A DNA stretch of 64,000 nt, taken from contig JAGWLG010000003.1 in assembly GCA_028864975.1 (NCBI GenBank), positions 86,150 through 150,149 on the forward strand. Reading direction: 5' to 3'. Shown here piece by piece: positions 1 through 64,000 of this stretch (positions within the stretch are counted from its first letter, which is position 1; every line of letters starts with the position of its first letter). Source of the DNA: Thermoplasmata archaeon. GTDB taxonomy: Archaea; Thermoplasmatota; Thermoplasmata; Lutacidiplasmatales; UBA184. Under the pieces are notes generated by a model. It worked only from the letters and a program-made list of their open reading frames with translations, was not told the DNA's origin and did no database searches. The translations under genes were made by a program, and so were the position numbers.

Positions 1-58
1 GTTGCGGGGTGACGGGGCGAGAGCAAGCTTGGCGGTCTCGGTGGGGTCCGCGGTTCCG

Positions 59-904
59 CTACGTGGCCCGCACGACGTGGTTAAAGTCCCGTTCCAGCGT
101 CGCGACCTGCGAGCGGCTGAACGCGCCGGGATCGACCGACAGCACGAGCAGCCCGTGGTGCTGCTGGACCTTGCTGTGCAGCCAGTAGACGAACTTCGTC
201 GTGAGGTCGAAGGAGTTCTGCGTGTTGAGGAACTCGACCGCCTCGAGGTAGACGAGCGCGGGCTCGGGCGTTCCGTTGAGGAAGTTGTCGACGCGCCCCG
301 TGAGCTGCGTCGGGGAGGACTCGGCCGCCTCGACCCCCTCCTCGGTGGTCCCTTCGACACCCAGGTGGAGGATCACCAGGTCCTCGACAGGGGCCATGCG
401 ACGCAGTTCGTTCGGAAGTCTGGTGATGGCGAGCCCTCTTCCTACCCGGGGGAGGAGTTCGCGGAGGAACGAGCGCGCGACCTGGCGGGTCTCCTCCAGG
501 AAGAGGTAGTTGTACCCTGGGACCGCCGGGGGGAAAGCGGGCGCGCTCGAGGAGCCCCGCGGCTGGACGCGCACGAGGCTCTCGACGGGGATGCCGACCG
601 GGGTCGAGAGCAGGGTCTTCCGCTTGAGGCGCACTTCCTCGTCGAGGTGCCCGAGCCGGCTCTCGACGAAGACCCGGATCTCGGAAGGGGTGTGGCCCCT
701 CGCGACCAGACGGGTCACGAAGTGGAGCGCGTCGCGGGCCCCATCGCCCCAGCCTCGGGCGTAGGAGGTCGGTCCGTCCCCCCTGGAGGAGGAAGTGTCC
801 GAGTCGTCCAGGGCTTGGGGCTCCGTGTCGGTGCCCTCCTCTTCGTTCGCTCGTCGAGGGGCGGGGGACGCGGCCGGGGGAAGGCCTCCCGTTCGGCCGG
901 TCAC
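59..904 (-). CDS. DUF835 domain-containing protein (degenerate KaiC/RecA-like domain)
   Basis: C-terminal half has the DUF835 pattern (GLAITR...VYLEAVEFLNTQNSF...LLVLSVDPGAFSRSQVATLERDF); GTG start overlaps the upstream TGA (GTGA at 901-904). Confidence 0.8.
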   Translation of the reverse strand: MTGRTGGLPPAASPAPRRANEEEGTDTEPQALDDSDTSSSRGDGPTSYARGWGDGARDALHFVTRLVARGHTPSEIRVFVESRLGHLDEEVRLKRKTLLSTPVGIPVESLVRVQPRGSSSAPAFPPAVPGYNYLFLEETRQVARSFLRELLPRVGRGLAITRLPNELRRMAPVEDLVILHLGVEGTTEEGVEAAESSPTQLTGRVDNFLNGTPEPALVYLEAVEFLNTQNSFDLTTKFVYWLHSKVQQHHGLLVLSVDPGAFSRSQVATLERDFNHVVRAT

Positions 905-1389
905 GTGCGCGCGGTCCGGGCCGCGGCCCGGGCGAGAGCCTCCTGAGAGGCCGGGGAGGCTGTAGGTTCGCTCGCTCCGCTCTCGCGCGAGGGGGCGAAC
1001 TTGTAGCCGTAGTGGATCACGCCGGCGCGCCCGTCCTCCCGGAGCTTGCGGAAGGCGGCGTGCACCCTCATCCCGATGTGCACGTCCGCGGGGGTGATGT
1101 CGACGACCTGCCCCGTGAGGAGCGGGCCCTCGGGGGTCTTGATGAGGGCCAGCACGTAGGGGACCTGCATCTCGAAACCCTCCGCCCCCTCGTGGACGAC
1201 CGAGAAGGAGTAGACCTCCCCGTCCCCCGAGAGGGTGAAGGGCTCCATCTTGCCCAACGACTGGCGGTGCGTCTGGCAGGTCGGGCAGACGGCCCTCGGC
1301 GGGAAGTAGACGGTCGAGCAGGCGCTGCAGCGGTTCCCACCCAGGTTGTAGCGGCGGGGCGTCTCTCTCCAGAATCTCGCAACGGTCAT
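901..1389 (-). CDS. DUF35 family Zn-ribbon/OB-fold protein (thiolase/HMG-CoA synthase scaffold)
   Basis: MTVARFWRE start at 1389; CxxC...CxxC (CSAC, CPTC) followed by OB-fold GEVYSFSVVH...YGYKF; next to the thiolase and HMG-CoA synthase genes. Confidence 0.92.
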   Translation of the reverse strand: MTVARFWRETPRRYNLGGNRCSACSTVYFPPRAVCPTCQTHRQSLGKMEPFTLSGDGEVYSFSVVHEGAEGFEMQVPYVLALIKTPEGPLLTGQVVDITPADVHIGMRVHAAFRKLREDGRAGVIHYGYKFAPSRESGASEPTASPASQEALARAAARTART

Positions 1390-1414
1390 GTTCTTGCTTC
1401 CTCCTTCCTGGGCT

Positions 1415-2587
1415 TCAGGTCGCCCTCTCCAAGAGATGGACGACGCTCGTGGCGCCCGTGCCTCCCAGGTTGTGGGTGAGACCGACCTGGGCCCCCGCGA
1501 CCTGCCGCTCCTTCGCCTCGCCCCGGAGCTGTCGGACGACCTCGGCCACCTGGGCGACCCCCACCGCGCCGAAGGGCTGTCCTTGGGCCTTGAGCCCGCC
1601 GGAGGAGTTGATGGCGAGCCGGGCCCCGGGAGGGCCGACGGTGCCCTCGGCGAGGGCCTTGCCGACGCCCCCCTTCGGACAGAATCCCAGGTCCTCGAGG
1701 GCGAGGAGGGCACTGATCGAGTAGGCGTCGTGGATCTCGGCGACCTGGACGTCCGCCGGGGTCCTCTTCGCGTGGCGGAACGCCACCTGGGCGGCGAGAC
1801 GGGTCGCCTCCACCGTCGTGATGTCCTTGCGGTGCTGCAGCGCGAGCGTGTCGCAGGCGACCTGGCTCGCGCAGATGCGGATGGGGGTGTCCGTGTGCTC
1901 TCTCGCCTTCTCGAGCGGGCCCAGGACCAGCGCGGAGGCCCCGTCGGAAGCGGGGGCACAGTCCATGACCCCCAGAGGTTGAGCGACGGGCGAGCCTTCC
2001 AGCACTTGGTCGAGGGAGACCTTGTTGCGGAAGTGCGCTAGGGGGTTCTTCGAGCCCATCTCGTGGGCGAGCACGGGGAAGCGCGCGAAGTCCTCTCTCC
2101 GAGTCCCGTGGTCGTGCATGTGCCGCCGGGCGATGAGCGCCCACAGCGAGGGGAGCGTCGCGCCGAAGACCGTCTCCCACTCCTGGTCCGCGCTCGCGTT
2201 CGCGATGTCCGTCTGGACATCCTCCGGGACGTCCGTCATCTTCTCGGCCCCGCCCACGACGACGTAGTCGTGCGCGCCGCTGGCGACGGCGAGGTAGGCC
2301 TGGTGCAGCGCGACCGCTCCGCTCGCTCCTCCCGCTTCGACGCGGATCGCGGGGAGATGATGGCCCGCGAGCCCCGCGTAGTCGAGGATCAGGGGGGCGA
2401 TGTGCTCCTGCTCGATGAAGCTCCCCGAGGCCATGTTCCCCAGGTAGAGCGCGCTGATGTCCTTGGAGGAAAGCTTCGCCTCCTGGAGCGCGGCGAATCC
2501 CGCCTCGATCCCGATCTCCCGGAACGAGCGGTCCCAGAGCTCGCCGAACTTCGTCTGCCCGATGCCCAGGATCGCGACCTCCCGCAT
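1415..2587 (-). CDS. Archaeal acetyl-CoA acetyltransferase (thiolase)-fold protein with substituted catalytic motifs
   Basis: MREVAILGIGQTKFGELW start; thiolase architecture throughout (DCAPASDGAS, EIHD, NSSGGLKA, HNLGGTG), but VEAGGASG, HDAY and GQP replace VEAACASG, HDCF and GHP. Confidence 0.9.
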   Translation of the reverse strand: MREVAILGIGQTKFGELWDRSFREIGIEAGFAALQEAKLSSKDISALYLGNMASGSFIEQEHIAPLILDYAGLAGHHLPAIRVEAGGASGAVALHQAYLAVASGAHDYVVVGGAEKMTDVPEDVQTDIANASADQEWETVFGATLPSLWALIARRHMHDHGTRREDFARFPVLAHEMGSKNPLAHFRNKVSLDQVLEGSPVAQPLGVMDCAPASDGASALVLGPLEKAREHTDTPIRICASQVACDTLALQHRKDITTVEATRLAAQVAFRHAKRTPADVQVAEIHDAYSISALLALEDLGFCPKGGVGKALAEGTVGPPGARLAINSSGGLKAQGQPFGAVGVAQVAEVVRQLRGEAKERQVAGAQVGLTHNLGGTGATSVVHLLERAT

Positions 2588-2589
2588 GG

Positions 2590-3657
2590 TCAGCTCCCTC
2601 CCAGGTGGATCTTCCCGCGGAACTTCGCGTACATGGCGTAGGAGAGGGGAACTCCCCCGTCGAGGAACTCCTGGACCGGGGGGCCGTGCTGCCGGTCGAA
2701 GCCCTCGATCCGGTCGGTGACCGTGAGGTCGAACGCGTCGGAGCCCGCGCCGCTGCCGTACCCGACGACCAACACACGGTCGCCGGCCTTGGCGTGGTCG
2801 AGCACGTTCGCGAGCCCGAGGAGCGCGGCACCGGAGTAGGTGTTGCCCACCCACGGGGTCACGAGACCGTACTTCATCTGCTGGTCGGAGAACCCCATGG
2901 ACTTCCCGATGCGCTGAGGGAACTTCCCGTTGGGCTGGTGGAAAACGACGTGCTGGTAGTTCTGAGGAGAGGTCTGCGCCCGCTCCATCATGCGCCGCCC
3001 GCACTCTCCCACATGGCGGAAGTAGGCCGGCTCGCCCGTGAACCTTCCTCCGTGGCTCGGGTAGCGCTGGCCCTCCCGACGCCAGAAGTCGGGGGTGTCC
3101 GTGGTGAAGCTCTCCGTCGCGTTGATCTCCGCGATCAGGTTCTCGCGGCCGATCACCAGCGCGGCCCCGCCAGCGCTCGCCGAGTACTCGAGAGCGTCAC
3201 CGGGGGCGCCCTGGGAGGTGTCCGCGCCGATCGCGACACCGTAGGTGATCATCTTGCTCGCCACCATCCCCATGCAGGTCTGGATGGCCGCCGTTCCCGC
3301 CTTGCAGGCGAACTCGAAGTCCGCCGCGGTGAGGTAGGGGGTCGCGCCGACAGCCTGGGCGACGACCGTGGCCGTGGGCTTCACGGCGTACGGGTGGCTC
3401 TCGCTCCCGACGTAGAGCGCCCCGATGTCCCGGGGATTGATCTTGCCGCGGGTGAGCGCGATGCGCAGCGCCTCGGTCGAGATGGTGATGGTGTCCTCGT
3501 CCGGGGAGGGGACGCTCTTGCGGACGACGTTCAGCCCCTTTCCCATGGCGGCCCCATCGGTCCCCCAGACCTGCCCGATCTCCTGGGGCGTGATCCGGTA
3601 GCGCGGGACGTAAGCGCCGTAGCTCACGATGCCGACCTTCTCTTCGGTCATGTCCAT
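2590..3657 (-). CDS. mvaS: Hydroxymethylglutaryl-CoA synthase (archaeal type)
   Basis: [11 protein letters not shown] (Glu), [10 protein letters not shown] (catalytic Cys), VFHQPNGKF (His), GNTYSG and [11 protein letters not shown] all match archaeal HMGCS. Start may be 3651. Confidence 0.95.
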
Positions 3658-3691
3658 TCTCCTTGCTCCTGCTCTTCGATACGGTGTCGGG

Positions 3692-4369
3692 TCAGATCTC
3701 CTCGAGACGCTTCAGGACCTCCTTCGGTCCGTACGGGGTCGTGAGGAGCGGGATGTTCTCCACCTCGGAGAGGCGGACCGCCAGAGGGTCGACGCGGCCG
3801 GGGGCGGAGTAGATGACGGCGGCGGGTTTGAGCGGGTGCGCGCGGATCGCGACCATCGGGGAGCGACCGTACTTGACGCCGCAGAAGAGGAGGGCCCGCT
3901 GGGTCGTCCAGCCGTAGACCTGGACGAACTCCTGGGCCCCCAACGACAGGATCGCCCGCGGGGCGTCGAGGAGGGTGAACCCGTGCAGGTCCCGGTGGAG
4001 GTCGACCCGGCTCGCGGGCTTCGCGTCCAGGAGCGAGGCGAGGGTCGTGAGGGGCACCGCGATGGAGAACTCCCGCATCGCGAGGATCCCCTCGGCGGGG
4101 GAGGGGAACCCCATCCGCTGGATGACGCGGCCTCCGTGCGACTTGTCGACGGCGACCAGCCCTTCCACGTAGCGTCGGATGAACCCGGCACCAGGGCTCT
4201 GACGCCGCTCGGCCTCGTAGTCCGCGATCACGGAGGGGACGGTCTCGAGCTGATGGGCGAGCTCCGTTTGCGAGATGCCGAAGTCCTCGCGCCATTTGCG
4301 CAACGTCCGCCCGGGATGGGGGGATAGGACTACCTCGCCCGCGATCTTCTCGCGGATCTCGACCGGCAC
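3692..4369 (-). CDS. XRE-family helix-turn-helix transcriptional regulator (archaeal COG1709-like, DRTGG-like C-terminus)
   Basis: [30 protein letters not shown]...SVIADYE HTH; C-terminal GRSPMVAIR...KP motif; co-oriented directly upstream of HMGCS. Confidence 0.88.
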
Positions 4370-4411
4370 GGAGGTGAGGGAGGGGGCGGGGTACTAAAGC
4401 CTCACGCTACT

Positions 4412-4432
4412 TGTCGAATTGCGTATTCGACA
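4412..4432. promoter_or_regulatory. Perfect 8-bp inverted repeat TGTCGAAT-N5-ATTCGACA, candidate operator
   Basis: Read directly from the sequence; lies just upstream of a TATA-like TTTAGTA (minus strand, 4392-4398) about 25-30 nt before the regulator start. Function is inferred. Confidence 0.5.
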
Positions 4433-4506
4433 GTTCGTGTGTCCCCTGACGGTGCGGTGGCGGGAGAAGGACCTGCAGCACCGGACCGGACGATAAGGAG
4501 GGGGAG

Positions 4507-4609
4507 TGGACTGGGCGAGATGCTCAGGAGGGAGGGGGGTCCTCTCCTCCGTTTGAACTCGCGGCCTCTACCTTGCCAAGGTAGCGATCTTCCACTGATC
4601 TACCAGCCC
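4507..4609 (-). tRNA. tRNA-Ala(GGC) with a 31-nt intron in the T-loop
   Basis: Acceptor stem GGGCTGG/CCAGTCC with G3:U70; D arm GATC/GATC; anticodon arm CTACC-TTGGCAA-GGTAG; T arm GCGAG/CTCGC; 72 nt after intron removal; CCA not encoded. Confidence 0.95.
4521..4551 (-). other. tRNA intron at position 59/60 with strict bulge-helix-bulge
   Basis: Central helix TTCA/TGAG, 3-nt bulges AAC and CAT, flanking helices GCGAG/CTCGC and GGAGG/CCTCC; cutting after the second bulge nucleotide restores T-loop TTCAAAT. Confidence 0.93.
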
Positions 4610-4642
4610 GTCTCCCCGCCGAGAGCGCGCAGACCACGGGAG

Positions 4643-4648
4643 TTATAC
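4643..4648. promoter_or_regulatory. TATA-like box possibly shared by divergent tRNA-Ala and GNAT genes
   Basis: TTATAC in GC-rich DNA, about 30-35 nt from both the tRNA 5' end (4609, minus) and the GTG at 4678 (plus). Confidence 0.4.
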
Positions 4649-4677
4649 CCTTTCGCTGGACTCCTCCCTCGACCTCC

Positions 4678-5643
4678 GTGCAGCTCCTCGTTTACGACGA
4701 CCTCAAGCCGGAGATGGAGGCGAGCCGGGCGGCGACCCACCTCGGAGCCTTCGGCGGCTTCCTCTCGCCCTCCGAGGTCGCCATCTGGAGGAGGCTTGGG
4801 TCCTTCTCTGACTACGTCGGGGTCTTTGCGGTCGAAGCAGGGCAGGTCCTTGGCCACGCGTACGCGTTGAGGCTTCCCTACACGTACCCGGACGGCCGCG
4901 TCGAACGCGTGAGCGGGGTCGCGGGGGTGGGCTCACGACCGGACCATCGTGGGCGAGGCCTCGCGCGTCGGATGCTCGAAGAGATCCATCGAAGGGAGAG
5001 GAAGGAAGGGATCGACCACATCGCGCTCTGGACGAACCGTTCCTGGGGGGCCCACGGCATCTACGAGAGGTTGGGCTACCAGGACGTGTATGGGATCCCG
5101 CTCGCGGTCCGCGCGGTGCCGCGGACCATGCGGCCCGCCTCCAACACGGTCCGCGTTCGACACGGAAGGGTGACCGACCTACCCCGGCTCGAGGAGGTCC
5201 ACGTTCGGGCGACCCGAGGGAGGATCGGGTTCACCCCCCGCCTTCCCCGGAGCCTCGTTGCCGAGCACAAGGCCCGCGCCCTCGACCCACCGAAGGACCT
5301 GCTCGTCGCCACCGACGGCGGTCGCCCGGTGGGGTATGCCCGGGTCGAGGAAGATCCCTCGCGCGTGCGATGTCCCGAGCTCCTTACCGAAGGGCCAGGG
5401 GCCGCCCTTGCCCTCATCGAAGCCATGGAACGACGTGGGCGCGGAAGGATGTGCACATGGTGCCTCTCGGCCGTTGCGGACCAGGGAGCGGAGCTCCGCC
5501 GGCGAGGGTACCTGTTCGTCCCCACCGGGTGGTACGGGATGATGGCGTGCCGGTTGCGCGGAGAAGCGAACGCTTCCCAGGTCCGGGCGGAGCTGGGGGT
5601 GGACCAGCCGCGGTGGGTCGTCCACCGCGGGGACCAGTTCTGA
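4678..5643 (+). CDS. GNAT family N-acetyltransferase (tandem GNAT, Eis-like)
   Basis: Acetyl-CoA motif VGSRPDHRGRGLARRML and AHGIYERLGY; second degenerate GNAT domain. Confidence 0.85.
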   Translation: MQLLVYDDLKPEMEASRAATHLGAFGGFLSPSEVAIWRRLGSFSDYVGVFAVEAGQVLGHAYALRLPYTYPDGRVERVSGVAGVGSRPDHRGRGLARRMLEEIHRRERKEGIDHIALWTNRSWGAHGIYERLGYQDVYGIPLAVRAVPRTMRPASNTVRVRHGRVTDLPRLEEVHVRATRGRIGFTPRLPRSLVAEHKARALDPPKDLLVATDGGRPVGYARVEEDPSRVRCPELLTEGPGAALALIEAMERRGRGRMCTWCLSAVADQGAELRRRGYLFVPTGWYGMMACRLRGEANASQVRAELGVDQPRWVVHRGDQF

Positions 5644-5874
5644 GCTCTCCGAGGTCCGTCGCGACGAAGGGGGGAGGTGGTCGCACCCAGGTCGTCCCGA
5701 ACCGGTCGGGGTGTTGGATGCGCATGCATCCGTGCTATGCCGTATCATGCGCTGCAAGTTCTGGTCCGTGAACCTGCCGCCCCGTTGAAGTAGCCGCTTC
5801 GCCGAATCCTTCGTTCGAGGGGGATGACGGCCACGATCGTCTGGGGAACGAACCTCGGGTTGTTCCTTGGACAC

Positions 5875-6123
5875 GTGAGGAGGGGGATCGATCTACGGCC
5901 GAACAAGGCTCGAGCGTTGGCGCTCGACACGTCGCCCCCTGGACCCCCTTTTGGTGTGCTCCCCCCGGACAGCCTGGGCGAGGTGGATCGACCACGGAGA
6001 GCCCCGTGCGGACGCTGGCATCCCCCTCAAGAGCCGGCATCCCCTCCGGATGCCGCTCGGGGCCCGTGATGGTCGGCCCAGGCTGTCCCCGAGTTGGCGG
6101 GCCGTAGCTCCGGTCCTCCTCGC
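5875..6123 (+). ncRNA. Candidate structured non-coding RNA of unknown family
   Basis: Nested stems: 5875-5883/6115-6123, 5893-5900/6100-6107, perfect 13 bp 5967-5979/6076-6088, 5989-5994/6070-6075, 6001-6006/6058-6063; side hairpin 5910-5927. G-U pairs in the outer stem favour the plus strand. Expression not shown. Confidence 0.35.
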
Positions 6124-6157
6124 CAAGTCCCATATACCCCAGCCTGGTCGGCGCTCC

Positions 6158-6514
6158 GTGGCCGAGAACGAGCGTCGCGACGACCCGGTCGACCTGCTCC
6201 TCCGAGGGTCGAGGGAACTGCTCCATCCCGAGGCGCTGGTCGCCGAAGCGACCAAGGACCTGGTGAAGGAGGAGATCCGCCACCTGCTCGAGCGCAAGCT
6301 CAAGGAGAACCCGGAGCTCGCGAAGGAGCTGCGCGACGCCGTCCACGACCTCCTCGAGGCGCGGGCGAGGGAGTACGCGGCGCTGCTCCGGGTGACGGCC
6401 GCCTCGGCGCGGCTCGGTTTCGCGGCGGCCCCGGATTCGGTCAAGGGGGTCCTGGCCCGCGACGTCGCGTCCCTCCTGACGCGGGAGCTCGGGACCCTCG
6501 TCGACAAGATCTGA
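6158..6514 (+). CDS. Hypothetical helical protein
   Basis: GTG start about 25 nt after a TATA-like CATATA (6131-6136); amphipathic helical sequence; co-oriented with PAC2. Confidence 0.7.
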   Translation: MAENERRDDPVDLLLRGSRELLHPEALVAEATKDLVKEEIRHLLERKLKENPELAKELRDAVHDLLEARAREYAALLRVTAASARLGFAAAPDSVKGVLARDVASLLTRELGTLVDKI

Positions 6515-6560
6515 ACGGGGGGAGAACGGCATGCCCTCCTGGCGAACCCCCACGCCCCCC

Positions 6561-7373
6561 ATGGCCCCGGACGAGGTCCGGATCTACGAGGTGAAGCGGA
6601 CGGACCTCACCGACGCGGTGGTCATCGACGGGTTCCCCTCGGTGGGTCTGGTCTCCTCGATCGTGGCGAACTATCTCATCGATGCCCTTCACATGGAACA
6701 GATCGGGATCGTGGACTCTCCCGCGTTCCCGACCGTGTCGCTGGTGCGCGAGGGGGAGCCGCAGCACCCGGTGAGGATCTACGCGGGGCAACCCCCCGAC
6801 AAGCGACCGGGGAGCGCGGCCCAGAAGGTGGTGGCGTTCATCAGCGAGTTCCAGCCGCCCGCGAACGTGGTGAACAACCTCGCGCATACGGTCCTAGATT
6901 GGGCGCAGGAGCAGCGCTGCTCGCTCCTGGTCTCCCCCGAAGGGCTGGTCATCGAACGTGGAGAGGGGGAGGAGGCCCACGTCGGCACCGTCCCTCCCAC
7001 GGTCCGCGTCTACGGGGTCGCTTCGTCGCGTCGCGCTCGGGAGCTCTTCATCGAGCCGAACGTCGCCTCGTTCCAGGAAGGGGTCGTGACCGGGGTCGCG
7101 GGGGTCCTTCTGAACGAAGGGCGCCGACGCGGGTTCGATGTCCTCACATTCCTTGCCGAGGCCCACCCGGACTACCCGGACGCCCGGGCGGCCGCGAAGG
7201 TCATCGAGACCATCGACCACGTGCTCCTGGGGACCATCATCGACCCCGGGCCGCTCTACACCGAGGCGGAGCGCATCGAGCAGCAGCTCCTCACCATCCA
7301 GAGATCGGCGGCGGAGCGCGCAGCCTCCAAGGACCGGGCCGTCCCCACGCCCTCGATGTCGATGTACGGGTGA
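6561..7373 (+). CDS. PAC2 family proteasome assembly chaperone (PbaA/PbaB-like)
   Basis: VVIDGFPSVGLVSSIVANYLIDAL, GVVTGVAGVLL and PDARAAA motifs; C-terminal MYG tail. Start may be 6531. Confidence 0.9.
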   Translation: MAPDEVRIYEVKRTDLTDAVVIDGFPSVGLVSSIVANYLIDALHMEQIGIVDSPAFPTVSLVREGEPQHPVRIYAGQPPDKRPGSAAQKVVAFISEFQPPANVVNNLAHTVLDWAQEQRCSLLVSPEGLVIERGEGEEAHVGTVPPTVRVYGVASSRRARELFIEPNVASFQEGVVTGVAGVLLNEGRRRGFDVLTFLAEAHPDYPDARAAAKVIETIDHVLLGTIIDPGPLYTEAERIEQQLLTIQRSAAERAASKDRAVPTPSMSMYG

Positions 7374-7458
7374 GGCCCGGGGATCCTCGGCCCCCGTGGG
7401 AGAGGGGAGCGGCGGCGCCGGGGGGGGAGGTCCCCCTGGACGATGCGAGCTTCTCAGC

Positions 7459-7845
7459 TCAGCTGTCGGGGGCAACCGGGGGCTCTTGGCTCTCGTCCCC
7501 GTCTTCCCCGTCCCCGGACCCGTCCTTCTCGGTCTCCTCGGACCCTTCCTCGTCGGGGGGCGGCGCGGCGGCCTTGCGCCGGCGGAGCAAGAAGAGCAGC
7601 AGGAGCGCGATCAAGACCACGCCCACGATCCCTCCGATGGCCGCGTACCCGAGCGGGCTCGACCAGAAGCTGGAGCTGTTGTTCTGAGGGGTGACGTACT
7701 GGCGCGGCGGAGGGATCGCGCTGGCGGGGGCGCTGCTTCCCTCGAGGATGGAGACCCCGACCAGGAGGACCATGCCGATGGCGATCAACACAGGGACGGT
7801 CTTCTGGAGAAGGCCTGACGTCCGCGCATCTGAGTTCGAGGTCAC
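7459..7845 (-). CDS. Small membrane protein (two hydrophobic helices, acidic tail)
   Basis: Two TM segments, RRRK stop-transfer, D/E-rich C-terminus; upstream TATA-like TTCAAATAG on the minus strand. Confidence 0.7.
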   Translation of the reverse strand: MTSNSDARTSGLLQKTVPVLIAIGMVLLVGVSILEGSSAPASAIPPPRQYVTPQNNSSSFWSSPLGYAAIGGIVGVVLIALLLLFLLRRRKAAAPPPDEEGSEETEKDGSGDGEDGDESQEPPVAPDS

Positions 7846-7892
7846 TGTCTCGCCTAACGGTCAGATAGGCACTGTCGGACCCGCTATTTGAA

Positions 7893-7908
7893 CGAATTGC
7901 CCAATTCG
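7893..7908. promoter_or_regulatory. Inverted repeat CGAATTG-CC-CAATTCG
   Basis: Read directly from the sequence, next to the TATA-like element of the 7459-7845 gene. Confidence 0.35.
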
Positions 7909-8151
7909 CACTCGGGTTCCGGCTCCTTTTGCGCGTAAACCTGCTCGAGTATGGCCGTTTCGAGAGATCTCAAGCGTGCCCCGGTCCCGCGTTGCGACGA
8001 ACCGAGACCCATGCTGCCCCCATCGGCCCGGTGGAGGTGGAGGCCCGTCCTCCGACCGAGAGAACGGCGTCTCACGGCCACGACGGACCTCTCCCCCCGG
8101 GGCGGCGCGGCGTCGCTCAAGCTTAAGAGGTGGAAACCAAGTCGGTCGCGC

Positions 8152-9417
8152 ATGAAAGTCCTCATCACGGGGGTCGACGGGTATTCCGGATGGCCGCTTG
8201 CGCTGCACCTGCTCCAGCGGGGCCACGAGGTCGTCGGGCTCGACAACTTCGTGACGCGCCAGCGCGTGGCCGAGGTCGGGAGCTGGTCGGCCACCCCGGT
8301 CCTCGACATGCACGAGAGGATCGCGGCGCTCCAGTCGCACGGGGTCCAGGGGTTCCGGTTCTACGAGGGGGACCTGTGCGATTTCACCACGGTGAAGAAG
8401 ACCCTGCACAAGGAGAAGCCCGAGGTCATCGTCCATCTCGGGGAGCAGCGCAGCGCGCCCTACTCGATGATCGACGTCCACCACGCGGTGGCGACCCAGT
8501 GCCAGAACCTCACGTCGACCCTCCATATTGTCTATGCCATGCGGGACGAGTGCCCGAAGGCCCACCTCGTAAAGATGGGCACGATGGGCGAATACGGGAC
8601 GCCCAACCTCGACATCGCTGAGGGGTTCTTCGAGGTCGAGTTCCGCGGGAGGAAGGACCGTGTGCCGTTCCCCCGGCAGGCCTCGAGCTGGTACCACTGG
8701 TCGAAGGTCTTCGACACGGGGGACGTGATGCTCGCGAACAAGCTCTGGGGGCTCGCGACCACCGACGTCATGCAGGGCGTCATCTACGGGACCCGCACCC
8801 CCGAGATCACCCAGGACTGGCAGTTGACCCGCTTCGACTTCGACGAGGTCTGGGGGACCGCGCTCAACCGATTCTGCGTCCAGGCGGTCCTGGGGTTGCC
8901 GCTCACGCCCTACGGGAAGGGAGGGCAGAAGAGGGGGTTCATCGCGCTCGAGGACTCGATGCAGAGCCTGCGTCTCGCCGTCGAACACCCTGCGGACCCC
9001 GGGGAGTACCGGGTGTTCAACCAGTTCGACGAGGCCTACTCGGTGGGGGACCTCGCGAAGCTCGTGCTGAAGGTGGGGGAGAAGCTCGGGATCAAAGGGG
9101 AGATCCACAACTCCTACAACCCCCGGGTGGAGCTCGAGGAGCACTACTACCACCCGCTCCACGACAATCTGCTGAAGTTGGGCTACCAGCACCAGAGGAC
9201 GCTGGAGGAGGCTCTCGAGTGGATGCTCTCCGACCTCCAGCGCTTCCGCGCCCGTCTCGAAGAGAAGCGTGCGGTGGTCCTGCCGCGGATGGACTTCCGC
9301 GTGGGGGACAACAAGTCGCGCCTCCACATCGAGAAGGTGGCGAAGGAGGCGGTCGCGCTGCCCAAGGCGATGCGCAAGGTGCCGAGCAGCGGCTCGGCCT
9401 CGGTCTCCGAGGGGTAG
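8152..9417 (+). CDS. sqdB: UDP-sulfoquinovose synthase (SqdB/Agl3 family)
   Basis: GVDGYSGWPLALHL, HLGEQRSAPYSM, HLVKMGTMGEYGTPN, YHWSK, DVMQGVIYG and GTALNRFCVQA...PLTPYGKGGQKRGF are diagnostic of SQD1/SqdB/Agl3. Confidence 0.95.
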   Translation: MKVLITGVDGYSGWPLALHLLQRGHEVVGLDNFVTRQRVAEVGSWSATPVLDMHERIAALQSHGVQGFRFYEGDLCDFTTVKKTLHKEKPEVIVHLGEQRSAPYSMIDVHHAVATQCQNLTSTLHIVYAMRDECPKAHLVKMGTMGEYGTPNLDIAEGFFEVEFRGRKDRVPFPRQASSWYHWSKVFDTGDVMLANKLWGLATTDVMQGVIYGTRTPEITQDWQLTRFDFDEVWGTALNRFCVQAVLGLPLTPYGKGGQKRGFIALEDSMQSLRLAVEHPADPGEYRVFNQFDEAYSVGDLAKLVLKVGEKLGIKGEIHNSYNPRVELEEHYYHPLHDNLLKLGYQHQRTLEEALEWMLSDLQRFRARLEEKRAVVLPRMDFRVGDNKSRLHIEKVAKEAVALPKAMRKVPSSGSASVSEG

Positions 9418-9469
9418 CCTCGCGCTTCGTTCGATAAGGTCGAGAGCGAGATCGTGAAGGGGGTCTTCC

Positions 9470-10357
9470 GTGCGAGCGGTCATCACCATGGCCGGGGAGG
9501 GGACCCGGATGCTCCCCGCGACGCGGGGACTTCGCAAGGAGATGCTGCCCCTCTTCTACCGCGGGCGACAGGGGAACCCCACGCTCGCTCCGGTCGCCCA
9601 TCTCGTGGTGCGCACGCTCCACGCCGCCGGTGTGGACGACCTCACGGTCATCGTGGGCCCTGACCAGGAGGCGGTCGTTCGGTACTTCCAACCGGACGAC
9701 GCGTTCATCGCCCGGCATCTCCACCACCCCGAGCGCCTCGTGGAGACCCTCGCGCTCCACCACCTGCTCTCCGAGGTCGACTTCCATTGGGTGACCCAGA
9801 GGTCGCCGAAGGGGTTCGGCGACGCTCTCCTCAAGGCCCGCGAACGGATCGGGGATCAACCGTTCGTCCTCCACGCCGCGGACGCGGTGCTCTGGGAACC
9901 CATCCCCGGGCGGCTCATCCGCGCCATGGAGGAGCTGCGACGCCGGGAGGGAGCGAGCGTCGTCCTGCTCGTCCGCAAGGTCCCCGAGCCGCGCAACTAC
10001 GGGGTCGTGGAAGGAGACCTCGCCGGGCGGATCGACGGGACCCGCTTCCTGCGCGTCACGGGGATGGAGGAGAAGCCGGAGCGGCCAAAGACGTCCTGGG
10101 CCGCGACCGCGGTCTACGCGTTCGGTTCGGGCGTGTTCGACGCTTTGGAGGCGGAGCGGCGGCGCAACCCCTCCGAGCTCGAGGTGACCTCGGCCATTGC
10201 ACGGCGAATCCACGAGGGGGAGAAGGTCTTCGCGGCGATCCTTTCCCCCTCCGAGGGTCAGTGGCTCTCCGTGGGGTCGCCGGAAGGGTACTTGCGGGCG
10301 GTGAAGCGCACCTTCGCGCTCGCGAAGCGAGCGCCTTCGCGCCTGCGCCCCTCCTAG
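9470..10357 (+). CDS. UTP-glucose-1-phosphate uridylyltransferase-like nucleotidyltransferase (GalU family)
   Basis: MAGEGTRMLPAT...KEMLP, QRSPKGFGDA, NYGVV and MEEKP motifs. Confidence 0.85.
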   Translation: MRAVITMAGEGTRMLPATRGLRKEMLPLFYRGRQGNPTLAPVAHLVVRTLHAAGVDDLTVIVGPDQEAVVRYFQPDDAFIARHLHHPERLVETLALHHLLSEVDFHWVTQRSPKGFGDALLKARERIGDQPFVLHAADAVLWEPIPGRLIRAMEELRRREGASVVLLVRKVPEPRNYGVVEGDLAGRIDGTRFLRVTGMEEKPERPKTSWAATAVYAFGSGVFDALEAERRRNPSELEVTSAIARRIHEGEKVFAAILSPSEGQWLSVGSPEGYLRAVKRTFALAKRAPSRLRPS

Positions 10358-10452
10358 CTGAGGGGACGTGCGCGGGGTCGTCCTCCGCGGAGCACGGATG
10401 GGGGCGGCGGCTTAATGCGGTGGCGTGAGTATTTTTTGGGGACGAGGGGGCG

Positions 10453-11211
10453 TTGGCGTCGGAGGTTCCCACCAAGAAGACGAAGGGGTCTCCGGAGGAG
10501 GGCCCTTCCCCCGCGTCGAACGACCTTGACGTCCTCGATGACCTTCTCGACCAACTGAGCGAGGTGCCGGCCGCTCCGGCCTCGGAAGGGACCGGTAGCT
10601 CGGAGCCGACGGCCGAGGCGCCCGCCGATCCGTCCGTGGCTCCCCCGCCTTCAGAGTCCCCCGGTGCTGCTGCCGAGGCCCTGCCTCCCGCGGTCGACCC
10701 GCGGGTCGAGGAGCTGAGCCGTGCGATGGACCTCGCGCGGGCCGAGGCCACCTCGTTGCGGGCCGCGCTCGCGTCGCAGCAGAACGTCGAGACCGAGCTC
10801 CGCAAAGAGCTCACCGAGGTCCGCTCCGCGCTGTCGCTCGCGCAGGAGAAGCTCGGAGCAGCGGCCGGGAAGTTCCTCCCTGCGGTCCCGGTCGCGTTCC
10901 TTTCAAAGGACGGGAAGAAGATCGACCGGCGGGCCTTCTATGCGCTAGGTCGGGGGGAGGCCCTCGAGCTCTTCCTCTCGGGGCTCTTCGCCGATTGGAC
11001 GAGCGGGGGGCTCCGTCTCGTTCCGACCTTCGACCGCGGGACGCTCACCCTCACGCTGGAGCGCGACCCCGAGGGGAGGTTCCTCCGGCTCCTGCCTTCG
11101 GGGGTCTTCCTGGTCCGCCTGAGCGCCGAGGAGCTCGAGAGGGTGGGTGTGCTCCCCTCCCTGGTCCGCGTCCGCAAGGGCGCCGCTCCTGAAGGCGTCC
11201 CCTCGAGCTGA
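10453..11211 (+). CDS. Hypothetical protein with acidic/Pro-rich N-terminus and coiled coil
   Basis: Fills the gap between co-oriented genes; heptad-rich central segment; TTG start uncertain. Confidence 0.65.
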   Translation: MASEVPTKKTKGSPEEGPSPASNDLDVLDDLLDQLSEVPAAPASEGTGSSEPTAEAPADPSVAPPPSESPGAAAEALPPAVDPRVEELSRAMDLARAEATSLRAALASQQNVETELRKELTEVRSALSLAQEKLGAAAGKFLPAVPVAFLSKDGKKIDRRAFYALGRGEALELFLSGLFADWTSGGLRLVPTFDRGTLTLTLERDPEGRFLRLLPSGVFLVRLSAEELERVGVLPSLVRVRKGAAPEGVPSS

Positions 11212-11347
11212 GGGCGGAGGGAGCGGGGCGAATCGCGCCCGCGCCCTCCCCGGTCGGGGGGGTCTGCCCGCGAGCTGGAAAGGAATGGACCGTGGGCATC
11301 GGCGGGTCAAGTCTACCGAACGGAAGGTCGAGATGCTGGGCGGGTGA

Positions 11348-12163
11348 ATGGAGGTCCTCGTGCCTCCTTCTCCCTCTCCCTCGGGGACGTCAACGGCCCC
11401 CGCCGCGAGCGGGCCCCCCTCCGACCCGCCCGCCCTCGTTCTGCCCGGTAGCCCCATCCAACAGGTGTGGGCGGAGGCCCATCCGAAGCCCACGCTCCTC
11501 TCCGACTTCATCCTGGGTAGTCAGGACGGCATCGTCAACGTCCTGGGCATCATCTTGGGGCTGGTCGCCGCCCACACGGCGGCGAAGATTGTGCTCATCG
11601 CGGCATTGGCCGCCCTCGGTGCCGAGTCCATCGCGATGGCGGCGGTGGCGTACACCTCCACACGATCGCGTCGCCGGCTCTACCTCGGGGAGGTCCAGCG
11701 AGAGCTCCAGGAGATGCGGACCGTGCCCCACCTCGAACGAAAGGAGGTCGCTGATGTGCTGCAACAGTGGGGCTACGAGGGCGCCGAACTCTCCGATCTC
11801 TTGGACCGCATCTGCCGAAATCCCCGGGCCTGGCTGGACTTCATGATGGCCTTCGAGCTTAAGCTGCGACCCGTCGAGGGGGACGAGCCTCGCAAGAGCG
11901 CTTACGTCGTAGGAGCTTCGACGATCGTCGGACACCTGGTTCCGCTCACTCCCTTCTTCTTCGTCGGAAGCGACCTCCTCTTGGGGGCGGCGCTCGCGGT
12001 GGGGCTCAGCACGGTTGCGCTCTTCGGCACGGGGTGGTACGAGGCGAAGGTCTCGGTGGGTCGGTGGTGGCAGAACGGATTGCAGATGGTCCTGATCGGG
12101 CTCGGCGGAGGGGTCGCGGGTTACGCGATCGGCTACGCGATTCAAGCCGCACCTTGGACCTGA
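11348..12163 (+). CDS. VIT1/CCC1 family iron/manganese transporter
   Basis: LSDFILGSQDGIV, GAESIAMAAVAY, Glu-rich cytoplasmic domain (ERKEV...MMAFEL) and C-terminal TM helices. Confidence 0.9.
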   Translation: MEVLVPPSPSPSGTSTAPAASGPPSDPPALVLPGSPIQQVWAEAHPKPTLLSDFILGSQDGIVNVLGIILGLVAAHTAAKIVLIAALAALGAESIAMAAVAYTSTRSRRRLYLGEVQRELQEMRTVPHLERKEVADVLQQWGYEGAELSDLLDRICRNPRAWLDFMMAFELKLRPVEGDEPRKSAYVVGASTIVGHLVPLTPFFFVGSDLLLGAALAVGLSTVALFGTGWYEAKVSVGRWWQNGLQMVLIGLGGGVAGYAIGYAIQAAPWT

Positions 12164-12251
12164 GCGAGGGCCCCCAGGGGCCCCCGCGGCGCCCTCGTGG
12201 GGTGCAGCAGGCCCGTGTGGTACCTTAAGTGAAGGTCGCCGTGGCCGCCTC

Positions 12252-13058
12252 GTGGTCGCCTCGGGGAAGCCGGGGGTCATCGGTGCCCGCCTCTTGGACG
12301 GGGTCGGCTGGATCCGGGGACCCGTCGCGAACTCCTACGTCCTGCGGGAAGGCGGACACACCTATCTCCTCGACGCGGGGTTCCGCGACAATGCCTCGCC
12401 CGTCCGTCTCGCCTTCCGCCGCGCGGGGGTTCCGCTCTCCGAGCTCACCGACATCCTGCTCACGCACCAGCACCCCGACCACATGGGCGGGGCGGCGATC
12501 CTTCGATGGATGACCTCGGCCAAGGTGGCCTGCCACGAGATGGACACACCGGCGGTGGAGGGGCGCGGGCCGCGTCTCTCCCCTCTCTTGGTCCGCATCC
12601 TTTTCTCGAAGCACCCCGTCCAGGTCGACCGTGTCCTCAAGGACGGGGACCGGATCGGTCCCTTCCGCGCCGTGGGCGCCCCGGGACACACCCTGGGAAG
12701 CGTCGCGTTCTACCACGAGGAGCGGAAGATCCTCTTCAGCGGCGACGCCGCGGTCACGTCGCCTCGCGGGGTCTCTCTCGCCGCGCCCTTCTCGAACTTC
12801 GACCGCGACACCGCGATCGACTCGCTGGAGCGGCTCTCGACGCTCGAAGTGACCTCGCTCTTCGCCGGGCACGGGCGCCCGATCGTCGCCAACGCGGGAC
12901 CGCTCCTGAAGGAAGCCGCGAAGCGGGCCATGAAGCGGCCCGTCCACACCTGGTGGACCCTCGCGGGACCTGAAGGGCTTGCCGAGAGCCATCCGCGACC
13001 CGAGGACATCGTGCCCGAGCTCGTTCGCGCGGGCGACGCGCCGAGAAGCAGTTCTTAA
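12252..13058 (+). CDS. MBL-fold metallo-hydrolase
   Basis: LLDAG, THQHPDHMGG (HxHxDH), PGHTLG and FSGD motifs. Confidence 0.9.
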   Translation: MVASGKPGVIGARLLDGVGWIRGPVANSYVLREGGHTYLLDAGFRDNASPVRLAFRRAGVPLSELTDILLTHQHPDHMGGAAILRWMTSAKVACHEMDTPAVEGRGPRLSPLLVRILFSKHPVQVDRVLKDGDRIGPFRAVGAPGHTLGSVAFYHEERKILFSGDAAVTSPRGVSLAAPFSNFDRDTAIDSLERLSTLEVTSLFAGHGRPIVANAGPLLKEAAKRAMKRPVHTWWTLAGPEGLAESHPRPEDIVPELVRAGDAPRSSS

Positions 13059-13149
13059 TCCTTTCGACTCACATTCAAGAGAGGCGTGCCCTCTCGGGCC
13101 CCTTTGAAGGACCTCTCGCGCGGAGGGGGGATCGGGGGAAGGAGAGCGG

Positions 13150-14238
13150 ATGAAACGCCAGATGGTCGACATGTTGGCCGACCTGATCAAGCTCTCGAGC
13201 GACCCCAACGCCGACAAGCACGAGATCCTGGATTACCTCCAGTCCTTCGCCGATTCCCTGAAGATGCGTTCGTCGGTCTACGGCGATCCTAGCGCCCCCG
13301 CGCTCCTCTCGGAGTACGGCCAGGGCGGCGTGGTCCTCGCAGGGCACCTGGACACCCCCCCTGTCGGCGACGGGTGGAGCTTCTCGCAGAGCCAGTTCAC
13401 CGCGGGACGGATGTACGGACGGGGCGCGGCCGACATGAAGGGGACCGTCGTGGCGATGCTCTCGGCGGTGAGCGACCTCGTCACGCGGAAGGTCCCTTGC
13501 GTCCTGGCGATCACGACCGATGAGGAGACCACGATGAACGGCGCGCAGGCGCTCTGCAAGACCCTCGCGCTTCGGAGGGCGAAGGCCGTCGTGGTCGGGG
13601 AGCCGACAGGTCTTCGGACGGGCTACGCCGAGAAGGGGGTCCTCGACCTCTCCATCGAGACCCGCGGGCGCTCCGCCCACGGAGCGATGCCCCAGCTCGG
13701 GGAGAACGCGGTCGTGAAGCTGATGCGCCTCCTTCGAGCGTTGGAGACGTTCCGCGGAAGGGTCGCGCACCCGGAGCTCGGGACGGTCACGGTCAACGTG
13801 GGGACGTTCCACGGCGGCAATCGCGTGAACGTGGTCCCCTCGCGCGCGAGCGCGGAGGTCGACATCCGCTTCCCGCCCCCCTACACTCCCGACGAGCTGC
13901 AGCGGGAGGTGGAGGAGCACCTGAAGCGGATCAAGACCCCCTTCACGCTCCGAAGGCTCGTGAGCCTTCCCTCGCTCCAGGCCGACCCGCAGAGCGAACA
14001 CATTCGGATCTTCAAGGAGGTCTCGGGGAGCGAACTGGCCGTCCTGGTGCACGCCTCCGAGGCCGTGCACTACGTTACCGTGAATCCCCGTGTCGTCATC
14101 TACGGAGCGGGGGACGAGGACCTGTCGCACCAGGCCAACGAGTACGTCAAGATGGAAGCGGTCGTCCGCGCGGCGGAGTCCTACAAGAAGTTCGCCCAGC
14201 GGATGGCCTCCATGCGTTCTCCCGCCGGGAAGGGGTAG
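13150..14238 (+). CDS. M20 family metallopeptidase (ArgE/DapE-like)
   Basis: GHLDT, GRGAADMKG, TDEE, GEPT, AHGAMP and C-terminal HQANE. Confidence 0.9.
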   Translation: MKRQMVDMLADLIKLSSDPNADKHEILDYLQSFADSLKMRSSVYGDPSAPALLSEYGQGGVVLAGHLDTPPVGDGWSFSQSQFTAGRMYGRGAADMKGTVVAMLSAVSDLVTRKVPCVLAITTDEETTMNGAQALCKTLALRRAKAVVVGEPTGLRTGYAEKGVLDLSIETRGRSAHGAMPQLGENAVVKLMRLLRALETFRGRVAHPELGTVTVNVGTFHGGNRVNVVPSRASAEVDIRFPPPYTPDELQREVEEHLKRIKTPFTLRRLVSLPSLQADPQSEHIRIFKEVSGSELAVLVHASEAVHYVTVNPRVVIYGAGDEDLSHQANEYVKMEAVVRAAESYKKFAQRMASMRSPAGKG

Positions 14239-14320
14239 CGCCCCCCGCACCGCGGGGCAGAGCAGGAGGGGGCAAGTGGCCGGGCCTTCCGCCCCCCCCT
14301 TCCCTCGGGGCCTTCCCTCC

Positions 14321-15544
14321 GTGCTCCAGGGCACCCGGGTGCTGCACGTTCCCACCCGCTATCCCCCGGCCCCCGGTGGGGTCGAACGACACGTGAGGGA
14401 GGTGGCCCTGCGCCAGCGCGCGAGGGGGCTCGACGCCCGGGTGCTCACGAGCGACCTCTACACCGAGATCCCGTGGCGCCGGCTCGGCTCCGAACCCGGG
14501 GCCAGGGGCCCCGCCCGCGAAGGGATCCCTGTCGCGCGACGGCGCGCCTACGCCCTGGGCGGGGACCTCCACTACCCCTTCCTGCCGGGGCTGTACTTCG
14601 AGGTGCGGCGGCAGGCCCCCTCCATCCTCCATGTCCACACGTACGGCACGTACCAAGGGTTCAGCGGGCTCGCGTGGGCGCGCCTGAACCGCCGCCCGTT
14701 CGTCATGACCGCCCACTTTCACCCCACGTGGTCGATCTGGGGGGGCGCGCGCAGGAAGGAGCTCCGAGGGTTCTACGACCGACACCTCGCCTCGCATGTT
14801 CTCCGCGCCGTTTCTCGCCTCATCCTCCAGAGCCGGGAGGAAGAGGCCTTGCTGCGGGAAGTCGTCCCTGACCTTCCCCCGGTCTCGTTCGTCCCTCCTG
14901 GCTACACTCCCCTTCCCCCGCCTAGCACCGAGGGCGGGGGTTTTCGGGGAGCGTTCGGGATACGCGGACCCTTCCTCCTCTTCACCGGCCGCCTCGCGTC
15001 GAACAAGGGGATCCCCCTCTTGCTCGACGCCTTCGGTGCGTTGGCGCCCCGCCATCCGGAGCTGGAGCTCGTCCTTTTGGGAGAGGACGGTGGCGAGGGG
15101 GCCGCGACGAGGTCGAAGGCGGAGAAGCTCTCGCTCGCCTCGCGCGTGCACATGACCGGGTTCGTCAAGGACGAGTCGCTCCTCGCGAGCGCCTATGCCC
15201 AGGCCGAGGCGTTCGTCCTGCCCTCCGAGTACGAGGCGTTCGGACTGGTCCTTCTGGAGGCGATGGCCCAAGGGACCCCTGTGGTTGCGACGCGCGTGGG
15301 GGGCATCCCTTCTCTGGTCGACGACGGCAAGAATGGTCGGCTGGTCCCCTATGGGGACGCGAGCGCGCTCGCCTCCACGCTCGAAGAGGTCCTCTCGGAC
15401 CGCGAACGCGCGAGGGTCATGGGACGATACGGAAGGGAGCGGACGGTCCCCGAACACTCCTGGGAACGCACGGTGGAGGGCCTCGAGAAGGTCTACGCCG
15501 AGGTGCTCGAAGAGCGGCCGTCGCGGGGAGGACGTGGGGCATGA
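14321..15544 (+). CDS. Glycosyltransferase family 4
   Basis: GGVERHV N-terminus; GRLASNKG; PSEYEAFGLVLLEAMAQGTPVV (E-x7-E). Confidence 0.92.
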   Translation: MLQGTRVLHVPTRYPPAPGGVERHVREVALRQRARGLDARVLTSDLYTEIPWRRLGSEPGARGPAREGIPVARRRAYALGGDLHYPFLPGLYFEVRRQAPSILHVHTYGTYQGFSGLAWARLNRRPFVMTAHFHPTWSIWGGARRKELRGFYDRHLASHVLRAVSRLILQSREEEALLREVVPDLPPVSFVPPGYTPLPPPSTEGGGFRGAFGIRGPFLLFTGRLASNKGIPLLLDAFGALAPRHPELELVLLGEDGGEGAATRSKAEKLSLASRVHMTGFVKDESLLASAYAQAEAFVLPSEYEAFGLVLLEAMAQGTPVVATRVGGIPSLVDDGKNGRLVPYGDASALASTLEEVLSDRERARVMGRYGRERTVPEHSWERTVEGLEKVYAEVLEERPSRGGRGA

Positions 15545-16722
15545 GGGTGGCCCAGGTCCTGCTCCGGTACGATGCCCCGGGAGGCGTGGAGACCCATGTG
15601 CGGGAGCTCTCGCGCGCCCTGCGCTCCGCCGGGGACGAGGTCACGGTCTACGCGAGCGACCTCTACTCCGAACAGGGGTGGAAGCGCATTGAGGTCCCTT
15701 CGACGGAGCTCGACGGGATCCCGGTCCGACGGTTCCCCGCGGTCCGACGGCTCGTCCCCGGGCTGACGTTGCCGTTGCTCCCCGGGCTGGTGCGTGCGCT
15801 CGACGAGGACCGCCCGGAGGTCATCCACGCCCACTCGCATCGCTACGGGCACGTGCTCGAGTCCGCGCTCGTCGCTCGGGCCCGGCATCTTCCGCTCATC
15901 GTCGGGACGCACTATCACCCGGCGGACCCTTGGGAGCCGCCGTGGAAGAAGGGGATGCTTCGGGGGCAGGACCATCTCTTCGGGATGACCGCCTACCGCA
16001 CGGCCCGCGCCCTCGTGGTCGAGACCGAGCACGAGGCGGTGCAGGTGCGCGAGTTCGCGCCCCCCGAGAAGGTTCGCGTCGTCCCCCCCGGGATCGACCT
16101 CGCGTCATGGTCCTCGCTCCCGACGCCCAGAGAGGCACGGCGCCTCCTGGGGCTCGACGAGCCCTACGTGCTGTACGCGGGCCGCCTCGCTCCCAACAAG
16201 GGGCTGCGCTTCCTCCTGGAGGCCTGGGCGGGGCTCCCCGCGAAGGAGCGCCCCCCCTGGGTCGTGGTGGGCGAGGACTGGGGGATGCGATCGACCCTCG
16301 AGGAGCGGGCGCGCGCCCTGGGGGTCGCGGGCGAGATCAAGTTCCTGGGCAACCTCGCGGAGCCCGAGCGCTACCGCGCGGCCTTCGCCGGGGCGATGGC
16401 CTTCGTGCTTCCGTCCGAGTACGAGGCGTTCGGCCTCGTGCTCCTAGAGGCCATGGCGGCCCGGCTCCCCGTGGTCGCCACCTCGGTGGGGGGCGTTCCG
16501 GAGGTCGTGGAGGAGGGGCGGACGGCGCTCCTGGTCCCATCGGCGAACGTCGAGGCGCTGCGCGGCGCCCTTCGGACGCTGCTCGGCGATCCAGGACGGG
16601 CCCGAGCGATGGGCGAGGACGGGCGGCGGCGCGTCGAGGAGCGCTTCTCCTGGACGACGACGGCCGAGCGGATACGCGCTATCTACCGCGGGGCGCGGGG
16701 GGAAGCTCGGGCTTCGGGATGA
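15541..16722 (+). CDS. Glycosyltransferase family 4 (paralog of the upstream gene)
   Basis: GGVETHV; GRLAPNKG; PSEYEAFGLVLLEAMA; ATGA overlap with the upstream GT4. Confidence 0.92.
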   Translation: MRVAQVLLRYDAPGGVETHVRELSRALRSAGDEVTVYASDLYSEQGWKRIEVPSTELDGIPVRRFPAVRRLVPGLTLPLLPGLVRALDEDRPEVIHAHSHRYGHVLESALVARARHLPLIVGTHYHPADPWEPPWKKGMLRGQDHLFGMTAYRTARALVVETEHEAVQVREFAPPEKVRVVPPGIDLASWSSLPTPREARRLLGLDEPYVLYAGRLAPNKGLRFLLEAWAGLPAKERPPWVVVGEDWGMRSTLEERARALGVAGEIKFLGNLAEPERYRAAFAGAMAFVLPSEYEAFGLVLLEAMAARLPVVATSVGGVPEVVEEGRTALLVPSANVEALRGALRTLLGDPGRARAMGEDGRRRVEERFSWTTTAERIRAIYRGARGEARASG

Positions 16723-16901
16723 GCCGGGGAGCGGGACCGGGAGGGGGACGCGTCGGCGTCGAGGTCCTGGATCTCCTGGGCGAGCCCCTCGAGCGCTCGG
16801 CGGGCCTCGGAGGTCTTGTGGAACCGCGCGGCCACGGAGAGGAGGAGGGCGAGAAGCGAGAACCGCATGGGGGTGACCTGGGGGGGTGGGATCGTGGAGC
16901 G

Positions 16902-18086
16902 CTACGCGGTCCCCGCGACGCGCTCGGGCCGCCGACCGTTCGATTCCTCCTCGCCGAAGGTCCTGAGGATCGTCATGGCCTTGCGGATGTTCTCCCGGGA
17001 GTTCGCGAAGGAGAAACGCAGGTGGGATTCTCCGAGCGAGCCGAACGCCTCGCCGTGGGTGCACCGCAGCCCTCGCTGGAGGAGGGTCTGGGCCGCCTCG
17101 AGGGAGGGCATCCCCCAAGTATAGCTCGGGAAGGCGTAGAAGGCCCCCTCGGGCTTGACGCAGTGCATGCCCGGGACCGAGTTCAGGCCGCGGACGATGA
17201 GGTCGCGGCGCGCGCGGAACTCCTTGGCCATCGCCGCGATCTCGTCGCGGGCGTCGGTCAGGCCGCGCAGGGCGGCCACCTGGCAGGGCGTGGAAGGGCA
17301 GGCCACCATGTGGTAGTGGATCTTATTCGCTTCGACGGCCACCTCTGCCGAGGCGACGAGGTACCCCAGGCGCCAGCCCGTCATGGCTAGGATCTTGGAG
17401 AAGGAGTTCACGACGACGACACGGTCGTAGCGCCCCCAGAAGCTCCGGTGGCCGCCCGGGGTGTAGACGATCTCGTCGTAGACCTCGTCCGAGAGGATGG
17501 TGAGGTCGTGCTCCTGCGCGAAGGAGACGATGCCGTCGATCGACCTGGGGGTGAAGACCCCTCCTGTCGGATTCGAGGGGGAGTTCACGACGATGGCCCG
17601 GGTCCGGTCGGTGACGATCTCCTCGAGCTCGTCGAGGTCGGGCTGGAAGCCGTTCTCCTCCCGTAGGGAGTAGGGTACTGGGACGGCGTCCGCCATCCGG
17701 GCGTGGGGGCCGTAGAGAACGAAGCCGGGGTTCGGGATCAGGACCTCGTTCCCGGGGTCGTAGAGGGCGAGGGCCGCGGAGAGGAGGGCCTCGGTGCCCC
17801 CGCACGTGACGATGACGTTGTCCCTCGACGTGCGCGGGTCGTACCTGCGGTAGCGTTCAGCGAGAGCGTCCCTCAGCGCGGGGATACCGGCGGAGGGTCC
17901 GTACTTGTTGTGGGTCCCGCCGGTACGTACGGCCTCGAAGAGGGCCTCCTGCACCACACGCGGGGGGTTGAAGTCGGGTTCCCCCAGGCCTAGGTTGATC
18001 GAACCGGGGGGTGCCGGGGCGTCGAACATCTTCCGGATGCCCGACATCTCCAGGGAGCGAGCGCGGGTGGAGAGCTTCTGCTCCAT
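16902..18086 (-). CDS. PLP-dependent aminotransferase class I/II (aspartate aminotransferase-like)
   Basis: INLGLGEPDF, NSPSNPTG, SDEVYD, NSFSKILAMTGWRLG (PLP Lys) and PEGAFY. Confidence 0.93.
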   Translation of the reverse strand: MEQKLSTRARSLEMSGIRKMFDAPAPPGSINLGLGEPDFNPPRVVQEALFEAVRTGGTHNKYGPSAGIPALRDALAERYRRYDPRTSRDNVIVTCGGTEALLSAALALYDPGNEVLIPNPGFVLYGPHARMADAVPVPYSLREENGFQPDLDELEEIVTDRTRAIVVNSPSNPTGGVFTPRSIDGIVSFAQEHDLTILSDEVYDEIVYTPGGHRSFWGRYDRVVVVNSFSKILAMTGWRLGYLVASAEVAVEANKIHYHMVACPSTPCQVAALRGLTDARDEIAAMAKEFRARRDLIVRGLNSVPGMHCVKPEGAFYAFPSYTWGMPSLEAAQTLLQRGLRCTHGEAFGSLGESHLRFSFANSRENIRKAMTILRTFGEEESNGRRPERVAGTA

Positions 18087-18239
18087 GCAAACCCCCTCGA
18101 ACGCCCCCGCAAGCTCCGCGGGGGAGATAACGTCAGGGGGGGCGGCCGATCTTGGCCCTTTCGCACCTGGCGACGGCCTTTCATTTCGAGAGAACGGCGT
18201 GCAAACAGGTTTATCAACGGGGGGAGGTCCATTTCGACC

Positions 18240-20939
18240 ATGGCCCTCTGGCAAGGCGTCGCCCTCCCGCTCGTGGCCGTGGCCCTCGTGCTCATCCTCG
18301 CCCCCGCAGGTTCCCTCGGCTTCACCCTGACGCACGGGGCCGACGTGCGCCCCTCGACGCCCTCGCACCTCGTCGCCGCCGTCCAGGGAGCGCACTCGCT
18401 CCCTCGCGAGGGCACCTCGTCCGGGGGAGGGCGCTCTCCCGCTGCCCCTTCCGTCTCACCCTGCGGCTTTCCCCAGTGCGTGCTGCTGCAACTCGGGACC
18501 TCGGCGTCGGTCGGGGGCTTCTACCCCACGACCACCTTCAACACCGGGACCGTGGGGGGCGCGGACCAAGTCTTCTTCCGGATCTGCGACTTCGCGGGGG
18601 ACCACTGGGCGAACGTCACGATCGAGGACCTGAACTCGAGCTCCGACGGACTTCCCACCCGCGTCTTCTATCACAGCGTCCCGCTGGTCTTCTCGTTGGG
18701 CTCGGGCTGCCCCGGGGGGACCGCGTTCGATTCCACCATCGCCCCGCAGCTCTTCTACACGCTTCCGCGCAGCCTCGTCCAGGGGGGCACCTGGCTCTTC
18801 AACGTGACCGCGAGCACATCCTCGTGGTCGATGAACGAGCTCAACTTCCACGTCGACACCTACTTCGTGCAGCTCACCCCGGACCAGCTCGACCATCTTC
18901 CGGGGGACCGTGCCACGGTCTTCTACCAGGTGCTCTCGTACGTGACCCAAGGGCCGGAGTCCGGGAGCCTTGCCTTCCGCGCCAACGGGCTCTACGTCAA
19001 CGGTTCCCGCCCGTACGCGGTGACCGCGCTGCCACCTCTCACGCCGCCCGTTTCGGCGGCGCAAGGGGAGATCTCCTTCCTCATTCCGCAGGACGCGCAG
19101 CGGGGGCAATGGGCCTACGTGAACCTCTGGGCGAACCTCACGGCGAGCGGAAGGACCGGCATGGAGACGGGTCGGCTCACCTTCTCCATCGCGCAGGTCA
19201 TCGCTCCCGAGGTCTGCGCTTCGACGACGACGGACGGGGGCCCCATTCCGTGTCCTTCGCCGCTCTCCTTCCCGCAAGGGAGCGAGCTCGTGGTCCGCGA
19301 GGACGCGGTCATGGGAGCCCTGTCCGGGACGGTCCTCGGAGCGATCCCTGGGGCCACGTTCTCGCTTCAGCTCTACGCCTCGGGCGTCCCGGTCTCCGCC
19401 CCACCCTCCTTCCCGACCTCGGTGACCGCGGACGCCTCGGGGACGGCCCGGGAGGTCCTGGACACGACCGTCCTCAGGGTCTCCTCGCTCACGATCAGTG
19501 TCACGGTGACCGACCCGCAGAACCCTTCGCTCACGAACCGCAGCACGCTCAACATCACGCTGCTAGGGAACTCGAGCCAGGTGGCCGTCGTGATCTCGCT
19601 CAACAGCACGCAGTACTACGGCGGGGACACCCTCGGTGGGACCTTCGCGCTCGTCCTCCCGGGCGGGGGCGGAGGGACGCCCCCCTACTGGACCGCCTAC
19701 GCGTACCAGGTCTACTTCTTCGCGGGCTCGACCGTCTGCCCGATGCTCCCCACGGGGGCGCTGGAAGCGCAGGGGAACCTTTCGGGGGGCTCTGGGAACG
19801 TGCCGCCCTACACGCTCGCCCTGTCGATGAACGGGATCGTCGAGCTCATCATCTTCGCGCACAACGGCACCTCCGCGTCGAGCCTGGGGATCTTCTCGAT
19901 GGCCTGCGCCCTGGTCTCGCCGCCGCAGATCCTCGTAAATCCCTCCGAGGTGAACTACCTCCCCGGCGACACCATCACGGTGGGCATCACGGGGCAGGGC
20001 TCCGTGCTGGTCCGCGGGAACCCCTCGTACTACGCTAACGTCGTCGGGTTCGCGAGCGTCAGCGGGCACACCCCGTGCTCGGGCAGCACGATGCAGGTGC
20101 TCTACGGGGGAGCGGTCTCGGGCACCACCTTCTCCTTCACCGTCCCCAAGAACGGGGCCTCGATCTGCTACGAGGTGAGCGTTTCGGCCGAGACCTCGAG
20201 CGGCCTGGTGAGCGGCGAGGACGTGGAGCTGGACGAGGTCAACGGGTTCTCGCTCACGGCCTCCGTCTCGAGCCCCTCCCAGTATACGGACGGGAGCTTC
20301 CAGCCCGGACAGACCATCGACCTCGCTTACGCGCTGACGGCGCTGGGAAGCTCGTCGCTCCCTCGCGCGGTCACGCTCCTGGTCCAGCTCGGCGTCGAGC
20401 CCGCGACCCGGACGCAGCAGGCCTCCACCTCGGGTACGTTCTCGGTCGGCATTCCCTCGAACCAGGGGGGAGGGCTCCTCCTCATCTCCGTCGAGGCCGA
20501 GGTGGCGGACCCCAACTCCCCCGGGGGGGTCCAGTACGTCTCCACCATCACGGGGGTCATGGTCCACCCCAACCCCTCCTGGCTCGAGCAGGAGCTCTCG
20601 CCGGGGGGAGGGTTCACCAACGGGGACCTCCTGGTGGTGGTCGTCATCCTGGCGATCGCCGCGATCGGGCTGCTCCTCTGGTGGCGCGGCCGTTGGGAGC
20701 GCCCTTCGAAGCACTTCCGCGAGTCGCATGGAACGAAGGGCGAGGCGCATCCAATGCACCCGGAGCCTGTCGAGCCGGGCCCTCCCCTGTCCGCCCCCGT
20801 CGACGAGGTCGCCCCCGCGCCCTTCGGGGATGCGGGACCGAGCTCGCCCCCTGCGGTCCCGGGGGGGAGACTGCGCCCCGAACCGCCACCGGAGCCCCCC
20901 GCGGTGACTCCCGGGCCCCCCACCTCCTCGGAATACTGA
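18240..20939 (+). CDS. Large secreted, C-terminally membrane-anchored multi-Ig-like surface glycoprotein
   Basis: Signal peptide; S/T/G-rich beta domains with repeated (L/Y/Q)xPG(D/Q)T-type starts; many N-x-S/T sequons; C-terminal TM plus Pro-rich tail. Confidence 0.85.
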   Translation: MALWQGVALPLVAVALVLILAPAGSLGFTLTHGADVRPSTPSHLVAAVQGAHSLPREGTSSGGGRSPAAPSVSPCGFPQCVLLQLGTSASVGGFYPTTTFNTGTVGGADQVFFRICDFAGDHWANVTIEDLNSSSDGLPTRVFYHSVPLVFSLGSGCPGGTAFDSTIAPQLFYTLPRSLVQGGTWLFNVTASTSSWSMNELNFHVDTYFVQLTPDQLDHLPGDRATVFYQVLSYVTQGPESGSLAFRANGLYVNGSRPYAVTALPPLTPPVSAAQGEISFLIPQDAQRGQWAYVNLWANLTASGRTGMETGRLTFSIAQVIAPEVCASTTTDGGPIPCPSPLSFPQGSELVVREDAVMGALSGTVLGAIPGATFSLQLYASGVPVSAPPSFPTSVTADASGTAREVLDTTVLRVSSLTISVTVTDPQNPSLTNRSTLNITLLGNSSQVAVVISLNSTQYYGGDTLGGTFALVLPGGGGGTPPYWTAYAYQVYFFAGSTVCPMLPTGALEAQGNLSGGSGNVPPYTLALSMNGIVELIIFAHNGTSASSLGIFSMACALVSPPQILVNPSEVNYLPGDTITVGITGQGSVLVRGNPSYYANVVGFASVSGHTPCSGSTMQVLYGGAVSGTTFSFTVPKNGASICYEVSVSAETSSGLVSGEDVELDEVNGFSLTASVSSPSQYTDGSFQPGQTIDLAYALTALGSSSLPRAVTLLVQLGVEPATRTQQASTSGTFSVGIPSNQGGGLLLISVEAEVADPNSPGGVQYVSTITGVMVHPNPSWLEQELSPGGGFTNGDLLVVVVILAIAAIGLLLWWRGRWERPSKHFRESHGTKGEAHPMHPEPVEPGPPLSAPVDEVAPAPFGDAGPSSPPAVPGGRLRPEPPPEPPAVTPGPPTSSEY

Positions 20940-20996
20940 TCCTCGCGCGCACCTCAAGCATAATACGGTGGGCCTCTCCGGCGCTCGTCGGGGGTC

Positions 20997-22343
20997 GTGC
21001 GCGTGCCGGTCAGCGCCATCATCGGAGCGCAGTTCGGAGACGAGGCCAAGGGGAAGGTCACCGACTACCTGTGCGCGAGGGCGGATATCTCCGTCCGGTA
21101 CCAGGGAGGGCCCAACGCGGGCCACTCCGTCCAGCCGGGGGAGCAGATGGTGGTCCTCCACCAGCTCTCCGCCGGCATCCTTCGCTCGGGGTGTGTCGCG
21201 GTGAGCGGGCCGGGGATGGTCATCTCCCCGCCAAGCCTTCTGGACGAGCTCGAAGGGCTCCGGCGCCAGGGCGAGCTCCGAGGAGAGCTGCGCGTGAGCG
21301 AGCGGGCCCACGTCGTGCTGCCGCTGCACCGGGCGCAGGACGGTTGGGAGGAGAAGGTCCGCGGGGTCCATGCCACGGGAACCACGTTGCGGGGGATCGG
21401 ACCGGCCTACATGGACCGTGTCGGCCGATGGGGGATCCGCATGGCGGACCTCTCGCGACCCGAGATCATCAAACAGAAGCTGGAGCTGCTCTACGCCGCG
21501 AAGAAGCACCTGCGCGACGAGGTCCCGGACCTGCCGTCGATCGACACGCTCACGGAGGAGCTCCGCCAGCAGGGGCTCGCGCTCAAGCCGTACCTCGCGA
21601 ACACGGAGCCCTACCTATGGGGGGCCGCTCGCAGCGGGAAGCGGATCATTCTCGAGGGGGCCCAGAGCGCGCTCCTGGACGTCGACTTCGGGACCTACCC
21701 GTTCGTGACCTCCTCGCATCCCACCGCTGCGGGGGCGCTCGTTGGGAGCGGCCTTCCGCCCCAGGAACTGGATGATGTCGTCGGGGTGGCCAAGGCCTAC
21801 TCCACCCGTGTTGGGAGCGGCCCTTTCCCCACCGAGCTCGAGGGGGCCGCCGCCGACCGGCTTCGGGAGATGGGGGGGGAGCGTGGTGCCACGACGGGGC
21901 GACCGCGTCGATGTGGATGGATGGACCTCGTCCTCCTACGGTATGCCGCGAGGCTCAACGGGTTCACGTCTCTCGCGATCACGAAGGTCGACGTTCTCGG
22001 CGGCGAACCGGAGGTCCCGGTGTGCGTGGGCTACGAGCTCCCAAACGGTGAAAGGTCGGACGAATACCCACCGGTCCTGGCGGAGGACCTAGAAGCGGTC
22101 TCCCCGGTCTGGAGGACCTTCCCGGGATGGGGAGAGTTCACCCCGAAGCTCCGCGCGAGACTGGCGGAACAGGGATGGCGGGCGCTGCCGACCGAGCTCA
22201 AGCGCTACCTCGCGTTCATCGGCGGTGAGACGGGAGCCCCCGTCACCGTCGTGAGCTACGGGCCGCGTCGGGACGAGACCGTCGAGGTCCCACCGAACGC
22301 TTTCGAGACCGCGGCCGGGATCTCAGAGTGGCATCCGAACTGA
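20997..22343 (+). CDS. purA: Adenylosuccinate synthetase
   Basis: GAQFGDEAKGK, GGPNAGH, GIGPAY, EGAQSALLDVDFGTYPFVTSS, TTGRPRRCGW and TKVDVL. Confidence 0.96.
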   Translation: MRVPVSAIIGAQFGDEAKGKVTDYLCARADISVRYQGGPNAGHSVQPGEQMVVLHQLSAGILRSGCVAVSGPGMVISPPSLLDELEGLRRQGELRGELRVSERAHVVLPLHRAQDGWEEKVRGVHATGTTLRGIGPAYMDRVGRWGIRMADLSRPEIIKQKLELLYAAKKHLRDEVPDLPSIDTLTEELRQQGLALKPYLANTEPYLWGAARSGKRIILEGAQSALLDVDFGTYPFVTSSHPTAAGALVGSGLPPQELDDVVGVAKAYSTRVGSGPFPTELEGAAADRLREMGGERGATTGRPRRCGWMDLVLLRYAARLNGFTSLAITKVDVLGGEPEVPVCVGYELPNGERSDEYPPVLAEDLEAVSPVWRTFPGWGEFTPKLRARLAEQGWRALPTELKRYLAFIGGETGAPVTVVSYGPRRDETVEVPPNAFETAAGISEWHPN

Positions 22344-22421
22344 AGGCCGCGAGGCCCGCTCCAGTTCGGCCTGGGGAGCAATCTTTACCCTGTCGTTGAA
22401 CTGGGCCCGCCGCGCCGACAG

Positions 22422-22494
22422 GGGCTCGTAGTCCAGCGGTTAAGACGGCTGTCTCACACACAGCAGATCCCCGGTTCGAATCCGGGCGAGCCCA
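22422..22494 (+). tRNA. tRNA-Val(CAC)
   Basis: GGGCTCG/CGAGCCC acceptor stem, GCTGT-CTCACAC-ACAGC anticodon arm, GGTTCGAATCC T arm; no intron; CCA not encoded. Confidence 0.96.
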
Positions 22495-22560
22495 CTCGCT
22501 TGACCCTTCTCGGTTCCCGCTTCGCGGGGACCTCAGGAGCCGACCGGGAACACGAGCGGG

Positions 22561-23010
22561 TCAGGGCCGGGCCGACTTCGCCCTGTGGTACTCGGCCTTG
22601 ACCGCGGGAGCATCATCGCGGAACTCGCTCTCCAAGAACTCTCGAGCCGCGGCCTCGACCCCCTCCGGAGGTAGGGTGGGGGACGTGAACTCTCCATAGA
22701 CATCGATGCGGGTCTTCTCGCCCTGCGGCTTGTAGACGTAGACGAACTTCGACCCCGCCAGTACGCCGTCGAGCCACTCGGTGGTCACGGAGATGGGCGG
22801 AACCATCGTGATCCGCATTCGGTCGGGAGCCCACTTCCCCCTGAGAAGCCTCTCCGAGCCGTACTCGATGGTGATCTCCGAGACTTTCTTGAACTTCGGG
22901 TTCCGGGTCGTCTTGTGGGCCGCATCATGGCCCTCGCCGCCGAAGATGTACTTCCAGACGAAATCGACCGGCGCTTCGAACTCGCTTCCCTCATCCTTCA
23001 GATAGACCAT
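22561..23010 (-). CDS. Hypothetical protein, possible START/SRPBCC fold
   Basis: FEAPVDFVWKY N-terminal motif, beta-rich middle and long C-terminal helix; divergent from an HxlR regulator. Confidence 0.65.
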   Translation of the reverse strand: MVYLKDEGSEFEAPVDFVWKYIFGGEGHDAAHKTTRNPKFKKVSEITIEYGSERLLRGKWAPDRMRITMVPPISVTTEWLDGVLAGSKFVYVYKPQGEKTRIDVYGEFTSPTLPPEGVEAAAREFLESEFRDDAPAVKAEYHRAKSARP

Positions 23011-23086
23011 GGTGTCCCAGCCCCTCTTGCCCCCTCTATCTGCGGGGGTCTATTTCAGTGCGTAGGCGAAAGAAAGTAGGACGGAC

Positions 23087-23530
23087 ATGACCGCAGCTTC
23101 TCAGCGCAGGACGCACGTCCGTGTCCGCCTGAACTTCCTAGCGTACCCGATGCAGTCGAGCCTCGGTGTTCTGGGTCGGCGATGGGCCTTCCTCATTCTG
23201 ATGCACATCGCGATGGGGCAAGCTCAGAGATTCAACCAACTGCTCCGGAAGTCACCCGGGATGGGGAAGCGGATCCTGGCCATGCGCCTGCGAGAGCTCG
23301 AGGAGCTCGAGTTCATCGTGCGCGTCCAAGAGCACGGGGGACACACCATCTGGCGGCTCACTCCGAAAGGACAGGATGTCCTTCCGGTCATGCTGACCCT
23401 GATCCATTTTGCTTCGAAGTGGCGAGCGACCGAGGATCCCTCGAAGGGGCCGAGCCCGTCCCTCGCTAGGGAGTTCGACGTCGTCGTCCACCAGGCCCTA
23501 TCTCGACCCAGGTCTGAGGTTCGAAAATAG
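23087..23530 (+). CDS. HxlR-family winged-helix transcriptional regulator
   Basis: SSLGVLGRRWAFLIL...RFNQLLRKSPGMGKRILAMRLRELEE...WRLTPKG. Confidence 0.88.
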   Translation: MTAASQRRTHVRVRLNFLAYPMQSSLGVLGRRWAFLILMHIAMGQAQRFNQLLRKSPGMGKRILAMRLRELEELEFIVRVQEHGGHTIWRLTPKGQDVLPVMLTLIHFASKWRATEDPSKGPSPSLAREFDVVVHQALSRPRSEVRK

Positions 23531-23816
23531 GTCGACCTGTGGGAAGCCCCCTTCTTGGTCGACGCCTTCGGCGGCAGCTCCAGGCACTGACCTGGAGAAG
23601 AAGCGTGGTAAGGACGTGCTCTCGGACAGGTCCTTCGTCGGACCGAGATCCGCTCTCTGGGGTTCTTCTCCTGGGTTCGGACCTGGGGTGAGGGCGGGGG
23701 CTCGCGGTTCTCGCCGGGGGCAAGGTGCGGACGAAGGTTCCGAAACGAAACCTGGCCTGCGAGCGCTCTTCCCGAACGGAACCCCACCTTCAAGCACCCC
23801 ACCCTTGTGAGCACCC

Positions 23817-24305
23817 TTGATGAGCGCGACCGAGGTTTTTGTGCACAGTCTGGGCGAGACGTTCCCGACCTTCCCCCGAGAAGAGACCCCCGCCCCCTCC
23901 TTCCGACCCCTCTTGGCGGACGAGCTAGCACACCAGGGCCGTGAGGTGCTCTTCCTCTCCGACCCATCGACACCCGCACCGGCCGAAGAGGACCTGGAGC
24001 TCGTCAAGATCGTCCCACCAAACCGCATCTGGCGGGGGCGACCCCTCGGACGCGTCGCCCGGGCGGCTCGTCGAGGGTTGAAGACGCTCCTCCGTTCCAA
24101 GGACGGGGCCCGCACGGTGCTCGGAGTGATGTGTCTACCGACCGAGGTCTCGAACCTGATGTTGCGCGCGTCCCGGAACGGGCGGCGGTACGCGCTCATG
24201 GTCGAGGGTGCTTGGCGCGCGGATGCGGACACGACGCTCGCGCTCGAGGGTCTGTCCGCGCTCGCGGAACGCACCGGGACCCAGCTCGTTCTCGTTCCCG
24301 GCTAG
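23817..24305 (+). CDS. Hypothetical protein
   Basis: Only plausible ORF in the interval; alpha/beta-like pattern; no motif recognised. Confidence 0.55.
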   Translation: MMSATEVFVHSLGETFPTFPREETPAPSFRPLLADELAHQGREVLFLSDPSTPAPAEEDLELVKIVPPNRIWRGRPLGRVARAARRGLKTLLRSKDGARTVLGVMCLPTEVSNLMLRASRNGRRYALMVEGAWRADADTTLALEGLSALAERTGTQLVLVPG

Positions 24306-24344
24306 GGGCCTCCGAGATCCGGCCCCTTCCGCTGCGGGGGGGAG

Positions 24345-24632
24345 CTAAACCACCACCTCGTAGACGACCCCGTGCGCGTCGCCGGGGGAGCCCCGGGCCG
24401 CCTTGTGAGCATCGCGGAACGCATCGCTGTCGACCCACGCAACGAAGTCCTCCTTGCGGTCCCAGCGGGTCATGACGAGGACCTCGCTGCCTGCTTCCTC
24501 CCGCCAGACCTCCATGCCCTTGAATCCTGGCCGCAGGTCCACCTTCTTGGGACGGTGGCGGAACGCTTCCACGATCTGGTCAGCCTCCTTTGGCGAGTCT
24601 ACCGTGATGCGGTTCACCGCAATCCAGGTCAT
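24345..24632 (-). CDS. Antibiotic biosynthesis monooxygenase family (IsdG/HmoA-like)
   Basis: IAVNRITV (conserved Asn), PGFKG, TRWDRKEDFVAWVDSDAFRDAH (Trp and His). Confidence 0.88.
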   Translation of the reverse strand: MTWIAVNRITVDSPKEADQIVEAFRHRPKKVDLRPGFKGMEVWREEAGSEVLVMTRWDRKEDFVAWVDSDAFRDAHKAARGSPGDAHGVVYEVVV

Positions 24633-24910
24633 CGGAATCTCTGGCCTTCCTCACCAGTAAGGTGGGAGATGGTAGCAACCCAGCCATCGGATAACGACTC
24701 CGTCAATGTCACGTTCTCCAGTCCATCCTCGTCCCGCGCGGGTCCGAGGGCCCTTGGGGGTGGCCTTCGCTGCGAGACGATACGACTCCCGGCGTCTTTG
24801 CCTCCCCTCCAGCACCAGACTTCGACCTCCTACTGTCCGGTACGAGGGCAGAGCCCTCGGATTCCGTCCCCTCGCCCCGCGTCCGAAGGGGCACCTGTCG
24901 AGGGCTCACT

Positions 24911-25924
24911 CTATGCCGAGACCAGCTTTTCGGGCCCTGAAGCAGCGTTAGCCCAACGCCTAATGTCGGCGTCGACCATGATTCGGACAAGGTCGGCGAA
25001 CTTCACCTTCGGGACCCAGCCCAACTTCTCCCGGGCTTTGCTCGCGTTCCCCAGGAGATGGTCGACGTCCGCGGGCCGGGCGAACCTGGGATCGAGCTCC
25101 ACATGCTTCGACCAGTCAGGGATCCCGACGTGGCGGAAGGCGAGGTCGACGAACTCCCGGACCGAGTGGGCCTCTCCCGTCGCACCGATGAAGTCGTTCG
25201 GGGTCGGCTGCTGCAGCATCCTCCACATCATCTCCGTGTACTCGGGGGCGTACCCCCAGTCTCGGTGCGTCTCAAGGGTCCCGAGGCGGATGGTCCTGGC
25301 GTGGCCGAGCTTGATCCGGGCGACCCCGTCGGAGACCTTTCGCGTCAGGAACTCCATGCCCCGACGTTCGGACTCGTGGTTGTAGAGGATCCCGTTCGAG
25401 ACGTGGAGCCCGTAGCTCTCCCGGTAGTTCACGCAGGCCCAGTAGGCGTAGACCTTGGCGACCCCGTAGGGACTCCTCGGGTAGAAGGGGGTCCTCTCGG
25501 TCTGGGGCGACTCGACGACCTTCCCGAACATCTCCGAGCTCGAGGCCTGGTAGAACCGCGCCTTGTCGGCCCGGCTCCTCATGGCCTCCAGCATCCGGAC
25601 GGCTCCCAGCCCGGTCACTTCGCCCGTGACCACCGGCTGGTTGAACGAAACGCCGACGAAGCTCTGGGCCGCGAGGTTGTAGATCTCGTCCGGCTCGCTC
25701 CGGCGGACCGCGGATTCCAGGGAGGCCTGGTCGTGGAGGTCTCCGTCGACCAGATGGATCCGGTCCACGATGTGATGGATGTTTTGGGTGTTGGGCGTGG
25801 AGAGCCGCCGGACCATGCCATAGACCTCGTAGCCCTTCGAGAGCAGCTGTTCCGCCAGGAAGCTCCCGTCCTGTCCCGTGATCCCCGTGATCAGGGCTCT
25901 CTTCCCTTGCGGTGCTGACGTCAC
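24911..25924 (-). CDS. gmd: GDP-mannose 4,6-dehydratase
   Basis: [54 protein letters not shown] and RDWGYA. Confidence 0.96.
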
Positions 25925-26119
25925 GGAGCGTCGGCACGCGGCGGTGCCCTTGAACCTTCCGGACGGAGGCGTCCCTTCGGTGTTCCCTGTCTCGGAAGAT
26001 GCGAACGCTACCGTGCGCCCTGAGCGCTACGAATGTCGTTGCGAGGCCTTGCGGAGCAGCTTTCTACTCCATTTCCTCTGGATTTGTGCCCTTCGCCCAG
26101 GCCGAACCTAGGAAGGACG

Positions 26120-27595
26120 ATGCACCGGAACGAGGGTTCCACGTCATCCGAGGGTCGCGACCACGCCACAGAGCGCCCCACCCCACCGAAGGAGCTTCTG
26201 GACTTCCTACACGAGGCGGAACCTCGGACCCTACTGCTTTGCGGCGTCCCGGGCGCCGGCAAGACCACGCTCGCGCTTTCGCTCCTCTACGCCCTGGACC
26301 GATCGTCCTTCTACATCTCGACCCGCGTGGGTCGAGGGAAGCTGCTGCACCACTTCCCCTGGTTGGTCGGAGCGCTCTCGCCCGACCGCCTGGTCGACCT
26401 CGAGGACGTACGGCCTGCTAGCGACCGGCAGGAGGACCTGCTCCGCCTCTTGGACCAGCTCACCGATTCAATCGACCCGCTCTCGGCCGGCCGTCGGATC
26501 CGCGATTTCCTCGATGTGCCCGAGACGCTCGCCCGGGCGCTGGGCGAGACCCCCGCGCGGGCGGGCCACCGGTTCCTGTTCATCGATAGCTGGGAGGGGC
26601 TGGTCGAGCCCTACATCCACCTGCTGGGGCTGGACGACCTCGGGAGGTCCAGCCTGGAGCATGGCCTGCTATCCCTCTTCCACGCGGCGGGGTTCTCGCT
26701 GGTACTCTGCGCGGAAGGCACGGCCCCTCAGGCCCTCTCCTACCTTGCCGATGGCGTGGTCGAGCTCCGGTCGGAGGCCCTCGACGGGGGCATCCTGCGG
26801 CACTTCGAGGTCCGGAAGCTCCGGGGTGTGTCGATCCCGCGGACCTCGACAGCCTTCACGCTTCACGGGGGCTACTTCACCTGCTGTCCCCCGCTTCCCC
26901 ACCTCCTGCGGCCCCCTCACGGGGTCATCCCCCACACGGCCGCACCGACAGGACCTTTGGAGGCCCTGAGCTTCGGAATCCCGTGCCTCGACCAGAGTGT
27001 CGGGGTCATCGCCCCGGGGGAGACGATCCTCACCGAGCTCGACGGGAAGGTCTCCTCGATCCCGCTGATCGCCCTTCTCGGCCCGCTCTACCTCCGTGCT
27101 CTCCAGGGGGGTTGGAAGGTGACGCTGTTGACCGACCTGGCGCTCTCTCCCCGCGTCGTCTCGGAGACACTTCGTCACGACTTCCCCGAAGCGGCGCAGA
27201 GCTTCGAGCTCCAGCATCTTCCGACCTCCAGCCGGCGGGGCCCGAAGGAGCTCTGGGAGGACCTCCGTGCTTCCCTGGGACCCCGAACGGTCCTGGGGGT
27301 GTCGGTGCGTTCGCTCATGGCGCTCACTCCTCTTCCGGGAGAGGACCTGGTTTCCCGGATCGCCGAGCTCCAGATCCTGGCTCGCGAACAAGGCGCCGTG
27401 CTCTCCCTCGTTATCGGAGCGCGCGACCCGTTGCTCTCCCTGCTGGCGACGCTCGTGCCCCTCCATCTTACCCTGACCGACCACCATGGGACGTTCATCA
27501 TCGGCGGGAGGTACCCCGTGGTCCCCCGGGTGGCCATCCTGGTCGAAGGGAGCTCCGACCGCGACCGCCACTACCGGTACGTTCCCGTGGCCTGA
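26120..27595 (+). CDS. KaiC/RAD55/GvpD-like P-loop ATPase with degenerate second RecA-fold domain
   Basis: Walker A GVPGAGKT, YISTR, FIDSW, YLADGVVEL and KLRG; second domain starts SFGIPCLD but has no Walker A; RBS GGAAGG before the ATG. Confidence 0.85.
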   Translation: MHRNEGSTSSEGRDHATERPTPPKELLDFLHEAEPRTLLLCGVPGAGKTTLALSLLYALDRSSFYISTRVGRGKLLHHFPWLVGALSPDRLVDLEDVRPASDRQEDLLRLLDQLTDSIDPLSAGRRIRDFLDVPETLARALGETPARAGHRFLFIDSWEGLVEPYIHLLGLDDLGRSSLEHGLLSLFHAAGFSLVLCAEGTAPQALSYLADGVVELRSEALDGGILRHFEVRKLRGVSIPRTSTAFTLHGGYFTCCPPLPHLLRPPHGVIPHTAAPTGPLEALSFGIPCLDQSVGVIAPGETILTELDGKVSSIPLIALLGPLYLRALQGGWKVTLLTDLALSPRVVSETLRHDFPEAAQSFELQHLPTSSRRGPKELWEDLRASLGPRTVLGVSVRSLMALTPLPGEDLVSRIAELQILAREQGAVLSLVIGARDPLLSLLATLVPLHLTLTDHHGTFIIGGRYPVVPRVAILVEGSSDRDRHYRYVPVA

Positions 27596-27634
27596 CGAGC
27601 CTCCCAAGGGAACCTTCCTTTACCTCCCGACACC

Positions 27635-30600
27635 ATGGTGGGGGCGTTGCGTCCCAGGACCCCCCTCTCCGCTGGCGATGTTCGGGCGCTTTCACGCACA
27701 TGCACCCTCGTGGTCTTGACGGCCCTTCTCCTGCCGACAGGAGGTCTCCCCACACACGGCCTGGCGGCGTCGGCCCCCTCCCCATCCACCCTGTCGTCGC
27801 ACTCCTCCACGACCTCGGCCGGAGGCTCTAGTTCGCCGAACGTCCCTTCGGCGACGACGTTCCCGTGGTACGGGGGCCTCGATTACTCCGGGACGAACAC
27901 GAGCGGGGTCGCCCTCTTCCTGGGCAATCTCACGATTCCCTCCGGGGTCAACGACGCTTTCGGGTTCAACTACACGGCGGGGGTCGGAGCGCCGGACCTT
28001 TCCTGCTCCCGGGCCTCGGCGGGGATCGAGGACAGCGCGGGGGTCTGGAGGTTCCACTGGTCCCTGACTCCTCTCGGCGGGGCGACCCGGGAGGGATGGG
28101 CGCTCCATCTCGCTCCCGGGGACACCTATCAGCTGATGGTCGCCGTGGCCGCGGGCCGTCTCATCTCCTCGGTCTACAACGTCTCCAACGGCAACTTCTA
28201 CCCCGCGTCCACCATCCCCGACGCGTACGGGGCGCTCTCGGACGGAAGTTCCGGGTTGCTCACCGGCCCGTCGACCTGCGCGGGGGCGACCGTAGGGCTC
28301 CAGGTGAACCTGACCGTCCGGGCGATCTTCGGGGGCTCCACCCCCTCGCGCGACCTGTTCGTTCAGGACGAAGGGATCGCGCTCGCTTCCTCGTCGACCA
28401 CCATCCTTGAGGCCCCGAACCTGTGGAACCCCTACTTCCACAGCGCCCCGGCGGCCTTCGCCCCTGCGCAGTCGTGGGCGACCTCCGACCTGCTGGTCCT
28501 CGTGAGCGAACATCCTCCCCTCTCCTTGTCGACGACCACCGCACCACCCACGGACCTCGACGTGGGGATGGCGGCCTCGGTGGGCATTGCCGGGGTGCCT
28601 CACACGCTCAAAGTGGGAGGGAACACCAACACCTACGTCTTCTCGCAGGTCGAGTTCGGTGGCTACCCGGGGACGGGGGTCCTCTCGTTCGCGACGTGCC
28701 ACAGCCTGAACGGATCGAACTCGAACCCCGGTTATCCTGGCGGGGACCCGGGGATTCCCGGGGAGTACGGCTACTCGAGCAACACGACGGTCTCCGACAT
28801 CTTCCTCTCCTATGTCCTCGACCCCGCGACGAACCTTTCCGTCGACGAACGCTGCTTCACGGGGGCGCTGACGACCGCAGGGAACCTGTCGGTCTGGGGT
28901 CTCTCCTACTTGACCTACGAGACCTACATCACGACGAACCCCACGACGACCTACGTGGACGCGCTCTCGAGCGGGCCCAGGGAACAGCTCGCGATGAACG
29001 CCTTGAGCTGGAACGTCGCGGTCCATGCGCTGCCCCGGGTCGGAGCGTCGAGCTCGACCCCCAAGGTCCTGGTCGGACAGAACGCCGTTTTCAACGGGTG
29101 GGAACAGGGAGGATCTCCCACGCTCACCTACACCTGGTACGTGGACGGGGCTCCGCAAGGGACCTGCACGACGCTCACCTGTTCGATCTCCTGGGGGAGC
29201 GCCGGGGGCCACCAGGTGTGGGTTGCCGTGGTGGACGGGTACGGGGCTCGGGCCGTGAGCGCCCATCTCAACGAGACCGTCTACCCGGCGCTCGGGGTCA
29301 GCATCGCGCCGTACCCGACCTTGCTCGGCACGGTGGGAACCCCGGCCGCGTTCGCGGCCTCGGTCTCAGGAGGGACCTGGGGGAACCGCTACGACTTCTG
29401 GGTGAACGGCAGCGGGTCGCCGATCCAACCCGGCACGAGCGGGAGCTTCACGTTCGTTCCTCCCCACGGCACGACCTACCAGGTCTGGGTCGTCGTCAAC
29501 GACTCTTCCGGGAACGTCGCGGTCTCGCCGCACACGAACCTGACGGTGGCCTGGGGGCTCGCAGCGCTGCTCTCGCCGCTCTCCGTGGCGCTGGAGCTGG
29601 GGACAGGGACCCAGGCCACGCTCGGGGTGGCTCTCTCGGGTGGAGCTCCTCCGTATACGGTGAACTGGAACGCTCCGGGGTCGACCCTGCTGGGGACGTG
29701 CTCGCGCCAGTGCAACATCAGTTCCGCTCCGACCTCGGGCCTTCCCGGGACCTACCCCGTGTGGGTGGGGCTCACCGACTCCGGGGGAAGGTACGTGGCC
29801 AGCGCCCACGCGAACCTGACCATCGTCCCAGGGCTGGCCTTCTCGGCCTGGAAGGCCCTCGCCACGGTCGACGCGGGGGCGAACGTGACTTTGAACGCGA
29901 CCTTCTCGGGGGGGATGGGCCCGTTCACCTACGCCTGGAGCCAGAACGGGAAGGCGGTCGCATCTTGTGCCGCCACCTCGAACTGTTCGATGACGTTCCC
30001 GAGCACCGGTAGCTGGCAGGTGCAGGTGCTCGCCTCCGACCCCCTGGGCGGGCGCGCGACCTCCCGCGTGCTGTGGGTCAACGCGACCTCCCCCCTCGAG
30101 GTCCGGATCTCTCCCCTTTCCGGTACTGGCGAGGTGGGGCTCTCGGAGCTCCTCGACGCGACCGTGCTGAACGGAACCGGGGGGGTCGCCTACGGGTTCC
30201 TGACGGACCGGAGCGTGGGCCCCTTCGGGGTCGGGCCCTCGAACCAGTACCTCTGGTCCCCCACCGTGAGCGGACCGACGCAGCTCTGGGCGGAGGCTAA
30301 CGACTCGTCGGGCTTCCGCAACGTGAGCGGCCACCTGAACCTCTCCGTTCTCCCTCCCCTCGCCGTGACCCTCTCGCCGTCGCCCATCACGTCTGTCGCG
30401 GCAGGAGGGACGCTGAACGCGACGGCGACCGTGTCGGGGGGTCTCGCGAGCTTCACCTACCTTTGGTACGGCGATGGGACCCCCGTGGGAAGCTGCGCCC
30501 TGAGCTTCTGTGTGTTCCGATGGACGACGACCGGCATCCACGAGATCTGGGCCAGCGTGACCGATGCGCTGGGGGCGATCGCGGTCACCTCCCACACGAA

Positions 30601-31609
30601 CGTCACCGTCAGCGTGGGGAGGACCTACCTCGTGACCTTCCTGGTGGGGCCTACCACCGGAGGTTCGATCACGCTGAACGGAGCCACCGTAGCCTCGGGG
30701 AACGGCTCGAGGCTGCTCATGGGCCCCTACGGGGTCGTGGCCACGCCCTCCTCAGGGTTCCTCTTCGTGGGCTGGGCGGTCTTCGGGTCCTCGGTGCTTG
30801 CGGTCAGCTCCCCCACCTCCGCGTCCATCACCCTCCAGGTCGGGGGGAACGGCACCCTCCTTGCAGAGTTCTCCGGCTTCGTACGGTACTCCGTGGACGT
30901 TGGGATCGACCCCGGCGGATCGGCGGGGCTTTCCGTCAACGGGAGCCAGGCCCTGAACGGTTCGACCCTCTCGCTCCGAGCCGGAGTCTACCGTCTTGTC
31001 GCCACGCCGACCCCGGGGTTCGTCTTCCTCGGGTGGGTCCCTACAGGAGGTGCGTGGGCGCTGCCCAACACGTCCAACCCCGCCTCGACCCTGCTCGAAG
31101 TGGCGGGGGACGGGTCGATCACGCTCGACGCGATGAGCACCTCGGGAAGCAACCTCTTCCAGGTCGAGTTGCTGAGCGCTCCCGCGGGCGTGGGGGCCAA
31201 GATCGCGCTCGGTCCCTACCAGCCGGCCCCGTCGGTCGAGGTGGCCGCAGGGTCCTACGCCCTCTCCGTTGGGGTCCCCTCGGGGTACCGCTTCACGGGA
31301 TGGGAGGCGAGCGGGGGTGTCACCATCGCCTCGACCTCTTCCTCGAGGACCACGGTCGAGGTCAGCGGGAACGGTAGCATCACGGCCAGATTGGTGAGCA
31401 CCACGACGGGAGGGATCTTTGGTCTCTCCGGTGTCAGTCTCGAGGTCTTCGGGGCGCTGCTGCTCGCCCTCGTGGTCCTCGTGGTCGTGGGAGTAGCTCG
31501 CCATCGGGCGCACGCTCGGCAGCGGCCACCCGTGCCCCCTCCGAGGGCGGACCCTCGGGACGCCTCCGGGGAACCGTGGGAGGCTGACGGGGCTGACGGC
31601 GAGGCCTAG
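27635..31609 (+). CDS. Large secreted surface protein with PKD/Ig-like repeats, three B-repeat-like domains and a C-terminal TM anchor
   Basis: Signal peptide; repeats TYTWYVDG, YDFWVNG, FTYAWSQNG, FTYLWYGDG; repeats VATPSSGFLFVGW, VATPTPGFVFLGW, VPSGYRFTGW; TM followed by RHR. Confidence 0.88.
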   Translation: MVGALRPRTPLSAGDVRALSRTCTLVVLTALLLPTGGLPTHGLAASAPSPSTLSSHSSTTSAGGSSSPNVPSATTFPWYGGLDYSGTNTSGVALFLGNLTIPSGVNDAFGFNYTAGVGAPDLSCSRASAGIEDSAGVWRFHWSLTPLGGATREGWALHLAPGDTYQLMVAVAAGRLISSVYNVSNGNFYPASTIPDAYGALSDGSSGLLTGPSTCAGATVGLQVNLTVRAIFGGSTPSRDLFVQDEGIALASSSTTILEAPNLWNPYFHSAPAAFAPAQSWATSDLLVLVSEHPPLSLSTTTAPPTDLDVGMAASVGIAGVPHTLKVGGNTNTYVFSQVEFGGYPGTGVLSFATCHSLNGSNSNPGYPGGDPGIPGEYGYSSNTTVSDIFLSYVLDPATNLSVDERCFTGALTTAGNLSVWGLSYLTYETYITTNPTTTYVDALSSGPREQLAMNALSWNVAVHALPRVGASSSTPKVLVGQNAVFNGWEQGGSPTLTYTWYVDGAPQGTCTTLTCSISWGSAGGHQVWVAVVDGYGARAVSAHLNETVYPALGVSIAPYPTLLGTVGTPAAFAASVSGGTWGNRYDFWVNGSGSPIQPGTSGSFTFVPPHGTTYQVWVVVNDSSGNVAVSPHTNLTVAWGLAALLSPLSVALELGTGTQATLGVALSGGAPPYTVNWNAPGSTLLGTCSRQCNISSAPTSGLPGTYPVWVGLTDSGGRYVASAHANLTIVPGLAFSAWKALATVDAGANVTLNATFSGGMGPFTYAWSQNGKAVASCAATSNCSMTFPSTGSWQVQVLASDPLGGRATSRVLWVNATSPLEVRISPLSGTGEVGLSELLDATVLNGTGGVAYGFLTDRSVGPFGVGPSNQYLWSPTVSGPTQLWAEANDSSGFRNVSGHLNLSVLPPLAVTLSPSPITSVAAGGTLNATATVSGGLASFTYLWYGDGTPVGSCALSFCVFRWTTTGIHEIWASVTDALGAIAVTSHTNVTVSVGRTYLVTFLVGPTTGGSITLNGATVASGNGSRLLMGPYGVVATPSSGFLFVGWAVFGSSVLAVSSPTSASITLQVGGNGTLLAEFSGFVRYSVDVGIDPGGSAGLSVNGSQALNGSTLSLRAGVYRLVATPTPGFVFLGWVPTGGAWALPNTSNPASTLLEVAGDGSITLDAMSTSGSNLFQVELLSAPAGVGAKIALGPYQPAPSVEVAAGSYALSVGVPSGYRFTGWEASGGVTIASTSSSRTTVEVSGNGSITARLVSTTTGGIFGLSGVSLEVFGALLLALVVLVVVGVARHRAHARQRPPVPPPRADPRDASGEPWEADGADGEA

Positions 31610-31673
31610 GGACCGCTCCCGGGCAACTGAGTCCCGGGCCGATGGGCGTTGGTGGAACATTTCCTGCTCCTCG

Positions 31674-33000
31674 TTGAGCTGATGCTGTCATACCAACCCA
31701 ACGTTCGCGTCGTCTCCTTTCACCCGCTCGTCCGAGGGGCCCGGGCCTGTCGCCAGGTCCGGACGCCACGCCGCCGCGTCTAGGAGCGCGTTGCGCGCGC
31801 TCGGGGGAAGAGCCGCTCCCCGTTGGGACTCCCGCCCCCGGTCCAGGATGACGATCGCCGCCCCCCGGTCCCGATGCCACGAGCCCTGGCAGTCCGCGCA
31901 GTCCGAGCGTCTCCACGTCGGGTGCGTCAGCGACCCTCCGCACCGGGGGCATGTCGACGACGTCCCCCTCGCGTTCACCCGCACGACCGCGCTACGGGCC
32001 TTGTAGCCTACGATCCGCTGGATCTGCCCGTGGGTCCACGCAGAAAGCGCTCGTCGCTGGTCGGGGTTCCCTTGTCGCTTCTCCTTCAGGATCTGCTCGG
32101 TCGTCTCGGAGAGGTCCTCGAAGATGATGGTCCGGTCCCCCACGGACTTCAGGAGGTCGTTGGCCGCCTTGTGCAAGAGAGGGGTCACCCGGTTCCTCTC
32201 CCGTCCCTTGTTCCGTCGGAGGATGCGTCGCTGCGCCCGCAGGTCATTCGGAAGGCGCTCTTGGATCGAACGACGCTTGCGCACCATCGCTCCCTGGATA
32301 CGAGGTCGCGGTTAGGTCGACCGTCCCCGTCCTTCCAACGGAGGTGGCGAAGTCCGCGCTCGGCATGTTGGGGTCGACCCCGACGCTCTCCGGGTGCACA
32401 GAGGGCTCCAGCGGGAGACGGGAGTTGAACACGAGCTTGCGGTCGGTCACCGCTAGCCCGAACTCCCCGCCGCTTTCCTCGAGGTAGCTCCAGAAGAGGG
32501 GGTGGCGGGTGTCCGAGAGGTCGATGCGGACGTGCCACTCGTGAGCGAGGGTGATGTCCAGCACCTTCCCGTCCAGACGAAAGAGGTTTCGATGGAGGCT
32601 CGCCTTGAGGTTCCTCCGTCGCGGGAGGACGTCTTTCATCCGAGCGAACTTCTTCGGGTCGTGCCGACGGGCTCGCCGCAGGAGCTTGTCCCAGGCGGCG
32701 AGGGTGGCCGAGGTCTCGTTGGCGATGGTCACGGCCCAGCTGGAGGCGAGGTGCTCGTAGTGCGCGCGCCGCCGGGGGTAGGAGCGCTTGGTGGCCTCGA
32801 ACCGCGATTCTTCGGGATGGGCTCGCCAGTCGGGGATGAGGTGGTTGACGGCGGAGGAGACGTCATAGAGGGCGCGTAGCAGGCCCTCGTCGGGGAGGTA
32901 AGGGAGGACCACGGTGCGGACCGCCTTGGTGTTCCATCGCGGCACATGGGAGAGACGTCGAACCCCCTTCTTGATGTTCAAGGAGATGGTGAAATCGTGT
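31674..33000 (-). mobile_element. Non-autonomous solo-tnpB (IS1341-like) element; ends approximate
   Basis: No tnpA adjacent; a TCAA (minus strand, 31677-31674) just past the tnpB stop is a possible right end. Boundaries unverified. Confidence 0.4.
31688..32981 (-). pseudogene. tnpB: IS200/IS605-family TnpB RNA-guided endonuclease, split by a frameshift near 32300-32310
   Basis: ORF 32244-32981 ends after RuvC-I GVDPN; ORF 31688-32287 carries FEDL, CPRCG...CADC and HRD; the frames join at ...DLTA / RIQGAMVRK. Confidence 0.88.
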
Positions 33001-33069
33001 GCTAGGTGAGCCCTAAGGCGGATGTCACATTCTTAACTCAAAGCGCTATAGGGGCCGGCGGGAAGCCTG

Positions 33070-33600
33070 GTGACCGACGGCGCACATCATCGCACCCTGC
33101 CCAGCAGCGAGGCGGTGAAGCTCGAGGCGGTGGCGCGTCTCCTGCGGCAGGCGCTTCGATTAGCGGAGGGGGCAGAGGCCTCCGCCCAATCGGCCGCAAG
33201 CTCGGAAGGGCCACAGGCCGGCGGTCACAGCCATGGTGGAGCCGCCGCACCGGCGGTCCCACCCGCTCCTGCCGACGGACCTGCTTCCCGCTCACCGCCC
33301 TCCGGGGAAGCTCCCCGTCCATCCGGGGGCGGAGGCCCAGCTCAAGTCGGCTACCTTCTGGGCTTGCTCCAGACCGAGCAGGCACGGATCGAGGAGTCGA
33401 AGAAGGAGGTCGCGCGCAAGGACACCGAGCTCTCCCTGAAGCTCCAGTTCGCGAAGAAGAAGGAAGAGGAACTCGAGGCGCGGGAGTCCGAGCTCAAGAA
33501 GCTCGATGCCCAAGTGCGGGTCCGTGAGATGCAGATCTCGCGCCGCGAGGAACGGATGCGTGAGATGGGGCGGATGGGCCCGGCCGAGAAGGAAGGATAG
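33070..33600 (+). CDS. Hypothetical protein with C-terminal charged coiled coil
   Basis: TATA-like GCTATAG about 25 nt upstream; E/K/R-rich heptads. Confidence 0.7.
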   Translation: MTDGAHHRTLPSSEAVKLEAVARLLRQALRLAEGAEASAQSAASSEGPQAGGHSHGGAAAPAVPPAPADGPASRSPPSGEAPRPSGGGGPAQVGYLLGLLQTEQARIEESKKEVARKDTELSLKLQFAKKKEEELEARESELKKLDAQVRVREMQISRREERMREMGRMGPAEKEG

Positions 33601-33650
33601 GCCGCGGTCGGAGGGGCGGGACCTTCGCCCCGGAGGCGAGGGGCCCTACG

Positions 33651-33854
33651 TCACCGCGCCCTGGGGGGCGAGAGCGCGGATTCGGCGGCGACCTCCTTGC
33701 CAAGACCCGGACGTGACCGGTCCAGCTCGGAGAGGAAGGTCACGAGGAACGCCTCGGCTCGGCGCGGGTCCTCCTCGCGAGCAAGCAGGAATCCCCGGCA
33801 CAATCGGGCGAGGTGGCCCCTTGCGCCCGAGCCAGGATCCCTTGAGGCGCTCAC
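33651..33854 (-). CDS. Possible small hypothetical protein
   Basis: GTG start after GGAGCAG; helical pattern; fills an otherwise empty gap. Weak support. Confidence 0.35.
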   Translation of the reverse strand: MSASRDPGSGARGHLARLCRGFLLAREEDPRRAEAFLVTFLSELDRSRPGLGKEVAAESALSPPRAR

Positions 33855-34074
33855 CTGCTCCCTCCGGAGGCTGACGGCGGGTCCCTCCCGCCGCCCGTAG
33901 ATATACGCATAGGAGGGACGCATATAACCGAGCCGGTGGGTCCCGGGGACCTTGCCGGGCCGGGCGCGCGCCCCCCGGATTGCGGCGGGCCGCTTCGTTT
34001 TGCGTGGGAAGCTTCGAGGCCTCGTCCGAACCTTTATCCCCGGCGTCAGGGATGCGGCAGCTCGAGGCTATGCC

Positions 34075-35481
34075 ATGTCCAGTGCTGTGAAGCGGGCGAT
34101 GCCACCGACGACCGTGGCCGTTACCGGGGGCCCGAAGAACGTCCGCGGCGTGGTCCTGAAGACCCCCATCCCCGGCCCGAAGGGGAAGGCCGTGGTGGAC
34201 CTCGACACCCAGTACCTGATGACCTCGACCAAGACGGCCCCCGTGGTCGCGCAGAGCGCGAAGGGGGTTTGGGTCACCGACGTCGATGGGAACCGGATCC
34301 TCGACTTCACGAGCGGTGTGGGGGTCCTGGGGACGGGCCACTGCCACCCCGCGGTCGTCGAGGCCGTCCAAAATCAGGCGAAGGAGCTCATGCACTTCGC
34401 GGGGACGGACTTCTATTACGAGATCCAAGCCCGCCTGGCGGAGAAGTTGGCCAAACTCGCCCCGGGGAAGAACCCCAAGAAGGTCTTCTTCACGAACTCC
34501 GGGACCGAGAGCGTCGAGGCCGCGGTCAAGATGGCGCGCTGGAACACCCAGCGGCCCTTGACCCTGGGCCTCATCGGGTCCTTCCACGGCCGCAGCATGG
34601 GGGCGCTCACCCTCACGTCGAGCAAGCCCGCGCAACGCCGCAGGTTCAACGCCTACACCGGTGGCGGCGTGCACATCCCGGCCCCGACCTGCTACCGTTG
34701 CCCCTACAAGCTCGAGTACCCGAGCTGCGACCTCTACTGCGCCAAGATCCTGGAGGAGCTCTACTTCAACACGGTCCTTCCGCCGGAGGACATCGCCGCG
34801 TTCGTGGCCGAGCCGGTCATCGGGGAGGGGGGGTACGTCGTCCCACCCAAGGAGTACTTCCAGGTCATGCAGAGGATGCTCAAGCCGCACGGGATCCTGC
34901 ACGTGTCGGACGAGGTCCAGGCGGGGATGGGCCGCACCGGGAAGTGGTGGGCCATCGAGAACTTCGGAGTGGTCCCGGACATGATCACCACGGCCAAGGC
35001 GCTGGGCAGCGGCATGCCGATCGGCGCGATGGTCTTCGACGCGAAGCTGGACTACACCTATCAGGGGGCCCACTCCAACACCTACGGTGGGAACGCCGTC
35101 GGCTGCGCGGCTTCGCTCGCCACCTTCGACGTCTTCGAGCGCGAGCACCTCCTCGACAACGCGACGAAGCAGGGCGCCTACCTGACCAAGCGTCTCAAGG
35201 AGCTCCAGGGCAAGTACGACTGCATCGGGGATGTCCGGGGGCTCGGGCTGATGGTGGCGACCGACTTCGTCAAGGACCGGACGACCCGCGAGCACGCCCC
35301 GAAGCTCCGTGATGAGGTCGAAAAGCAGGCCTACCAGCGGGGCCTTGTCCTTCTGGGTTGTGGACGGTCGGCGATCCGATTCATCCCGGCGCTCATCGTC
35401 AAGGAACCCGAGATCGACGAGGCTGTGGAGATCTACGAACAGGCCGTAGGCGCAGCCCTGAAAGCGACCGGGGCGAACTGA
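34075..35481 (+). CDS. Class III PLP aminotransferase (4-aminobutyrate/acetylornithine aminotransferase family)
   Basis: DVDGNRILDF, FTNSGTESVEAA, FHGRSMG, AEPVIGEGG, DEVQAGMGRTG, AKALGSG and HSNTYGGN. Confidence 0.93.
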   Translation: MSSAVKRAMPPTTVAVTGGPKNVRGVVLKTPIPGPKGKAVVDLDTQYLMTSTKTAPVVAQSAKGVWVTDVDGNRILDFTSGVGVLGTGHCHPAVVEAVQNQAKELMHFAGTDFYYEIQARLAEKLAKLAPGKNPKKVFFTNSGTESVEAAVKMARWNTQRPLTLGLIGSFHGRSMGALTLTSSKPAQRRRFNAYTGGGVHIPAPTCYRCPYKLEYPSCDLYCAKILEELYFNTVLPPEDIAAFVAEPVIGEGGYVVPPKEYFQVMQRMLKPHGILHVSDEVQAGMGRTGKWWAIENFGVVPDMITTAKALGSGMPIGAMVFDAKLDYTYQGAHSNTYGGNAVGCAASLATFDVFEREHLLDNATKQGAYLTKRLKELQGKYDCIGDVRGLGLMVATDFVKDRTTREHAPKLRDEVEKQAYQRGLVLLGCGRSAIRFIPALIVKEPEIDEAVEIYEQAVGAALKATGAN

Positions 35482-35629
35482 GCCCGGCCCGGGCTGCGGA
35501 CCTTCGCCGTCCTGAGGCGATCACGAGCGGAGCGCTTGACCGACGTCCCCGGGTGAGACTGCAACGCCATCGGGAGATCGGGGGTCCTAGCTTCCCTCGG
35601 GAACTCGAGGCGCACCCACCGAGCGACCT

Positions 35630-36235
35630 CTAGACATCCAGCGAAACCAAATCGAGCGCCCTCTCCAGAGCGAGGGCGAGACGGTGGCGGTGGCAGAGCG
35701 TCGGTGCGAGTTCCGTGCAGAGAAAGAGCGGATGGCGGGTGAGGAGGGGGCGAACCTCCTGCAGCTTGTCAGGGGTCGCGACCTGCGTGTCGTACCAATG
35801 GAAGAGCGCGGACGGGCCGACCTTCCCGCTCTTGAACGGTTCGCGGACCGCCGGAGGGACCCCCAGATCGGGGCGGTGCACGTACTCCAGTCCACGGTCC
35901 TCGACAATCTTCCTCAGGATCGGCTGGTTCCACGAGGGCGTGTGCACGCTGAAAGGGGTGTCGCGGATGTCGACGACGAGACGACAGTCCAAGATGGGCA
36001 ATGCCAACTGGTCGCACAGCTCAGCGGGGGTCCTTCCGCTGCTTCCCGCGCTGGTGAAGTCGAAGACCTTTCTCCCGGAGGCGACCAGGGCGTCGAATCG
36101 GCGAAGGTTCCACGCGCGCTGAGCGACCGATTGTGCGAGCGGAGTAGGGGACCTCACCTTCGCCCTCTTCCCGACTTTGCGGTGTGCCGCCCCGACCTCA
36201 GGACGTGCTGACCTTGCCACGACCTTTGGCCTCAT
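35630..36235 (-). CDS. DUF488 family protein
   Basis: VVDIRDTP, YVHRPDLG and LCTELAPTLCHR motifs; start uncertain. Confidence 0.8.
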   Translation of the reverse strand: MRPKVVARSARPEVGAAHRKVGKRAKVRSPTPLAQSVAQRAWNLRRFDALVASGRKVFDFTSAGSSGRTPAELCDQLALPILDCRLVVDIRDTPFSVHTPSWNQPILRKIVEDRGLEYVHRPDLGVPPAVREPFKSGKVGPSALFHWYDTQVATPDKLQEVRPLLTRHPLFLCTELAPTLCHRHRLALALERALDLVSLDV

Positions 36236-36318
36236 CGTCTGGGGGTCTCTTCCCCGATCCCCGGGCGTGGCCCGCCACGGTCGCGAATCATAAGAGCCCG
36301 CCCTCCTGCCGACGTCTC

Positions 36319-37356
36319 ATGAAGGCCGCGCTTCTCGGACCGCACGGTGTGGGGCTCCACGAAGCTCCAGCGCCCCACGCCCGCGAAGGGGAGCTCATCG
36401 TCGCGATGCGCGCCTGCGGCGTCTGTGGGACCGATCTGGAGAAGGTCCGGGGCAACTACAGCGCGACGGGCAAGATCGGGCACGAACCCGCGGGAGAAGT
36501 CGTCGAGGTTGGACCTGGCGTGGACGGATTCTCCATCGGCGACCGAGTCTTCGTTCATCACCACGTCGCCTGCGGTCGGTGTGCGGTCTGCGCAGCGGGG
36601 ACCCCCACGTTCTGTCCGCAGTACCAGGCCACGAACATCGATCCGGGCGGTTTCTCCGAGCTCTTTCGGGTTCCCGCGTTGAACGTCAAGGCTGGCGCCG
36701 CCCTCCCGCTTCCCCCGAGCCTGAGCGACTTGGAGGCGACGTTCATCGAGCCGCTAGGCTGCTGCATCGAAGGCCTTTGGTCCACCCCGTTCCGAGAGGG
36801 TCAGAAGGTGGTCGTGCTCGGGCTAGGCCCGATCGGGTTGCTCTACCTGCGGCTCCTCAAGGCGTTAGGCGCGGCTTGGATCGGGGCGGGCGACCTTTCA
36901 CCCTACCGAAGGGCAGCCGCGGAGCGAAGCGGCGCGGATGTCGCATTCGACCCGCGCGAGGGGGGCGTGGTCCAACGGGAGTGCGGAGCCGCGACGGGCG
37001 GGCTGGGACCCGACCTCGTGGTGGTCGCAACCGGAGCTCCCAGCGCCATTGCCCAGGCCGTGGGACTTTGTCGGCGCGGAGGCACGGTCAATCTCTTCGG
37101 GCTGCCCGAGAAGGGAGGGAGACTCGACTACGACCTGCAACAGCTCTACCTGCGCGGGGTCCGCGTCATCCCCACGTACGCGACGACCGAGCGAGGGACG
37201 ATGGAGGCGTTGAAGCAGATCTCGATCGGTCGCGTGAAGGTGCGCGACCTCGCCACGCACACCTTCCCCTTATCGGAGGTCCCGGCGGCCTTCGCCCAGG
37301 CGGCCCGGACCGAGGAGGCGATCAAGGTCGTGGTCACCTCGGACGGCCGGGCATGA
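36319..37356 (+). CDS. Zinc-dependent alcohol dehydrogenase (MDR; sorbitol/threonine dehydrogenase-like)
   Basis: CGVCGTD, GHEPAG, structural Zn CGRCAVC...C, GLGPIG. Confidence 0.92.
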   Translation: MKAALLGPHGVGLHEAPAPHAREGELIVAMRACGVCGTDLEKVRGNYSATGKIGHEPAGEVVEVGPGVDGFSIGDRVFVHHHVACGRCAVCAAGTPTFCPQYQATNIDPGGFSELFRVPALNVKAGAALPLPPSLSDLEATFIEPLGCCIEGLWSTPFREGQKVVVLGLGPIGLLYLRLLKALGAAWIGAGDLSPYRRAAAERSGADVAFDPREGGVVQRECGAATGGLGPDLVVVATGAPSAIAQAVGLCRRGGTVNLFGLPEKGGRLDYDLQQLYLRGVRVIPTYATTERGTMEALKQISIGRVKVRDLATHTFPLSEVPAAFAQAARTEEAIKVVVTSDGRA

Positions 37357-38009
37357 AGCGTTCCTTCCGGGGGCGGAGCGAACCTCCGGCGCCCGTATCG
37401 ATCGTGGTCCGCGACGCGCGCCCCGGGGATCGCGGGGACCTCGAACGCTTCCACCGTGGACTACAGCTCTACCTCGCGCCGAAGGAGACCCGCTACCACC
37501 AGCAGCGTCTGCCCGCAGGATACGGCCGGGCCTACGTGAAACAGTCGCTCGACCTTATCGCGAAGCGGGGCGGGTTCGTGCTCATCGCCGAGCTGTCCCG
37601 TCGGAGCGTGGGATTCCTGACCGGGCTCCTTCAGCCCCTCGCTCCCTCGGTCGCTCGGATGGAGCAGCGGCCCAATGTCCAGGGCTTCGTTCTCGATGTC
37701 TTTGTCACCCCCTCCGTCCGTGGGAAGGGGGTCGGACAGGCGCTCTTCATGGAGGCGGAACGAAGGTTCGTGGCCCGCGGATGCGACAATGTCCAGCTCA
37801 CCGTGCTGCCCCCGAACCTGGAGGCGCGTCGGTTCTACGAGCGGGCAGGCTACGAGCCTATCGACCTCCGGCTCCGTAAGGACCTCGGGACCGCGCCGCG
37901 CAGCTGGGAGGAGGCCCGTCGCCGCCGACAGCGGGGGCGTCAGGGTCTGCGGCGTCGAGCGCGGCGAAGCCGAAGAGGAGCGAAACGCTCTCGGCTCAGG
38001 AACGGGTGA
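37353..38009 (+). CDS. GNAT family N-acetyltransferase
   Basis: VFVTPSVRGKGVGQAL and NLEARRFYERAGY; ATGA overlap with the ADH gene; Arg-rich tail. Confidence 0.85.
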   Translation: MKRSFRGRSEPPAPVSIVVRDARPGDRGDLERFHRGLQLYLAPKETRYHQQRLPAGYGRAYVKQSLDLIAKRGGFVLIAELSRRSVGFLTGLLQPLAPSVARMEQRPNVQGFVLDVFVTPSVRGKGVGQALFMEAERRFVARGCDNVQLTVLPPNLEARRFYERAGYEPIDLRLRKDLGTAPRSWEEARRRRQRGRQGLRRRARRSRRGAKRSRLRNG

Positions 38010-38016
38010 TGTGGAC

Positions 38017-38829
38017 ATGGCTACGGCTCTACCGAAACGCCTGGGACGAAGGATCTTCGGTACGGATCCTGCGGTGTACAACCGGGTGCGCTTCGGCTAT
38101 CCGCCTCGTGTCCACGAGATCCTTCAACGGCGATGCGGCCTCGTCCCCGGCTCGCGCGTCTTCGAGATCGGCCCAGGGACGGGCATCGCGACCCGAGAAC
38201 TCCTCATGCTGGGAGCGAACCCGCTGACCGTGGTCGAGCCCGATCCGAGGCTCGCGCGCTACCTCGGCGGCCATCTCTGCCGCTTTCGGAGCAGGGTCCG
38301 GATCGTCAACGCCCCGTTCGAGCGGGCCCAGCTGGAGGAGGGCGGCTACGACCTTGGAGCCGCGGCCACGTCCTTCCACTGGCTGAACGAACGCGTGGCC
38401 CTCCGAAAGGTCGCGCGAGCGCTTCGGCCGGAGGGGTGGTGGGCTTCGTGGTCCAATCTGCACGGGGACCTTGAGCACCCGGGTCCGTTCCACCGTGCCA
38501 TCCAGCCCTTATACGGCCGCCCGAGCGGACAACCGCCGAAGTGGGCGCAGGGCGGTGCGTCCCTTGCGAAGCAGCAAGCAGAGCGCCTGCACGCCATTCG
38601 CGCGTCGCGTTGCTTTGACCGAGCGACCGCCGAGGTGGTCCGATGGCCGGTGACCCTCAGCACGTCGAGGGTCGTTGCGCTGTGGAGCACGTTCAGCGAC
38701 ATCAGGGTCCTGCCGGTGGCGAAGCGCAGGCAGTTCCTCCTCGGACTCGCGCGGATCTCGGACGACGAGTTCGGTGGAACGGTCCGGTTCAAGATCGTGA
38801 CTCCCATCGTCACCGCTCGACGGGTCTGA
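38017..38829 (+). CDS. Class I SAM-dependent methyltransferase
   Basis: YNRVRFGYP, FEIGPGTG, VVEPD, ATSFHW and LRPEGW. Confidence 0.88.
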   Translation: MATALPKRLGRRIFGTDPAVYNRVRFGYPPRVHEILQRRCGLVPGSRVFEIGPGTGIATRELLMLGANPLTVVEPDPRLARYLGGHLCRFRSRVRIVNAPFERAQLEEGGYDLGAAATSFHWLNERVALRKVARALRPEGWWASWSNLHGDLEHPGPFHRAIQPLYGRPSGQPPKWAQGGASLAKQQAERLHAIRASRCFDRATAEVVRWPVTLSTSRVVALWSTFSDIRVLPVAKRRQFLLGLARISDDEFGGTVRFKIVTPIVTARRV

Positions 38830-39063
38830 GGGGTGCGACCCGTAGCGCTCGATCCCCCCCGGCGGCACCCCCATCTGCCCCAACGGGAAGGGGGGGAAGG
38901 GGACCTTGGGATCTGAGCGCGAACGGCACGCAGCGCATGCAACCTGTGAAGGGGGATCCAGCCGCGGTCCGCGAGATCGCGGAGCCAGGAAGCCGCTCGG
39001 TCAGGTCGCCCGAAGGCTCTATACCTCCCCCCTCTAACCCAACCCTACCTGGAGGGTGCCGAC

Positions 39064-39900
39064 ATGGACTGGGGTCTCAAGAACCGTCTCTCGCGGATGA
39101 TCAAGCCCTCCACGGGGCGGTCCGTCATGCTGGCCGTCGACCACGGCTACTTCATGGGTCCGACCCACGGTCTCGAGGTCCCTCGGAAGACGATCGCGCC
39201 CCTGCTGCCCTACTGCGACGCGCTCGCGCTCACTCGTGGCGTCCTGCGCCAGTGCGTGGATGCGTCCGCGGACGTCCCGATCCTCCTACGAGTCTCCGGT
39301 GGCTCTTCGGTTCTGAGCGAGGACCTCTCCCACGAGAACATCACCACCTCCATGGAGGAGGCGATCCGCCTCAATGTGGCCGGGGTCGCGATGAGCGTCT
39401 TCGTGGGGAGCGCCCACGAGCACCCCACCCTCGTGAACCTTGGGAAGCTCGTCGACGAGGGGGAGCGCTACGGCATCCCCGTGGTGGGGATCACGGCGGT
39501 CGGGAAGGAGCTTCAGAAACGGGACGCCCGCTACCTCTCCCTCGCGTCGCGGCTGTGCGCGGAGATGGGCGCGCATATCATCAAGACGTACTATTGCGAG
39601 GAAGGCTTCGACAAGGTCGTCGAGGGCTGTCCCGCCCCGATCGTGGTCGCCGGTGGCCCCAAGTTCAATTCGGACAAGGAGGCCCTCGAGCTGGCGTCCC
39701 GCGCGGTCGAGCTCGGGGCGGTGGGCGTTGACATGGGCCGCAACATCTGGCAGTCGGAGCATCCCGTCGCCATGATCCGAGCCATCCGTGCCATCGTCCA
39801 CGACGAGGCGACGGTCAAGGAAGCTCTCAACGTCCTCGAGGAGGGGAAGCGTCCCAACGCCCCCGTCGTCTCCTCGAAGGCCAAGGCACCGCGGACCTAG
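39064..39900 (+). CDS. lsrF: LsrF-like 3-hydroxy-5-phosphonooxypentane-2,4-dione thiolase (class I aldolase fold)
   Basis: DWGLKNRLSRM, MLAVDHGYFMGPT, AEMGAHIIKTYY, GCPAPIVVAGG and GVDMGRNIWQS closely follow the LsrF pattern. Confidence 0.88.
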   Translation: MDWGLKNRLSRMIKPSTGRSVMLAVDHGYFMGPTHGLEVPRKTIAPLLPYCDALALTRGVLRQCVDASADVPILLRVSGGSSVLSEDLSHENITTSMEEAIRLNVAGVAMSVFVGSAHEHPTLVNLGKLVDEGERYGIPVVGITAVGKELQKRDARYLSLASRLCAEMGAHIIKTYYCEEGFDKVVEGCPAPIVVAGGPKFNSDKEALELASRAVELGAVGVDMGRNIWQSEHPVAMIRAIRAIVHDEATVKEALNVLEEGKRPNAPVVSSKAKAPRT

Positions 39901-40466
39901 TCGCACCGACGTCGGAAGGGGCGTCCCCTCTTCTTGGCCTCTCCCCCGGCCGGGTGGAGCGGGACGAACTCGAAGCGCATCTCGCTCCCAGGCTCGAAAC
40001 CCACTCGCGCGTAGACCGGCCTTCCCATGTCGGAGGCGTTGAGGACGACCCGAGGGAAACCCTGGGTCCTGCACCACCGCAGGGCCTCCTTGAGGATCCT
40101 GGTCGCCACGCCTCGACCCCGGGCCTCCGGGACCGTGTACATGTTCATGATGTAGGGGAACGTCCCGCGGGTCCAACGGGGACGGGGAGGACCTTCCCGG
40201 AGCCAGACGCAGCCGCTTCCGAGGGGTGGAATGCGATCGGGGTCCTCCGCGAGGAAGGCGACAAGACGGCCCGAGCGCATGCGTTCCCGAAGCCAGGGGC
40301 GGTAGGCTCGCCCCACCGCCGCAAGGGCAGGGGGGTCGATCTGGTCCCAGTGGTCAAGGTCCGAGAACATGCGGTGGCGGTGCAGCACGAGCACGTCGAG
40401 GTCCCTGATGGTCGCGCGCCGTATGCGCAAGGGAGTCCGGCGTGAAGGGAGCTGCCGGACGCTCAC
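39897..40466 (-). CDS. GNAT family N-acetyltransferase
   Basis: MYTVPEARGRGVATRIL and ASDMGRPVYARVGF; GTG start chosen at 40466. Confidence 0.87.
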   Translation of the reverse strand: MSVRQLPSRRTPLRIRRATIRDLDVLVLHRHRMFSDLDHWDQIDPPALAAVGRAYRPWLRERMRSGRLVAFLAEDPDRIPPLGSGCVWLREGPPRPRWTRGTFPYIMNMYTVPEARGRGVATRILKEALRWCRTQGFPRVVLNASDMGRPVYARVGFEPGSEMRFEFVPLHPAGGEAKKRGRPFRRRCD

Positions 40467-40515
40467 GCGCTCACGCAAAGCCGGCGCCTGATGAGGTTGC
40501 CCGGTCCCCTCCCGT

Positions 40516-41133
40516 TCACGCAGTGGCCTTCGCGTGGGCGGTCGGCGCCGGCAGCGCCGACTCTGACGCAGGTTCGCGGACGGTCCGGAGTGCGCCGCTC
40601 CACGCGACGACCTCATCGAGCGTCCGGGTGAGCTGCCCGACCCGCGCTTCCGAGGGCTTGAACACGCGGAAGTCCTCCCAATCGTTGAAGATCGAGAGCT
40701 GGACTTGCGAACGGACGGTGGCCATCTTCACCTCGGCGAGGACCACGCGCAGGTTCTCGACGGCCCGGACCCCTCCGGCGCTCCCGTACCCCACGAACCC
40801 GGCCGCCTTGTCGTTCCATTCCGCGAAGAGGTAGTCGATGGCGTTCTTCAGAGCGGCAGAAGTCCCGTGGTTGTACTCGGGGGTGACGAAGACGAAACCA
40901 TCGAAGGAGCGGACCTTCGCGGCCCACGCCTTGGTGTGCGCACCGGCATAGCGCCCCATCGACGGAGGCAGCGGTTCGTCGAGGAGCGGTAGGTGGAACT
41001 GCGCGATGTCCACGACCTCGAACTCGGCGTTCGGTCGGTGCTTCGCATGCTCATGGACCCAACGGGCCACATCCTCGGCCTTTCTCCCTGGGCGCGTGCT
41101 CCCGACGATGATCCCGATCCTGAGCTTCGGCAT
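40516..41133 (-). CDS. NAD(P)H-dependent FMN reductase
   Basis: GSTRPGR, FVTPEYN, ALKNAIDYL and GYGSAGGVRA. Confidence 0.93.
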   Translation of the reverse strand: MPKLRIGIIVGSTRPGRKAEDVARWVHEHAKHRPNAEFEVVDIAQFHLPLLDEPLPPSMGRYAGAHTKAWAAKVRSFDGFVFVTPEYNHGTSAALKNAIDYLFAEWNDKAAGFVGYGSAGGVRAVENLRVVLAEVKMATVRSQVQLSIFNDWEDFRVFKPSEARVGQLTRTLDEVVAWSGALRTVREPASESALPAPTAHAKATA

Positions 41134-41259
41134 GGGTCGTTCCGCTCCCGTGGGCCCCGAAGACCGCGCGGGCCAGAAGATGAGTAGCTACCCAGCTCGA
41201 TAGCGACTCCTCGATGAGGGAGCGGACCCGGCAACGAGCGCGACCTCGTCAGGCGCCGG

Positions 41260-41820
41260 TCATCTTCGGCGAGTCTTCGAGCCCACGCCGCGAGGAGCCG
41301 GGAGGCGGCGGAGCATCTCTCTCCCGCTTCGGAACCCCGCACGCTCGTAGACTCCACGACCCATGTTCGAGGCGTGAAGTATGATGATACGGTAGCCGTG
41401 CCTCTTGCTCCACGCGAGCGCCTCGGCCACGATCTTGGAAGCCACGTGTTGCCCCCGTGCCTTCCGCTCGGTGTACATCGACAGGAGGTACGGGATCGGA
41501 CGACCGTCGTCCCGAGGGCGGGGTTGCCTCTCCTCACGCAGCCAGAGACCGCCGCTCCCTAGGACTGTCCCCTCGGGACCTTCGGCGATGAATCCGACGA
41601 AGCGATGGGCCCGGGTACGGTTCATCACCCAACGCCGGTACTCGCGGTCGGCGCGCGCCATCTCGCTGGACGAGGGCGCCCCCCGCTTCCAGATGTCCCC
41701 CCACATCTTTCGGCGGTGTTGGACGAGGGTCTCCAGGTCCCTGGGCGTCGCGGTCCGAACGCGGAAGGGGGCCGCTCGCGCAGGCCGACGAGGAGGGCGT
41801 GTCCGCCGGCGAGAGCTCAC
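41260..41820 (-). CDS. GNAT family N-acetyltransferase (paralog of 39897-40466)
   Basis: MYTERKARGQHVASKI and ASNMGRGVYERAGF. Confidence 0.87.
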   Translation of the reverse strand: MSSRRRTRPPRRPARAAPFRVRTATPRDLETLVQHRRKMWGDIWKRGAPSSSEMARADREYRRWVMNRTRAHRFVGFIAEGPEGTVLGSGGLWLREERQPRPRDDGRPIPYLLSMYTERKARGQHVASKIVAEALAWSKRHGYRIIILHASNMGRGVYERAGFRSGREMLRRLPAPRGVGSKTRRR

Positions 41821-42812
41821 GCGCTCGGGCCCTCGTTAGCAAGGCATTGGTCCGCGAGGTCGCTCCTGGGAGCCACATGATACCCTGGGCCCAGAACGCA
41901 GCGACGGACCGTCGCTCCCTGGCCGACCTCCGCCCCGTCCATGAGGATCGAATCCTCTACGGTCGCCCCTGGCCCGATTCTGACACGGTCGCCGAGGGTC
42001 ACGTAGCGGCCCACGGTGGCCCCTTGAGCCTCGCTGTCGCGTCCCGAGGCGACCGGCGGCACGACCCGCGCCCCGGGAAGGTGGCTCTTCGGCGCGAACC
42101 TTCCGGTCCGGGGATGGTCGAAGAGGAGCCGCTGAGCGTGGAGCAGTCGGGCTGGGGTCCCGGCATCCTCCCACCAACCCCGGAACGCGAATCCGTAGAC
42201 CCCGCGGTCCAGGAGCTTCGGAAGGACCTCACGTTCCAACGACACCTCCCGGCCTCCGGGGATGTGGTCAAGCACGGAGGTGGACCAGATCGAGGCGCCG
42301 GCGTTGATCCACCGGGAGGGCGCCGACTCCTTCGGCGGCTTCTCGACGAACTTGGTGATGCGCCGGTCGTCGTCCCAGACCGCAACGCCGTAGGGGGAGG
42401 GGTCCTCGACCTCGAAGAAGCTCATCGTGCCCATGCCCCCGTGCTCCCGGTGGAACTCGAGCATCGGGTCCATGTCGAGCCCACAGATCACATCCCCGTT
42501 CACGAGGACGAACGGGTCCGTCGCGCCGTCCGCCCCGTTCTTGAGCCCTCCGCCCGTCCCCAGGGGGGTCGCTTCACGGACCACGCGAACCGGGAGCCGG
42601 TAGGGGTGCCGCTGGAGATAGGCCTCGAAGGCATCGGCCTTGTATCCGCAGGCCAGGGAGATCCGTGAGACGGCCGAGGGGAGCATGTCCATCGCGTGGA
42701 AGAGGGTCGGTTGTCCCGCGAGCGGGATGAGCTGCTTGGGGACCGCGTAGGTCACCGGGCGAAGCCGGGTCCCGAATCCCCCCACCAGGACGACGGCGGA
42801 GACCTCGGGCAT
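41817..42812 (-). CDS. NDP-sugar synthase (mannose-1-phosphate guanylyltransferase/HddC-like)
   Basis: GGFGTRLRPVT...PKQLIP, EATPLGTGG, NGD, FVEKP, WEDAGTP and a C-terminal hexapeptide repeat region. Confidence 0.9.
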   Translation of the reverse strand: MPEVSAVVLVGGFGTRLRPVTYAVPKQLIPLAGQPTLFHAMDMLPSAVSRISLACGYKADAFEAYLQRHPYRLPVRVVREATPLGTGGGLKNGADGATDPFVLVNGDVICGLDMDPMLEFHREHGGMGTMSFFEVEDPSPYGVAVWDDDRRITKFVEKPPKESAPSRWINAGASIWSTSVLDHIPGGREVSLEREVLPKLLDRGVYGFAFRGWWEDAGTPARLLHAQRLLFDHPRTGRFAPKSHLPGARVVPPVASGRDSEAQGATVGRYVTLGDRVRIGPGATVEDSILMDGAEVGQGATVRRCVLGPGYHVAPRSDLADQCLANEGPSA

Positions 42813-42920
42813 GTCCGGACGAGAGGAAGAGGCTGATGAGCGTTTCTCGCCCGACGTGAGGGAAGCGGCCGCGACCTTTGCCCAGCAGGGCTTATGTGCC
42901 GCTCCCGACGTGCACGGTGC

Positions 42921-43235
42921 ATGAGCGACAAGGCCCGGGCCCCTCCCCGTTCCCACGAGAACGTGTCCACGCCGAGCGGCAAGGGAACCAAGGTCCCCGT
43001 CTCGTGCGGGATGGAAGGATGCGACCATTCGGCGGCGCTGCATTTCCAGGGCGAGACGCCCTACGAGGGATTCACCTTCGACACCACCGGTTGGACCGTC
43101 GTCGAGGACACCGAGGACCACCGTACGGTCTTCCTGTGCTCGGACTGCACCAAGGAGTTCGAGGAAGAGGCCTCCGGCGGGGAGGACGACGATGACCTCG
43201 ATGACGACGACGAGGACGAGACCGACGGGCCGTAG
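42921..43235 (+). CDS. Small Cys4 Zn-finger-like protein with acidic tail
   Basis: CGMEGC...CSDC; poly-Asp/Glu C-terminus; TATA-like CTTATG about 25-30 nt upstream. Confidence 0.75.
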   Translation: MSDKARAPPRSHENVSTPSGKGTKVPVSCGMEGCDHSAALHFQGETPYEGFTFDTTGWTVVEDTEDHRTVFLCSDCTKEFEEEASGGEDDDDLDDDDEDETDGP

Positions 43236-43252
43236 GCTCGCGGGCGGCGACC

Positions 43253-43732
43253 GTGCCGGCACGGACCTCCCGCACGAAGCCGCCCGGTGAGGGTGTTCGA
43301 GGAGGACCTCCTCGCCGAGGGGGGGACGCCCGGAACTCTCGGAAGAGAGGTTTCGATGTCCGGGGCGTCCAGCACGTCAATCTCACGATCCCCCGTGGCG
43401 GGGAAGAGCAGGCCCGCTCGTTCTACACGACCATCCTCTCGCTCAAGGAGATCGAGAAGCCCAAGGACCTGAGGGTCCACGGGGGGCTCTGGTACAAAGT
43501 GGGCGAGCTCGAGCTCCACCTATCGGTCGAGGACGGGGCCCTTGTCGTCCCGTCGAGGCGGCACGTCGGCTTCATCGTCGATGACCTGGAGCGGGCTCGA
43601 CGGTTCTTCGAGTCCCACGGCATCGCGACGCTCCCCCAGGCCGACCTTCCGGGCTGGCGCCGGTTCTTCGTCCACGACCCCTTCGGGAACCGCTTGGAGA
43701 TCCAGAGCCCCCGGCGAAAAGGACGTGAGTAG
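43253..43732 (+). CDS. VOC/glyoxalase family protein
   Basis: VQHVNL, ARSFY, ELHL, HVGFIVDD and DPFGNRLE; start uncertain. Confidence 0.88.
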   Translation: MPARTSRTKPPGEGVRGGPPRRGGDARNSRKRGFDVRGVQHVNLTIPRGGEEQARSFYTTILSLKEIEKPKDLRVHGGLWYKVGELELHLSVEDGALVVPSRRHVGFIVDDLERARRFFESHGIATLPQADLPGWRRFFVHDPFGNRLEIQSPRRKGRE

Positions 43733-44555
43733 GACGACGGCCTCCTCGGAGAGGGCGGCCACGCTCTCCCTCGCCCTTCGGGAGGAGCGACAGTTCCCCG
43801 AGCTCCTCGGAGGGTATTCGGTGGAGCTCTCGGAAGCTCATCTCGTCGTCAACGAGAAGGTCCCGGTGCCCCGGTTCAACTTCGTGCAGGACGCGCGTTG
43901 CGGCGCGGGAAGGGTCGCGGCGTTCGTGGAACGGACCCTTGAGCACTACTACCAGAGGGCGCTCCGCCCAACCTTCGAGCTCCCCAAGGACGTCCACCAG
44001 CCCGCGCTCGAGCACGCCCTCGAGCTCTCCGGCTACCTTCCGAAGGGAAGGGAGCACCGCCGGCATCTCCTGCTCTGGAACGGCCAGGGGCCCCCCCCGG
44101 CGGTCTCCAACCGAGATGAGGTCCGGGTCGAGACCCTTTCCGATGACGAGCTGCCGACGCTCGTCGACCTGCTCGTGGAGTCGAACGCACGGTATCGGGA
44201 GGAAGTTCGTCGATATCTCGAGGTGGGGATGGGCCACCCCAACCCCGGCGAACGCGTAGTACCCTACGTCGCTCGCACCGGGTCGGGAGCGGTCTCTTTC
44301 GGCGTCCTTCTCTCTCATGCGACAGGGTCGGGGCTGTATGCCGTGGGAACTCCCACGTCGGAACGGGCGCGAGGGTATGCTTCCCGCTTGGTGGCCGAGG
44401 TCCTTCGTCGCGAAGCTCCGCGCTCGCCCTTCCCTTTCTGCATCAGCGCGCAAGGGACCACCCCGCCTCGTCCACTATTGGAGATGGGGTTCGAGGTCGG
44501 CCAAAGCTTCGAGGTCTTCGAGATGTCGGCGGAGACCGCACGAAAGGGATTCTGA
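43725..44555 (+). CDS. GNAT family protein
   Basis: C-terminal LYAVGTPTSERARGYASRL and LLEMGF; GTG start overlaps the VOC stop. Confidence 0.75.
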   Translation: MSRTTASSERAATLSLALREERQFPELLGGYSVELSEAHLVVNEKVPVPRFNFVQDARCGAGRVAAFVERTLEHYYQRALRPTFELPKDVHQPALEHALELSGYLPKGREHRRHLLLWNGQGPPPAVSNRDEVRVETLSDDELPTLVDLLVESNARYREEVRRYLEVGMGHPNPGERVVPYVARTGSGAVSFGVLLSHATGSGLYAVGTPTSERARGYASRLVAEVLRREAPRSPFPFCISAQGTTPPRPLLEMGFEVGQSFEVFEMSAETARKGF

Positions 44556-44568
44556 CCCGCGAGCGTCT

Positions 44569-45516
44569 TCAGACGTCCGCCGACGCGTCGCGGATCCTTC
44601 GGAGTTTCTCCAGGAACTCGACCCCTTCGCCCGACCTCATCAGCGTGCCGTCCTCCCTTCGCCACGGGAGCTTGGCCCGCGTGCAGGCCTCCTCCGCGGA
44701 CGCTCCCTCGAGCATCGCACGGAGGGCCACCTTCTCGCGGCGGGTCAGGTGTTCAGAGTTCAGGACGAAGTCCTCGAAGGCCTCGTAGGCGATCGGGGTC
44801 ACCGCCTTCACCGCGGGCACCAGAGCCTGGGCGTAGCGTCGGATCTCCTCCTGGGCGTGGGCGTCCAGGCGGAGCGACAGGAAGTGGAGAAGGTTGTGGA
44901 GGTTCGCCTTCCAGTACCACTGGGTGTAGAAGTTGACCGGGAGGAGGATCCGCGCAAGCTCCCTCGTTACGCCCCTCTCGAGCGCCTGCTCGTAGATCTG
45001 GTAGGCCTGTTCCGAGGTCCGTCGCACGTTGTCACGGAAGGCACCCACCACTTCGCTCGGTAGCGCGTCGCCCCGTCCCTGTCGATTCGTTCTCGACTGA
45101 GCCCGGATGTCCTCCGCCTCTGGAACGTGGAACTCGTCCGGGACGACGCTGTACCTGGCCGATAGCTCGTTCACAGAGAACGTGCGATGGCGGATCGCCT
45201 GCCGAGCGACGAAGATGGGGAGCTTCACGAGGAATTTGAACTCCACCATCTCGAAGGGGGTCGTGTGGCGGTGGCGCATCAGGTAGCGGATGAGGCCACG
45301 GTCGTCGCGCGTGCTCTTCGTCCCTAGGCCGTAGGAGACGCGGGCCGCCTGCACGATGGCACTGTCGTTGCCCATGTAGTCGACCAGCACGACGAAGCCA
45401 TGGTCCAGAACGGGGGTGCGCTGGCCGATGAGGGCTTCCGCGGCGGGCACTACAGGACGCACCATGGGAGGCGACCGTTCGACATCAACGGGGGTCGGTT
45501 CTAGATCGGACATCAT
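44569..45516 (-). CDS. thyX: FAD-dependent thymidylate synthase
   Basis: AARVSY, HTTPFE, RHRTFSVNELSARY (ThyX motif), ELARILLP and HAQEEIR. Confidence 0.96.
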   Translation of the reverse strand: MMSDLEPTPVDVERSPPMVRPVVPAAEALIGQRTPVLDHGFVVLVDYMGNDSAIVQAARVSYGLGTKSTRDDRGLIRYLMRHRHTTPFEMVEFKFLVKLPIFVARQAIRHRTFSVNELSARYSVVPDEFHVPEAEDIRAQSRTNRQGRGDALPSEVVGAFRDNVRRTSEQAYQIYEQALERGVTRELARILLPVNFYTQWYWKANLHNLLHFLSLRLDAHAQEEIRRYAQALVPAVKAVTPIAYEAFEDFVLNSEHLTRREKVALRAMLEGASAEEACTRAKLPWRREDGTLMRSGEGVEFLEKLRRIRDASADV

Positions 45517-45531
45517 TCGCTCCCAACCTAT

Positions 45532-46542
45532 CTACTCGAGCTCGGCGCGGCAGCGCGGGCAGAAGAGCCAGCTCTCCTCCGGGATCTGGAGACCGCAGCG
45601 CGGGCAGGTCCCTGCTCCGCCCGCCGCGGGGATGGTGGCGGTCTCGCCGCCGCCCCCTGGGGCCACCTTCGGGCGGCCCGGTGCAAGCTCCGACTGCGGA
45701 GCGACCGCGCTCCGATCGCCTCCCAGCCGCCCCAGCGGCGTAGCCCTCCACCCCTTGCGGGCAGGGGGAGGCTCGTCCGGAGGGAGGACGATCTTGGACA
45801 TCGTGGCCGACGAGGGTGGGGTCGCGGCTGAGGTCGAGCTGGAGGGTGAGGGGAGCGCCAGCATCGGTGGGGATTCGGAGAACGCAGGGCGTGGCTCGGG
45901 GGTGGGAAGGGCCGCCACCGGTGCCGGAGTGGGCTCGATGACCATCGGGGAAGTGGAGGCGAACGCGTAGGCCTCGGGCGAGCTGGCATACGTCGGGGAG
46001 ACATCGTCTTGGGTGGGTCGAGGCCGCGAGAGCGCGACGGTGGCCACCAAGATGATCGCGCCGGTCCCGGCGAGCGGCACTCCGAGCTCGGCGTACGGGA
46101 GCTCCATGCTCCCGGACCATGTGACGGCCACGGAAGCGTTCTCGTTCGAGTTCTCGTAGAGGACGAGAGCGTACCAGCTCCCGGGGGAGAGCGAGCTCGC
46201 CTTCAGCGACCAGTCGCTTTGGGGCGTGGAGATCTCGTCCAGCGCCGGGGCGCTCGGTTGAGCTCCCGACCAGACGGCTTCTCCCTCGGCGAGCGGATAG
46301 AGGTAGCCCTCGACCGGCGTGGACGTGGAGGTCGTCCAGGTGACCGTGAGCGACCCGCCCCCCAACGAGAAGTTCGCGTACGGGACCTGCACCCGAAGGA
46401 TGGCGGCGTTGTTCGAGGTCTTGAACATGTTCACGGTCTGGGGGGAGGCGGACTGGAAGTCCAGAGGAAGGAGGACCAACGCGAGGCCGACGGTGAGCGT
46501 CAGGGCCCCGAGGACCAGTCCGACGGTGCTTCCCAGGCTCAT
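45532..46542 (-). CDS. Membrane protein: TM, beta domain, TM, P/S/T linker, C-terminal zinc ribbon
   Basis: Two TM helices around a beta-rich domain; ends CPRCG...FCPRC. Confidence 0.78.
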   Translation of the reverse strand: MSLGSTVGLVLGALTLTVGLALVLLPLDFQSASPQTVNMFKTSNNAAILRVQVPYANFSLGGGSLTVTWTTSTSTPVEGYLYPLAEGEAVWSGAQPSAPALDEISTPQSDWSLKASSLSPGSWYALVLYENSNENASVAVTWSGSMELPYAELGVPLAGTGAIILVATVALSRPRPTQDDVSPTYASSPEAYAFASTSPMVIEPTPAPVAALPTPEPRPAFSESPPMLALPSPSSSTSAATPPSSATMSKIVLPPDEPPPARKGWRATPLGRLGGDRSAVAPQSELAPGRPKVAPGGGGETATIPAAGGAGTCPRCGLQIPEESWLFCPRCRAELE

Positions 46543-46624
46543 CGCTCTTCGGCGGCGCTATCGAAAGGGCCTATTTGAACGGACAACGCCAAGGGTGCGG
46601 GAGTCCCCCTCGGCGCTTCCGGCG

Positions 46625-47443
46625 CTAGATGGCGAACCAAGGGAGACGGGCCGCAGGTCCTTTCGGGTTGTGGACGAGCTCGTGCAAGCTCGCCCCCTGA
46701 TCGCCCGGCGCGTAGGTCTCCTTGAGCGCCAGCTGATACATGAGGAACATCGCGTCCTCCTCGCGCTTCACGCCGAACGATCCTTCGATGTCGACCGAGA
46801 AGGTCTGTCGGAGCGCGCGGAACATCCCTTCGATGTCGATCGGGACCGCGCCCTCGCCCTCCCCCTCGTCGTCCCCCCGGTTGCGCTGGGCGAGCCCCAC
46901 CAGGGTCCCCGTGGCGAGCATCAGCACCACCCGAGGGGGGAGTCGGAGACGGTGCCAGTGGGCCGAGGGGGACTCCCCTTCGCCCTTGCGAGGCAGGACC
47001 AGGATCCTCGTCCGTGCAATGGCCACCGAGAGCGGCATGGGGGAGGCGGTTACCATCGCCTGCCCGGCGGTCGCAGCGGAGTTGTCGCTGTCCACGACGA
47101 GGATGCTCGAGCCTCCCTTCCCGGCAGGAGAGGTGATGCCCAGTCCGCTCGACCAGCGCTCCACGAGTTCGCGGGTCCGGACCTCGTTCGGGAGGGTTGA
47201 CGGGGCTTCGACGAAGACGCCCACCACGTTGCGCCCTCGGGACGAACGTACCCAGAGGTCGGCGTCGTTCCCCCCCGAGCGGACGGAGGGGGAGGTCGGC
47301 AGGAACCCCATCTTCTGCAGGGTCGAGAGAAGGAGCTGGCGGTCGCCTTCCGGCGCCGCGGGAGATCGCAAGGGAGAAGGTCCTTGCGGAGCTGAAGCTC
47401 CTTCGCGGCGCTCCGCGGCCTTCGGGGAGCGTGATCTCGGCAT
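46625..47443 (-). CDS. Hypothetical protein with possible degenerate PD-(D/E)xK-like N-terminal fold
   Basis: LQKMGF...RSGGNDADLWV...VFVE resembles a restriction-endonuclease-like core but lacks the Lys. Fold call is weak. Confidence 0.65.
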   Translation of the reverse strand: MPRSRSPKAAERREGASAPQGPSPLRSPAAPEGDRQLLLSTLQKMGFLPTSPSVRSGGNDADLWVRSSRGRNVVGVFVEAPSTLPNEVRTRELVERWSSGLGITSPAGKGGSSILVVDSDNSAATAGQAMVTASPMPLSVAIARTRILVLPRKGEGESPSAHWHRLRLPPRVVLMLATGTLVGLAQRNRGDDEGEGEGAVPIDIEGMFRALRQTFSVDIEGSFGVKREEDAMFLMYQLALKETYAPGDQGASLHELVHNPKGPAARLPWFAI

Positions 47444-47535
47444 GGACGCTCAAGAATCAGCTCCCGGCCCGATATAGCGTCTCCCTCGTTGAGGGCCGAA
47501 CGAAAGGTGAGCGATAGGCGTGGGCTTCCAGCCCG

Positions 47536-48444
47536 TCAAGGATGGAACGGAAGTCGAAGCCAGCTCCAGTCCACGATCATGGCAAGGGCGATCCCGATCA
47601 GGTAGAAGCCGGAGGCGATGAAACCGCGCAGGGCCACCTTCTTGGAGGGGTCCCGGAGGACCGGCCAGGTCATGGCGACGAACACGAGGCCCAGGACCGT
47701 CCCGAGGACGAGGAAGGGAAGGAACGGATGGCCGAGGAGCAGGAAGGCCAGAGTGGGGGCGAGCAGCAGCCCTGCCGACGCTACGACGACCCTCGCAGAG
47801 CCCACGGGGTCCCCCGGGACGGGGAGCATCGGGAGCTCGGTCCTGCCGAAGTCCTCCCGTAGAGCGATCGCCAGCGACCAGAAGTGGGGGGGGGTCCAAA
47901 GAAAGACCAGCAGCGCCAAGAGGAGCGCGCTCGGCGTGAACGTTCCCACCGCGGCCGCGCAGCCTCCGAGGACCGGGGCGCTCCCGGCGTACCCCCCGAT
48001 GACGATGTTCCAGCGGCTCCGTCGCTTGAGCAAGATGGTGTAGACCACCACGTAGACGAAGGACCCCGAGACCATCGCCAGCGTGGCCAGCAGGTTGACC
48101 AGTAGGTAGGCGATCGGGATCGAGATCGCGGTGAACACGAGCCCTAGAACGAGGACGTGACGCGCAGGGATCACCTCGAGAGGGATCGGCCGGGAACGGG
48201 TCCGCTTCATCCGGACATCCAGGTCCCGGTCGTACCAGTGATTGAGGGCCCCCGCCCCTCCAGAGGCGAAGGCGCCGGCGATGAGGAGCCCCAACAGCCT
48301 CTCCCACGGTATCCAGGGGGGTGGGTAAGGAGGCTCGGCCGCGAAGAACCCCGCCACGACCATCAACAGGATGAGCCCCGTGATCCCGGGCTTGAGGAGA
48401 GAGAGGTAGGCCCGCCACAGGGGAAGAGAGGGCTCGGCCTTCAT
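47536..48444 (-). CDS. ctaB: Protoheme IX farnesyltransferase (heme O synthase)
   Basis: LLKPGI, NHWYDRDLDVRMKRTRSRPIP, YTILLKRR, NIVIGG and WTPPHFWSLA. Confidence 0.95.
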   Translation of the reverse strand: MKAEPSLPLWRAYLSLLKPGITGLILLMVVAGFFAAEPPYPPPWIPWERLLGLLIAGAFASGGAGALNHWYDRDLDVRMKRTRSRPIPLEVIPARHVLVLGLVFTAISIPIAYLLVNLLATLAMVSGSFVYVVVYTILLKRRSRWNIVIGGYAGSAPVLGGCAAAVGTFTPSALLLALLVFLWTPPHFWSLAIALREDFGRTELPMLPVPGDPVGSARVVVASAGLLLAPTLAFLLLGHPFLPFLVLGTVLGLVFVAMTWPVLRDPSKKVALRGFIASGFYLIGIALAMIVDWSWLRLPFHP

Positions 48445-48509
48445 CGCCGTGCGCCGAGAGGATGAGGAGAGATAACCTCGCCCGCGAGGCGGTCGCTCTC
48501 GCCCTGTCC

Positions 48510-49154
48510 TCACGCGTCGGACGCGGAGGGGGGCGGGGGCGTGGGGGTCGGGTCCCCGTCCAACGAGGGAGCGTTCTTAGGCGATCCCTGCCAGTGCTCG
48601 GCCTCCTCCTTCGCCCTGCCCTCGGGCGTCAACGCGCCCACGAGGGCCTTCTGCCAGCGCGGGGAGAGGTAGGGGAAGCTGCTCAAGGTCGAGATCAGGA
48701 GCAGGACCCCGAAAAGCAGGGTCGCAAGGGCCAAGTGAAGAACGACGACCACGAGGGCGGCTTTCGTGAAGATGATGACCCCACCCACCAGGGCTTGCGC
48801 GAGGACCGACCCCGCCGCGAGGGCCGTGAGCCGCCGGATACCCGCCCGGACACCGGGAGCCATGTAGGCGAGCAAGAGCAGTCCGAAGGTGCCCAGCGCG
48901 AGGGCGAACGCGGCGAGCCGGTGGGACATCTCGAGCGTATGGTCCCCTGCGAGGAGGACCGGTGCGGACGTGGTGCACCCCGGCCAATCCGGACAGGAGA
49001 GCGAGCCCCCCGTGAAGGTCACCCCGGCCCCGAGAACGATCGTGAGGTACGCCAAGGCCGCCATGCAGAGGGCGAGATAGCGGAACCCTCTTTCCCGAGG
49101 GTCGCGAGCTCGGGCGAGAGGCTCCTCGTCCTCGGTCGCCGGGCTCACGCCCAT
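48510..49154 (-). CDS. ctaA: Heme A synthase, half-size (4-TM) form
   Basis: LGAGVT...CPDWPGC, EMSHR and VLHLALA; only one 4-helix module. Start 49154, or 49148 (GTGA overlap). Confidence 0.85.
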
Positions 49155-51478
49155 GGGTCCTCGGCGGCCGGTTTCCCGCGGTAGTAGCTCGCGACCATGT
49201 TGAAGATGAACACGAGTGTTCCGATCCCGAAGATGGTCGCCCCCACGGTGGAGAGCGCGTTGAGCTGGCCCAGGTCAAGCCCTACGGGGCTCGGCCACCA
49301 GGGGAGGTAGTCGTAGTACCTCCGAGGCATCCCGGCCATGCCGGCGAAGAACATCGGGAAGAAGAGCAAGTTCCCGCCGATGTAGGTGAGCACGAAGTGC
49401 CACAGGCCAAGGGTATGGCTGTACCAGCGGCGCGTGATGATCGGGTAGTAGAAGTAGGTCGCCGCGAAGACGCCCATGAGCGTCCCCCCGAGGATCGTGT
49501 AGTGGAAGTGGGCCACGACGAAGTAGGTCTGGTGGATGAGGTAGTCCACCGGGATCGTCCCTAGCATCACGCCGGAGAGCCCTCCGATCAGGAACATCGT
49601 CAGGAAGGCGATGACGAACCACATGGGCATCTCGAGGCGGACCCGCCCGCCCCAGATGGTCGCGAGCCAGTTGAACATCTTGACGCCGGTGGGGACCGCG
49701 ATGGCGATCGTGGTGAGCATGAAGATGAAACGGACGTTGGTCTGCTCGCCCGTCGTGAACATGTGGTGCTGCCATACGACGAACCCCAGGATCCCGATCG
49801 ACGCGATGGAGAGGGCCATCGCCGTGTAACCGAACAGGTGCTTCCGCACCATCTTGGGAAGGACCGTGGAGATGAGCCCGAAGGCGGGCAGGATGAGGAT
49901 GTAGACCTCGGGGTGTCCGAAGAACCAGAAGAGGTTCTGGTAGAGCAGAGGACCCCCCAGGGGCGACCCGTTCACCCCGTAGGTGAGGTGCGTCCCGAAG
50001 TTCCTGTCGGAGAGCACCATCGTGAGGGCCACCGACAGAGAGGGCATGGCGGCGATCACCAGGAAGCTGTTGATGAACGTGGCCCAGACGAAGATGGGCA
50101 TGTTCCAGTAGGAGATCCCGGGGGCCCGGTGCTTCATCACCGTCACGATGAAGTTGATCGCCCCGAGCATCGAGGAGATGGAGAGGAGGTGGAGCCCGGC
50201 GATCCAGATGTCGATGCCGTGCCCGGGCATGAGCGTGGTCAGCGGGACGTAGCCGGTCCATCCCCCGTTCGCCCCAGAGAGGATGATGAGCGCCCCCGCG
50301 GGAGGGATGATCCAGAAGGCGAGGTTGTTGATCCGGGGCATGGCCATGTCCCGGGCGCCGACCATGGTCGGCAGGAGGTAGTTCCCCCAGCCCGCCATGA
50401 GCGGCATCACGACCAGGAAGATCATGATGATCCCATGCTCGGTGAAGAGCGTGGAGTAGAGGTCGGGAGAGATGCCGATCACGCTCGGGTTCTCGCCGAT
50501 AGCGGGCAGGAACAGGTCGACCCGGATCAGCATCGCATAGACGCCGCCGATGATGAGGAAGGCAAAGGCGAGGGCCATGTACATCAGCCCGATCTCCTTG
50601 TGGTCGGTCGTCGTCAACCAGTGGAGGACGTAGCGGCGGAACCAGTAGGGGACCTCCCGCGTCCGAGCGAGCTTCTGGGTCGTGATCGCACGTTCCCGGA
50701 ACGAGACGTCCAGGACGTGGAAGAGGAGCGCTCCGCCCAGGACCATCAGCCCGAGGGCGAAACCTAGCGAGCTCTGCAGCCCGACCGAGGCCAGGTTCCC
50801 CAGGGTGATGATGTAGCCGGCGAGGAGACCTTCTCCTGCGAGCAGCAGCAGGATCCCGGCGAGATAGTAGTCCAGGCGGCGCGAGATGCCAGTGGGGACC
50901 GCTTCGTAGGAAGGGTAGGCGATGAAACCGTAGAAGCCCAGGATCGCCCCCAACGAGAAGGGCGCGACCCCGTAGAGCCCGTAGGCGGACTGGAGGTTCG
51001 CGGTGACGGTGATGGCCAGGCCCCCGGAGGAGGGGGACGGGAAGGGATGGCCCGAGGTCGTGTTCTGATACTCCTGCGTCATGTTGACGCTGAGCGCCGA
51101 GCTTGCGACGGTCGTGTTGAGCAGGAAGTACTGTTCGGGAGCGAGACCGAACTCGAACCCGCCCGCGCTCCCCGTTCCCACCGCGAGGAGACTTCCTGCG
51201 GTGAGACAGCGCGAGTCGGAGCAGGAGTAGACCTCGAGAGCGGTATCGGGGGGGCCGCCGGACCAGGAGATGTTGTACTCGACCGTTTCGGCGAGCGTGT
51301 AGAGGTTGGTGATCCCCAGGTGCGATCCCCCCTCCATCTGGGTGCTCGGGACGCCGTTGGGGTACGCCGGGTTCGAGCCTAGGAGCGTGAAGGACCAGGT
51401 CTGGTCCTGCGGGAGCGAGATCAGGACCCCGCCGACCGCGAGCAGGACGATGGAGAGGAGGATCGCGCTGCGGATCAT
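49145..51478 (-). CDS. ctaD: Heme-copper oxidase subunit I (A1 type) with a ~285 aa N-terminal membrane/extracytoplasmic extension
   Basis: Core starts at [11 protein letters not shown]; heme a His (TEHG), D-channel [22 protein letters not shown]-channel PTGVK and AHFHY. Confidence 0.95.
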
Positions 51479-51488
51479 GGCCGTCCTC

Positions 51489-51782
51489 TCATTCGAACAT
51501 CTCCACGCGCCGGGTCAGGTTCCCGCGGAGCCGGTCGACTCGGTAGACGATGCCGAGCGTGAGCAGCAGACAAAAGATGGCCCCGAGGATCCCCAAGACC
51601 CCCACCGGCAGCCAGAGGAGCTCTGCCCCTCCCCCCCAGGCCACCGAGAGGGCCCAGAGCCCGACCACGGTGCACACGAGCCCGAGCAAGAAGAGCCCCG
51701 AGAGGACCCCCCAGAGCACCCGGGTGCGGTACCGGGGCCTCGCCTTGGGGCTCGAGGGGGACGGCGCCTCGGGCTCAGGCAT
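51489..51782 (-). CDS. Small 2-TM membrane protein between cytochrome b and oxidase subunit I
   Basis: Two hydrophobic helices; overlaps the cytochrome b stop; operon position. Confidence 0.75.
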
Positions 51783-53247
51783 GCAGGGGAGCCTCCCCGG
51801 AGGCCTTCGCGCCTCCGCTCAACGGCGCCGAGTGCACCGAAGTGACCGCGACCGCCGCCGGAGAGGGAGACGGAACGGGCGATGGCAGGACCCTTCCCGC
51901 CCCCGCCATCCCAGGCAGCGGCCGCCGTCCGAACTTCGCAGCAACGCGCGCGCGGTAGCTCGCGCGATACATCCAGTACATGACGAAGATCACAAGCGCG
52001 TTCACGCCCGCGAGCGTTCCGAGATAGAGCGCGTAGAACGAGGCCGGGATGACCACCCCCGGCATGATCCCGCCCCAGACCGTCATCAGGATGAAGAACC
52101 CCGCCAGGAAGTTCGCGACCCCGAGCATGACCGGGCGATCGCGGGGATGCGTCTTCTTGCCCCCATCGAGGAAGGGGAAGACCTGGACGATCCAGGGGAG
52201 GAAGAGGATGAAGGCAATGACCGCCGTGACGGTTCCGACGGCCACGAACGGGCTCACGTACTGGAAGTCCGCGAGCTTGTAGAGCCACAGGAAGTACCAG
52301 TCCGGTTCGGGGGACGAGCCGCTCGCGCTCGAGGACCCGAACGGCGGGGCAAGTGCCACGGGCCAGGCCGCGGCCATCATGACCAGGAGGCCCGCGTAGA
52401 AGAGCGCCCACTTGGTCATGTAGAAGAAGACCTTCGGGAAGAACCGGCCCATCTTCGCGTCGTCCTCGTGGGTGAAGACGCGCTTGGCCCGGGGGTCGCT
52501 GGTGGCCTTGGGGGCGATCCCGTGGATCTCGAAGAGCGAGATGTGCGCGTAGAGCAGCGCCGCCAGGGCGAGCGGGATCGCGACCACGTGGAGCGCGAAC
52601 ATCCGAGAGAGGAGTCCCTGGTAGGTCCCGTCGCCCAGGATCAGCTTCGCGGTCGGGGGCCCGATGCCCGGCACGGACATCGTGAGGGCGATGCCGACGT
52701 CGGTCGCGCCCACGGAGAGCGCAGTGAACGGCAGGAGGTAGCCCGTGAACCCCATGCCGAGCATGGCGGCGAGGAGTAGGGTCCCGACCATCCAGGAGAG
52801 CTCGCGAGGCGGCTTGTAGACCCCGGCGTAGAAGCCGCGGAAGAAGTGGACGAACGCGAGGAAGATCGTCGCGTAGGCACCGTAGAGATGCGCCGATAAC
52901 AGCAGCCATCCCAGAGGGACGCCGTGAATGATGTAGTAGGTGGAGGACCAGGCCTCGGGAGGACCTCCCGGGCTCGCGCTGCTATACGAAGGGATGTAGT
53001 AGAACAGGAGCAGCAAGCCGGTCGTGACCTGGATGAGGAAGGCGTTCGCGACGAAGGCTCCCGTCCAGTAGGCCGGATTGAAGGTGAAGTCCGGCTGGGG
53101 GCGCATCCCCCACTTCTTCGTCCCGACACGGACCTCGATGAAGTCCCAGATCTTGTCCAGGGTGCGGTTGAAGGGGGGGCGGTACTCCGCGACCGCAGGA
53201 CCCGCCGCGGAGGGGCGGCGGGGTGCAGTTCCGGCGCTCTCCGTCAC
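51775..53247 (-). CDS. petB: Cytochrome b of a Rieske/cytb complex (cyt b plus subunit IV fused)
   Basis: Four heme-ligand His (SAHLYGA, FVHFFRG, ALHVV, YAHISL), WMVG, GFTGYLLP and PDWY (PEWY variant). Confidence 0.93.
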   Translation of the reverse strand: MTESAGTAPRRPSAAGPAVAEYRPPFNRTLDKIWDFIEVRVGTKKWGMRPQPDFTFNPAYWTGAFVANAFLIQVTTGLLLLFYYIPSYSSASPGGPPEAWSSTYYIIHGVPLGWLLLSAHLYGAYATIFLAFVHFFRGFYAGVYKPPRELSWMVGTLLLAAMLGMGFTGYLLPFTALSVGATDVGIALTMSVPGIGPPTAKLILGDGTYQGLLSRMFALHVVAIPLALAALLYAHISLFEIHGIAPKATSDPRAKRVFTHEDDAKMGRFFPKVFFYMTKWALFYAGLLVMMAAAWPVALAPPFGSSSASGSSPEPDWYFLWLYKLADFQYVSPFVAVGTVTAVIAFILFLPWIVQVFPFLDGGKKTHPRDRPVMLGVANFLAGFFILMTVWGGIMPGVVIPASFYALYLGTLAGVNALVIFVMYWMYRASYRARVAAKFGRRPLPGMAGAGRVLPSPVPSPSPAAVAVTSVHSAPLSGGAKASGEAPLHA

Positions 53248-53277
53248 GTTCCTTGCTCCCTCCCCCGGCCCCTTGGT

Positions 53278-54153
53278 CTACGGACGCTGGTCGCTCGAGG
53301 GCACCTGCAGCGCCGAGAGCGACGCCGGGATGGGTCCTGGCGTGCCTCCTAGGAGGGTCGTGAAGTGTCCCTTGACCGCGGGCCCGACCTCGTTCGTCGC
53401 GAAGAGGTTCCCGCTGGAGTCCGCCTCGAGCAGGACCTGGGGCAGGGGGAGGACCGTCGGCCCCGTCAGGATCGCGGCCCCTCCACCGTTGGCCGTGTCC
53501 GCGGCATAGGGGTTGTAGCTGGAGCCGTGGCAGATGCAGTGCATGTACGGTGCGCCGCTGTTCTTGTCCCAGGTGCCGCCCTGTAGGACGTCGCTCTCAG
53601 GGTAGTAGCTCAAGAACGGTGGGATGCACCCCAGGTGCTGGCAGATCACCGAGAAGGCGACCGGATAGTTCCCCTGCGGGGTGGGACCGTACTTCGCGTT
53701 CGGGGGCGTCCCGTACTTCCCCGCGAGGTTGAGGAGAACGTTCGGCTCGCCCTGGAGCGGGTACTGGAAGATGTACATGTCCGTCTTCGTCGGGTCGATG
53801 TGGGAGTCGATGTTGCCGAGCTGGACGGGCGTGCCATCGGCGAAGAGCAGCTGGACCCTCGGGAAGGAGGACAGCCCCTGCATCGGGGGCTGAATGTACT
53901 GCAGCGCGGCTCCCACCGCCCCACCGCCCGCCACCGCGGCCAGTCCCCCGATGGCCATGAGCTTCAGGATGTTGCGCTTGGACTCGTCGACCTCTTCCTG
54001 GACCTTCGGGCTGTTCATGTCCGGCGGCGCGACCCGACGGACGACCCCGGGCGGAGCGGGGCGGTGGAGCTCAAGGTAGAGCGCGAGGCGCGCATCGAAC
54101 CCCGGCTCATCCAGGGCAAGGTTCGAGTGCCAGCAAGGTGGGCCCTCGGTCAT
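53278..54153 (-). CDS. Rieske 2Fe-2S protein with Tat-type signal (SoxL/SoxF-like)
   Basis: KRNILK twin-arginine-like motif; CQHLGC and CICHGSSY boxes; ATGA overlap supports 54153 (alternative start 54018). Confidence 0.93.
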   Translation of the reverse strand: MTEGPPCWHSNLALDEPGFDARLALYLELHRPAPPGVVRRVAPPDMNSPKVQEEVDESKRNILKLMAIGGLAAVAGGGAVGAALQYIQPPMQGLSSFPRVQLLFADGTPVQLGNIDSHIDPTKTDMYIFQYPLQGEPNVLLNLAGKYGTPPNAKYGPTPQGNYPVAFSVICQHLGCIPPFLSYYPESDVLQGGTWDKNSGAPYMHCICHGSSYNPYAADTANGGGAAILTGPTVLPLPQVLLEADSSGNLFATNEVGPAVKGHFTTLLGGTPGPIPASLSALQVPSSDQRP

Positions 54154-54587
54154 GGTGCCTGCTCCTCCATCTCCGCGCGCTTCGCCTCCTCTTGGTCCTG
54201 CTGCCGGCGCTGCTCAAGCTCATCTTCGCCCGTCACCGCAGGGTTCGAGGCCTCCCCGGGGAGCTCGGCCTTGTCCGCGTCCTTGTAGACGTAGAGCGTG
54301 ATCGTGATCCCCAGCAGGATCACGAAGACCTCGGTCAGGTCCAGCATCTGAAAGCACGTGACCGGACCGAAGCTCGTGTTGACCGGCGCGAGCGGGCAGA
54401 CGACGGGGGGGATCGCCGAGGAAGAGGGGTCGGAGGAGTTCTGCGAGCTGTTGGCCCGGAGCGTGAGCCCGAAGTGTCCGACCCCCTGGTACGAGGCTCC
54501 GGCCAGCGCGGAGATCGATAGCGACGACAGAAGGAAGAGAGGCACCAGAAGGAGCAGGATCGCGAGCTGCAGCGACCTCCGGCTCAT
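54150..54587 (-). CDS. Uncharacterised membrane protein in the respiratory operon
   Basis: N-terminal hydrophobic signal, Cys pair, one TM, acidic tail; ATGA overlaps on both sides. Confidence 0.75.
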   Translation of the reverse strand: MSRRSLQLAILLLLVPLFLLSSLSISALAGASYQGVGHFGLTLRANSSQNSSDPSSSAIPPVVCPLAPVNTSFGPVTCFQMLDLTEVFVILLGITITLYVYKDADKAELPGEASNPAVTGEDELEQRRQQDQEEAKRAEMEEQAP

Positions 54588-54952
54588 CGGTACATCTCAG
54601 CCCCTTCCGACGGGAACGAGGGCCCCTTTTGAGCCTCACGGTCCGGGGGGGGCGCCGCGGCGACCGTTCCAGCAGGAACGGGCGCGGGGGTCGGGGGTAC
54701 GCTGGCCGTGCTCGGAGGGACCACAGGGGGCTTCGTCGGTCCCATCAAAGTGGGAAGGGGCGAGTTCCCGGGGGAGGGTTCCGGCCCCAGGACCTGGGAC
54801 TGGAACTCGAACATCAGCTGCTGCCGTATCCGCAGGAACTTCCCGTAGTACTTGCCCAGGGTCCGGAAGACCTCCATGCCGTGGCCCCCCATCAGAAGGA
54901 GACCCCCGGCGAGGAGCAGGATCACCCAGTCGACATCGGAGAAGAGGCTCAT
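54584..54952 (-). CDS. TatA/TatB-like protein
   Basis: DWVILLLAGGLLLMGG hinge, amphipathic FRTLGKYYGKFLR and Pro-rich tail; directly downstream of tatC. Confidence 0.65.
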   Translation of the reverse strand: MSLFSDVDWVILLLAGGLLLMGGHGMEVFRTLGKYYGKFLRIRQQLMFEFQSQVLGPEPSPGNSPLPTLMGPTKPPVVPPSTASVPPTPAPVPAGTVAAAPPPDREAQKGPSFPSEGAEMYR

Positions 54953-54961
54953 CGTGGCGGA

Positions 54962-55789
54962 CTACGCCGCACCCCCTGGGATGGTCAGGAGCTTCGCCCG
55001 GTCCACCCTCTTCTGGTGCCGCTCAGCGGCGAGCATCCCGCCGAAGTAGAGGACGGCCATCGGTGCCGCGATCATGAGCATCGTGATGCCGGAGTTGTCC
55101 GGGGTGATGATCATGCCAAAGATGAGGCAACCCATCACGGCCGCGCGCCAGTGCTTGCGCCAGAACCCTCCCGCGATCAGGCCGATGCGCGTGAGGGAGT
55201 AGATGAAGACCGGGAGCTCGAAGACGATCCCGAAGGCGAGCGTGTAGAGGAGCGCGAACTCGAGGAAGCTCTCTGCGGAGATGGTGGGAGCGAGCCCCAT
55301 CGCTCCGACGTACTTGAAGAGCAGAAGGAAGGTGAACGGAGTGATCCAGATCCACGCGACCGCGAACCCCACGAAGAAGAGGACTGTGGCGGGGATCCCC
55401 ACGTTCTTCAGCAGGGCCCTCTCGCTCCGGCGCATCGCCGGCATCAGGAACGCGCCGACCTCGTGGACGATCCAGGGCATCCCGACGGCGATGGAGAGGA
55501 GCAGTCCGATCTCCATCTGGATGACCACGGACTCCCCCACCCCAACGTTGAGCAGCGTGACGCCGCTGGGGAGCATGTCCGTCCGCATCAGCTCGAACAC
55601 CTGGGCTGACACATTGTAGAACGGGCTCGGCCAGGGGTAGGGCACCACCCAAGGAAGGAACGAAGGGCGGCCCCAGCGGACCTCGAAGGTCAGGAAGAAC
55701 CCGAAGAGGGGCACGACAACAAGGGCGATCCGAACGAGCCGACGTCGGAACTCGTCAAGGACCGAGAGGAGCTTGTGGAGCTCGTTCAT
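54962..55789 (-). CDS. tatC: Twin-arginine translocase subunit TatC
   Basis: LDEFRRRL, FLMPAMRRSE, FGIVFELP and MIITPDNSGITM. Confidence 0.93.
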   Translation of the reverse strand: MNELHKLLSVLDEFRRRLVRIALVVVPLFGFFLTFEVRWGRPSFLPWVVPYPWPSPFYNVSAQVFELMRTDMLPSGVTLLNVGVGESVVIQMEIGLLLSIAVGMPWIVHEVGAFLMPAMRRSERALLKNVGIPATVLFFVGFAVAWIWITPFTFLLLFKYVGAMGLAPTISAESFLEFALLYTLAFGIVFELPVFIYSLTRIGLIAGGFWRKHWRAAVMGCLIFGMIITPDNSGITMLMIAAPMAVLYFGGMLAAERHQKRVDRAKLLTIPGGAA

Positions 55790-56268
55790 GCCGACGGGGA
55801 GCCGAGTTCCTGATGGTTCTCTGGAGGGACGGCCGCGCGCCGAAGCGACCTCAGCGGAGCCTCCGGTCGCAAGCTCGGCAGTTCACGCCCGCCCGAGACG
55901 TGGAGACCCGGCCCTTGGGCAAAGACACCGCTCTCTACGCCTGCGGAGGACCCAGCGCTCTGCCTCGTGGGGGTCGAAGCTGGGAGGTCCGGGGACGAGG
56001 GTCTCAACGATGCGGAATCGGGGCGCAAGGAGAGCCGACGCGTGGCCACGAGCTCCCGAGGAGCCTCACGCAGGAAGGCACGGAACGCGAAGGCATCGTT
56101 GTAGAAGGCGCTGGCAAGGGGAGAAGAGGCGAGGTCCGAGGGAAGGTGTGGGCGAGGCAACGATCGGGGGAGCGGAAGGCTCGGCGGTCCCGCCAAGCGG
56201 GGGTCGGGTCGGAGCGTGTCGTTCTGGGCGGGACTTCGAGGTCGGTGATCTCGAGGCTCAGGGTCCAT
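55786..56268 (-). CDS. Pro/Ser/Arg-rich hypothetical protein between tatA and tatC
   Basis: Stop overlaps the tatC ATG (ATGA); fills the gap; low complexity, so it may be spurious. Confidence 0.45.
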   Translation of the reverse strand: MDPEPRDHRPRSPAQNDTLRPDPRLAGPPSLPLPRSLPRPHLPSDLASSPLASAFYNDAFAFRAFLREAPRELVATRRLSLRPDSASLRPSSPDLPASTPTRQSAGSSAGVESGVFAQGPGLHVSGGRELPSLRPEAPLRSLRRAAVPPENHQELGSPSA

Positions 56269-56301
56269 ACGACCTCCCAGCTTGGGAGCGAACGTTCGAG
56301 C

Positions 56302-56523
56302 TCAGCGTCCCGAGGGGTTGTCGCGGACCACACGGGGTGCCGCCGTGGAGGCAGGGGCTGCCTGGCTCTGGGCGAGCTCGCGCTCGGACTCCAGCTTCCC
56401 CTTCTTGAACTCCCCGACGGCCCGACCCAGGCTGTGGGCGAGCTGCGGGATCTTGGTCGACCCCCAGAAGAGGATGGCGAAGATCACGCCGATGATGAGC
56501 CAGTCGTCGATGCTGTCGAACAT
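56302..56523 (-). CDS. tatA: Twin-arginine translocase subunit TatA
   Basis: DWLIIGVIFAILFWGSTKIPQLAHSLGRAVGEFKKG. Confidence 0.93.
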   Translation of the reverse strand: MFDSIDDWLIIGVIFAILFWGSTKIPQLAHSLGRAVGEFKKGKLESERELAQSQAAPASTAAPRVVRDNPSGR

Positions 56524-56643
56524 GGTGGCCTCCGCGGGCGAGGAAGATGGGCCCGTATAACGTCACTGGCGCAGCTCCAGCGACCTCCCGGGTCGAACAG
56601 GGACGGAGGAAAGAGCACGGGACTCCCGCCCTGCGGGAGTCGC

Positions 56644-57354
56644 TCAGTGGGCGGCGCCGCCGCGGGCCGTGGGTTCGGCCGACTCGAGCGGCTCGGGTCG
56701 TGAGTCGTTGTAGTACTCCGGGCGGGACGTGATCGGGGTACCCCGAGGGAGGAGGTCGGAATGGGCTCCCTGCTTCCCGTAGACCATACCGAGCACCACC
56801 GTCAGGACCGCGAGCCCCGTGACGGCGATCACGATGTACCAGAAGGGTTCGAAGAGCGGAGGGGGCGGTGGGGGGGTGGGAGCGGCCTCCAGGACGTAGA
56901 ACATCCCGTGCATGCCGACCGCGTAGTGGGGCTTGCACGTGAACTCGTAAGCTCCCTGGCCGCCGAACGTAATGGTCGCGGTGAGCGTGCCCCCGGCGGA
57001 TCCGGAGGCGTTCAGCTGCTGGTCGTAGTAGAGGTTCGGCCAGGAGAACCAGCTATAGTCGGTGGTGGAAGGGTCGGTGGAGTTCACCTGGTTCGAGACC
57101 GTGAAGCTGTGGACGGTCGTCCCAGTGTTCGTCACCGTGAACGTGACGGTCTTGCAGAGGTTTCCCAGGACCGTAGGGTTCCACGTCAACGAATCGTAGG
57201 CGTCGATGGTGACCGCAGCCTGGCAACCGGACGCTGAATCCCGGGCGGACGAGTTGTGGGTGGGCGAGGAGATGGCCAGTGCACTCGCCCCCGAGACCGC
57301 CATGAGCCCCGCGATCGCGAAGAGGAGGGCCCCGAGCCGGAAGAAGGGTCGCAT
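56644..57354 (-). CDS. Membrane-anchored blue copper protein (plastocyanin/halocyanin-like cupredoxin)
   Basis: Signal peptide; type-1 Cu ligands VHSF and CKPHYAVGM (C-x2-H-x4-M); C-terminal TM; RBS GGAGGAG. Confidence 0.9.
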   Translation of the reverse strand: MRPFFRLGALLFAIAGLMAVSGASALAISSPTHNSSARDSASGCQAAVTIDAYDSLTWNPTVLGNLCKTVTFTVTNTGTTVHSFTVSNQVNSTDPSTTDYSWFSWPNLYYDQQLNASGSAGGTLTATITFGGQGAYEFTCKPHYAVGMHGMFYVLEAAPTPPPPPPLFEPFWYIVIAVTGLAVLTVVLGMVYGKQGAHSDLLPRGTPITSRPEYYNDSRPEPLESAEPTARGGAAH

Positions 57355-57486
57355 CGCTCGATTCGCTCCTCCGTGTTCTTCTGCGACGCTCGACCGGCCG
57401 TCGGATAAAACACCTCCGTCCAAGGCGAGCGCCGGCCTCAAGAGCCGAACACGTACGGGGGATGCGCTGGGGAATCCGACGGCTTA

Positions 57487-57744
57487 ATGTGGCTCGGGGT
57501 TGGTGGCCTCCTCGTGAGCCACGTCGCCTCGGTGCTCCAGCTTTCGGCGGGATCGATCCCCAAGACGCCTCTGCAATACACGCAGTTCCTTCTCTGGACC
57601 GTCTTCCTGATGGCCCTGGCGGTCGGCATCGTCTACGTCTTCCTCCTCCTCTGGACCCTCTCCAAGCACCTCTCCCATGAGCCCCTCGCTCGCGACCGTC
57701 CTTTGACCCCTCCACGCTCGCCGAAGCCCCCGGCCTCGAGGTGA
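57487..57744 (+). CDS. Small membrane protein resembling helix I of oxidase subunit II (subunit IIa-like)
   Basis: TM segment TQFLLWTVFLMALAVGIVYVFLLLWTLSKH; same frame as coxII, separated by TGA-ATC. Confidence 0.7.
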   Translation: MWLGVGGLLVSHVASVLQLSAGSIPKTPLQYTQFLLWTVFLMALAVGIVYVFLLLWTLSKHLSHEPLARDRPLTPPRSPKPPASR

Positions 57745-57747
57745 ATC

Positions 57748-58398
57748 ATGTCCTCGAGCCTCCCTCCCTCCCCGGCCCCGAAGGTCGCCAAATCTCCGGG
57801 TGCGACGGGCGGACCGAAGACCGCGCTCAGCGAGGAAGCGCCCAAGGGCCCTCTCCCGACGGAGAGACCGAACGCTCGGATGCTCGCGAACCACCGGAAG
57901 TGGAAGCAGATCGAGTGGGCCTGGACCCTCATCCCCGTGGGTCTGCTCCTCGCCGTCGCGCTCCTCTCGGTGGGGCTCCTCTACAACCTGGACACGGGTC
58001 CCACGGCGTTCAACTCGAGCGCGAACTGGCACATCAACGTCACCGGCAGCCAGTGGGTCTGGTCCTATTCGTACACCGACCCCTACGCCAGCAAGGTCCT
58101 GAGCGCCTACGGGAACGCCACGTCCACCTCTGTGCTGTACGTGCCGCAGAACGCGGTCGTGTGGCTCAATGTGAGCTCCACCGACGTCATCCACGACTTC
58201 AACGTCCCCCAGCTTGGGGTGAGGATCGACGCGATCCCCGGGCGGGTGAACCACTACTGGTTCACGATCCCCCAGGGGGCTGCCGCATGGACGCGATACC
58301 TGGTGCAGTGCACCGAGTTCTGCGGACAGGGGCACTACGCGATGCTCTCCTACGTCGTGGTGGTCCCGAGTTCGGGACAGCTCCCTTCCCCCGCGTGA
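57748..58398 (+). CDS. ctaC: Heme-copper oxidase subunit II (CuA), single TM helix
   Basis: IEWAWTLIP, QWVWSY, DVIHDF and CTEFCGQGHYAM CuA motif; SD GAGGTGA upstream; no cytochrome c domain. Confidence 0.94.
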   Translation: MSSSLPPSPAPKVAKSPGATGGPKTALSEEAPKGPLPTERPNARMLANHRKWKQIEWAWTLIPVGLLLAVALLSVGLLYNLDTGPTAFNSSANWHINVTGSQWVWSYSYTDPYASKVLSAYGNATSTSVLYVPQNAVVWLNVSSTDVIHDFNVPQLGVRIDAIPGRVNHYWFTIPQGAAAWTRYLVQCTEFCGQGHYAMLSYVVVVPSSGQLPSPA

Positions 58399-58418
58399 GG
58401 AAGGGAAAGGTCGCGAGC

Positions 58419-58964
58419 CTAGCGCCCGTCCGCCAGCACTCGTTGGATGCGCAGCACGGTGTTCCAGTTCCTCGCCGTCCCTGCCGCCCCTAGGGCTCTT
58501 TCGATGCGGTCGAGCGTGAGCCATGAGCGCCCGAGCCCGTCGGGGTAGGTCGCGTAGACCGACTCGCTCCCCAGCTGCACGGTCTCCCTACCTTGGAGCG
58601 AACGCCTAAGCCCCTCGAGCGCCCCCGGGGTCGTACCCTTCTTTAGAAGGACCACGACGAGATGAGAAGGGTCCTCCCGGGCGTATTCCTCGAACGGATT
58701 CGACCGGACGATCTCGGACCATGCGGCGGCGCTCCGCACGAATACGGTCGTCCGGAGCCCCGTCCGAGCGTGGGTCTTCTCCTCAAGAGCCCGCTGCAGC
58801 TTCGGAACGTTCCGTTCAGGCGAGCTGAAGAGCAGGTTCCCAGTTCGGAGCAGTGTGCGCACCTCGCCCAGTCCGATCTCCTCGCCCACGCTCTGGAGCT
58901 CTTTCATCGAGAGGGAGCGCTTCCCGACGTTCACGGAACGCAACAGGGCAGCGTACCGGGGCAC
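58419..58964 (-). CDS. DUF1697 family protein
   Basis: YAALLRSVNVG, VRTLLRTGNLLF and TARNWNTV. Confidence 0.9.
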   Translation of the reverse strand: MPRYAALLRSVNVGKRSLSMKELQSVGEEIGLGEVRTLLRTGNLLFSSPERNVPKLQRALEEKTHARTGLRTTVFVRSAAAWSEIVRSNPFEEYAREDPSHLVVVLLKKGTTPGALEGLRRSLQGRETVQLGSESVYATYPDGLGRSWLTLDRIERALGAAGTARNWNTVLRIQRVLADGR

Positions 58965-58973
58965 GGACGCAGC

Positions 58974-60053
58974 TCAGTGCTCGTGGGACGCAGCTGCCGC
59001 GGCCCGCGTGGCCTCGTTCTGTCCCATGAGCACGAGGAAGGCCGCACCCACGATCACGATCGCGCCGAGCGCCAGGTAGCCGTACCCAATCACCCCCGTG
59101 ATCTGGGGGACGGAGCTCGGTGGCTGTGGCGTAATCCCGACGTAGAGATGCCCCCACATGCTCGGGAAGTGACCGGGAACGAGACACACGAAGGAATAGA
59201 CCCCGGCCTGGGCCACGAAGGGGTCGGTGGGGTTGTCGCCGTTGAGCGTGTTGACACAGCTGTTGACGAGCGTTGCATGGGCCGTCGTGAGCCCGCATCC
59301 CGACGCGAAGTAGGTCCCGACGCTCGTCCCCGAGGTCAGACCGGTGTCGTTCGAGAGGGCGTCCAGCGTGAACGTGTGCGGGAGCCCTCCGTCGAGGACA
59401 TCCACGACGATGGGGACGTGGGAGGGAGCGGTCAGGATGTCTGGGACGAACGTCAGGGCGTTCGTCGCATTGACAAAGATCTTGACGAAGAAGGGACCGG
59501 TCGTCGGGTTCACGGTGATCGTGCCCCAGAACTGGAAGTTCGGGTAGGATTGGTACTCGTCCGGCACCAGCGAGAGGAACTCGTAGGTCACGCCCGCGGG
59601 GGTCGTGGGCTTGGGGAACGTCAGAGAGGCGTTGTACCATGTCCCCGAAGGGATCGTGGCGTTGGCGAAGCGGGTGCAGTTGGCCCAACAATACTTGTTG
59701 AGCTGGGCCGGAGTGTCGTTGAACGGCAACATAGTGTCGTTCCGGTCGACGATCGTGAACGTCTGCGCCTCCGAGGCCGTGTTCCGCACGTGGAAGGTGA
59801 CGTTGGCGGTCGCGTTCACGGCGACGTTCGTCGGAGCGTAGCCTTGGTCGCTCACGGTCAGGTTCACGCTCTGCGAGGAGGAGGCCCGCAGCAGGTGGTA
59901 GCCCCCCGGGGAAGTGTAGGGGACGGCTCCGAAGTGGGCAGCGAACGGGAGGAGTCCGACGCCCACGAGCAGCGAACCGATGACGAGCACCGAGACCGCT
60001 CCGCGGTGAGAGCGGAGACGCGCTCGGCGGACCCCGAAGGTCGTTCGCCGCAT
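58974..60053 (-). CDS. Tandem-cupredoxin membrane-anchored protein; domain 2 with a type-1 Cu site, domain 1 degenerate
   Basis: Domain 2 has PHTF and CLVPGHFPSM; domain 1 has AQTF and SLVPDEYQ...FQFWG; N- and C-terminal hydrophobic helices. Confidence 0.85.
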   Translation of the reverse strand: MRRTTFGVRRARLRSHRGAVSVLVIGSLLVGVGLLPFAAHFGAVPYTSPGGYHLLRASSSQSVNLTVSDQGYAPTNVAVNATANVTFHVRNTASEAQTFTIVDRNDTMLPFNDTPAQLNKYCWANCTRFANATIPSGTWYNASLTFPKPTTPAGVTYEFLSLVPDEYQSYPNFQFWGTITVNPTTGPFFVKIFVNATNALTFVPDILTAPSHVPIVVDVLDGGLPHTFTLDALSNDTGLTSGTSVGTYFASGCGLTTAHATLVNSCVNTLNGDNPTDPFVAQAGVYSFVCLVPGHFPSMWGHLYVGITPQPPSSVPQITGVIGYGYLALGAIVIVGAAFLVLMGQNEATRAAAAASHEH

Positions 60054-60106
60054 CGTGGCGCGCGACCTACCCTTGCTAGATAACCTCTACGTTCCGCTCG
60101 GGAAGG

Positions 60107-60997
60107 CTACGCCCCTTGGCCTTCGGTCTTGCTCGAAGTGGAGGGGTGTCGCACGTCGCTCCCCGGCGTGAGGCGAGGGGCCTCTTCGCCTTCGAACCGT
60201 CGGATGAGCTGCGTGGTCACTTCGATCAGAGGGTGGTGGCCGGTCCGGTCCACCTCGATGTTGTCCAGGCTCTCGAGATGGTGCTCCTTCGCGATCCGCT
60301 CCAGCCCGATCTCCACCCTCGCGAAGTCCTCGGGAGAGTCGCAGGAGAGGATGAAGGCCTGCAACTGGGAGAGGCCCATCTCCCGGGCGGCGAGCGCGCG
60401 GTGGTGGCCATCGACGAGGATGAAGGAGTCCCCCTTCTGGATCGCGAGGACGGGTTCCGCGAACCCGCGTTCGAGCTCGTACCGGCGCCCCTCCAGCTCG
60501 TCCTCGTAGACCTTCCACTGGGTCGGGCGCAGGTTGTGGAGCGGGACCAACCCGCGGCGCAGGGTGAAGGTGAACCCGTACCGCTCGTTGAGCAGTTTGC
60601 GGAGCGTGTCGGCCTTCACGGGGGTCGCGCGCTCGAAGTGGCTCCGCACCACGTCCAGGTTCCCGAGGATGCCGACCAGGGCCCCGGAGTCGTCGACCAC
60701 GGGAAGGTCGCGCAACCCGTAGCGGAAGAGGACCCGGGCCGCCTCATCGAGCGGCATCTCTGGGGTCGCGGTGTAGGTGCCCGGCTTCAGGATGTTCCTC
60801 AGGTGGAGCCCACGGCGGTCCGCGTGGCGGAGCAGCTCCTTCGAGCTCACGAAGCCGACCAGCTTCATGCTCCCGTCCACCACGGGGAAGCCATGGTGCC
60901 GGCTCCGGATGAGCTGGTCGATCGCCTCGCCCACCGTGGCGGTGTCGAGCGCGTGCTCGACCTGCAGGATCATGTAATCACGGACCTTCTCGCCCAT
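60107..60997 (-). CDS. CBS-pair plus ParB/sulfiredoxin-like domain protein
   Basis: Two CBS repeats (GFPVVD, DLPVVD); ParB/Srx motifs LRPTQ, EPVL and LVDGHHRA. Confidence 0.88.
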   Translation of the reverse strand: MGEKVRDYMILQVEHALDTATVGEAIDQLIRSRHHGFPVVDGSMKLVGFVSSKELLRHADRRGLHLRNILKPGTYTATPEMPLDEAARVLFRYGLRDLPVVDDSGALVGILGNLDVVRSHFERATPVKADTLRKLLNERYGFTFTLRRGLVPLHNLRPTQWKVYEDELEGRRYELERGFAEPVLAIQKGDSFILVDGHHRALAAREMGLSQLQAFILSCDSPEDFARVEIGLERIAKEHHLESLDNIEVDRTGHHPLIEVTTQLIRRFEGEEAPRLTPGSDVRHPSTSSKTEGQGA

Positions 60998-61042
60998 GGT
61001 ACTCCGCGTCGGTCGAAACGTCCTGCGCGCTTCGAGCGCCCT

Positions 61043-61621
61043 TCACGCGGGGTGTTCGTCGCGCAGGAAGGAGGTCAGAAGGTGCAGCAGGATGTGGTGA
61101 AGGTCCTCGATGTGCTGCATGTTGTTGGAGGGGACCACGATCGGGATGTCGCAGAGGGGCTTCATCTTCCCGCCTCCCATCCCGATGAGGCCGATCGTCG
61201 TCATCCCGAGCTTCCGCGCCTCCTCGAGCCCTCGTAGCACGTTCGGGGAGTTCCCGCTCCCTGAGATCCCGATCGCGATGTCGCCGGGGCGACCGTGGCT
61301 CTTGACCTGCTCCGCGAAGATCTCGGAGTAGCTCTTGTCGTTCGCCCACGCCAGGATCAGGGGCAGGGGGTCGGTCAAGGAGAGGGTGCGGAACCTCGGC
61401 TTCCCTTCAACGATGGTGAGCTTCCCCAGGTCCTGGGACATGTGGGAGGAGGTGGCGGCGCTGCCCCCGTTCCCGAAGAAGAAGATGTTGCGGCCCTCGG
61501 CCCGCGCCTTGACCACGCGCTCCGCGACCTTCGAGATCCCTTCGGCCACGTAGGGGGCCTTCAGGCACTCGATGGTCTCGTGGACGTATCGCTCAGTGTA
61601 CTGCTGGGGGGTGTGGGGCAT
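61043..61621 (-). CDS. gmhA: Phosphoheptose isomerase (SIS domain)
   Basis: FGNGGSAATSSH, WANDKSY, GISGSGNSPNV and QHIEDLH. Confidence 0.92.
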   Translation of the reverse strand: MPHTPQQYTERYVHETIECLKAPYVAEGISKVAERVVKARAEGRNIFFFGNGGSAATSSHMSQDLGKLTIVEGKPRFRTLSLTDPLPLILAWANDKSYSEIFAEQVKSHGRPGDIAIGISGSGNSPNVLRGLEEARKLGMTTIGLIGMGGGKMKPLCDIPIVVPSNNMQHIEDLHHILLHLLTSFLRDEHPA

Positions 61622-61638
61622 GCGCGTCGCTCCCCGGC

Positions 61639-62637
61639 CTACCTTCCCACGAAGACGATCCGCGAGCCCTCGGTGGAGATGTGGACCGGCAGGTGGCGGT
61701 GGCCCGAGAGGGCCTGCTCTACTTGAACTCTCTTCTCGCGAGGGGCGGCCACGAGAAGGAACCCCCCGCCGCCGGCCCCGGTCACCTTGCCACCCCATGC
61801 CCCTGCTGCCATGACGGCGGAGTACATCCGGTCAAGGACCGAGTTCGTGATCCCGTTCGCCAGCCCCTTCTTGAGCGTCCAGGCTTCGTCCAGCAGGCGG
61901 CCGACGCGCTCGAAGTCGCGCGCGAGGATTGCCTTGCGCGTCTCCCCCGACATCTCCCGTATTCGGTCGAGCGCCGCGAGGTTCTCCCCGGTCCCCGTCC
62001 GTCGGTCCTGTTCCTGCAGCACTTTCCCTGCGGACCGGGTGACTCCGGTGTAGTACAGGGCGAAGTGCTGTTCGAACCGCTCCCGCTCCTCGCGGGAGAG
62101 GGGGAGAGCATGGACCCCTACCGAATCGTCCGGCCGGAACTCGTACTGGTGGAGTCCGCCGAAGGCCGCGGCGTATTGGTCCTGCTTCCCGATGGTCTCC
62201 TTGAGCCGCCCGATCTCGAGCTCACAGGCAGCCTCGGCGAGCTCTCCCGGCCCTTTGAGCTCCCCCTTGAAGGCCCATAGCGCATTGAGGATGCCGACGG
62301 CGAAGGCGCTGGAGCTGCCGATGCCGGTCCCCTCGGCCGGGATGTCGGAGATGGTCACGATCTCGACGGACCCGTCCACCCCGGTCATGCGCAGCGCTTC
62401 CCGGACCGCGGGGTGTTTGATGTCGTCGACCCGGCTCACGTACTCGGCCGCTCGCGAGTAGCTGACACGAATGTCCTGGTCGAACTTCTCGTTGACCAGG
62501 ACGTAGATGTACCGGTCAATGGCCGCTGAGACCACGGAGCCCCCGCCGTGGGCCCGGTAGTATGAGGGGAGGTCCGTGCCTCCACCGGCGAAGGAGACCC
62601 TGAGCGGAGTTCGGGTGATGATCACGGAGCTGCGCAC
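61639..62637 (-). CDS. hddA: D-glycero-alpha-D-manno-heptose-7-phosphate kinase (GHMP family)
   Basis: TPLRVSFAGGGTD, GTGIGSSS, IGKQDQY and GGKVTGAGGGG; adjacent to gmhA. Confidence 0.9.
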   Translation of the reverse strand: MRSSVIITRTPLRVSFAGGGTDLPSYYRAHGGGSVVSAAIDRYIYVLVNEKFDQDIRVSYSRAAEYVSRVDDIKHPAVREALRMTGVDGSVEIVTISDIPAEGTGIGSSSAFAVGILNALWAFKGELKGPGELAEAACELEIGRLKETIGKQDQYAAAFGGLHQYEFRPDDSVGVHALPLSREERERFEQHFALYYTGVTRSAGKVLQEQDRRTGTGENLAALDRIREMSGETRKAILARDFERVGRLLDEAWTLKKGLANGITNSVLDRMYSAVMAAGAWGGKVTGAGGGGFLLVAAPREKRVQVEQALSGHRHLPVHISTEGSRIVFVGR

Positions 62638-62650
62638 CCCTCCTGTGGGG

Positions 62651-63382
62651 TTAGACTTTTCGGGACGGCCGCGGGCGCTCCGCCGCCGGCTTGCGCTCCA
62701 CGACGTAGAGCACCTTCGTAGGGAACGAGTTGCCCCCGTGGGCCATCTCCTTCAACTCGAGTTCCTCGAAGCTTCCGGTGGTCAAGTCGCGCACGTACCG
62801 ACGGGAGAAGAAGTGCATCGTCGTGCCATGGGGAGCGAGGTCGAAGGTATCGGGCCCCACCTTTCGCCCCCGTCCGTACCACGGGTCGTGGGACGACCGT
62901 ACACTGAAGAGGTGGAGCCCTCCCGGGCGGAGGACCCGCTCGACCTCGCGCAGCAGGCGACGGTGCTCCTCTTCGGTGAAGTCCATGTTCAGGAAGAGGC
63001 AAGAGTAGACCGCGTCCGCCGATCCGCTTGCCTGACGCCGCAGCCACGGGACCACGTCCGCCCGCGAAAGGCGTCGAGAGCATTCCTTCGCCAGTCCGAG
63101 AGCCGAGATGTGCTCCCGCCCGATCTTGACCCCTTCGGCGACGTTGTCCACCCCGTGGGCATCGTACCCCATCTGGAGGAAGTAGCAAAGATCGCGACCG
63201 TAACCGGCTCCGAGCTCGAGCACGCGCCGAACGGCCTCTTCTCGGAGCCGGGGTTCGCACCAGCGCGCGAAGGCGCTCGCTCCCGCCCCGAAGAAAGCGG
63301 GGTCTTCCCGATACCGGACGGTCCAGAACCGCGCCTGGCGGAGGCGCCGGGCGCCCTCCGCCTGTCCCTTGCGGGGGGTCAT
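62651..63382 (-). CDS. Class I SAM-dependent methyltransferase
   Basis: VLELGAGYGRD, GVD and VLRPGG motifs. Confidence 0.85.
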   Translation of the reverse strand: MTPRKGQAEGARRLRQARFWTVRYREDPAFFGAGASAFARWCEPRLREEAVRRVLELGAGYGRDLCYFLQMGYDAHGVDNVAEGVKIGREHISALGLAKECSRRLSRADVVPWLRRQASGSADAVYSCLFLNMDFTEEEHRRLLREVERVLRPGGLHLFSVRSSHDPWYGRGRKVGPDTFDLAPHGTTMHFFSRRYVRDLTTGSFEELELKEMAHGGNSFPTKVLYVVERKPAAERPRPSRKV

Positions 63383-63551
63383 CGGGAACCTTGCAGCACG
63401 GGCCTTCACTTGAAGAAGGGGTAAACCCGCAGCGGGTACGCAGGTATCCCGCACCCCACCTCTGCTGCCCCCCCAGACTCCCTCCCAAAGGGGGGGTTGT
63501 GGAGGAGATTCTGCCGGAAGAGGGGGGTGTGCGACCCCCCAGAAACGGCCC

Positions 63552-63586
63552 AGATACGACGCTCTCGTCGTGTCGCCGTCGTATCT
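63552..63586. repeat. 10-bp inverted repeat AGATACGACG-N15-CGTCGTATCT in a divergent intergenic region
   Basis: Read directly from the sequence; upstream of TATTTGAA and the GTG at 63628. Confidence 0.55.
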
Positions 63587-63627
63587 TTGAGTGGGGTATT
63601 TGAAGGAGAATCGCGCCAAAGAGGGTC

Positions 63628-64000
63628 GTGTCGACCTCCGCCGTACCCTTGGCGAGCCCCCCCTCGAGCTTCGACCGACCCTCCGACCCTGCCCGGCGGA
63701 GTCCCCTTAGTCGCCTCCGCCCCCCCTCCCCCTTGGGGGCGCGGCTGGTCCTTGGGGTCCTGCTGGGGGTTGCCCTAGTGGCCTTGGTCGCGTCGGGAGC
63801 CCAAGGGGAGTCCGCGGCGAGATTGGCCGCCTCCCCCCATGAGGCCTCGCTGCCTGCCGCAGCCCCGCCGGGCTCTTTGGGTGCATCCCCCTCCTCCCTC
63901 GGGAGCTTCTCCACCCCCTACGGCTCCTTCAACCTCCCCCAGGGCGGATGCACCACCGGCCTCAACGGCACCTGCCCCCACTTGACCCCCTCCATCTCCG
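63628..64000 (+). CDS. 5' part of a probable secreted/surface protein (runs off the window)
   Basis: GTG after GAGG; open to the window end; hydrophobic LVLGVLLGVALVALVA, then S/G-rich sequence with a Cys pair. Confidence 0.55.
   Translation, partial: MSTSAVPLASPPSSFDRPSDPARRSPLSRLRPPSPLGARLVLGVLLGVALVALVASGAQGESAARLAASPHEASLPAAAPPGSLGASPSSLGSFSTPYGSFNLPQGGCTTGLNGTCPHLTPSIS

Follow-up and report, generated by a model that had tools for sequence, protein, structure and literature searches.

We describe here a thiolase-fold subunit that has lost key catalytic residues of its family within the thiolase/HMGCS/DUF35 operon of a Thermoplasmata archaeon. In our reading, the protein is probably a retained pseudo-thiolase: the truncated archaeal HMG-CoA synthase (HMGCS) would need the thiolase-fold subunit, together with DUF35, for the fused CoA site and for assembly. 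The genes and sites concerned lie in a window of 64,000 nucleotides, the whole stretch of DNA analysed, as follows:

59..904, minus strand: DUF835 protein (PF05763, E 3e-13); its GTG start overlaps the DUF35 stop (GTGA)
901..1389, minus strand: DUF35 scaffold protein, 162 aa (PF12172, PF01796; 6esq_E, E 1.9e-36)
1415..2587, minus strand: Cys-less thiolase-fold subunit, an uninterrupted translation of 390 aa plus stop
1577..1579, minus strand: Gln337, codon CAG, at the site of the GHx histidine
1721..1732, minus strand: H286-D287-A288-Y289, the HDxF motif; His kept, Cys replaced by Ala, Phe replaced by Tyr
1955..1957, minus strand: Ala211, codon GCC, at the place of the second Ser in the GNSS of classical thiolases
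2327..2329, minus strand: Gly87, codon GGA, at the site of the nucleophilic Cys (Cys85 of 6esq_A)
2590..3657, minus strand: HMG-CoA synthase, 355 aa, truncated archaeal type (NF003274, 541 bits; 6esq_I, E 1.6e-143)
3692..4369, minus strand: XRE-type HTH regulator (PF13560, E 4.6e-6), immediately upstream of HMGCS and co-oriented with it

The gene order HMGCS-thiolase-DUF35 is present here and is maintained in all sampled loci except one; in the window, 2 nt separate the HMGCS stop from the ATG of the thiolase gene. The operon covers the first steps of membrane-lipid synthesis in this archaeon. HMGCS keeps its catalytic residues, as the initial annotation had noted, with the tetrad E86/C118/H240/N272 corresponding to E82/C114/H238/N270 of 6esq_I, and the DUF35 protein is intact, with a rubredoxin-like zinc ribbon (four Cys) and an OB fold.

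Along its full length, the thiolase-fold subunit is orthologous to the thiolase of the Methanothermococcus complex (HMMER against 6esq_A: residues 1–387, E 4.2e-112). It scores 497 bits against NF004720, above the cut-off of 420, and 509 bits against the equivalog NF053570, below the cut-off of 600. Its structural model (pLDDT 95.6) matches the thiolase chain of the complex, 6et9_C, with a TM score of 0.95 and an rmsd of 1.1 Å; as modelled, the fold is unchanged by the loss of catalytic residues.

The three substitutions reported in the initial annotation are real: the codons of Gly87, Ala288 (GCC, 1724–1726, minus strand) and Gln337 stand in a frame that, as was also claimed, is full length and without stops, and they align with catalytic positions. 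Against 6esq_A (HMMER), VEAGGASG replaces VEAACASG, HDAY replaces HDCF and GQP is paired with GH; profile–profile alignment with classical thiolases of the same genomes places G87 at the Cys of NxxCGSG, H286-D-A-Y at NEAF and Q337 at the His of GHP. The claim that three expected catalytic residues are gone holds, with the qualification that the HDCF Cys is not strictly required: HDAF occurs alongside a nucleophilic Cys both in Aciduliprofundum boonei and in 7yvy, the thiolase of Pyrococcus furiosus. Within the HDxF motif, the window protein has both H286 and D287; H286 is the equivalent of H284 of the Methanothermococcus enzyme, the His shown to be essential by the H284A variant in PMC12960953. 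Position 211 is Ser in 87/87 Cys-bearing orthologs and Ala in 107/121 Cys-less ones. Devoid of the nucleophilic Cys, the GHx His and the pantetheine-tunnel Ser, the subunit should, on the showing of its sequence, be incapable of forming an acetyl-enzyme.

Whether the pattern extends through a lineage had been left as a question, and the ortholog survey answers it: the Cys is absent in 121 of 208 operon orthologs, and the loss is lineage-wide across much of Thermoplasmatota rather than private to one lineage. In the gene tree, all 121 Cys-less orthologs are placed among Thermoplasmatota sequences, and they include those of Thermoplasma volcanium, Ferroplasma and Cuniculiplasma as well as Ca. 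Methanoplasma termitum and Ca. Methanomassiliicoccus intestinalis (Methanomassiliicoccales). This distribution rules out a private loss in the window’s lineage. The remaining 87 orthologs, defined as Cys-bearing by a Cys at position 87, include every sampled ortholog from outside Thermoplasmatota; C/HDCF/GHP is retained in Aciduliprofundum (HDAF in A. boonei), other archaeal phyla and bacteria. The Cys was probably lost at least three times independently. Two Cys-bearing sequences, G094 and G060, are nested in the large Cys-less clade, but we claim no reversion for them because their placement is weak and a tree in which the Cys-less group is monophyletic without them is not rejected (AU test, p 0.456). 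Closer to the window, in all 24 other sampled genomes of the same family, position 87 is G, E or D instead of Cys and position 337 is Q, R or C instead of the GHx His, and three genomes of the same genus have exactly G87 and Q337; assembly errors are thereby excluded.

The thiolase-fold gene is under purifying selection comparable to that on HMGCS. Its NG86 dN/dS is 0.06–0.16 in six of seven within-family pairs and 0.27 in the seventh; at the same loci, HMGCS gives 0.075–0.18 and DUF35 0.10–0.29. A comparison of 41 non-redundant Cys-bearing orthologs with 55 lacking the Cys picks out just 12 positions at which conservation in the former gives way to relaxation in the latter (A86, C87, C288, F289, H337, the 126–146 loop, P325 and I385); another 86 are conserved on both sides, and the means are 0.698 for Cys-bearing and 0.682 for Cys-less orthologs. 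Relaxation is concentrated on catalytic and pantetheine-tunnel positions.

The residues that occupy the freed sites are varied. Among the 121 Cys-less orthologs, position 87 is Gly in 68, Asp in 24, Ser in 13, Glu in 11 and Thr in 5; position 337 is Gln in 34, His in 34, Arg in 19, Asp in 10, Tyr in 9, Asn in 9, Phe in 5 and Cys in 1; and position 286 is His in 101, Asn in 12 and Asp in 6, so that the HDxF His is lost in 20. Both His are retained in only 32, and positions 87, 288 and 337 each accommodate at least five different residues. None of the 121 sequences revealed a new conserved Cys or other replacement catalytic residue. The variety of replacing residues, together with this negative result, points to drift at freed sites and not to a new active site. 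On the other hand, a new constraint of some kind is hinted at by W137, which has become invariant in the Cys-less clade, and by the near fixation of S211A there.

If the subunit makes no acetoacetyl-CoA, another enzyme should supply it, and the initial annotation’s suggestion of a second thiolase is supported by candidates in the same genome. Intact classical thiolases with NxxCGSG/NEAF/GHP/CxGGG are present: a thiolase II at C97:35837-37003, on the same contig about 50 kb from the operon, plus two more; three Cys-bearing SCP2-type paralogs are present as well. (The C22 paralog has a DUF35 frame that may extend about 280 aa further at its N terminus, but Pfam shows no HMGS domain in it, so a dead-HMGS/DUF35 fusion there is not supported.) Among 128 genomes surveyed, a classical thiolase II occurs in 87 of 91 Cys-less genomes, and the Cys is kept in 31 of 35 genomes without a classical thiolase; six Cys-bearing genomes also have one. 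After phylogenetic correction, this link comes down to 4–5 independent contrasts, with which a sign test cannot reach significance. Marker genes put the completeness of the four Cys-less genomes without a classical thiolase at 74–80%, and Cys-bearing SCP2 paralogs occur in one of the four. Five Methanomassiliicoccales genomes, each 99% complete, have just two thiolase-fold genes apiece, the dead one and an intact classical thiolase. Since neither enoyl-CoA hydratase nor 3-hydroxyacyl-CoA dehydrogenase was found above cut-off in these five genomes, the classical thiolase has no obvious role there beyond feeding HMGCS. No mevalonate genes were found beside the classical thiolase of Methanogranum, whose neighbours are an M20 peptidase and TiaS.

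We therefore favour the view, already offered in the initial annotation and supported by dN/dS, the conservation pattern, the missing replacement residues, the fold, the operon and the other thiolases of the genome, that the protein serves as a scaffold or contributor to the CoA site. It combines loss of catalytic residues with retention of fold, operon partnership and purifying selection, as expected of a pseudoenzyme subunit, a concept established for such assemblies with PhlA and MucA. As cited in PMC12960953 and PMC11522927, the archaeal complex of one organism has an HMGS that is inactive alone, a thiolase that is insoluble alone, and a CoA site fused at the HMGS-ACAT interface. By homology to Methanothermococcus, the assembly would comprise two HMGCS dimers, two thiolase-fold dimers and four DUF35 proteins. 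Within it, a dead descendant of the archaeal acetoacetyl-CoA thiolase would persist as a structural subunit: it would still form one half of the fused CoA-binding chamber where it meets HMGCS, and would hold the truncated HMGCS in an assembled, active state. Acetoacetyl-CoA would be produced elsewhere, by a stand-alone bacterial-type thiolase II or by Cys-bearing SCP2-type thiolase/DUF35 pairs, and would reach HMGCS by diffusion and not by channelling. The presence of a second thiolase could have released the catalytic residues from selection; their decay may then have been stepwise, beginning with the Cys and reaching the two His and the HDCF Cys afterwards, with the structural role still under selection. 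A counterpoint is that giving up the channelling of an endergonic step looks costly.

Comparison with characterized systems places this arrangement. With the Methanothermococcus complex it shares three orthologous genes in the same order and an HMGCS of equal truncated length with the same catalytic tetrad; it differs in a thiolase-fold subunit without the nucleophilic Cys, the HDCF Cys, the GHx His and the tunnel Ser. With those losses, acetoacetyl-CoA would not be made by the ping-pong mechanism, and the channelling that defines the complex could not operate. In PhlABC of Pseudomonas protegens (5M3K), MucABC of Streptococcus macacae (9VBO) and PfACAT/HMGS-DUF35, as described in PMC12960953, the tripartite architecture is the same and one thiolase-fold subunit is likewise catalytically dead yet retained, the assembly needing it. 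They are nevertheless the mirror image: there a dead HMGS-like subunit accompanies a Cys-bearing ACAT-like one, whereas here it is the ACAT-like subunit that is dead, beside an intact HMGS. Moreover, the bacterial PhlABC-type complexes have left primary metabolism, whereas the complex here is still in the mevalonate pathway. Classical biosynthetic thiolase II (8JG3, 1DLU) catalyses the reaction expected of the operon gene, and the own-genome copy has all four motifs; it belongs, however, to a distant branch of the superfamily and stands alone, out of contact with DUF35 or HMGCS.

It is conceivable, if unlikely, that the Cys-less subunit is not inert but has been reshaped into a dedicated docking or gating module for acyl-CoA or for pathway entry. 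With W137 invariant, the tunnel Ser changed to Ala and the 126–146 loop freed, such a module might capture free acetoacetyl-CoA or another acyl-CoA for HMGCS, or regulate entry into the mevalonate pathway.

A regulatory subunit, more than a passive scaffold, whose dead site still binds acyl-CoA or CoA and tunes HMGCS to the acetyl-CoA/CoA state, seems to us unlikely. Many pseudoenzymes keep ligand binding; the homologous complex shares its CoA chamber with HMGCS, and the newly invariant W137 might, speculatively, contact a ligand. However, nothing speaks directly in favour of this reading, and the loss of the pantetheine-tunnel Ser through S211A argues against the thiolase-side binding mode.

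We give little credence to a neofunctionalised enzyme, in which the Cys-less subunit would perform different chemistry within the complex, for example of a decarboxylative or aldol type. Repurposed active sites have precedents in the superfamily, namely the Ltp2/Sal aldolases and the KSQ/CLF decarboxylases (PMC12329534 and PMC12960953), and besides W137 and the nearly fixed A211, Phe289 has become Tyr in 78 of 121 Cys-less sequences. Yet no polar residue is fixed at the active-site positions, the sites at 87, 288 and 337 vary as described above, and even the HDxF His is absent from 20 of the 121. KSQ/CLF decarboxylating ketosynthase-like proteins have Gln at the nucleophile position and retain both His, whereas position 87 is Gly here and Gly, Asp, Ser, Glu or Thr among the relatives. 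The steroid aldolases Ltp2-ChsH2(DUF35) and Sal-Shy(DUF35) (6OK1, 9MYR) and Trypanosoma TbSLP (5AB4) share the SCP2-type fold and the loss of the nucleophilic Cys, and the two aldolases a DUF35 partner as well. They differ in a conserved YDHF, YDCY or YDCF with the catalytic Tyr first, a position that corresponds to H286 and is His, Asn or Asp here, and not to Y289; nothing new is conserved in the present family, and identity is only 25–28%. An Ltp2-like aldolase built on the Tyr of HDAY is ruled out, as the catalytic Tyr comes first in that motif and Y289 is not conserved (64% of Cys-less sequences). Different chemistry by the complex, which had been raised as an alternative in the initial annotation, has no support.

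It is very improbable that the protein is still a thiolase that uses a different nucleophile, be it Cys210 of the pantetheine tunnel or the Cys that some relatives have two residues after position 87. C210 does align adjacent to the pantetheine-tunnel Ser of classical thiolases and is conserved in 91% of Cys-less orthologs, and four relatives have a Cys at position 89 (VEGGGACGA). But C210 is just as conserved in Cys-bearing orthologs (92%), so that it is no compensating gain; no compensating new Cys was found among the Cys-less orthologs, the activating and assisting residues H337, C288 and S211 are gone too, and position 89 is Ser in the window protein. A decaying relic or an artefact, be it a young pseudogene or a product of assembly errors, is almost certainly the wrong explanation: it has in its favour the loss of catalytic residues and nothing more, and against it stand a full-length open frame in 121 genomes of many families, a dN/dS of about 0.1, the substitutions in the 24 other family genomes, and closed genomes of cultured species that also lack the Cys.

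Our literature search found no paper reporting a Cys-less operon thiolase in Thermoplasmatota. The thiolase/HMGCS/DUF35 complex has been presented as the general archaeal device by which channelling draws the endergonic thiolase reaction forward. That model fails for much of Thermoplasmatota if the thiolase subunit there is catalytically dead; the lineages concerned include textbook Thermoplasma and Ferroplasma and, among gut methanogens, the order Methanomassiliicoccales. Should the docking or gating reading be true, a channelling machine would have become a ligand-controlled complex in a large part of the phylum. A pseudo-thiolase retained in this way would offer a natural experiment on the retention of pseudoenzyme subunits, the exact mirror of PhlABC and MucABC, in which the HMGS half is dead. 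If the subunit is dead, the annotation of the gene as “acetyl-CoA C-acetyltransferase” would be functionally wrong, and in metabolic reconstructions the bacterial-type thiolase II would have to take over the first step of the mevalonate pathway.

The operon thiolase is encoded by an uninterrupted 390-codon frame and belongs to a cluster of five genes, all on the reverse strand; it lacks the nucleophilic Cys and two further catalytic residues (numbering of the 390-aa protein).

Features of the cluster and of the altered codons
3692-4369, (-): XRE-type HTH regulator, upstream of the trio
2590-3657, (-): HMG-CoA synthase (HMGCS), 355 aa, short archaeal form
1415-2587, (-): Cys-less thiolase, starting 2 nt past the HMGCS stop
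2327-2329, (-): codon GGA, Gly87, at the nucleophilic Cys position
1724-1726, (-): codon GCC, Ala288 of HDAY, at the Cys position of HDCF
1577-1579, (-): codon CAG, Gln337, at the GHx His position
901-1389, (-): DUF35, with GGAGG in front
59-904, (-): DUF835 gene, whose GTG start overlaps the DUF35 stop (GTGA)

The best solved relative of the operon thiolase is 6esq_A, the thiolase subunit of the Methanothermococcus thermolithotrophicus thiolase/HMGCS/DUF35 complex (E 4.2e-112, residues 1-387 aligned), against which it reads VEAGGASG for VEAACASG, HDAY for HDCF and GQP for GH. Profile-profile alignment with classical thiolases of its own and related genomes places G87 at the Cys of NxxCGSG, H286-D-A-Y at NEAF and Q337 at the His of GHP. 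Translation and both alignments bear out the three losses, and the codons, described in the initial annotation. The HDCF Cys is also replaced by Ala in the nucleophile-bearing thiolases of Aciduliprofundum boonei and Pyrococcus furiosus (7yvy), so Ala288 by itself is not diagnostic. The motif His is essential, as H284A abolishes HMG-CoA formation (PMC12960953); it is still present as H286. The AlphaFold model (pLDDT 95.6) fits the thiolase chain of the solved complex at a TM-score of 0.95 and an rmsd of 1.1 A. We show from the encoded residues that this protein should be incapable of the acetyl-enzyme ping-pong reaction.

The partner subunits are preserved: HMGCS matches 6esq_I (E 1.6e-143) and carries E86, C118, H240 and N272, equivalent to the catalytic tetrad E82/C114/H238/N270 as defined in PMC12960953, in agreement with the Cys, Glu and His given for it in the initial annotation; DUF35 matches 6esq_E (E 1.9e-36) with four of four zinc-ribbon cysteines. 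The mevalonate-entry trio is bracketed on the same strand by the XRE-type HTH gene upstream and the DUF835 gene at the DUF35 end. The window has a G+C content of 67.7%, and the assembly comprises 3.6 Mb in 124 contigs at about 90% completeness.

The initial annotation left open whether the substitutions are lineage-wide; they extend across much of Thermoplasmatota. For 40 relatives, from the same genus to the same class, the best match always lies in the operon, and the Cys and the GHx His are both absent from every family- or order-level relative whose residues were read. Further orthologs came from about 100 Thermoplasmatota genomes of about 50 families and from 80 loci of a one-genome-per-species scan, a sample biased to close matches. 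Among 208 orthologs position 87 is Cys in 87 and another residue in 121 (G 68, D 24, S 13, E 11, T 5). Exact-sequence matches identify the Cys-less form in Thermoplasma volcanium (WP_010916387.1), Ferroplasma acidiphilum, Cuniculiplasma divulgatum, Ca. Methanoplasma termitum (WP_048111530.1), Ca. Methanogranum and Ca. Methanomassiliicoccus intestinalis (WP_020449372.1). Cys is present in Aciduliprofundum boonei and, in the 80-locus scan with its bias to close matches, in all sampled Methanobacteria, Hadesarchaea, Iainarchaeota, Aenigmatarchaeota and Altarchaeum, and likewise in Micrarchaeota, Baldrarchaeota, Thorarchaeota, Wukongarchaeum and about 26 bacteria; these sampled orthologs from outside Thermoplasmatota all have GHP, and all but the Thorarchaeota sequence (HDSF) have HDCF.

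The gene order HMGCS-thiolase-DUF35 holds in all flanked loci except one: L109 (G187:C1:1176048-1182208) has a Cys-less thiolase and DUF35 without an adjoining HMGCS. The bacterial records (within L166-L224) are about 26 MAGs with an archaeal-type cluster and intact thiolase residues, from Ignavibacteria, Aminicenantes, Zixibacteria, Planctomycetota, WOR-3 and others. Two oddly labelled Cys-less loci, L214 (CAVDQR010000106.1, binned as "Bacteroides ovatus") and L211 (CAZVJB010000022.1, "uncultured Halobacteriales archaeon"), fall among Thermoplasmatota sequences in the gene tree and are probably mislabelled or contaminated bins. Four loci of one Thermoplasmata subgroup (L148, L150, L155, L197) read VEGGGACGA, with Gly at the nucleophile and Cys for the Ser at +2, which may be a nucleophile that has moved or a chance substitution. 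The Thermoplasmatota families f24, f42, f31 and f36 gave no operon-thiolase match at E <= 1e-90 and may have lost the gene or diverged strongly; classical thiolases of f24 and f42 match at about 1e-49.

Gene trees built with the trait columns left out require a minimum of five changes in Cys state. Three are losses: in the clade of Thermoplasmatales and family f16, sister to Aciduliprofundum; in one member of family f53; and at the base of a 113-sequence clade (FastTree support 98) that contains the window's family and Methanomassiliicoccales. The remaining two concern Cys-bearing sequences placed weakly within the 113-sequence clade. An AU test on a group defined post hoc, once the tree was known, did not reject a monophyletic large Cys-less group that leaves these two out (p 0.456). 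Given this result and the weak placement, the trees argue for at least three independent losses, and we claim no reversions.

The Cys-less gene is under purifying selection: within the family, six of seven pairs give it an NG86 dN/dS of 0.06-0.16 and the remaining pair 0.27, at loci where HMGCS gives 0.075-0.18 and DUF35 0.10-0.29. Mean column conservation is 0.698 in 41 non-redundant Cys-bearing orthologs vs. 0.682 in 55 Cys-less ones; both groups conserve 86 positions, and only 12 are conserved in the former and relaxed in the latter (A86, C87, C288, F289, H337, five in the 126-146 loop, P325 and I385). Position 211, which aligns with the second Ser of classical-thiolase GNSS (which we take to be Ser247, the residue that touches pantetheine in the Zoogloea enzyme), is Ser in 87/87 Cys-bearing and Ala in 107/121 Cys-less sequences, and W137 becomes invariant in the Cys-less group. 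The two His are both present in 32 and both gone in 18 of the 121. Divergence relative to HMGCS is 1.2-1.5 for Cys-less vs. 1.0-1.2 for Cys-bearing sequences; as the pairs are not independent, these ratios serve as description only. With catalytic positions freed, all else held and the fold retained in the model, the operon thiolase bears a pseudoenzyme signature.

Other readings of this pattern fare differently. A regulatory ligand-binding role, which overlaps with a scaffold function, is compatible with the data. New chemistry by the Cys-less subunit is improbable: no new residue is conserved, and the counterpart of the Ltp2/Sal catalytic Tyr is H286 rather than Y289. C210 is unlikely to serve as an alternative nucleophile: active orthologs conserve it equally well (92% of Cys-bearing vs. 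91% of Cys-less), and the helper residues are gone; no Cys is newly conserved in the Cys-less orthologs. Decay or artefact is excluded.

Acetoacetyl-CoA was proposed to come from another thiolase, and the genome encodes three classical thiolases as well as three C/HDCF/GHP paralogs of SCP2 type, two of which adjoin DUF35 genes. One classical thiolase (C97:35837-37003; NKVCGSG, NEAF, GHP, CMGGG) matches acetyl-CoA acetyltransferase 8jg3_A (E 3e-116) and shares a contig with the operon, about 50 kb away. In nine family genomes, this one included, 25-51 kb separate such a gene from the operon (here C97:87567-88736) on one contig, a conserved linkage rather than an operon. Two further SCP2-type paralogs lack the nucleophilic Cys: C98:5591-6925 (L006-L008; IEWGGATGG/HDAY/GHP) and C32:144988-146118 (L005; VESASATGA/HDAF/GHP). 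A similar one adjoins a DUF35 gene in genome G187 (L239).

Across 128 genomes of the phylum, with a strong Thiolase_C match scored as a classical thiolase, genomes that keep the Cys lack one in 31 cases and have one in 6, and those that lost it have one in 87 and lack one in 4. Marker genes put these four at 74-80% completeness; G187, which is one of the four, carries SCP2-type paralogs with the Cys, a thiolase/DUF35 pair among them. Its locus L233 (G187:C1:680945-682066) is a second AACT-like thiolase (TEAACASSS/HDCF/GHP) that adjoins DUF35 and has one in-frame TAG. C/HDCF/GHP occurs in 19 of 20 genomes picked for no classical thiolase before residues were read. The raw association is strong and rests on few events; with only four to five phylogenetically independent contrasts, significance is unattainable. 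Methanomassiliicoccales is the clearest case: in family f8 each of the 36 genomes sampled yields exactly two Thiolase_C matches, one from the dead operon gene and the other from a classical thiolase, which in both Ca. Methanogranum and Ca. Methanoplasma termitum retains all four catalytic motifs. Five 99%-complete genomes have no enoyl-CoA hydratase or 3-hydroxyacyl-CoA dehydrogenase above cut-off, which leaves feeding HMGCS as the one evident use of the classical thiolase.

We have shown that the operon is intact, that its thiolase is conserved as a folded protein and that an intact thiolase is encoded elsewhere in the genome. HMGCS, the dead thiolase and DUF35 would assemble as in 6ESQ/6ET9, with two dimers each of HMGCS and thiolase and four DUF35 (PMC11522927). 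The dead subunit is probably retained because archaeal HMGCS depends on it: PMC12960953, citing Vogeli 2018, describes a CoA site fused at the HMGS-ACAT interface of the solved archaeal complex, an archaeal HMGS inactive alone and a thiolase insoluble alone, and archaeal HMGCS is 50-100 residues shorter than its bacterial and eukaryotic counterparts (PMC11522927). Acetoacetyl-CoA from a free thiolase would enter the shared chamber directly, with channelling lost. Decay would have begun with the Cys, His337, C288 and lastly H286 becoming variable later, an order that fits relaxation following functional replacement. A pseudoenzyme scaffold after functional replacement is probably the mechanism and is the most likely reading; dN/dS, conservation pattern, fold, intact operon and other thiolases favour the scaffold or CoA-site role first suggested.

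The Methanothermococcus complex is the closest known system; the window operon is orthologous to it and encodes one inactivated subunit. Conceptually, the nearest parallel is with the bacterial HMGS/ACAT/DUF35 assemblies PhlABC, MucABC and PfACAT/HMGS-DUF35, in which an HMGS-like subunit without the E-C-H-N tetrad accompanies a functional ACAT-like subunit (PMC12960953). With its HMGCS tetrad intact and its thiolase residues lost, the complex is the mirror image of the PhlABC type, as initially proposed, and stays in primary metabolism. A full-text literature search, with most subscription journals outside its coverage, returned no description of operon thiolases that lack the Cys, whether from Thermoplasmatota or from other groups, and we provisionally regard them as unreported. 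Comparative genomics documents the Cys-less operon thiolase well; cultured organisms carry it, and it can be tested directly.

Follow-up and report, generated by a model that had tools for sequence, protein, structure and literature searches.

Organization of the locus

The window, by which we mean the whole 64,000-nucleotide stretch of DNA that was analysed, carries on its minus strand a tRNA-Ala(GGC) gene whose T loop is interrupted by a 31-nt insert. The features of the locus, in window coordinates, are as follows.

4507..4609, minus: tRNA-Ala(GGC) gene; pre-tRNA of 103 nt, CCA not encoded (direct reading, fold, and Rfam match on the 5' part)
4552..4609, minus: 5' exon, nucleotides 1-59; acceptor 5' strand, D arm, GGC anticodon arm, variable loop, T-stem 5' strand, and U54-A59
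4521..4551, minus: intron of 31 nt between nucleotides 59 and 60 (reading, fold, and geometry check)
4507..4520, minus: 3' exon, nucleotides 60-73; U60, T-stem CUCGC, acceptor CCAGUCC with U70, and discriminator A73
4554..4562, minus: 5' strands of the bulge-helix-bulge (BHB) motif; h GCGAG (4558-4562) and H UUCA (U54-A57, 4554-4557) (fold)
4551..4553, minus: 5' bulge AA|C; predicted 5' splice site between 4552 and 4551 (fold and geometry check)
4527..4550, minus: inner helix h', the intron hairpin GGAGG.GAGG / CCUC CCUCC with a 5-nt loop (fold)
within 4515..4526, minus: H 3' strand UGAG (4523-4526) and T-stem 3' strand (4515-4519) (fold and alignment)
4520-4522, minus: 3' bulge CA|U; predicted 3' splice site between 4521 and 4520 (fold, geometry, and alignment)
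4642..4655, minus: promoter-like element, an A-rich BRE-like stretch followed by TATAA, 34-38 nt upstream of the mature 5' end (by eye)
4612..4617, minus: 5' leader GGGGAG, pairing with the 3' trailer
4501..4506, minus: 3' trailer CUCCCC, pairing with the 5' leader

Read from 4609 to 4507, the pre-tRNA consists of GGGCUGG-UA-GAUC-AGUGGAA-GAUC-G-CUACC-UUGGCAA-GGUAG-AGGCC-GCGAG-UUCAAA, the 31-nt insert, and U-CUCGC-CCAGUCC-A. By direct reading, the pair G3:U70 (from GGGCUGG and CCAGUCC), A73, and the anticodon loop UUGGCAA (GGC) identify the tRNA as alanine-accepting. Independent DNA runs, from metagenomes of mine drainage and soil, yield contigs in which the stretch with its insert is identical.

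The leader and the trailer extend the acceptor stem in the minimum-energy fold of positions 4497-4620 of the minus strand. This pairing is kept with changed letters in related genes (GGGAA/TTCCC in L008, GGGAG/CTCCC in L013), and the helix may be a processing signal. An A-rich stretch and a TATA-like box are seen by eye in all inspected family orthologues, positioned 33-40 nt upstream in GC-rich surroundings.

The neighbours of the locus are genes for a GNAT acetyltransferase, an HTH protein, HMG-CoA synthase, and thiolase. The latter two, an archaeal mevalonate-pathway pair, lie downstream of the tRNA (1415-3657, minus) and are adjacent and apparently overlapping in the open reading frame listing; the HTH protein gene (3692-4369) is located between this pair and the tRNA.

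The window's genome is a metagenome-assembled genome (MAG) of 3.6 Mb in 124 contigs, with 67% G+C and 89.6% completeness. The organism is an uncultured archaeon of the class Thermoplasmata, and the family to which it belongs (f1) is known from soil, peat, and mine-drainage MAGs. An assignment of the sister families to Methanomassiliicoccales or other methanogens was rejected, as McrA was not found in five genomes.

The insert forms a strict bulge-helix-bulge motif on the T arm

The 103-nt precursor folds with a minimum energy of -45.6 kcal/mol (RNAfold; z -2.9), and 0 of 200 shuffled sequences are as stable. The minimum-energy fold is a cloverleaf whose T arm carries a strict 3-4-3 hBHBh' motif. 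The outer helix h is the T stem GCGAG/CUCGC, and the central helix H is UUCA/UGAG, which comprises 4 bp including one U.G pair. The bulges AA|C and CA|U have 3 nt each, the inner hairpin is GGAGG.GAGG, and an explicit geometry check agrees with the fold. The motif does not belong to the relaxed class (HBh', hBH, BHL), in which a bulge is missing or aberrant; both bulges have 3 nt and H has 4 bp.

The geometry is that of the canonical archaeal intron at 37/38. In both cases, a 5-bp stem serves as the outer helix, the 4-bp H is formed by the first four loop nucleotides, and the cut is after the second nucleotide of each 3-nt bulge. The difference is the arm, which is the anticodon arm (27-43) for the canonical intron and the T arm (nucleotides 49-65) for the Ala(GGC) intron.

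By sequence alone, a 58/59 junction is equally possible, A59 being identical to the last intron base. The junction is placed at 59/60 by the rule that cleavage follows the second nucleotide of the bulge. The mature product is identical for both junctions. The spliced T arm is the same as the T arm of intronless Ala(GGC) genes of the sister family f2, reading GCGAGTTCAAATCTCGCCC.

ARAGORN makes no call on the unspliced gene and recognises tRNA-Ala(ggc) once the insert is removed. With the Rfam tRNA model, only a truncated alignment on the 5' part is obtained, at 30.7 bits against a threshold of 29. A first-pass annotation, made from the letters of the window, had proposed a 31-nt BHB intron (4551..4521) at position 59/60 of a tRNA-Ala(GGC), whose splicing regenerates the T loop, and had suggested that standard tRNA callers may miss or truncate the gene. 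The reading and the fold bear out the intron, the spliced product has the T loop UUCAAAU, and the two programs do miss or truncate the gene.

Other explanations of the insert's structure were discarded. A self-splicing group I or group II intron has a ribozyme core of hundreds of nucleotides, whereas the insert has 31 nt, and no Rfam intron family is found in the window. A split or permuted tRNA does not fit, as the exons are contiguous and colinear at the locus.

The Ala(GGC) intron is conserved across the family and its helices covary

The family was sampled with 24 genomes from seven genera; each of them aligns through the insert and has it at the same site. Within the family, the identity of the 5' exon is 83-96%, and its alignment with Ala genes that lack the intron in other families extends as far as A59; the 3' exon equals the 3' end of the intronless orthologues. 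A pattern scan with one genome per species finds the T arm with an insert in more than 119 records; among the matches listed, nearly all bear the name Thermoplasmata archaeon and come from MAG series of soil, peat, and acid soil, one is a Candidatus Lutacidiplasmatales, and two belong to Promethearchaeati (Asgard). The introns themselves have drifted: 90 species records hold 90 distinct Ala introns, 27-36 nt in length, with the hairpin retained.

The structure was evaluated on an alignment (A1) of 51 T arms with 59/60 inserts, comprising Ala and twelve other tRNA species from four genomes. Paired cells amount to 90.8%, compared with 65.6% in shuffled alignments. The covariation score is 0.629, compared with 0.188 in shuffles; 0 of 500 shuffles reach 0.629, and registers slid along the alignment score at most 0.163. 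The T stem is 100% paired, with both-side changes in 4 of 5 pairs. In the central helix H, all cells of pairs 1-3 are paired except one. In the inner helix h', 88.6% of the cells are paired and each of the 6 modelled pairs has both-side changes.

The fourth pair of H differs. It is A.G, not a standard pair, in 86 of the 90 Ala introns, and the standard A57-U pair occurs among them only in the window's genus. The description of the motif as an exact 3-4-3 by the first-pass annotation thus holds for this gene and does not hold for the Ala introns in general. The enzyme of the family would therefore have to accept the slightly relaxed central helix of these 86 orthologues.

In eight other Thermoplasmata families, the T-loop insert is absent from Ala(GGC); in one of the eight, Ala(GGC) has a 37/38 intron instead. 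Because the intron is family-wide in f1 and absent from Ala(GGC) of these eight families, the simplest history is that it was probably gained once, in the stem lineage of the family. A survey of related genomes for the same intron had been recommended at the outset, together with the suggestion of a lineage-specific gain, and for this gene the two sets of genomes support that suggestion. As judged from the sequence comparisons, the Ala(GGC) intron is an old one, whose splice motif has been preserved by purifying selection while the letters around it drifted.

T-loop introns are frequent in the family and occur at a low level across the class

In intron mode, ARAGORN reports 110 tRNAs for the whole genome; many of these have introns that are implausible, being hundreds to thousands of bases long, and the calls were not used for counts. 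Two regular-expression scans for a T arm with an insert gave hundreds of chance matches and were replaced by splicing followed by ARAGORN and by a covariance model (R1) built from the T-arm alignment. R1 scores intron-bearing T arms at 44-65 bits and intronless T arms at 27 bits or less.

In the window's genome, R1 identifies nine 59/60 introns at 44-65 bits, in Ala GGC, Ser GGA, Asp GTC, His GTG, Asn GTT, Ser GCT, Lys TTT, Arg TCG, and Gly TCC. Low-scoring, truncated Rfam hits of this genome are further tRNA genes with 59/60 inserts. In two other genomes of the family, inspected gene by gene, ten or eleven genes each have a 59/60 intron.

R1 was next applied to an even sample of 151 genomes of the class, and matches at E <= 1e-4 were counted. 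At least one match is present in 114 of the 151 genomes (113 of 150 without the unpublished genome G120). The window's genome and 14 published genomes of the family have 7-16 matches each. Genomes of other Thermoplasmata families have 0-6; most of these families have 1-6 per genome and several have 1-3, and three families, represented by 17 genomes, have zero. Sixteen matches fetched from nine other families, a few of them cut at the 5' end, each contain a 59/60 insert by script or by eye. These loci are genes for Arg(TCT), Arg(CCG), Lys(TTT), and Leu(TAA), and several have a second intron elsewhere.

The site had first been described as unusual in this lineage. This does not hold: nine genes in this genome are interrupted there, as are 7-16 per genome in the family and 1-6 in most other families. 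It had also been stated that the finding would be less novel if 59/60 introns proved common in Thermoplasmatota, and with 7-16 in the family and 0-6 elsewhere they do. Arg(TCT), Glu(CTC), Gln(CTG), and Ser(CGA) have a 59/60 intron in sister genera and are intronless in the window's genome. Presence and absence differ between genera; therefore, introns have been lost or gained between genera.

Other tRNA genes of the genome are interrupted in further ways. The tRNA-Lys(TTT) gene at G000:C38:9218-9363 (L199) has two inserts, one in the D loop and one of 41 nt at 59/60; a T-loop insert of the same kind in Lys(TTT) is seen in other families (L180, L210, L211, L220). The genome has two different Ser(GGA) genes. 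A second Ser(GGA)-like gene at G000:C83:15780-15885 (L206) and a type-II tRNA gene at G000:C10:2785-2898 (L207) each have an insert on the 5' side of the anticodon loop, at about 32/33, which is a further non-canonical site. The 3' two-thirds of a tRNA-Arg(GCG) is conserved between G000:C32:210148-210190 (L205), L172 (G008), and L187 (G006). The L205-type sequence spans the 3' part of the D arm to the acceptor CACGGGC, and the matching 5' strand is absent just upstream, an arrangement that suggests a long D-loop insert or a split gene.

Splicing enzymes of the genome

The first-pass annotation had advised inspecting the subunit type of the splicing endonuclease EndA, and this inspection gives a single gene of the α'2 type. 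The EndA gene, located at G000:C53:49112-50236 on the minus strand, is one open frame with the domain order N-C-N-C (PF01974 twice and PF02778 twice). Over its full length, its product can be aligned with 1r0v, the dimeric enzyme of A. fulgidus, and the catalytic Tyr, His, and Lys motifs (YxH..K) are in the second repeat. A long segment between the Tyr and His motifs was not found in the alignment with 1r0v. By its sequence, the enzyme is thus of the α'2 (tandem-repeat) type. A second PF01974 gene was not found in the genome; the MAG is 89.6% complete, and a second EndA subunit could be encoded on unassembled DNA.

In an alignment of the f1, f2, and f8 enzymes, no insert specific to the family was found. 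An extra segment in the N repeat relative to the A. fulgidus enzyme is common to families with few introns (1-3). The ligase RtcB is encoded at C104:51240-52547 (565 bits).

The α4 and α2 enzymes require a strict 3-4-3 hBHBh' motif (PMC3239211). According to reviews, the α4 and α'2 lineages have introns only at 37/38 (PMC4090602; PMC5829648). The statement of the reviews is a correlation and not an experiment on this substrate. The motif of the Ala(GGC) precursor is strict, and there is therefore no biochemical conflict with an α'2 EndA, only a departure from a review-level generalisation. The 37/38-only rule looks like a sampling effect of cultured species, and the biochemical requirement looks like one on the motif, not on the position.

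Alternative explanations

Could the interrupted gene be a pseudogene or relic, with GCC and GCU read by another tRNA? The candidate decoder would be either tRNA-Ala(UGC) or a second tRNA at G000:C2:71816-71888 (L204; 56.5 bits), which likewise has G3:U70 and the anticodon GGC. However, position 33 of this C2 gene is C in place of U, its D loop is atypical, and a search of 24 relatives, three of them from the same genus, did not find it. It therefore cannot be the family's decoder. The interrupted gene, in contrast, is present in every family genome, with near-invariant exons, intron helices that co-vary, and the promoter-like box kept, features not expected of a decaying relic. We therefore reject the idea that it is a relic, which we consider extremely improbable. 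The C2 gene is accessory, element-borne, or contamination. Its T loop reads TTCGATT.

Two further proposals concern the history of the 59/60 introns. Intron transposition has been proposed for Thermoproteales, and the presence of the same site and motif in nine genes of one genome would be explained by the recent copying of one mobile intron between tRNAs. The best pair of introns, Ser(GGA) and His, scores 8 compared with a shuffled maximum of 5. However, the mean pairwise score of the nine introns (-3.1) equals that of shuffled sequences (-3.6, sd 3.2). Moreover, the introns of Ala GGC, Asn GTT, Gly TCC, Ser GGA, Arg TCG, and Asp GTC are old and orthologous in three genera, and those of Arg(TCT), Arg(CCG), and Lys(TTT) are common to several families. 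The introns being old and shared across families, any copying is therefore ancient and no longer visible in the sequences, and a recent spread is very unlikely. The masking of attachment sites by introns is a hypothesis of the literature on disrupted tRNA genes and was suggested as a possibility by the first-pass annotation: a 59/60 intron would be kept, and its expansion explained, as protection against viruses and plasmids that integrate at the 3' half of tRNA genes. The T-arm and acceptor 3' segment is indeed split exactly by the 59/60 introns, and the intronless Ala genes L024 (G039:C49) and L032 (G040:C70), from other families, each have a duplicate of their own last 12-16 bases within about 60 nt downstream. 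These duplicates are att-like direct repeats and could be the scar of an integration. An integrase or mobile-element gene was not found near the locus, and none of the seven tyrosine-recombinase hits of the genome is, by eye, within 5 kb of the compared tRNA genes on the same contigs. We regard protection as an unlikely reason for the expansion. It concerns why the intron persists and is compatible with the identification of the insert as a BHB intron. As a separate observation, four tandem tyrosine-recombinase genes lie within 9 kb at G000:C73:5102-13984.

Comparison with known systems

A close precedent is ARMAN-2 (Fujishima et al. 2011, PMC3239211), which likewise has a T-loop intron spliced by protein via a BHB motif; the motif of its Pro(GGG) intron is a strict hBHBh', as in the Ala(GGC) gene. 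The enzymes differ. ARMAN-2 has a three-unit ε2 EndA of broad specificity, and a 59/60 substrate was cleaved in vitro (PMC3239211), whereas here one α'2-type gene is known from sequence. In addition, ARMAN-2 belongs to a DPANN-like lineage and not to Thermoplasmata.

Thermoproteales and other TACK archaea resemble the family described here in that numerous tRNA genes of each genome carry interruptions elsewhere than in the anticodon loop, with 59/60 as a recurrent site. Non-canonical introns including 59/60 in these archaea were reportedly described by Sugahara et al. in 2008 and Fujishima et al. in 2010. The TACK systems differ in having an (αβ)2 EndA with a specific loop, many relaxed motifs, and many intron positions. 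In this genome and family, in contrast, the introns found are mostly gathered at a single site, their motifs are strict or almost strict, and the EndA is of the α'2 type without a family-specific insert. Counts of non-canonical introns for TACK archaea are given in Table S7 of tRNAscan-SE 2.0 (PMC8450103).

The same table lists 25 non-canonical and 520 canonical introns for 144 Euryarchaeota (PMC8450103), in agreement with the background of the first-pass annotation, that most euryarchaeal introns sit at 37/38. Within the class, it lists 6 non-canonical introns in 3 genomes of Methanomassiliicoccales and 1 in 5 genomes of Thermoplasmatales (PMC8450103). Non-canonical introns of cultured Thermoplasmata are thus already catalogued at a low level (PMC8450103), which agrees with the 1-3 per genome that we find in several families other than f1; the table is without positions or discussion. 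Genomes of the family have 7-16 introns at the 59/60 site alone, which amounts to 15-35% of the genes if a genome has about 46 tRNA genes, compared with 4% in Methanomassiliicoccales. Beyond these counts (PMC8450103), we found no description of T-loop introns in the literature on Thermoplasmata, Lutacidiplasmatales, and Methanomassiliicoccales, and tRNA introns are not a subject of the paper in which Lutacidiplasmatales was named, where they go unmentioned (PMC9287336).

Another parallel comes from Asgard archaea, for which T-arm introns have been described (bioRxiv 10.64898/2026.10.13.758758). In our pattern scan, an Ala gene with the same T arm has a 59/60 insert forming a BHB in the two Promethearchaeati records L049 and L055. 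The Asgard introns differ in belonging to another phylum and in showing about 2.2 interruptions per gene at many positions. Given the phylogenetic distance, the Asgard Ala insert is probably an independent gain.

Discussion

We conclude that the locus is, with high probability, a conserved and functional tRNA-Ala(GGC) gene whose BHB intron at 59/60 probably goes back to a single gain in the stem lineage, has been kept by selection, and is part of a family-wide trait. In the pathway that we propose, the gene would be transcribed from the BRE/TATA-like promoter about 35 nt upstream. In the precursor, folding and covariation show the T stem as the outer helix, the 4-bp central helix as the pairing of U54-A57 with UGAG at the end of the intron, and the intron's own hairpin as the inner helix. 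The splice sites would be located in the 3-nt bulges, at AA|C and CA|U; the bulges follow from folding and covariation, and the exact cuts are predicted from the cleavage rule. An EndA dimer of the α'2 type is expected to cut both bulges, and RtcB is expected to join the exons and circularise the intron; genes for both enzymes are present. The predicted product is a tRNA with the normal T loop UUCAAAU.

Why this site is used so often may be explained by the invariant T-loop motif UUCRAA, which could provide a ready-made half of a BHB in every tRNA. We give an even chance to the wider proposal that up to about a third of the tRNA genes in these genomes have a 59/60 intron, that all of these introns are processed by an ordinary α'2-type EndA, that UUCRAA makes the T loop a hot spot, and that introns are gained and lost there repeatedly.

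The 59/60 intron type is already known, and the single Ala(GGC) gene is by itself routine for its family; the type is under-described for this lineage. Ala(GGC) reads GCC, which should be a heavily used codon at 67% G+C. Simple callers drop the gene, and the tRNA complements of these MAGs are therefore undercounted. The gene clearly exemplifies the T-loop introns with which the whole family is loaded, in an organism where the only EndA found is of the 'strict' α'2 type. The lineage, in which a single site is used in many genes and introns have been gained and lost between genera, is a clean natural system for the study of how and why tRNA introns arise. If the wider proposal is true, the position of archaeal introns would be limited by whether the local RNA can mimic the anticodon arm, and not by the subunit type of EndA.

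Follow-up and report, generated by a model that had tools for sequence, protein, structure and literature searches.

Within the 64,000-nucleotide stretch of Thermoplasmata DNA considered here (the window), a gene for subunit I of a heme-copper oxidase opens with 286 residues for which no Pfam or NCBIfam match was found, even at E ≤ 10. The locus raises the question of whether this extension is a true part of the protein, where it came from, and what it could do beside a catalytic subunit encoded next to a cytochrome b and a Rieske protein. The operon order in this family is TatC, a small ORF, Rieske, cytochrome b, an ORF with two transmembrane helices (2-TM ORF), a helical hairpin, coxI, ctaA, and ctaB. 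In the window, the hairpin lies within the extension (the module), and the genes concerned are:

53278..54153 (−), Rieske-type iron-sulfur protein gene; weak Pfam Rieske match, conserved position
51775..53247 (−), cytochrome b, 490 aa, directly upstream in the operon; Pfam PF13631 and PF00033, synteny
51489..51782 (−), conserved 97-aa 2-TM ORF, after cytochrome b and before the fused gene; tblastn matches in all genera
51485..51488 (−), GAGG Shine-Dalgarno-like site, 6 nt 5′ of the ATG and directly after the stop of the 2-TM ORF; read from the sequence
49145..51478 (−), fused gene, module plus A-type oxidase subunit I; a single ORF of 777 codons plus stop
48510-49154 (−), short ctaA-like gene, downstream in the same operon; PF02628, synteny
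47536-48513 (−), ctaB, heme O synthase, downstream in the same operon; PF01040, synteny

The fusion is genuine and conserved

The gene had been described from the window as one continuous reading frame, and it is one, of 777 residues; two genes joined by error would have been the obvious counterexplanation. The source genome is a metagenome bin of 124 contigs (89.6% complete), and long chance ORFs are common in high-GC genomes, with many seen here, so that a misassembly, a sequencing error, or an ORF falsely extended upstream could in principle have produced the same picture. The fused ORF recurs, however, in eight other species-level genomes, which belong to three genera of a single Thermoplasmata family, and in two additional proteins from databases. 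The same continuous layout is seen in the database proteins P0002 and P0003 and in genomes G001–G004, G009, G014, and G019, and the in-frame junction is the same in independent assemblies from the three genera. The extension keeps an in-frame GC3 of 0.89–0.90 throughout and is under purifying selection, with dN/dS values of 0.30 in genus g1 and 0.08 in g7. The annotated start codon is supported by the GAGG site and by the N-terminal residues MIRSA, which are identical among homologues from the window's own genus. [quoted passage not shown] The fusion is thus genuine, conserved, and under selection rather than an assembly error; an artefact is already contradicted by the data, and we give it next to no chance. 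Every genome compared is a metagenome bin, and the single-polypeptide product is predicted from sequence. Full-text literature searches returned no description of the fusion or of the small subunit discussed below.

The catalytic core is complete but divergent

The part of the gene that follows the extension is:

49148..50620 (−), A-type heme-copper oxidase subunit I core, aa 287-777; PF00115, TIGR02891, and solved-chain alignment

The Pfam COX1 model (PF00115) spans residues 296–749 with 476.2 bits (E 1.2e-142, cut-off 34.8), covering profile positions 2–436 of 436. The stricter equivalog model TIGR02891 (CtaD_CoxA) scores 589.7 bits, which is under its cut-off of 670.75; the core thus belongs to the family as a divergent member. 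Alignments to TIGR02891 and to solved A-type subunit I chains run from residue 286 or 287 through the C terminus, which places the beginning of the canonical core at about W287, as had been read from the window originally. All six histidine metal ligands, the cross-linked tyrosine, and the D- and K-channel residues are present when aligned to the solved A-type chains: H348, H522-P-E524-V-Y526, H571/H572, H657/H659, D377, and K600 in TGVKMF. These motifs are invariant among 29 family sequences.

Architecture of the extension

The extension can be divided into five parts:

51419..51475 (−), TM1, N-terminal anchor running inside to outside, aa 2-20; AlphaFold2 helix, kept in all homologues with the beta domain
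50990..51412 (−), extracellular beta-sandwich, aa 23-163; AlphaFold2 strands, with C86/C91, N69, N121, and the motif (Y)N(I/V)SW
50918..50983 (−), TM2, running outside to inside, aa 166-187; AlphaFold2 helix 167-187, found in beta-bearing forms and in the second copy of genome G010
50690..50890 (−), helical hairpin TM3-TM4, the ancestral small subunit, aa ~197-263; alignments A2 and A5
50621..50689 (−), cytoplasmic linker between the hairpin and the stretch that precedes TM1 of subunit I, aa 264-286; AlphaFold2 helices 234-273 and 278-289

The AlphaFold2 model of residues 1–290 (mean pLDDT 76) contains four long helices (2–20, 167–187, 198–224, and 234–273) and a beta domain of about seven strands (24–162) between helices 1 and 2, in agreement with the four hydrophobic helices and beta domain of the original prediction. 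Because an even number of helices precedes the cytoplasmic N terminus of subunit I, the beta domain should lie outside, and the parity argument made originally is upheld. The cysteine pair and the four sequons noted there can also be located. CSDSRC comprises residues 86–91, with the pair retained as C-x4-6-C in every beta-bearing homologue. The sequons are N69 (NIS) and N121 (NTT), which are conserved across genera, and N132 (NMT) and N139 (NTT), which fall within a low-confidence insertion restricted to the window's genus. From these sequons the beta domain is a candidate for glycosylation. The linker is conserved among fused forms, and the free forms of genus g3 stop 10–13 residues into it.

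The beta domain shows dN/dS values of 0.10–0.51 and the hairpin 0.02–0.17. The hairpin carries the motifs RRLDxY, LGPLxxPGVExSFG, and LLFHVxDxxYR, in which Y205, H254, and R261 are invariant. A Foldseek search of the PDB with the module model returned generic beta-sandwich and jelly-roll matches, as well as Wntless by overall layout; the best matches to known beta-sandwich folds (CBM, GOLD, MAM, and the BcsB carbohydrate-binding domain) had TM-scores of 0.2–0.5 at 8–16% identity. A wide structure search with the same model returned only generic helical hairpins, and for one free small subunit in the ESM Atlas all feature scores were <0.9 and the structure matches were unrelated. Since the fold matches are generic, function is not readable from structure. 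The full-length AlphaFold2 model, built from a 29-row alignment, is too poor to judge the packing of the hairpin on the core (mean pLDDT 65.9, pTM 0.59).

Separate histories of the hairpin and the front end

In genera g4, g5, and g6, the hairpin is encoded by a separate gene of about 120 aa that occupies the equivalent place in the operon, after cytochrome b and before coxI. A hairpin profile matches in every CoxI-bearing locus examined, and 111 of the 121 family genomes gave a match. In a set of 5.8 billion proteins we found 252 small homologues at E ≤ 0.001, which belong to no Pfam family and are named "hypothetical". In the unfused genera the small protein ends in an additional helix and CoxI begins with one; the fused form has neither, and two helices have thus been removed without a change in membrane topology. 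Fusion of the small protein to CoxI appears to have happened once in the clade of g1, g2, and g7 and again in genome G123, where a read-through fusion (locus L034) gives an open frame of 773 aa. Gene distribution indicates that the hairpin was originally a separate gene that was later fused to coxI.

The front end of the extension (TM1, beta-sandwich, and TM2; residues 1–187) was found only in the clade of g1, g2, g3, and g7. Beta-bearing forms make up one group in the cytochrome b tree (support 100/100), and the pattern indicates that the front end was added only in this clade, which contains the window's genus. It resembles a lineage-specific protein family of related genera, represented by loci L050–L055, which match the beta part of the module by tblastn at E 4e-10 to 3e-3 and gave no Pfam match. 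Like the module, these proteins have an N-terminal anchor, a beta domain with a WSGG-like motif and a C-x4-C pair, and a second helix; unlike the module, they continue into a cytoplasmic Pro-rich tail and a zinc ribbon instead of a hairpin and CoxI. A search of the window's own genome for beta-domain paralogues gave one marginal match (E 0.0026). The window ORF at 45532..46542 was considered as a paralogue and rejected (BLASTP E 1.3, not significant), with only its architecture alike, and P0006, a protein of 1116 aa with eight matched stretches, proved to be an unrelated repeat protein with Pfam Sp38 Ig and reverse-transcriptase matches. Taken from sequence comparison, the 286-residue extension is a genuine, selected fusion that joins three units of distinct evolutionary origin: the hairpin, the front end, and a complete A-type subunit I.

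Comparison with known oxidase subunits

The core (residues 286–776) aligns with chain A of 2YEV, the I+III protein of Thermus thermophilus caa3. As in the I+III fusions of T. thermophilus caa3 and Sulfolobus SoxM, an accessory membrane subunit is covalently joined to subunit I. Those fusions are C-terminal and carry a true subunit III homologue, whereas the fusion in the window is N-terminal, comprises four helices with a beta domain on the outside, and lacks a COX3 signature. To our knowledge, accessory-subunit fusions to oxidase subunit I have been C-terminal only, and only with subunit III. In Sulfolobus, the fused oxidase is part of an assembly that has no cytochrome c and includes Rieske, cytochrome b, and a blue copper protein.

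COX3 (PF00510) was not found anywhere in the 89.6%-complete genome, and it had been proposed that the module replaces subunit III. That idea gains no support: neither sequence, helix number, nor position ties the module to it. As already noted from the window, the extension does not resemble subunit III; residues 1–286 gave no COX3 match at E ≤ 10, and four helices with a beta domain differ from the 5- or 7-helix bundle of that family. The description of the extension as a novel accessory module holds up, with no Pfam, NCBIfam, or solved-chain match and with its core free-standing next to coxI in most relatives.

Another parallel is found in subunit IV (CyoD, QoxD, and CtaF) and subunit IIa of ba3 oxidases, which, like the free form of the hairpin, have about 120 aa, three helices, no cofactor motif, and a place in an oxidase operon. 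The free small protein probably packs against subunit I. The hairpin differs in that its gene lies upstream of coxI and not after subunit III, in its invariant Tyr/His/Arg trio, and in being kept beside cytochrome b without any oxidase in one genus. Neither the module nor four free homologues matched the CyoD, QoxD, or CtaF Pfam families at E ≤ 10, and a profile of 28 module sequences searched against all PDB chain sequences gave a best E of 0.42, with no bacterial subunit IV among its matches.

Lineage-specific accessory subunits are known from the actinobacterial CIII2CIV2 supercomplex, as with AscF and AscG of Mycobacterium smegmatis (PMC13456599; reviewed in PMC8361435). These accessory subunits are likewise small, taxon-restricted, and membrane-anchored, some with extracytoplasmic domains, and belong to an obligate III–IV assembly. 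There is no homology, however, and the actinobacterial supercomplex is known from structures, whereas here an assembly is suggested by gene order, fusion, and gene content. The electron carrier would differ as well, being a fused cytochrome c in the actinobacterial case and a cupredoxin in the archaeal one. In the Angelarchaeales, the coxAB and complex III loci are separate (PMC9038741); these archaea probably represent a different lineage from the family that bears the fusion.

Association with the oxidase or with cytochrome b

On balance we think it somewhat probable that the extension is a permanently attached accessory subunit of an assembly of Rieske/cytochrome b and oxidase, possibly bridging the two. 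The hairpin would be a permanent structural subunit beside the N-terminal side of subunit I, and the beta-sandwich would cap the outer face. The hairpin's three invariant residues, Tyr, His, and Arg, would lie where the membrane meets the cytoplasm and may bind a lipid or cofactor or touch a partner. That the module may also dock onto Rieske/cytochrome b was part of the original prediction, and here the evidence divides. Genomes that have lost coxI show which of the two, cytochrome b or CoxI, the module stays with, and the answers from genera g3 and g4 conflict, so that the comparison points both ways.

A narrower alternative is that the hairpin only stabilizes the A-type oxidase, in a role like that of subunit IV or III, without contacting cytochrome b. 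Adjacency to cytochrome b would then reflect operon order. The two independent fusions are both to CoxI, the C-terminal helix of the small protein and the extra N-terminal helix of CoxI were lost jointly, and the lack of COX3 in the window's genome leaves a stabilizing subunit missing. The 97-aa 2-TM ORF travels with the hairpin, and both are gone in g4 genomes without CoxI; the hairpin was not found in four such genomes. Two of the genomes, G104 and G109, still have a Rieske/cytochrome b operon, though a divergent one, and have lost coxI, the 2-TM ORF, and the hairpin together, a joint loss that fits an oxidase-only subunit. In the sister genus g3, by contrast, an unrelated gene for a 1500-aa surface protein stands in place of the cognate coxI and ctaA; the module nonetheless persists as a free 234-aa gene right after cytochrome b, with all invariant residues kept and under purifying selection (dN/dS = 0.16, G015 versus G020). 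On the oxidase-only reading this survival would be a leftover or a new role for the beta domain. Genome G010 (98% complete) speaks against that account: it has no COX1 or COX2, yet both of its Rieske/cytochrome b loci precede a copy of the module in which every invariant residue is kept, so that the module was duplicated along with them. The second copy is without the beta domain, which therefore cannot explain its retention. Genome G005 (98% complete) also speaks for a link with cytochrome b, since it is without this cytochrome b and without the module while carrying a different CoxI. The G010–G015 comparison gives a dN/dS of 0.55, and constraint may thus be relaxed where the oxidase is gone, which would again suit an oxidase-only role. 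In sequence the module resembles none of CyoD, QoxD, CtaF, and the solved oxidase subunits, which counts against that role; we regard the oxidase-only role as possible but doubtful.

Association with both CoxI and cytochrome b would also be accounted for if the hairpin were an assembly factor, transiently binding heme O or A from CtaB or CtaA and delivering it to subunit I, and perhaps also to cytochrome b. The operon ends in ctaA and ctaB, in G010 ctaB comes directly after the module even though no heme-copper oxidase was found in that genome, and a single invariant histidine lies within a membrane helix. Assembly factors are not normally fused one-to-one with their client, however, and heme binding by the hairpin is conjectural. 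No Pfam match to SURF1 or another assembly factor was found at E ≤ 10; the SURF1/Shy1 profile likewise gave none at that threshold. The TM-beta-TM front end recalls the SURF1 layout (TM, extracytoplasmic domain, TM) in domain order only. We consider a heme-handling role quite improbable.

Returning to an accessory subunit shared with the cytochrome b complex, we predicted the complex of module residues 160–272 with cytochrome b. The score was 0.37 (best control 0.00), which on calibration falls in a range where errors outnumber correct calls unless the pairing is already likely. Among solved complexes, 58 of 80 reach the mark for such scores, as against 2 of 110 mismatched pairs; at scores of 0.60 or below, only 7 of the 80 solved complexes do so, along with both passing mismatches. 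At least 75% of contacts agreed between prediction runs, and partner pLDDT was at least 54. The prediction lends weak support to a contact between module and cytochrome b. Of the docking claim, then, the position of the module beside cytochrome b after loss of coxI and the weak complex score speak for it, and the genomes that lost the module with coxI and kept Rieske/cytochrome b speak against it.

Beyond the accessory role itself, we would tentatively entertain, with less than even confidence, that the hairpin also touches the cytochrome b complex, such that the fused protein ties Rieske/cytochrome b and the oxidase into a cytochrome-c-free supercomplex served by membrane-bound cupredoxins. 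In its fullest form, the proposal makes the fusion a covalent tether: the hairpin would be shared by the Rieske/cytochrome b complex and the A-type oxidase within an obligate cytochrome-c-free archaeal III–IV supercomplex, whose subunits would include the hairpin, the 97-aa 2-TM protein, a 145-aa protein, and the beta-sandwich, with the Tyr/His/Arg cluster binding a cofactor or lipid at the interface. This detailed version strikes us as unlikely. The supercomplex is suggested by gene order, the fusions, gene-content patterns, and the one weak complex prediction.

Implications for Thermoplasmata respiration

Overall, the window holds an N-terminal fusion in which an oxidase catalytic core is joined to an extracellular domain and to a member of an unannotated small-subunit family, whose roughly 250 proteins are named "hypothetical". 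The fusion acts as a natural Rosetta stone, through which an anonymous ORF of about 120 aa is inferred to be a physical partner of the oxidase. That ORF, between cytochrome b and coxI, is conserved in well over a hundred Thermoplasmata species. Together with the 97-aa 2-TM ORF and the fused extension, it can be labeled as a subunit of a respiratory complex rather than as a hypothetical or miscalled gene. If the module does contact cytochrome b, these archaea would possess a new kind of supercomplex, with cupredoxins in place of cytochrome c.

A conserved N-terminal extension of oxidase subunit I

The fused gene joins an N-terminal extension to a subunit I core in which all canonical residues are present.

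Fused gene and catalytic residues of its core (window coordinates; residues of the fused protein)
49145..51478, minus strand: fused gene, a single 777-codon ORF; extension (module) at residues 1–286, core at 287–777
H348, H657, H659: heme ligands
H522, H571, H572, with Y526: CuB site
E524, D377: D channel
K600: K channel

Pfam COX1 covers residues 296–749 (E 1.2e-142), and alignments to TIGR02891 and to solved A-type subunit I chains run from residue 286/287 to the C-terminal end, in agreement with the original prediction of one continuous ORF whose core begins near W287. The heme, CuB, and D- and K-channel residues are invariant across 29 family sequences. The extension, proposed to be a novel module, matches no family of Pfam or NCBIfam at thresholds as loose as E ≤ 10, and no solved chain. 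GC3 in frame is 0.89–0.90 in the extension versus 0.95 in the core. A GAGG site lies 6 nt before the ATG and immediately follows the upstream gene's stop codon.

In a model of the module (mean pLDDT 76), about seven strands form a sandwich, alongside four long helices. The four hydrophobic helices read from the sequence are thus recovered, with the beta domain between helices 1 and 2 as proposed; the Cys pair (CSDSRC, residues 86–91) and the four sequons (N69, N121, N132, and N139) are likewise in place. An insert specific to g1, the genus of the window, spans residues 130–146, contains two of the sequons, and is disordered in the model. Fold searches with the module returned generic beta-sandwich and helical-hairpin matches only, and the full-length model was of too poor a quality to use.

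Two genes joined by error could produce the same reading frame, and the source genome, 89.6% complete, is a 3.6-Mb bin of 124 contigs that contains one COX1 gene. A homologue search limited to residues 1–290 found two further fused proteins at full length (777 and 770 aa), whose extensions are 71% and 63% identical to that of the window. Whole-genome searches found the uninterrupted frame, 753–809 aa from stop to stop, in all three other species of g1 and, among other genera of the same Thermoplasmata family, in the three species of g7 and the single species of g2. The dN/dS of the whole extension is 0.30 within g1 (helical part 0.12–0.17, beta part 0.41–0.51) and 0.08 within g7 (0.02 and 0.10, respectively); that of the CoxI core is 0.13. 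Recurrence of the frame in three genera, together with these values for the extension, rules out both a misassembly and an ORF arisen by chance. The N-terminal fusion is real and conserved, and it is undescribed in the literature searched.

A small-subunit family within the operon

The gene order is shared across the family: TatC, a 145-aa ORF, Rieske, cytochrome b, a 97-aa ORF with two transmembrane helices, the module, coxI, ctaA, and ctaB.

Other ORFs of the operon in the window
54150–54587, minus strand: 145-aa ORF with a signal/anchor helix, a Ser-rich stretch, a second helix, and an acidic tail
51489–51782, minus strand: 97-aa ORF with two predicted helices, overlapping the cytochrome b stop codon (ATGCCTGA)
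48510–49154, minus strand: short ctaA-like gene (214 aa), matching the COX15-CtaA profile in two short stretches only

Every genus has retained the 145-aa ORF upstream of Rieske, and no Pfam family matches it. The 97-aa ORF terminates 10 nt ahead of the fused gene and keeps its position in each genus checked; g4 genomes that lack CoxI have lost both this ORF and the hairpin. It probably encodes a further subunit that lacks annotation. The last 10 nt of the fused gene also belong to the ctaA-like gene.

In g4, g5, and g6, to which most of the family's species belong, the module slot holds a free ORF of ~120 aa that is alignable only to residues ~197–263 of the window protein, the TM3–TM4 hairpin. 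Its motifs are, in order, RRLDxY, LGPLxxPGVExSFG in the outer loop, and LLFHVxDxxYR, with Y205, H254, and R261 invariant. A hairpin profile matches every CoxI-bearing locus examined, including loci that tblastn missed. Of 121 sampled family genomes, 111 have a hit (108 of 118 without the unpublished G044, G062, and G074, which contributed no sequence to the analysis). In a collection of 5.8 billion proteins, 252 relatives of the small form pass E ≤ 0.001; the 120 listed are 120–136 aa long, lack Pfam domains, and are mostly unnamed or "hypothetical protein," and two carry an organism name, in both cases a Thermoplasmata archaeon bin. Across 1.8 billion cluster representatives, a full HMMER search with the window extension itself gave only seven matches. 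The hairpin family is thus narrow and unannotated. The fusion reveals a new small-subunit family. The free genes (e.g. at L016, L017, and L018 among the g4–g6 loci) appear to start at TTG, in a conserved context, S-L-S-(D/E).

The extension is composed of two older pieces, this hairpin and a front half (TM1, beta domain, and TM2) limited to g1, g2, g3, and g7, which form one group versus g4, g5, and g6 in the cytochrome b tree (support 100/100). In the remaining genera, the beta part has weak but recurrent matches in unlinked ORFs (stop-to-stop frames of ~170–335 aa) with an anchor, a beta domain with a WSGG-like motif and C-x4-C, and a second helix; most end in a Pro-rich tail and zinc ribbon. 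These ORFs are the likely source of the front half.

A further ORF of the window
45532–46542, minus strand: 336-aa ORF with an anchor helix, a probable extracellular domain, a second helix, a Pro-rich tail, and a zinc ribbon

The layout of this ORF matches that of the beta-domain paralogues of related genera (L050–L055); its sequence similarity to the module beta domain is not significant.

Joining of the two genes

The free small protein of unfused genera has a third helix at its C-terminus, and their CoxI (L016, L017, L018, and other g4–g6 loci) has an extra hydrophobic helix before the conserved W..FTTDH segment, for an expected 13 helices. Fused proteins lack both boundary helices. Removal of two helices across the gene boundary leaves the orientation of each remaining helix unchanged, with the beta domain still outside and the start of the core still inside. 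In one g4 genome (G123, L034:1694–4015, plus strand), no stop codon separates the small-subunit gene from coxI, and the open frame of 773 aa still encodes the two extra helices; the stop codon is present in G088, the tree neighbour of G123. Either G123 underwent its own, second fusion, or the bin is in error here.

Association with CoxI and cytochrome b

The module is genetically linked to both neighbouring genes. On the CoxI side, the hairpin is fused to CoxI, and the two boundary helices were lost jointly. Searches of four g4 genomes that lack COX1 found no hairpin; two of these (G104 and G109) keep a Rieske/cytochrome b operon, itself divergent, that contains neither the 97-aa ORF nor the hairpin. 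On the cytochrome b side, an unrelated PKD/beta-propeller gene of 1500 aa on the opposite strand has taken the place of coxI and ctaA in g3, and the module there is a free 234-aa gene directly after cytochrome b and the 97-aa ORF, terminating 10–13 residues beyond R261 with a dN/dS of 0.16 between two species. One g3 genome (G010, 98% complete) lacks COX1 and COX2, with a cytochrome bd oxidase as its sole oxidase, and carries a module copy after each of two Rieske/cytochrome b loci (L014 and L045); one copy has the beta domain, the other is 115 aa without it, and both retain all invariant residues. The second cytochrome b is a duplication inside g3 in the cytochrome b tree. Constraint on the module may be weaker there, as dN/dS between G010 and G015 is 0.55. 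Another genome (G005, 98% complete) lacks the module and this cytochrome b, though another CoxI is present. The overall pattern is compatible with a subunit touching both complexes.

Two features of g3 stand apart. G010 keeps ctaB (heme O synthase) despite having no COX1 or COX2, and heme O may thus have a use outside the heme-copper oxidases. A different subunit I gene of ~1034 aa (L047:3092–6193, minus strand, in G015; also G005, G020, and G024) has a weak sulfocyanin-like (SoxE) match at residues 77–180, COX1 at 254–698, and a further ~335 aa without a Pfam match; a cupredoxin may be fused ahead of this subunit.

Complex prediction with cytochrome b and module residues 160–272, using family alignments on both sides, gave a score of 0.37 (best control 0.00), graded as weak support. 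In the calibration of the tool, 58 of 80 solved complexes attain the mark, as do 2 of 110 mismatched pairs; scores ≤0.60 include only 7 of those 80 solved complexes plus both passing mismatches. Runs showed at least 75% contact agreement and a partner pLDDT of at least 54. Against this calibration, we take the predicted contact as a hint only.

A proposed attached accessory subunit

Like oxidase subunits IV and IIa, the module would be a small accessory subunit, and it resembles the lineage-specific subunits of actinobacterial III–IV supercomplexes (PMC8361435, PMC13456599). In all the sequence tests made, it falls outside the subunit IV, IIa, III, and actinobacterial supercomplex subunit families. 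Thermus caa3 and Sulfolobus SoxM also have a fused accessory subunit; however, theirs are C-terminal fusions of subunit III, whereas this one is N-terminal.

The best-supported reading is that the module would be a permanently attached accessory subunit of an assembly of Rieske/cytochrome b and the oxidase. It would lie beside the N-terminal side of subunit I, and its cluster of invariant Tyr, His, and Arg, at the cytoplasmic surface, would play a structural role. That it also contacts cytochrome b, tying both complexes together, is possible but less likely than not. Because a subunit III gene was not found in the source genome, the module may partly substitute for the stabilising role of that subunit.
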